Origin: Diadema antillarum
Lineage: Eukaryota
DNA length: 64,000 nucleotides
Assembly (NCBI RefSeq): GCF_040938485.1
Contig: NW_027272349.1
Coordinates: 620,001 to 684,000 of the forward strand
Direction: 5' to 3'
The notes under the pieces were generated by a model. The model was not told the DNA's origin. It did not search any database and worked only from the letters and a program-made list of their open reading frames with translations. The translations under genes were made by a program, and so were the position numbers. Below are positions 1-64,000 of this stretch, in pieces (positions within the stretch are counted from its first letter, which is position 1; the number at the start of each line of letters is the position of its first letter).

Positions 1-32058: not shown

Positions 32059-32648
32059 ACGGGATGTTACTATCTCGGAAAAGTTAGCATCTATGGGCCT
32101 AATTATCTTGTGTTCATGCTTTGTACGTAGGCCTATATTCGAATAACGGAGTACTAAGTCATCGCCTATCTGCGTGTTTGATAGCACTGATTATATATTG
32201 TTCGCGTGTCCCATTCTCTGCACACTGCTACCGAAAAAAAAAAAAGACTGAAAGGGACAGCGAACAGCTGTTCGCTGGGTTTGCTGTGATAGAGGAGAGA
32301 CGCATCCTACTTCAACAAAAGTGCTGTCTTTTTGATTTGTTAAAACAATTTATCAACACCTGCGGAAGAGCGCATTAACTTTTTCGTGCACGGAGCATGT
32401 TAGTAGGTACAAAAGGAAAGATTCTCATATGTATAGTGGTCTTCTCCTTTTGTAATGTTTCCCCAGTGTTCCTTTTCCTACAGCGTAGTAACGAACCATA
32501 ATTATGACATGCATCTGCTCCCTCTGATTAAGTTTCGAGTTGAAGGCAGGTATTTACGTGGTTGTTGCAAGATACAGAAGGCCTATTATGGCAGGCTTTG
32601 CGGTTGTTAAAGGCAACTTTTGTTTACACGAAATTCATGACATCTCAT

Positions 32649-32685
<37 letters not shown>

Positions 32686-33299
32686 TGAATTTATTTCCAC
32701 TATGTGTTCACAAGAATAAAAAACAAACGAACAAACAAACAAACAAACAAACAAAAAAACCATGATTGAGTTACAACTATGATTATACAATAATGATTTG
32801 CCTTTTTGACATACCGGTACAAAAAACAAAAAACAAAAACGAATAATCAAAACACATAATTATACAGTTTTGATGACACGTTTGCAACAAATGATAAATA
32901 GATGATAGTTATAAGAACCAAAGTGGGGGAGCCTAAATCAAAAGCACAGCTTGTTTTACTTAGGATAAATCACATCATAGTAAACCGTCAATTAAGCACG
33001 TAATAAGTCAAAGTGTAATACAATGTACCAGAATGGTATAAACAACAACAAACAAACAAACTATAGGCGTACAACTAAAACTATTTCCGGTAGCTGTTCC
33101 ATGCAACTATGACATCTACCTGGCATTACTAATGTATATCGTATTAGTCTAGCATCCTTGCAGTAAATATGTGCATGATTGATGATGTCATTCAAAAGTA
33201 GATCTACTTAGTAGTCATGAAGCATTAGATTTTTGTTCGCAAACTCATAAATGGGAGTTTGCTTATCATGATTTTAGCAACTTGCTGGAAGGACGCCCT

Positions 33300-33498
33300 C
33301 ATGTGTGCAGTTTTGCAATGTGGCAGCCAATGCAGATGTACGTCTCAAAACAACTGCAGTCCTGTGTGCCGCGTGCCGCCACATATCGGCGCGGCACGGC
33401 TCCCGCGTACCGGCCGGCGACGTGAGCCTAGCACCGGCTAGCGAGCGACGCGATCTGCGCGACGCCTTCGGGATCGAACGAGGTACATCTTGAGCCCG
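33300..33498 (+). promoter_or_regulatory. CpG-rich proximal promoter / 5' UTR of INTS10
   Basis: Very CpG-dense 130 bp (33361-33490) immediately upstream of the first ATG. Confidence 0.45.
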
Positions 33499-33672
33499 AT
33501 GAGCATGGACACCTGCACCGACAGTTCCGAGGGGATGAAAACTCCCCAAGTTTTATCTCAGTGGTTTGTCGAAAAATCGCAAACCTGTTTAAAGCAACAG
33601 AATGATCGATTTGCATGCAAGGCATTCCTGCTGACTGCTAAGTCGATTTATCCACAGAATTTTGAGATTCAG
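33499..33672 (+). CDS. INTS10: INTS10 coding exon 1
   Basis: MSMDTCTDSSEGMKTPQVLSQWFVEKSQTCLKQQNDRFACKAFLLTAKSIYPQNFEIQ; donor GTGCGT. Confidence 0.88.
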
Positions 33673-36600
33673 GTGCGTAATTTTGACAGCGTTGCTGTAT
33701 CCACATGAATCATAACATGTGGGACCGTTGTAAATTAATCATACATGGTAATGGAAGTGGCCATCGGTATCTTTCCCACACTAATAGCGAATTATGATAT
33801 TAATGTGCTTGTAACTAACCAAGTGTTTACTATAACCATGACATCCATTTTACTTCACTCTCTCCAATGAAACTTGAACTCACTTCCTCAATTTATTAAG
33901 AATAGTGAATATGTTGAAGTACTGCGGTATTTAATTTTTACAATTTTAAGAATAAAGTTAATCTCAAAAAAGTATTTGTTTATTGGCTTGTTGTGCTAAA
34001 TCATCAAATGATTATCATTTTCAGAGATCTATGACTATGTCCTGTAGTGGCTGTACTGACTACTGTTTCACTTTTCATTTTCTTTCTCTTTGTAGAGTTC
34101 TATGACTATGGATAGGAGCCTACTTCTTTTTTTTTTTTCTTTTTTTTTGTGTAAATGTATCTTGTGTGCATGCATGGATATTGGTTGTGCCTAGCTCAGC
34201 ATATTTAGATTAACCGTGTTAGCGTTAGTAGATGTACTGTGGTATCAACTTTATCAGGTTAAGTAAATTTTGACGCCATTCCGCCTGGCCATGATCCAAT
34301 GTATCGGAACCCACACCAAGGTTCAACCTCCCAAGATTTGACTGTTTGCAAAAGCAAATAAGTTTCTACATGTAGCAGGCAGTTGGAATTGCGGACAGTG
34401 TTATCGTTGAATTATGGGCGGCTTGCATTAAAGCATCAACTAGAACCTGTGTTCAGAATCATCATCAGGTATCCATAGGTAGGTAGGTAGGTTACAAAAC
34501 CAGAGGACAATGATATCAGTTGAATATTGCCTGTGCTGTATGTAGCAGTGTGTAGTGATTATGAACTTGCCACTTGGCCTTGTTATTAGGTTTTATTACT
34601 TTAATAGTATAGATCTGTTGTAATGACCGAAATGTCCACTCACCTCGTGTGCTGCCCGTCAACTTGGTGGAGAGTGCCTTGCCCGGTCGCGGTATCCTGG
34701 TAGGTAGGTGCCCAACAGGACGTTGATACTCGTAACAGGTAGGTGCACTAGGTGGGTGGTCTCGTCCGATCCGGGTCTTAGCTTCTCTCTCCTGGTTCAA
34801 GCCCAGCCTCTGCTTCACGACACCTCGGGCCTGCTGGTCCGTGTCTTCCAGACAATACATGTACGGGCACGTACACCCACCCGTACATGTGGGTACGTGT
34901 GCGGTAAGTGTGCCCTATATAATCATATGTTATTTCACTATAGATCTAAAGTAAGTTAAATCACATTGCTGCCAATTTCTGTTTGTCTTTATTTGTCATA
35001 TATTATGATTTTTTTTTTCTTTAAACCCTCAGCAGTGTCTAGAGCAGGTGTTTAGGTGAGAATATTGTCTATAATGTGCAGGAGTAGTAAATAAGGGGGA
35101 AAATGTATTCATTCTTTTTCTTCTAATGCTTTACAGTACCAAGCTTACTGCTATGAGAAATCAGCTCAAGATGTCAAGCAGGCTGCATCTATTCTGCTTG
35201 AAATGTGAGTATGTTGGGGAAACAAATCAGAGTGAATGCTTCCTTTGTATTTTCTTTTTCTTATGCTTCTGCCATATGCAATAAAAAAAATGGAAATACA
35301 GTGTAATGTGAACTACATTTGGCATTCTAGCTGTCGATAGTGAGTAGTACCAGCTGTGTTTTTGAAGGAAGTTAGTGTTTGATCTTGTGTATTTAGTATG
35401 CAGACTGATGAAACATCAATTCTGCAGCTTTCTCAAGAAAAGAAGAAGAAGAAGAAGAAGAAGAAGAAGAAGAAGAAGGCAATTAGTTAGTTGTATGCCT
35501 AGAATGATTTTTTTTTTTTAAATGCAATCTGTGATCAATAAAAGGCCTTGGGGCATTTCATGAAGCATTTTATCAGATATTTTTTCTTACAAACTGTTAT
35601 AAGCTACCAAAATCCTTGACCTAAAGATTGGTCTGTATCTGGTTGTCTGGGATTTTTGCGGAGACTATGTCTGGCTTCATGAAATCCCCTTAGCCGTAAA
35701 TGTCAAAAAATGATTAAGAAACTCCTCTGGACAGACAGATTTTTCTGTCTACTGAAATCCTTGCATCTGATTGGCTGAGAGCAAATATGTAAAAAAAAAA
35801 AAAAAAAATCTGACAAAATGCTTCATGAAATGCCTACCTGGTCTATCCATTTAAAATGTATTTCCTCTCATTTATTTTTGATATGGTTGAAATCGGTCAA
35901 AGGTTCCACAAATTCCAGCAAGAACCACAGTTGCTGGAAGAACTACAGGCCATCTCAAAAGCTCTGCAAGGGGATTCCAAAGACACTCAAACTTCTTTCC
36001 TCAAAGGTAAGCTATTCATTATTGTAGAGAAAATGTATGAATTTGTGAAATGTATTGATCTTGAAAGTCTAATCATTGTGCAAATAGGAAACAGTCATGC
36101 TTTACAGTGTCCAGGTTTATGTCAGAGTTGTGAAAGTGAAAATGAGAAAGGTTCAATTGAAAATCTTAGGAATGCTGTAAATGGAATTCACAATGCAGAG
36201 GTTCTGGTTAAAAAAAGTAAAAGTGATAATGAATAACCCCATGGTCCCCAGGTACTCAAAATTTCTCGCACTCATGATTCCTGACATTCTTGGCACTTAT
36301 ATGACTCCTCTACCTTACTCTTTGATTAACATATCACTATGAATAGTATGATAATGAAATATTCACTATTTAAGACTGGAAACATTCAAGAGGATTTGGT
36401 AAAAAGAATGCATTTTCAACTAATTTATTGCTTTTTTAGTTTAGTCTTGAACTTTCCTTTGAAACATTTAATTTCTGCATGCAATGAGAAGAGAGTTCCC
36501 AAATGCCACCAAGTGGTAGCTGGATACACAAGTACAGCGCAGTGTAAATTAACCACTCACAGACATTACTTGTTGCCAGTTACTGGCTCAGGCGTGATCC

Positions 36601-39600
36601 AGTTTGATTCTTCGCGCAACAGACTGTTTTGATTTACCAATTGAGATGTGAATGGTAGTGTGACATTATTTTGTAGTTGGCTGAAGAAGATTAAAAAAAT
36701 AAATAGATTATGCATTGCAGTCTGTGATAAGAAATTGCTTTTTATGCATACAACATTATAGGCCTGTTTGGTTTTAAAACATAGTAACAAGTATGTCAGC
36801 CATAACAAGGGGGCTTCCAAAATAAGACAAAAATGAGTCAGGTGCCTTGCTACATGTCAGTACATAATCAACTGTTAGAAATTCTGAAGCAATCCCACCC
36901 TCCCCCAGTTATGGCTGAAATATACATTAAAGGGATAGTATAGTTCTGGTGGAGATGGGAATTTAGATGTTAACTTTTTGTGAGATAAGTAGAAACCACT
37001 GTATTTTGATATCAAAGAGCATTTGATTCTAACAGGAATGAAAAATGTATATGATAAAAATCGGTTTTGAATTGGCTGAGATATTCAAAAACAAAGTAAA
37101 ACAAAGTTGCCCTAATAAAAGGTGGGACACATCTTTTATTATAACCTCTTTGTTTTATGATATATCAGCCATTTCAAAACATTTTCATTAAATAAAACTT
37201 TTACTTTCAATTAGAATCATATGCTCCTTAATCTTTCATATAAGTGGGTTCTAATTATCTCACCAAAAAGTTAAAACCTGAATCCCCATCTCAACCCAAA
37301 CTATACCATCCCTTTAACATTACAAATAGCACCCACACTGAATGGGTTTAAATAGCTGAAAGGCTTTCACCCAAGGTTTTATGATGTACTCTGTGTGTGT
37401 CACAGATGTGTATGAACACCTACCAACTACTGCCCAGAAGGAGATCCTCGTATTGTGCATAGGTGAGTAGAAAATCTTCGGATGGGATTGGTTTTTTATG
37501 TATGACCAGTTCACATTCAGTAAAGCAATACCTTGACTTCATAATCATAGCTGTTTGTTGTTTGTCGGATTCTATAGCTTGAGCAAAATAGTCATGCAAG
37601 CACCTTCACAAAATACAGTTTGTATTATTTTAACATTTATTACTTAGAATATGTCTAGCATAATATCTATTGAAATATATTTTTTTTAGCTCCATTTATT
37701 TCTGTTCTTATACACCTACTTATCAAATAAATTGAGCAGGTATTTGTACTGTATAATGTGCACTGGAATGTAATCATTTTTGTCGAGCCCACCTGAGGTG
37801 TGGGGAGACTAAGGGATCGCCTGCGGCGTCTGTCCGTCCATCGTCCGTCGTCCGTCCGTCCGTTGTCTGTCCGTCGTCCGTCCGTCGTCCGTCCGTCCGT
37901 CGTCTGTCCGTAACGCTACAAAAACTTGAATAACTCTCTACTGAGGATTTCAATTTCAATCAAACTTGGAGGGAAGAGTGGTGATGCAAAGTTACACATT
38001 TTACCAAACATGAAGGGCACCTCAAGGTCAAAGGTCACAGGCAGAGGTCAATGAACTTTAGGGCCCAATGTTAAGTTTTTAGGGCGCGTTTCTTTTATGG
38101 CTTGTAACTTTTGATGTATCTGTCTGTTTGTGACCAAACTTAGATGGTAGATGTCCCTTGGGAAGTTGAAGGTTACCACAAGGTCAAAGGTCACAGACAG
38201 GGGTTAACGAACTTTTCGCGCCCAATGTTAAGTTTTTATGGTGCTTTTTGATTATGGCTCAGAACTTTTGATCCCTTTGTCCATTTGTGACCAAACTTGG
38301 ATGGTAGATGTCCCTTGCGGAGATGAAGGTCATCACAAGGTCAAAGGTCACAGACATGGGTCAAGGAACTTTTAGGGCCCAATGTTAAGTTTTTATGGCG
38401 CATTTCGATTGTGGCTCATAACTTTTGATCCCTTTGTCCGTTTGTGACCAAACTTGGATGGTAGATGTCCCTTGGGGAAGTGAAGGTCATCACAAGGTCA
38501 AGGGTCATAGGCGGGTCAATGAACTTCTGGGAGTTAGAAATATATTAATTTCTTGTACGCGAATGGGCGAGACACAATTTGGCACTTGCCTTGTGTTTAC
38601 ATTGAATATTTATCAGATGTGGTGCTTTTTGTATTACAATTTACCTTTTGATAGAAGAACTAAGAATGTATTTAGAACTATACCAGATGGATTTCATTTA
38701 TCAATGAGCAATATCATAAATACATACATCTATATCCACTTATCTCATCATATGTCTTCTATATACAGAAGAAAAGTTATAAGAGAAGGAATGTAAGTAG
38801 TTTTAGTAATGTAGCAAACGCATACAGAAGAAAACTGACCAGAAATGAATATGATTTATTAGTGGAATCCACTAATAGTTTTAGTAATGTGACATTATTG
38901 TTCTGTATGTTTTTTGTTTTTGGTATCCTTTTTGCATTTAGACCAGTGTCAGAATATTCTTGAAAAGTCATGCCTTCAAATGCTGTTACTCAGGAGATTT
39001 AACAAGAATGGATACGAGGAAGCGGTAAGTTAGGGGGGGGGAAAAAAAACACCTTTTTTTCAACCATTTTGTATTTTTGTATTTGCCATTTTATTACCTT
39101 AATGGACAAATGAAAAGCTTGTTATAGAATGTTAAATATGTGGCCCGCCACAACAAAAGGATCTTAAAGCCGCTGATGGCTGAGCCGAGAAAATCTAGTT
39201 TGAAGTCAGATCATCGAAATCGGTCAAAACGATCGAATTTCTGTTTTTGGCATAATTTTGTAGTCTAATGTATCGTCTATCATCTGCCAAAATTTTGAAG
39301 CTAAACTATACAAAGAAAAGGCAAGAAAGCGTTTTTCTGGGTCATGATTTTCTGACTGTCAACGAAACAAAAATGTGTCCGAAGATTTGGATTTTTAGTG
39401 CCGCAGTTAGACTCCGCCCCTAGCAATGAGAGAGTGATCTTATTGGTCAGTGTGTGACATCCTGGTTACTTATTGGTCATGCGCAGACTGCTGGCGCTAA
39501 GCTTGAATGAACGTCGCAGCGGTTGCTTCGACCATACCTTCTATAAAGAGATGAAAACTGTCTTTCCTCCCTTTGATCATGATAGCGTCGGAAGGAAAAT

Positions 39601-42600
39601 TTTGAAGGCGGTTTGCTTGAAATGCTGATTTAGTAAACCACTTGACATGCGCTAATAAAATCATTGATCTACGCAACCGAGTTATGTTGTGAGTCATGTT
39701 ATATATGAAATTAGAGTGGAAGAGTAAGGGAATAATGTGATGTCATTTTCAGAAAGTAGTCCTCCCCTGACTTTCGGATCCTTTTGTTGTAGCGGGTCAC
39801 ATATGTTTACCCTTGTTATGAAAGGATGTCTCAATCAGGTCCTGTTTCAATACATGTGCTGTGTACCAGGATCATAGCATTTTATATTTCATAAGTTTGT
39901 TTGTTTGTTAGAATTATCAAATAAATGGATGAATTGATAAATATTTCTTTGTGACAACTCCTCTGGACATGTGCAACTCAGTTCTGACTGGTTTGAGCCA
40001 AAGTCAACTGCACACACTTCAGAGACCCCAAAAACTATGGCTGCATGGTTAGTGACTCTGTAAAGGAAGGGGGTTCCCATTAGCCCCATTTTTGCAAGAT
40101 CTTCATTGGCTTCTTATCAACAAGAGGATTACCTTCAAACTTGAGTTCTCCATCCTATATCTCAGAGCTCCTAATGAGGCATCAACTAGCTTGTAGCCTG
40201 AGATCAGTGAACCAAGTTCAAATGAAGAAATTTCTCAGCCGCACAGCTCGGGGAGACAGAACCTTCTACATCTCTGGACCCAAGCTTTGGAATACCCTCC
40301 CTCCATGGATCAGAAATGCAGATTTTTTTTATCATGCTTCATGACTTACCTGAAGACTGACCTCTTCCCAGCTATGCTTTCCCTATAATAGCACCAAATC
40401 CTTGACTCGGGATAATGGAAACTAAATATCCCAACATCATACTTTGACTGAACAGTTGAAGTTGAGAAATTGTAGATCAAGTGCCATGAGCGCCCTTCAA
40501 AGGCAAATACTGGCGCTATACAAGAAGCCATCATCAGCATCATCATCATCATCATCATCAATCATCCAAACATAACCCAAGGTCACATTTCCTATAGTGA
40601 GAGATTGGTGACTGTGTTTCATTGCTGTGTGGTAAATTTATTGTCACAAGAAAAGCATGCACTACAATTTGATATGCCTCATCAGTTAAGAGATAGAGGT
40701 AATGAACTGAGCCTAGCATCAGTTAAAAACATTGAGGGGAAAAATAATTAAGTAGAAAGATTCCCATGTGAATTTAAGACCATAATTTCAGATTGAAATA
40801 AAGCAAAGAAATTGGATGAATTCAAAGTCCATACTGCTTTTCACTGATTTTCCTCTGTGATAATACAGCATTATCCATTAAAGGCAGTCTAGTGTTTGTT
40901 CGTATGTATGTGTTTGTGTGCATGCTGTCATGTGTTCCAACGCAGGCCAATCTATGAATAGGGCTACACAAGTGTTCCAACGCAGGCCAATCTGTGAATA
41001 GGGCTACACATGCTAATAAGGAGATCAAAAGCGCACACATGACTCATTTCGGTGCTATTGATTGGCTTCATTCTTGAACACATTTTATAATGCTTTGCGA
41101 ATCAGAACCTGTTACATCTCATTGTGTTCTTGATTGGTCTTTTTAGGTTTCTCTTGTTGAAACTCTCCTGAATACTGAGAAGTCAGAAGGTGTGAAACAT
41201 GTCATCAACCCTTACAGGAAACTCATGGGTGAGCTTCACTCTTTTTTTTTCAAGCGTAACAAATTATTCTGTTGTCAGCAGAAATTGACTAACAGATAAG
41301 TTATTTGCTAGCCAATCCCAAATTTAATGTAAAAGCTAAAAATTTACTGTTCAAAATGTCTAGTACTTCCATTTAAGACAGGATAATGACACATATCCTT
41401 TGCATTTATAAAGGTGAAATAAGGTAAAGGATGCTAACTTGATATCCAGTGTTCATATTTCCCAATGTTTTGTCTGAGCAATGCCATGCATATGCTGTGA
41501 TATATTTCAGGCAGTCATTATAACCAGAGAATGACTTCTCACTTGTAAATATTCCCCAGTCTATAAGATCCTGCCAGTCATTCTCTCCATGGAAAGGCTC
41601 AGCCAACACTGCTCCACCAGGCAGTACTCCAAGTGGCTGCAGAAGACCATCGAGTTCTTCGTCACCGTGGCAGTGCAGCCCCACCAGAAGCACGTTGGTG
41701 GTGGGGAGCACCTTCCCCATGGGATGGGAGGAGGAGGGGGCGGAATGGCCGGAGGGGAGGGGACGGAGCTCCCCGAGGGATCGGTGTGGGACAACCTGCA
41801 GCACATTCTCAAATTGCTGGCCAAGAGTGTGCACTGGGAAACTGGGTTCATTGCTCCTGCAGAGAGGTGAGAACGATTCCTGGAGCCCTTAGCTGACTAA
41901 CGCACTGTTTTGTTCAATTCTTGTTGAGCACTGTTAATATACGGTGATCAAGTAAAGTAAGTAGTGTACATGTGGTCAGCAGACAAAGTAGTAGTAGTGG
42001 TAGTAGTGGTAGTAGTAGTAGTACTGTAAAAGTGGAAATTTTTGTGGTGTTGAAATTTTCGCGCATTTCGCACAACCCGAAACTAGCGTGAAAATAAAAG
42101 CATGCGAATATTTTTGCTTGCCATATGTTCCAGTAGTTGATGTCTTGATTCCGCGGAATTAGAAACACGCGAAACTCTTCTTACCCTGTCGAGCGCGAAA
42201 AATTAGTCGCGCGAAAATAACCACTTTTACAGTAGTAGTAGCTGCTAGTGTTATATATGCTGTAAAACCAGAATTGTTCGTGTGCATTTTAATTTCACGA
42301 ATTGTGTGAGAGCCAAGATTCACAAAATTAAATGCACGCAAAAGTTCTTGTTTACACTGTATGCATTGAATGCCAGTGGCAATTCATGAAAACGTCATGC
42401 TGTGAAAGTATCTTGCTTTACAGCAGCGAATTTCAGACTTGTTACGAATTTCAGCAAGCTTTGCAGACTATTTCTAGGTCACTTGATATATTATGCTATG
42501 CTTCAGTATTACAATGTTTCCTATACTGGTGCTCACTTTTTCATTTTTCTTTTTTGACATGGCAGCCACTAATTGTAGAATGATAATGGGGAATACTACT

Positions 42601-45600
42601 TTAAAATAGAATTGGCACAATTGAAGAACAAAAATAACAGAAGAAGTAATGAGTGAATAACAGGGTAATCTAAAAGTGGCGTTTGCACACTGCTGATTAC
42701 TGCTTCTTAAAGTGCTTTATTGGAATTACATGCTAAAATTTCCTCCCCTGTGGAGTTGGAGAGCCTGTAAGCCAATGTGCATGTAAGTGACAGTGCTATT
42801 TCCTCTCAATTCATGTCACTTGTCAGTGGACTGGGCGAAAGTTGGTCTGTCATCCAGAAGCATTTGAAAAAGTCCGGCAGCAGCTGCAGCAGTGGTAAAG
42901 ATGGAGACTCGGAGGAGGCAGTTCCACCTAAACCCGCCTTCTATGCCAGCCTTGTGCTGCTCCTGAGAGCCTCCCACCGCTATGCTGCCCTGATGAACTC
43001 TCAGCTTCATGCAGGTCAGTTGGCAGGAGTGATATTCTCTCTCTTTCTCTTCTTCTTCCTCCAATCTCCCTTACCAAGCAGCACAACAATTTTCTTTTGT
43101 GAAAGGGATGGTATAGAATTGGTGGAGATGAGGATTGGGCTTTTAACTTTTTGCAAGATACCAAGAACCCACTTATGAAATAATACAGAGCATACCATTC
43201 TAAGAGGAATTCAAAGTTTATGAGATGAAAATCAGTTTTGGAAAGGCTGAGACATCCCAAACACAAAGTAAAACAAAGCAATCCTAATAAAAGGAGGGTC
43301 CCACCTTTTATTAGACTTGCTCTGTTTTGGATATCTCGGCCATTTCTAAACCAATTTTCATCAAATAAACATTGGACCCCTCTTAGAATTACATGCTTTT
43401 TCATATTTCTTAGAGGTTTCTCATTATCTCACCAAAACATGTTAGAAACTTGCAGTTAGGTCTCAGCCAAAATTATATGATCCCTTTAAAGAGCCTGCAA
43501 CCTGATCTTCTATGCAACTGTAGAACAAGTGTTTATAAAAAACAAACATAAAACAAACAAAGAAAAAAGCAAAACAACAAAAATAACTTATATCATAACT
43601 CTTACTCTCTCTACTAATCTGTCACATCACTGTCATACCACTCTATACCAGTTCTACAGCAAAACTCTATGCTTGTGTATCTGATTTTCTTCTCTCAGGG
43701 GCCACCAGTCACCACCACCACTCACAGGTGCTCCTAGAGGACTTGGAGCCAAAGAAGCGATCCAAGAAACACAAGCATGCCCACAAGAAGCGCAAGCTGG
43801 AGGCAGACAAAGACAGCCACATTGTGAGTTGCTCGGCAACCATATGATAGTCTGTTGGATTTGAGGTCATGCACAGAAAACAGTCATTTTAGAACTTAAT
43901 ATCAATTTTGAAGTGCTCATTGATACCATAGTATGTGTGTTGACAAAAATAATTCTCTTTCATATGTTTGTCTGTGTCATTGTATCTCTTGATTCTTTCT
44001 TGGTCATTGATGATACAAACTTTTTTTTTTTCCTCTAGAATAAACTCATGTGTGTCTATCTTTATGTCTTTATACCCCCGCCAAACGAAGTTTGAAGGGG
44101 GTATATAGGAATCAGCGGACGGTCGGGCGGACGGTCGGGCGGTCGGGCGGGCGGTCGGTCGGGCGGTCGGTCGGGCGGTCGGTCGGGCGGTCGGTCGGTC
44201 GGGCGGGCGGTCGGGCGGTCGGGCGGTCGGGCGGTCGGTCCGTTGCAAATCTTGCGTCGCGAACTACTTCCTCAGTTTTCAACCGATTCCCATAAAACTT
44301 AGCACAGATGTGTGCCTTGGGTTGTAGATGTGCAAGACGTATTTTTTGACAGTACCCAAAAGTACGTTGCCATGGTAACGGCATATTATGGGCAAAAATG
44401 GGTACAAATCTTGCGTCGCGAACTCCTCCCACAGTTTTTGATCAATTTGTATGAAATTAGGTACAGATGTTCATCTGAATATGTAAATGTGCAAGACACA
44501 TATTTCCGCAGTGGCAAAAAGTGCGTTGCCATGGTAACGGCATGTTATTGGTAAAATATAGGGCAAAATGCTTCATGGCAAAACTGCTTCATCAGTGTTC
44601 TTCCAATTCTCATGGAATTCATATTGAATGTTTGTCTTAGGATATAGGTCAGCATGACACATTTCTTGACAGTGACAAAAAGTATGTTGCCATGGTAACA
44701 GCTCACATATTATGAGCCAAAATGATGGAAAATTTTGTGTTGCAAACTACTTCCTCAGTTTTTGCCCAATTTCCATGAAACTTGGTGCAGATGTGTGCCT
44801 TTGGTTGTAGATGTGCAAGACGCATTTTTTGACAGTACCCGAAAGTACGTTGCCATGGTAACGGCATATTAATGGCAGAAGATCAAGGAAAGATCTTGCG
44901 GATTTAACTACTTCCTCAGTTTTTTGACCAAAGCTTATGAAATGTGGCACACACCTTGATCTTGGTGGGAAGATGTGGAAGACATATTTTTCGGACGTGT
45001 CGGAAGCTGCGTTGCCATGGTAACGGCATATAAATGGCAGAAGATCAAGGAAAGATCTTGCGGATTAAACTACTTCCTCTGTATTCGACTGAAGCTCATG
45101 AAATGTGGCACACACATTGGTCTTGGTGGGAAGATGTGCAAGACATATTTTTTGGACGTGTCGGAAGCTGCGTTGCCATGGTAACGGCATATTAATGGCG
45201 GAAGATCAAGGAAAGATCTTGTGGATTGAACTACTCCTCAGTTTTTGACAAAAGCTTATGAAATGTGGCACACACAATAGTCTTGGGAAGATGTGCAAGA
45301 CATATTTTTCGGACGTGTCGGAAGCTGCGTTGCCATGGTAACGGCATTTAAATGGCAGAAGATTTAGGAAAGATCATTCCTTGGGTAAGACTGTCGTCAC
45401 GGGGCGGGGGTATTAATCACCTTCAGTGATATTTCTAGTTTTATCTTTTCAAAGTTGCTTTCGTTTTATTTATTTCTCAATAACGCTGTATTGCTGATGT
45501 AATATCTATTTTTCCAGTGAGTCTGTTTAATCACTATTGTATGTCAAAAACATTCTTTTCTAGAATGGGAATTTATATGGACAAAAAGTGTTTTCAGTTG

Positions 45601-55554: not shown

Positions 55555-57627
55555 TTAATGAGTGCATTTACATTTGAGTAGTAATACATGATGCACCATG
55601 CCATACCCCAGGGTACCATCGTATCCTGGGTTACAGTGTTGTGTAATGTCATCTTGTTTTCATAAGATGTACAATTTCTACACTGCCATCATGGCTGCCA
55701 AAATCCCTATGCAAGTTCAGCCATGTTATTCCTTTTTTTTTTAAAACTGTATAAATCAAATACAAAAAAGTGATGATACTTTTTAATAATTTTTTTCTTG
55801 AAGCGTGTCATTACAATTTTGAACCGAAATTCAGAATGAGACCATTCCAGACCAAGAGCTTGTCCCATTATTACAATACTTTTGTTATGTCTTCTGTGGA
55901 CGGGTAATGCATAGTGTGGTGCTGGTGTCTGTGTGTGACACTAAGGTCATCTGTGTAGTGTGTGATGAGTGTTCATGTTATAATACTTTTGCAAGAAAGT
56001 TTTTTTTTCCACAAAGCACTAACAATTACTGTCACTTAATTAATGGTAACCATGCATATGGTGCTTTAAAAAAATCTACAAAATGGCATATTTCTCTTGA
56101 AAGAAGAAAATTAATAGGGACCATTTTTCAAACACTGTAATGTGTAGACACTGATTTAGTTGCATCAAGGAGGTTTAAGAGAATTAAGTCACAACTGTCT
56201 CATTTCCTTTGCTAGATGTTCGATGCTGCCAGTCAAAAATATTTGAAGCATGTACCAAACTGGATCTGCCACACAGATAGGAAGACAATTGACTCGTGTC
56301 TCACTGCATAATCACCAGCCACTTTCAATGGAAGATATGTCTTTGTGATGGTAATTACTTTTCACCATCTCTACTTATAAAAGATAGGTGATATATGGTG
56401 GTAAAAGACACGGGGATGTGCGAATAGAAATTGGGCAGAAAATGGTCAAATAAAAATGAAAATTACTCAACTGGGCGTGCCTGGGCACTAATCTGGTATA
56501 TCTATCAATAAAGAATTTTGCTTGAAGATTATTCCATATCAATTTTATTTGGGGGAGTTAAATGGAAAAGTGATAAAATTGGCTTTCCAGTATGATACAG
56601 TTTTCAACACTTTCACACGATACAGCTCTGATTTACACTTTTGCACAAATTTCTGGACTGGATTGACTTTTGCCGTACATGCATTATCATGAAGTGAAAT
56701 TTCATTTCGTTTAATGAATAAACACGCAAAATATAGTCGACATTATGTTTACATTAGAAATGGATCTTCAGATTGCTCAACTAGACGGCGGCATCGAACA
56801 TCGATCATCAAAGGCACAAATGCGCATCTGTGGAATTCTTTTGTACATCAATAGAAAACTGACAACTGTTTGAATAATTACAGCCAGTTGGAACTCCAGC
56901 TATCAAACCTCCTTGGTTGCATAGAGTTTGCCGTGGGAAGAAACCTTTCTTATTCATGTGTCGTATGTATGTACTGGTATATGTGTATATATGTCAGTCC
57001 TTTCAGTGCCTGTCTTTCAGAGAGACCAAGACAGAGACAGAGAATGGGGGTACTGTCTCATGAAGTAACCCAATTTTTACCATGTGAAAGAGGAAAAAAG
57101 AGTTGGCACTTTGAATATATTCTTCACCTTTGTAGACAAAGAAGAGAGAGAGAGAGAGAGGGATCAGGGAGAGGGGGAGAGAGGGAGAGAGAGAAATCCA
57201 TTCTAGTCTTCAATATTATTTTTGTTTACTATGCCAAAGAGCACTTCCATATTTGAGCAATTGGCTCTGCATTTGTTGGCCGAGACCCATAGAAGCACTG
57301 TGTTAAAACAAAATTAGGCTTCGGTGTGGGAGATATGCATTTGATTTACAGTCCACTTTCCATTTCAGACATAATGGGCATCATTCTCCATCTATTGATT
57401 TGTAATTAATGAAAACTGTCCAACCGAACCATTGTGATCTTTGCATTTCTACGTTTTCGTAAGAAACCAGGAATTACAGATTTCGCAATTCACAATTTTT
57501 AAGATATCAATAGCAGAGCTACCAAGTCTCACGCATTCTGCGCGAGACTCGAGCATTTAGGGGCCATCTCACGAATGGCACCCATTTTTCTCAAGCATCG
57601 GGCGAAGTCTGCAACTTGGGCCTATAA

Positions 57628-60105
57628 TCTTCTTCTTCTTCTTCTGTATATTCTGCCTCCTTCAATCCTGAAGATTCTTGCAGATTTACATGCGTGTGTG
57701 CGTATCATAAGGGCACCCGAGTGTGCAGTACCTGGATGCAAGGTGCATTATTTACATGGTGCAAGTAAAAACCTGTTGCTCGGTTTACTCCACATCTTCC
57801 GTCAGGCGATGACGGAAGACCTCCACAGACGGTGCCAGGATGACCTCTTGGGGCAGGCTGTTCCACTGCCGTACTGTGCGAGGAAAGAAGGACTGTTTGT
57901 GTTGTTCTGTCCTGGAGATGGGGACCAGATAGCCATATGGATGAACTGTCCTTGTTTGTCTTGTGATGGGGTGGATGGGGTGGTGGTCCATGTTGATGTC
58001 TACCAGTGAGTTGTGCATCTTGTACAGCATGGTCAGCCTGGGGGGCGTTTCATCAACGAGTTCGTCGGAGTTTTCACCGACAAATTTGCTAGCAGCCAAT
58101 CAGACGCAAGAATTTCATTAGCTTTTGATAGTTGTCAGTGTAAATCCTTGCGTCTGATCGGCTGATAGCAAATTCGTCGGTGAAAACCTCCGACGAACTC
58201 GTTGATGAAACGCCCCCCTGGAGGCTTCTCTTCTTTTCTGAAGTGAAGGCCAGCCAAGTTGTTCGAGCATTTCTGACACGCTGGAGGTATTATGATACCG
58301 ATTTAGCACATATCGTGCAGCGCGTCTCTGGATCATTTCCAGCTGTTGAATGCATCCAGCTGTGTAAGGATCCCAAACTGAACATCCATGTTCAACAAGA
58401 GGACGCACAAGTGCCTGGTACGCTGTCGTCTTGAGTTGGGTTGAGTGGATGCGTAGATTACGTCGGAGGAAAGCCAGGGTGTTATTTGCCTTGTGGCAGA
58501 TGTTCGAGATGTGTTGGTTCCACTTGAGGTTGGTTTCAATTGTGATGCCCAAGTATTTGGCAGATGTGACAGTGTCCAGGACTATGCCATTCAGAGTGTA
58601 TTGATGATGATGTCTAGTCCTCTTTCTGGTGACTGTTATTGCGTGGCATTTACGGGGATTGAGTTCCATTTGCCAGTCACTTGACCAGTTACGGTACTGA
58701 GTTTATCCAGGTCTTCTTGTAGGAGCCTGGCATCTTCATCTGACTGGATGGTCATATACATGATGGTATCATCTGCAAATAGCCGAACTGACGTGGACAT
58801 TTCTGTGGGCAGGTCATTGATATAGAAGAGGAAGAGACAGGGTCCAAGGACAGATCCTTGTGGGACTCCAGATTCAACTTCCACTTCAGATGAGGTAGTT
58901 CCATCTAAGACGACTCGCTGTCTTCTGTTTGTGAGGAAGTTTGTTATATCCATCTGATGTTATGGCCTCTTACTCCGTAGTACTGCAACTTGTGGAGTAG
59001 TCTTTTGTGTCCAACTTTGTCGAAGGCCCTGCTGAAGTCTGTGATGATGATGTCTGTTTGCTTGTTCTCCTCCATGTTGTTTATCAGGTCACTGATGAAA
59101 CTGATGAGCTGGAGTTCGCAAGACTTCTTTGCCCTGAAGCCATGTTGGAGTGGGTAGAGGATGTTGTTGTTGTTTGCATGGCTCATGATGTTGCTTACGA
59201 TGATATGCTCCATCATTTTGCAGGTAGGCCTAATGCATGTAAGTGATATTGGCCGGTAGTTTTCTGGGTCTGTTTTGTCTCCTTTCTTGTGCACAGGAGC
59301 CACGTTAGCAAGACGCCAGTCCTCAGGTACATCTCCTGACTGATATGACAGCTTGAAGATAGTGCACAGTGCTGGGGCTATGGTCTTGGACATCTTCTTG
59401 AGAACTAAGGCTTGAATTCCATCAGGTCCAGGGGCCTTCCTGGTGTTGAGCCTTCCCAGCATCTTTTCTATGCCTCCTGTAGTGATGTTAATATCAGGCA
59501 TGGTGTTGAAGGGTGATACATCAGGAAGAAGGTTTGGGGGTAGGTCAGCTTCAGCGGTGAAAGCCTTCCTGAACTGATCATTGAGTACTTCAGCTTTGGC
59601 TTTTGGAGCAGTCACGTTCTGATCATCTGTCTTCAATAGGGGAATTCCACTACAGTCAGATCTGTTGTGTTTTATGAATCTCCAAAACTCTTTCATGCCA
59701 TCATATTGGTTGGAGTCATCATCAGGTGTGAAGATTGATTCTAGGTGTCTCCAATATGCCCTTCTTGTTTCAGCTTGGATGAGGTTTTTCAATCTACGAA
59801 TCTCCTCCTCTGTCGCCACTGGGATGGGTTCGTGTCTTTTTCTGTGATGGTTGACTTTCTTGTGTAGCCTGTCTCTCTTCTTCATGAGTTGCCTAATCTT
59901 CCCATTTATCCAAGGCAGGTTTTGTTTTGATCGCAGCATCTTATGAGGAATGAATTTGTCAGTTCCCAACTCAATGCCAGTTCTGAAGAGATGCCACAAT
60001 TCATTCACTGATGTGGTAGCTGCTCTAGATATAATATCTGAGGCTACTTGTTCCATGTGTGCTTCAAAACTGTCCCAGTCTGCCTTGCTGTAGAGAGCAT
60101 AGCTC
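57628..60105 (-). mobile_element. 5'-truncated non-LTR retrotransposon (CR1/L2/Jockey-group LINE), inactivated
   Basis: RT-region ORF pieces 58944-60107, 58636-58953, 58118-58669 and 57785-58099 contain KAPGPDGI, NYRPISLT, QHGFR, DFSRAFDKV, PQGSVLGP, LFADD, KYLG and SFFPRTVRQWNSLP. 3' stem-loop CTTCA-ATCC-TGAAG (57660-57673) and (GAA)n tail (57628-57645). No endonuclease domain; two frameshifts and a MITE insertion. Confidence 0.95.
58041..58217. mobile_element. PIF/Harbinger-like MITE inserted in the LINE
   Basis: TIR GGGGGCGTTTCATCAACGAG...CTCGTTGATGAAACGCCCCC with perfect CTG TSD (58038-58040 and 58218-58220); removing it restores RREASRLTMLYK. Confidence 0.9.
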
Positions 60106-60575
60106 AAAAGATCAAAGTTATAGTTGCAAATGAAGGTATACTTCCCTTTTGTCTTTCAAAATAAGTAAAAAATAGTCACTTAAGTATGCACCTGATCGCA
60201 CCAAAGAGCTAAAAATTGAAAAAGCTCCCTACCGTGGGAGGCCACAGGGGGAAAAAAACCCTCCCACACCCTCGCTCGCGCGCACATTAGCATGCCGAGA
60301 TGCCGAGTCATGAAAATCTCACTCATAAAATCTTTTTGAACTTGGCATCCCTGCAATAGGTCTAGAGATAATAATGACTAGAGGCTGAGAGCTTACGGCG
60401 CTTTCTCAAGGACTATTAAACATCAACGGTTGAATGGCGAACACGTGCATTATGTTTACAACCGAAACATAACTGAGGAGTTTCCCTTGCACGCGCGTGC
60501 AGTATGGCCTATTTGTACTGCATATGGGACGGAAGGCAGCGTACTGCACTGTGTACGTGCACGCACGCGCGTACA

Positions 60576-60588
60576 GTGTCCTAGCAAC
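60576..60588 (+). promoter_or_regulatory. RFX X-box in the RSPH14 promoter
   Basis: GTGTCCTAGCAAC fits GTNNCC-N-RGYAAC; about 75 bp upstream of the ATG, in a CpG-rich region (60400-61000). Confidence 0.7.
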
Positions 60589-60662
60589 ACAACGCGACCT
60601 CGTATGCGGTGAACAGCGGTCTCGTGTGTTGTTAGAAAAGTATCATCAGACGCTGAGGAAAC

Positions 60663-60755
60663 ATGGCCACCACTCGGATTTCGACACAGTTACCACCGAA
60701 TATAGATGTAACTAAGGCCCCACTCGCATATGGAGACAGAGCTCTTCCCAAACTG
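60663..60755 (+). CDS. RSPH14: Radial spoke head 14 homolog (RTDR1), exon 1
   Basis: AAACATGGCC start; MATTRISTQLPPNIDVTKAPLAYGDRALPKL followed by a perfect GTAAGT donor; matches the recalled human N-terminus ending [22 protein letters not shown]; below the ORF-track length cutoff. Confidence 0.88.
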
Positions 60756-61444
60756 GTAAGTATAAGCGGGCAAACAAAGAGCATTTTAATGGACGGTTGG
60801 TAGTTGCAGCCAACGCAAACACATATCTCTATGCATGGGACTGCATTGTCCGGCGCATCCCGCCACTTGTAATACCTGTGCTGTGGCTGTGCTGTGCCTG
60901 TATGAAGTCAGTATTTTCCCAACACTTTGCGCGAAAATGTAGAATATCCCGCTACAGATTTCCTGCCAGAAGTTTCCTTAAAGACATGGACAACTACTGC
61001 AGTTTACTATCGTAAAAAACCACCAACACTCTAGGGCTACTTTACATTTATCTAGCCTAAATAGAAATGATTCCTGGCTGGAATGCACTGCCACTGCCAC
61101 TGCTGCTACTGAATACTGTCTTCAGGAGTCTTTTTTTCTTCTTCTCCTCCTACGTTAGCAACCAACAATCATCAAGATGATTGTTCCGTCACTTTTGGTA
61201 GAGAGCTAGAGGTTGGCAGTGTACTTTGCAGATTTTATTTTTTTTTCATAATTACCTTTGATGATAATTGCATTGCAAATAAGGGACTCAATTTCAATAA
61301 ACTTGAAAAAAAACCAACAGTAGGACCTAATTAATAATATTAGTTTCTAAGCAGAAATAAGTAGAAATAAATAAATTAATAAATGGCTCGTAGATGATCA
61401 GCTACTCTCGTCTTGAGGCCCTTGACACAAAAGTGTCGATGGAA

Positions 61445-61516
61445 GTGGCCTTCCAACGACTTCCTGAGAGAGTTCATTCCACTGCTTGATGGTGCGTGGC
61501 AGGAATGAATTCAGAG
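61445..61516 (-). mobile_element. LINE 3' fragment
   Basis: Minus strand reads NSFLPRTIKQWNELSQEVV. Confidence 0.65.
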
Positions 61517-61523
61517 TCAAGTA

Positions 61524-62453
61524 CAGTGGAAACTCGATATAACGAGATGGTCGGGACCAAGTCATTTTCCTCGTTATAGCCGATATCTCGTTATATCAGT
61601 AGGCATAAAAGAAGGCATAAAATAAAGACATTAATTTGCACATGTGGGACTACCCATCATATTTCAATCAATACTGATAACTTGATATTGTGTGTGAGGG
61701 AATTACTCACCTTTATGGGTAAGAAGATGTTTTTCGCCAAGGAAATCCAATATCAAGAATGTGTTTCTTATTAATTGTAGATGTTTGAATTTGTAAATTT
61801 ATATAGCTTGCGATTGTATCAAGATCGTCTGTGGATTGTTATGTGGTTATCGTTTGGGTGTGTGTTGTGTGGAAAGCTTGAATATGGTCTGCACAATGCT
61901 GTGTGTGTATGTGACACATTCTGTATGTACATTATGACTGCGTGTGTGTGTGAAGACGGGGAATTCCCTAAGTAGAAGGCCAATCACAGCATCAGATTGC
62001 CTCACACCTGCTAAACGTCATGATGATGTCATGTATACATATGGCCGTCCCATCACATTTTCTGCATGTATCAGTGTGCGTGCACACACACACTTCACAC
62101 GTACAACATGCAGTGCTAGCTGGAGTGCACTGAAGAAAATGATTATGTGTATACAAGACAGTTTTTGGCGCATCAAGCTTTACAATCTCGGAAGATGATA
62201 GCACAGGCGAAGTAAAGCTTTACCGAAGGCATTTTGCTTTACCTCGCTATAGCAGGTTTGATTTACTATGTTTTTCTTTGTTTGGAAGTCACAAAATTTA
62301 TCTCGTTATAGCAGTTATTTCGTTATAGCCGATCTCGCTATAAGAGTAGCATTTTACATAGACTTGTGTGGAAGGAAATTTGGGACCGAGAAAATTTCCT
62401 CGTTATAACCGATATCTCGTTATAGCAGTGTTCGTTATACCGAGTTTCCCCTG
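61524..62453. mobile_element. Tc1/mariner-like non-autonomous element (930 bp)
   Basis: TA|CAGTGGAAACTCGATATAACGA ... TCGTTATACCGAGTTTCCCCTG|TA; repeated CTCGTTATA subterminal motifs. Confidence 0.85.
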
Positions 62454-62829
62454 TACTTGTCTAGCCTAAGAACAGTTGGATCTAATTCTAACATCAATAT
62501 GATTGTAGGCCTACATTTGCTATGACTCACTGCACCTGTACTATTCTGCAAAGCTGGCCGCCTAATTGAGTAACTGTCGACCACAGTAGACACCTACTAT
62601 CACCGTAAAATACTCGTTATCGTGTTAGCTGCTTATTCATCTGTGCTTCCTTGGTGGTCGATGCAACTCAATTCAATTTGTGCCATCATTGTCAGTGCCA
62701 AAATATAGCCTCTAAATAGAATTTCACAAAATTTTATTTTTTGAAAAAGGTGCACATTTCCAAGACTTGTTACTAAACATATATTAATGATGAAGGGTGA
62801 AATTATTCCCCATGCCTTCTGAAAGAAGC

Positions 62830-63112
62830 AAGTCAAGTGTTCTTTTAATACTTATGCAAGAAAAGTAAAAATATGTTGAATTTCTGAATTCAGAGTCAAG
62901 TTTTTTCTTTTAATCTTTTTTTTTTTGTTCTACACATGTGACATCACTAGCTGTAGTACTAGTAGTCTTCTCATCCAGCGATTGCACAGATACTTTAAAA
63001 AAATATATCTTTTGAATGGATTGTCCAATTTTTCCCAATCTTTCACTGATGTGTTCTACTAATATTGCTGCAATCACTCAATCCACATGTATATGAAGAT
63101 GGACTTGTCCTT
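62830..63112. mobile_element. Right half of a Kolobok-like MITE
   Basis: TTTCACTGATGTGTTCTACTAATATTGCTGC...GGACTTGTCC|TTAA; same family as 23026 and 27288. Confidence 0.65.
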
Positions 63113-63989
63113 AAGGAAGTCTTGCTGATATCTTGAATTCTGGAAACCAAAATTGTGGTTATACCAAAATGACAGTTTTGTGATTACAATGTTGTGATTA
63201 CAAAATTACGAAATTTAATTGTACCAAAATTACAGTTGTACTCGATAGCTTGATATTAATTGGCTAATTTTTTAGTTTCAGATTGTGTAGGCAGCATACA
63301 GTAAGCCGCAATCTCTCGCAAAGAGCAAGTTTTGAGCGATGACATGAAAGTTGATATAGACGCTTTCCGACAATCAATTTGATTCAAATTCATGTGAGTA
63401 ATTGTAAATAAGCTATCAAGTATATCCTGTGATTTTGGTGCAGTTTGGTTCAATGGAATTTGACATTTCTATGTGGATACGAAAGTACGTGTACATTAGC
63501 CCTGATGTTACTGTATGTGGGTAACTAGTTTTATGTAGTGTCCTGGTATATCCCTAACACTAAAACAGTAACACAATGTTAGTAAGAGGTAAACTGATGT
63601 AGATGAGAACTTGAAGTAGAGCTGTCTGAATAAACTTTAGATATGATTTGTACAATCAAAAAGTAAAAACTGTGTAAGTTCACCTTTTTTTTTTGTATGC
63701 ACCGTATGATTTATTTCATATCCATGCAAGTCAGACAGTAACCTTTGTCATTTCATGTGGAATTTACCCTTCAGAAATGATGTGAGACTGTGAAGTAAAT
63801 ATGTTAATATAAAGCAAATCTGAGTAAAAGATAATGCACTTCAATTCACTGAATTCTTGTTTTGGTGCCAGGACTAGTACCTCATCAGCCATATAGCAAA
63901 TACTGTCACGTCACCTCTCACGTGCATATACATATGTTGTATTCATGTTACTTATTGTTTTTGCCTTTTTGGTTTTGTTACTGCTTCAG

Positions 63990-64000
63990 AATCGTGAGCT
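63990..64000 (+). CDS. RSPH14: RSPH14 exon 2, 5' start (runs off the window)
   Basis: Long pyrimidine tract and CAG at 63987-63989, then AAT CGT GAG CT = NREL in phase 0, continuing LPKL (human continues KEEL). Confidence 0.7.

What the first reader, a model, noticed from the sequence alone, without database searches (positions are those of the whole stretch)
58690..59232. The dead LINE appears to record three DNA-transposon excision footprints at TA sites
Seen in sequence: comparing the RT frame with its family pattern, all three small indels I could locate turn a TA into TA-x-TA. (a) TACGGTA at 58690-58696 adds 5 bp and frameshifts; removing it restores DLDKL-S-N-W-SSDWQMELNP. (b) TATA at 58945-58948 adds 2 bp and frameshifts; removing it restores RWITNFL. 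(c) TAGGCCTA at 59225-59232 adds 6 bp in frame, turning the usual ISLTCIxCK into ISLTCI-RP-TCK. Established: Tc1/mariner elements duplicate TA and leave TA + terminal bases + TA on excision (TACAGTA/TACTGTA for Sleeping Beauty, TACATGTA for Tc1). TACGGTA is exactly the footprint expected from CCG...CGG-ended elements, and one sits at 49634-50993. Inference: three events in about 550 bp would mean frequent insert-and-excise mutagenesis, and TAGGCCTA would point to a GG...CC-ended, TA-targeting family that I do not see as an intact element in this window.
Basis: partly seen in the sequence, partly recalled or inferred. Interest (0 to 1): 0.75.

Follow-up and report, generated by a model that had tools for sequence, protein, structure and literature searches.

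The report
Transposon excision scars in dead LINE
Three tiny insertions that break one young, dead LINE copy are scars left at TA sites by cut-and-paste transposons that landed and left again; the mechanism is textbook, but three scars in 543 bases is far more than expected for a copy this young.

Summary
All eight other copies of this LINE family lack them.

They are the only indels in 1.9 kb against the closest copies. The window copy has just 3 private substitutions.

The excision-scar reading is supported for (a) and (c):
- A family of about 440 TA-flanked elements ends CCG...CGG. One copy lies 8 kb away, and it predicts TAC(C/G)GTA.
- TAGGCCTA is about 14-20 times over-represented in this window, in unrelated contexts.
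- An independent private TAGGGCCTA insertion exists in another repeat family.
- In that family, TA sites take about half of the non-tandem insertions. Most of those inserts are palindromic.
- The genome encodes many intact Tc1-type transposases.

Site (b) could equally be slippage. No GG...CC donor element was found.

Scars are common genome-wide, but at only about 0.1% of TA sites in young repeats, so this LINE is a local cluster of unexplained cause.

The scan has noted the same class of scars elsewhere in this genome (s1-215131, s1-215094). The mechanism is known, so interest is moderate to low.

The parts
57622..60097 (-). 5'-truncated dead copy of an endonuclease plus reverse-transcriptase LINE family. 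Its 3' end carries a (CTT)n run on the + strand at about 57630-57647. The copy sits inside a very high-copy repeat.
   Evidence: Extent comes from BLAST against paralogs L002-L007. RVT_1 is found in the frame pieces. The intact relative L004 has Exo_endo_phos and RVT_1. Read contigs of other copies of the host repeat join 57628 to 60095.
58690..58696 (.). Scar (a): TACGGTA. The ancestral TA gained 5 bp, which shifts the RT frame.
   Evidence: Absent from all 8 other copies. It matches the scar predicted for CCG...CGG ends.
58945..58948 (.). Scar or slippage (b): TATA. The ancestral TA gained 2 bp, which shifts the frame.
   Evidence: Absent from all 8 other copies. It classifies as a tandem duplication, so its origin is ambiguous.
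59225..59232 (.). Scar (c): TAGGCCTA. The ancestral TA gained 6 bp in frame, adding Arg-Pro.
   Evidence: Absent from the six other copies that reach this site (L008 and L009 end before it). The word is 14-20 times over-represented in the window.
58041..58217 (.). A 177-bp MITE private to this LINE copy. Its terminal inverted repeat begins GGGGGCGTTTCATCAACGAG and it is flanked by a CTG duplication (58038-58040 and 58218-58220). This is a fourth DNA-transposon hit on the same copy.
   Evidence: Paralogs lack it. Read contigs skip 58036-58217. The inverted-repeat scan gives the duplication.
49634..50993 (+). A 1,360-bp non-autonomous element that begins CCGTAAAGTTCCGTGTATAAGACGCAC and ends with its reverse complement (...CGG). 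TA flanks lie at 49632-49633 and 50994-50995. It is the candidate donor family for scar (a).
   Evidence: The genome holds 440 forward and 435 reverse matches to TA plus the terminal repeat.
2244..2950 (.). A second cluster of the same scar words: TAGGCCCTA at 2244, TACGGTA at 2667, TAGGGCCTA at 2681, TAGGCCCTA at 2700 and TAGGCCTA at 2943.

Best explanation
Sites (a) and (c), and possibly (b), are excision scars of TA-targeting cut-and-paste transposons of the Tc1/mariner type.

How it works: an element inserts at a TA and duplicates it. When it later excises, the transposase cuts a few bases inside the element's 5' ends. Each flank therefore keeps its TA plus a 2-3-nt overhang of element sequence. 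End joining then seals the break as TA + x + TA, where x is palindromic because the two element ends are inverted repeats.

- Scar (a), TA-CGG-TA, is what results when the two 3-nt overhangs of a CCG...CGG-ended element pair in full register (C:G, a central mismatch, G:C). Such a family exists, is young, and has a copy 8 kb away.
- Scar (c), TA-GGCC-TA, is the 2+2 form from a family ending GG(G)...(C)CC. Its 3+2 forms, TAGGGCCTA and TAGGCCCTA, also occur in this genome.
- Scar (b), TATA, is either the bare duplicated target or ordinary slippage.

Shown: the insertions are derived and private. The donor family for (a) exists and targets TA. The scar words are over-represented. TA-plus-palindrome insertions are a distinct class in an unrelated repeat family. 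Intact Tc1-type transposase frames exist in the genome.

Inferred: that these particular elements sat at these three sites, and why three events fall within 543 bp of so young a copy. The cause could be an insertion hotspot just upstream of a gene start, local re-insertion of hopping elements, or a recent burst.
For: - Private, derived insertions at TA are the only indels against the closest copies, and they break an otherwise intact family ORF.
- CCG...CGG family: 28 of 28 complete copies are TA-flanked, identity runs from 92-99%, and there are about 440 copies.
- In a 935-bp repeat family, about 430 copies were screened over a 180-nt interval and 40 more copies over 387 nt. Non-tandem insertions with 2-bp terminal identity fall on TA in 13 of 25 cases, against 9% expected (P about 5e-8).
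- Of those 13 TA events, 8 have a palindromic or odd-palindromic x: GGGCC, GAATTC, CCAGG, CCTGG, CAGTG, CACTG, CACAGTG and CTAG. None of the 12 non-TA events does.
- The same words are the most over-represented TA...TA words in the 64-kb window:
  - TACASTGTA 8 vs 0.64
  - TACATGTA 11 vs 1.6
  - TAGGCCTA 6 vs 0.3-0.4
  - TAGGSCCTA 4 vs 0.17
  - TACCWGGTA 4 vs 0.33
- The genome has many uninterrupted Tc1-type transposase frames. L141 is a complete element with a 347-aa DDE_3 + HTH_Tnp_Tc3_2 transposase and 74-nt inverted repeats.
- Literature: Tc1/mariner scars retain the TA duplication plus 2-4 bp of element end (PMC7913693; PMC4561436).
Against: - No read-level confirmation. Contigs of four public runs show only the un-inserted form at the three sites.
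- No other private TAC(C/G)GTA insertion turned up among about 70 insertion-bearing copies of the 935-bp family or 30 copies of the CCG family.
- Outside the CCG element, TACSGTA is not clearly over-represented in the window: 4 sites against about 2.2 expected.
- No GG...CC-ended element was found in about 330 kb of held sequence.
- No transposase could be tied to the CCG family.
- Three events in a copy with only 3 private substitutions is far above the age-matched rate (expected about 0.09 or less; P about 1e-4). Independent random hits alone therefore do not explain the cluster.
Confidence: 0.8

Rival explanations
1. The insertions are ordinary replication slippage or end-joining filler, and landing on TA is chance.
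For: Site (b), TATA, is a plain tandem duplication. That is the commonest class among private insertions elsewhere: 11 of 25 insertions of 2 bp or more. Site (a) can also be read as an imperfect 5-bp duplication (GTTAC/GGTAC).
Against: Sites (a) and (c) are not tandem copies of their flanks. Both are TA-x-TA with palindromic x. In control data that form is rare outside TA (0 of 12) and common at TA (8 of 13). TAGGCCTA recurs 6 times in unrelated contexts in this window against about 0.3 expected.
Confidence: 0.08
2. Scar (c) comes from a PIF/Harbinger-type element and not from a Tc1/mariner-type one. Such elements have ends GG(G/C)CC and a 3-bp TWA target.
For: Harbinger terminal repeats have the consensus GG(G/C)CC and target TAA/TTA (PMC4423477, Table 1). 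The ancestral site of (c) is TAA and that of the L077 scar is TTA. A MITE with a G-rich end and a 3-bp duplication sits in the same LINE.
Against: Only 5 of 14 independent TAGGCCTA sites have a T before or an A after the TA, which is no more than chance. Every case parses perfectly as TA + x + TA, whereas a TWA model needs one base lost each time. Harbinger-type elements mostly excise precisely (PMC4561436).
Confidence: 0.07
3. The three insertions are assembly or polishing errors in a repeated region.
For: In the best-holding run (X1) the only contigs covering the three sites lack the insertions. The locus is a multi-copy LINE.
Against: Logan contigs drop minority variants, and the un-inserted paralogs outnumber this copy. 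Two of the copy's three private substitutions (58505, 58785) are seen in X1 contigs at about single-copy depth. Errors would not produce palindromic TA-x-TA words matching a transposon family's ends. The same words occur as private insertions on many other contigs.
Confidence: 0.05

Closest known systems
Tc1 and Sleeping Beauty excision scars (TACATGTA; TACAGTA/TACTGTA)
   Same: The TA target is duplicated and 2-4 element-end bases are kept between the two TAs. The palindromic form and the either/or central base follow from pairing of the two overhangs. The same words, TACATGTA and TAC(A/T)GTA, are themselves over-represented here.
   Different: The end bases differ: C(C/G)G and GGCC instead of CAG and CATG. 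They come from families that, as far as I could check, are uncharacterised. 3+2 forms such as TACAGTGTA and TAGGGCCTA are common here, whereas the paper read here gives 2-4 bp as the usual range for Tc1/mariner (PMC7913693).
Stowaway/mariner scars inferred by comparing genomes in grasses (PMC4423477, PMC5023962, PMC1925063)
   Same: Excisions are recognised after the fact from sequence comparison, and excision repair is treated as a notable source of small mutations.
   Different: Here the comparison is between paralogous repeat copies within one animal genome instead of between orthologous loci of two species. The case is a cluster of three events in one young LINE copy.
Local hopping of Tc1/mariner elements (own knowledge, not tested here)
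   Same: It would give several scars close together and a copy of the donor family nearby (49634-50993, 8 kb away).
   Different: At least two end types are involved (CSG and GGCC), so one hopping element cannot account for all three scars.

Membership tests
Tc1/mariner excision scar | The event sits at a TA that becomes two TAs | tested here: met
   The other copies aligned at each site have a single TA (eight at sites a and b, six at c); the window has TA-x-TA.
Tc1/mariner excision scar | The bases between the TAs match the terminal bases of a TA-targeting inverted-repeat element in the same genome | tested here: met
   Met for (a): CCG...CGG family, 28 of 28 copies TA-flanked, about 440 copies. 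Not met for (c): no GG...CC element was found in about 330 kb, only recurrent scar words.
Tc1/mariner excision scar | A filled allele (element present) or an empty TA allele exists at the same locus in other individuals or haplotypes | tested here: inconclusive
   The assembly holds no second haplotype of this locus. Read contigs are dominated by the paralogs.
Tc1/mariner superfamily (donor element at 49634-50993) | TA target duplication and terminal inverted repeats | tested here: met
   A perfect 27-bp inverted repeat with TA on both sides in every complete copy examined.
Tc1/mariner superfamily (donor element at 49634-50993) | An autonomous relative with the same ends encoding a DDE/D transposase | tested here: inconclusive
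   The 1.36-kb copies and a 1.7-kb variant (L139) carry no transposase ORF.
PIF/Harbinger scar (considered for site c) | Target is TWA (TAA or TTA) | tested here: not met
   Only 5 of 14 independent TAGGCCTA sites are in a TWA context.

The most novel reading that the evidence does not exclude
The scars are not scattered at random. They pile up in short stretches that act as landing-and-leaving hotspots for several unrelated TA-targeting families. Examples are this promoter-proximal LINE and the cluster at 2244-2943. If so, excision repair would be a leading, locally concentrated source of 5-9-bp insertions in this genome, and it hits newly arrived sequence tens of times faster than the average TA site.
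Probability: 0.3. Interest if true: 0.5.

Novelty: new member of a known kind. Interest (0 to 1): 0.35.

Why it matters
The finding shows that paralog comparison can read out past insert-and-excise events base by base. In this genome such scars form a recognisable vocabulary, TA + palindrome + TA, that accounts for roughly half of the non-tandem small insertions in a young repeat family.

This matters for indel mutation spectra, for repeat annotation (frameshifts in 'dead' elements need not be slow decay), and for inferring the end sequences and cutting geometry of transposon families that are no longer seen intact. The mechanism itself is textbook, and the same class of scars has already been noted elsewhere in this genome by the scan.

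Tried and rejected
- **Public reads.** Only Logan contigs were on offer. They show the paralog form and cannot confirm or refute the window's allele.
- **Haplotig pairs.** I switched to genome-wide pattern searches in a 935-bp repeat family.
- **Wasted searches.** Two pattern searches were lost to my own typing error, a dropped T. They were repeated correctly.
- **Single TA site.** Site 62181 gave 0 scars in 497 copies, which is uninformative alone. The interval search was far more productive.
- **Autonomous partner of the CCG family.** L139, a 1.7-kb variant, and the CAGTA-ended element around L042's copy have no transposase.
- **GG...CC-ended element.** None was found in the held sequence with either a TA or a 3-bp duplication.
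- **Harbinger reading of (c).** Considered after PMC4423477 Table 1 and rejected on target context.
- **21-bp insertion in L023/L025.** It ends ...TACGG|TA and could be a remnant of a CCGTA-type element, but it does not parse cleanly.
- **L023/L025 boundary.** Homology ends exactly at stacked scar words, but the upstream sequences are unrelated and too complex to interpret.
- **Maximal-order Markov expectation.** It is unsuitable for these words because their sub-words are dominated by the words themselves. I used first-order Markov and shuffle expectations instead.

Full report
**What is there.**
Window 57622-60097 holds, on the minus strand, a 5'-truncated copy of a LINE that encodes an endonuclease and a reverse transcriptase. 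A search of the window's own genome found eight other copies covering the region of the finding:
- L002, L003 and L004 at 98.7-98.9% identity;
- L005 and L006 at 93%;
- L007 to L009 at 77-83%.

L003/L004 and L005/L006 are near-identical pairs that continue into their flanks, so each pair is probably two haplotype copies of one locus.

In the alignment none of the other copies that reach each site (eight at sites a and b, six at c) has the 5 bases at 58690-58696, the 2 bases at 58945-58948 or the 6 bases at 59225-59232. Against L002-L004 those 13 bases are the only gaps across 58217-60097.

L004 carries an uninterrupted ORF of at least 959 aa with Exo_endo_phos and RVT_1 domains.

**How young the copy is.**
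I compared columns where the window, L002, L003, L004 and L006 are all present. The window copy has only 3 private substitutions in about 1,830 columns. It also has the three insertions and a private 177-bp MITE at 58041-58217, flanked by a CTG duplication. Transposon-related changes (four) thus outnumber point changes (three).

**Donor for (a).**
The element at 49634-50993 has perfect 27-bp terminal inverted repeats. They begin CCGTAAAG and end CTTTACGG, with TA on each side. The genome holds 440 forward and 435 reverse matches to TA plus this repeat, and none to the reversed control. The 40 best copies are 92-99% identical, and all 28 complete copies I inspected are flanked by TA.

Mariner and Sleeping Beauty are known to cut 3 nt inside the element. 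With that geometry the two overhangs pair C:G, mismatch, G:C and give TACCGTA or TACGGTA. Site (a) is TACGGTA.

I could not find a transposase-bearing relative. Membership of this family in Tc1/mariner therefore rests on the TA duplication and the inverted repeats alone.

**Is TA + palindrome + TA a real class of mutation here?**
I could not fetch haplotype pairs in bulk, so I used whole-genome pattern searches on an unrelated 935-bp repeat family (window 61520-62456).

At one TA site, 497 copies were unmodified and none had an insertion. Over a 180-nt interval with 20 TA sites, 397 copies had the normal spacing and 31 had a net gain of 2-10 bp.

I fetched those 31 copies and aligned them. They include these private insertions:
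- TA-GGGCC-TA
- TA-GAATTC-TA
- TA-TACAG-TA
- TA-CCAGG-TA
- TA-CCTGG-TA
- TA-TCAC-TA
- TA-GCTC-TA

A second interval of 387 nt gave 240 copies with net gains, of which I fetched 40 with +5 or more. It added TA-CAGTG-TA, TA-CACTG-TA, TA-CACAGTG-TA, TA-CAGTA-TA and TA-CTAG-TA.

Among non-tandem insertions that repeat their flanking dinucleotide, 13 of 25 are at TA, although TA is only 9% of dinucleotides there (P about 5e-8). Eight of the 13 have a palindromic or odd-palindromic insert; none of the 12 at other dinucleotides does.

Pairs such as CAGTG/CACTG and CCAGG/CCTGG differ only in the central base. That is what is expected when 3 bases come from one end and 2 from the other, or when a central mismatch is repaired either way.

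**The same vocabulary in the window.**
Setting aside TA microsatellite words, the most over-represented TA...TA words in the 64-kb window are these (first-order Markov expectation):

| Word | Observed | Expected |
|---|---|---|
| TACASTGTA | 8 | 0.64 |
| TACATGTA | 11 | 1.6 |
| TAGGCCTA | 6 | 0.43 |
| TAGGSCCTA | 4 | 0.17 |
| TACCWGGTA | 4 | 0.33 |
| TACWGTA | 20 | 8.3 |

Dinucleotide shuffles give 0.31 for TAGGCCTA, and none of 100 shuffles reaches 6.

The test here is my own and agrees with it.

Site (c) is therefore one instance of one of the commonest scar words in this genome. L077 shows a closely related word, TAGGGCCTA, arising as a private insertion.

**Which family made (c)?**
No GG...CC element turned up in about 330 kb of held sequence. 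Because Harbinger elements end GG(G/C)CC and target TWA (PMC4423477), I checked the contexts. Only 5 of 14 independent TAGGCCTA sites have a T before or an A after the TA.

**Can the genome do this?**
A search for the DDE_3 transposase domain found 150 scored matches, many in open frames of 352-392 aa without stops. L141 is a complete element with 74-nt inverted repeats and a 347-aa transposase carrying DDE_3 and HTH_Tnp_Tc3_2. L140 has an intact 342-aa transposase.

**Rate and clustering.**
In the 935-bp family about 8 scars fall on about 8,600 TA sites, roughly 0.09%. The LINE has 92 TA sites, so about 0.09 scars are expected even without allowing for its youth. That gives P(3 or more) of about 1e-4 and P(2 or more) of about 3.5e-3.

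Across the whole window, which is mostly older sequence, scar words sit at about 1% of TA sites and are unevenly spread. There is a second tight group at 2244-2943: TACGGTA at 2667, TAGGGCCTA at 2681, TAGGCCCTA at 2700 and 2244, and TAGGCCTA at 2943.

So 'frequent insert-and-excise mutagenesis' is true of the genome as a whole, but this LINE is a local excess. At least two end types are involved, so a single hopping element cannot explain it.

A regional hotspot is my preferred guess. It fits the extra MITE in the same copy and the position about 570 bp upstream of an apparent first exon at 60663. That guess is inference and was not tested.

**What remains weak.**
- Site (b) is indistinguishable from slippage.
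- Read contigs from four public runs show only the un-inserted paralog form at the three sites. Two of the copy's three private substitutions are seen at about single-copy depth. The insertions therefore rest on the assembly alone.
- No other private TA-CSG-TA insertion was seen in my samples.

**Comparison with known systems.**
The mechanism is the textbook Tc1/mariner scar (PMC7913693, PMC4561436). Recognising such scars by sequence comparison has precedent in grasses (PMC4423477, PMC5023962, PMC1925063). What is specific here is the two end types, the clean paralog-based polarisation, and the cluster in one young copy. Earlier notes of this scan (s1-215131, s1-215094, s1-224637) describe the same class of scars elsewhere in this genome, which they call a sea urchin. 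I did not verify the organism.

**Limits observed.**

Noticed in passing
window 58041-58217: A 177-bp MITE private to this LINE copy. Its terminal repeat begins GGGGGCGTTTCATCAACGAG and it has a CTG duplication. Summed contig depth over it is about 1e5, against about 13 for a single-copy flank contig, so the family has thousands of copies. The 3-bp duplication suggests a different superfamily from the TA-targeting elements.
   Followed up: partly
window 57500-57628 and 60095-60400: The LINE sits inside a very high-copy repeat (summed contig depth 6e4-9e4). Contigs from other copies of that repeat join 57628 directly to 60095.
   Followed up: partly
window 50102-50108 and 50582-50588 (and the same positions in most copies of the family among L038-L066): The CCG...CGG element carries two internal copies of its own end-plus-target word, (T)TTACGGTA. 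These may be internal transposase-binding repeats or ancient scars inherited by the family.
   Followed up: no
window 2676-2712: TTATCA-TAGGGCCTA-CTCGTGTGTG-TAGGCCCTA-TGATAA is a 37-bp near-palindrome. It is either two GG(S)CC scars 10 bp apart or a 24-bp remnant of the missing GGG...CCC-ended element flanked by TA. TACGGTA lies 7 bp upstream.
   Followed up: partly
L049, L060, L063, L065/L066 around locus positions 1802-1809 or 2527-2536: At least four independent small insertions hit the same palindromic spot (CAGCTGTAACAGC) of the CCG...CGG family. This is a recurrent indel hotspot that is not of the TA-x-TA type.
   Followed up: no
L004:906-3785 (minus strand): A copy of the LINE family with an uninterrupted ORF of at least 959 aa (endonuclease plus reverse transcriptase), so the family may still be active.
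   Followed up: partly
genome-wide; L140, L141: Dozens of Tc1-type transposase frames share identical domain scores and 352-aa open frames, which suggests a very young family. L141 has 74-nt inverted repeats, and internal repeat copies end CAGCTGTCC next to TA.
   Followed up: partly
L005/L006, L020/L021, L026/L027, L028/L029, L017/L019, L023/L025, L065/L066: The assembly holds many locus pairs that are collinear through their flanks at 99.1-99.95% identity, presumably both haplotypes. The window itself has no such partner.
   Followed up: partly
L023:1-40, L025:1-30, L142, L143: Homology between two haplotype copies stops exactly at stacked scar words: TACGGTA-GGCCC-TA in one and TACCGGTA-GGCCC-TA in the other. 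The upstream sequences are unrelated.
   Followed up: partly
window 62199, 62264, 61883, 61924 (TA sites of the 935-bp repeat): Several independent scars from different end types fall on the same few TA sites of the repeat family, while site 62181 has none in 497 copies. TA sites therefore differ strongly in how often they are hit.
   Followed up: partly
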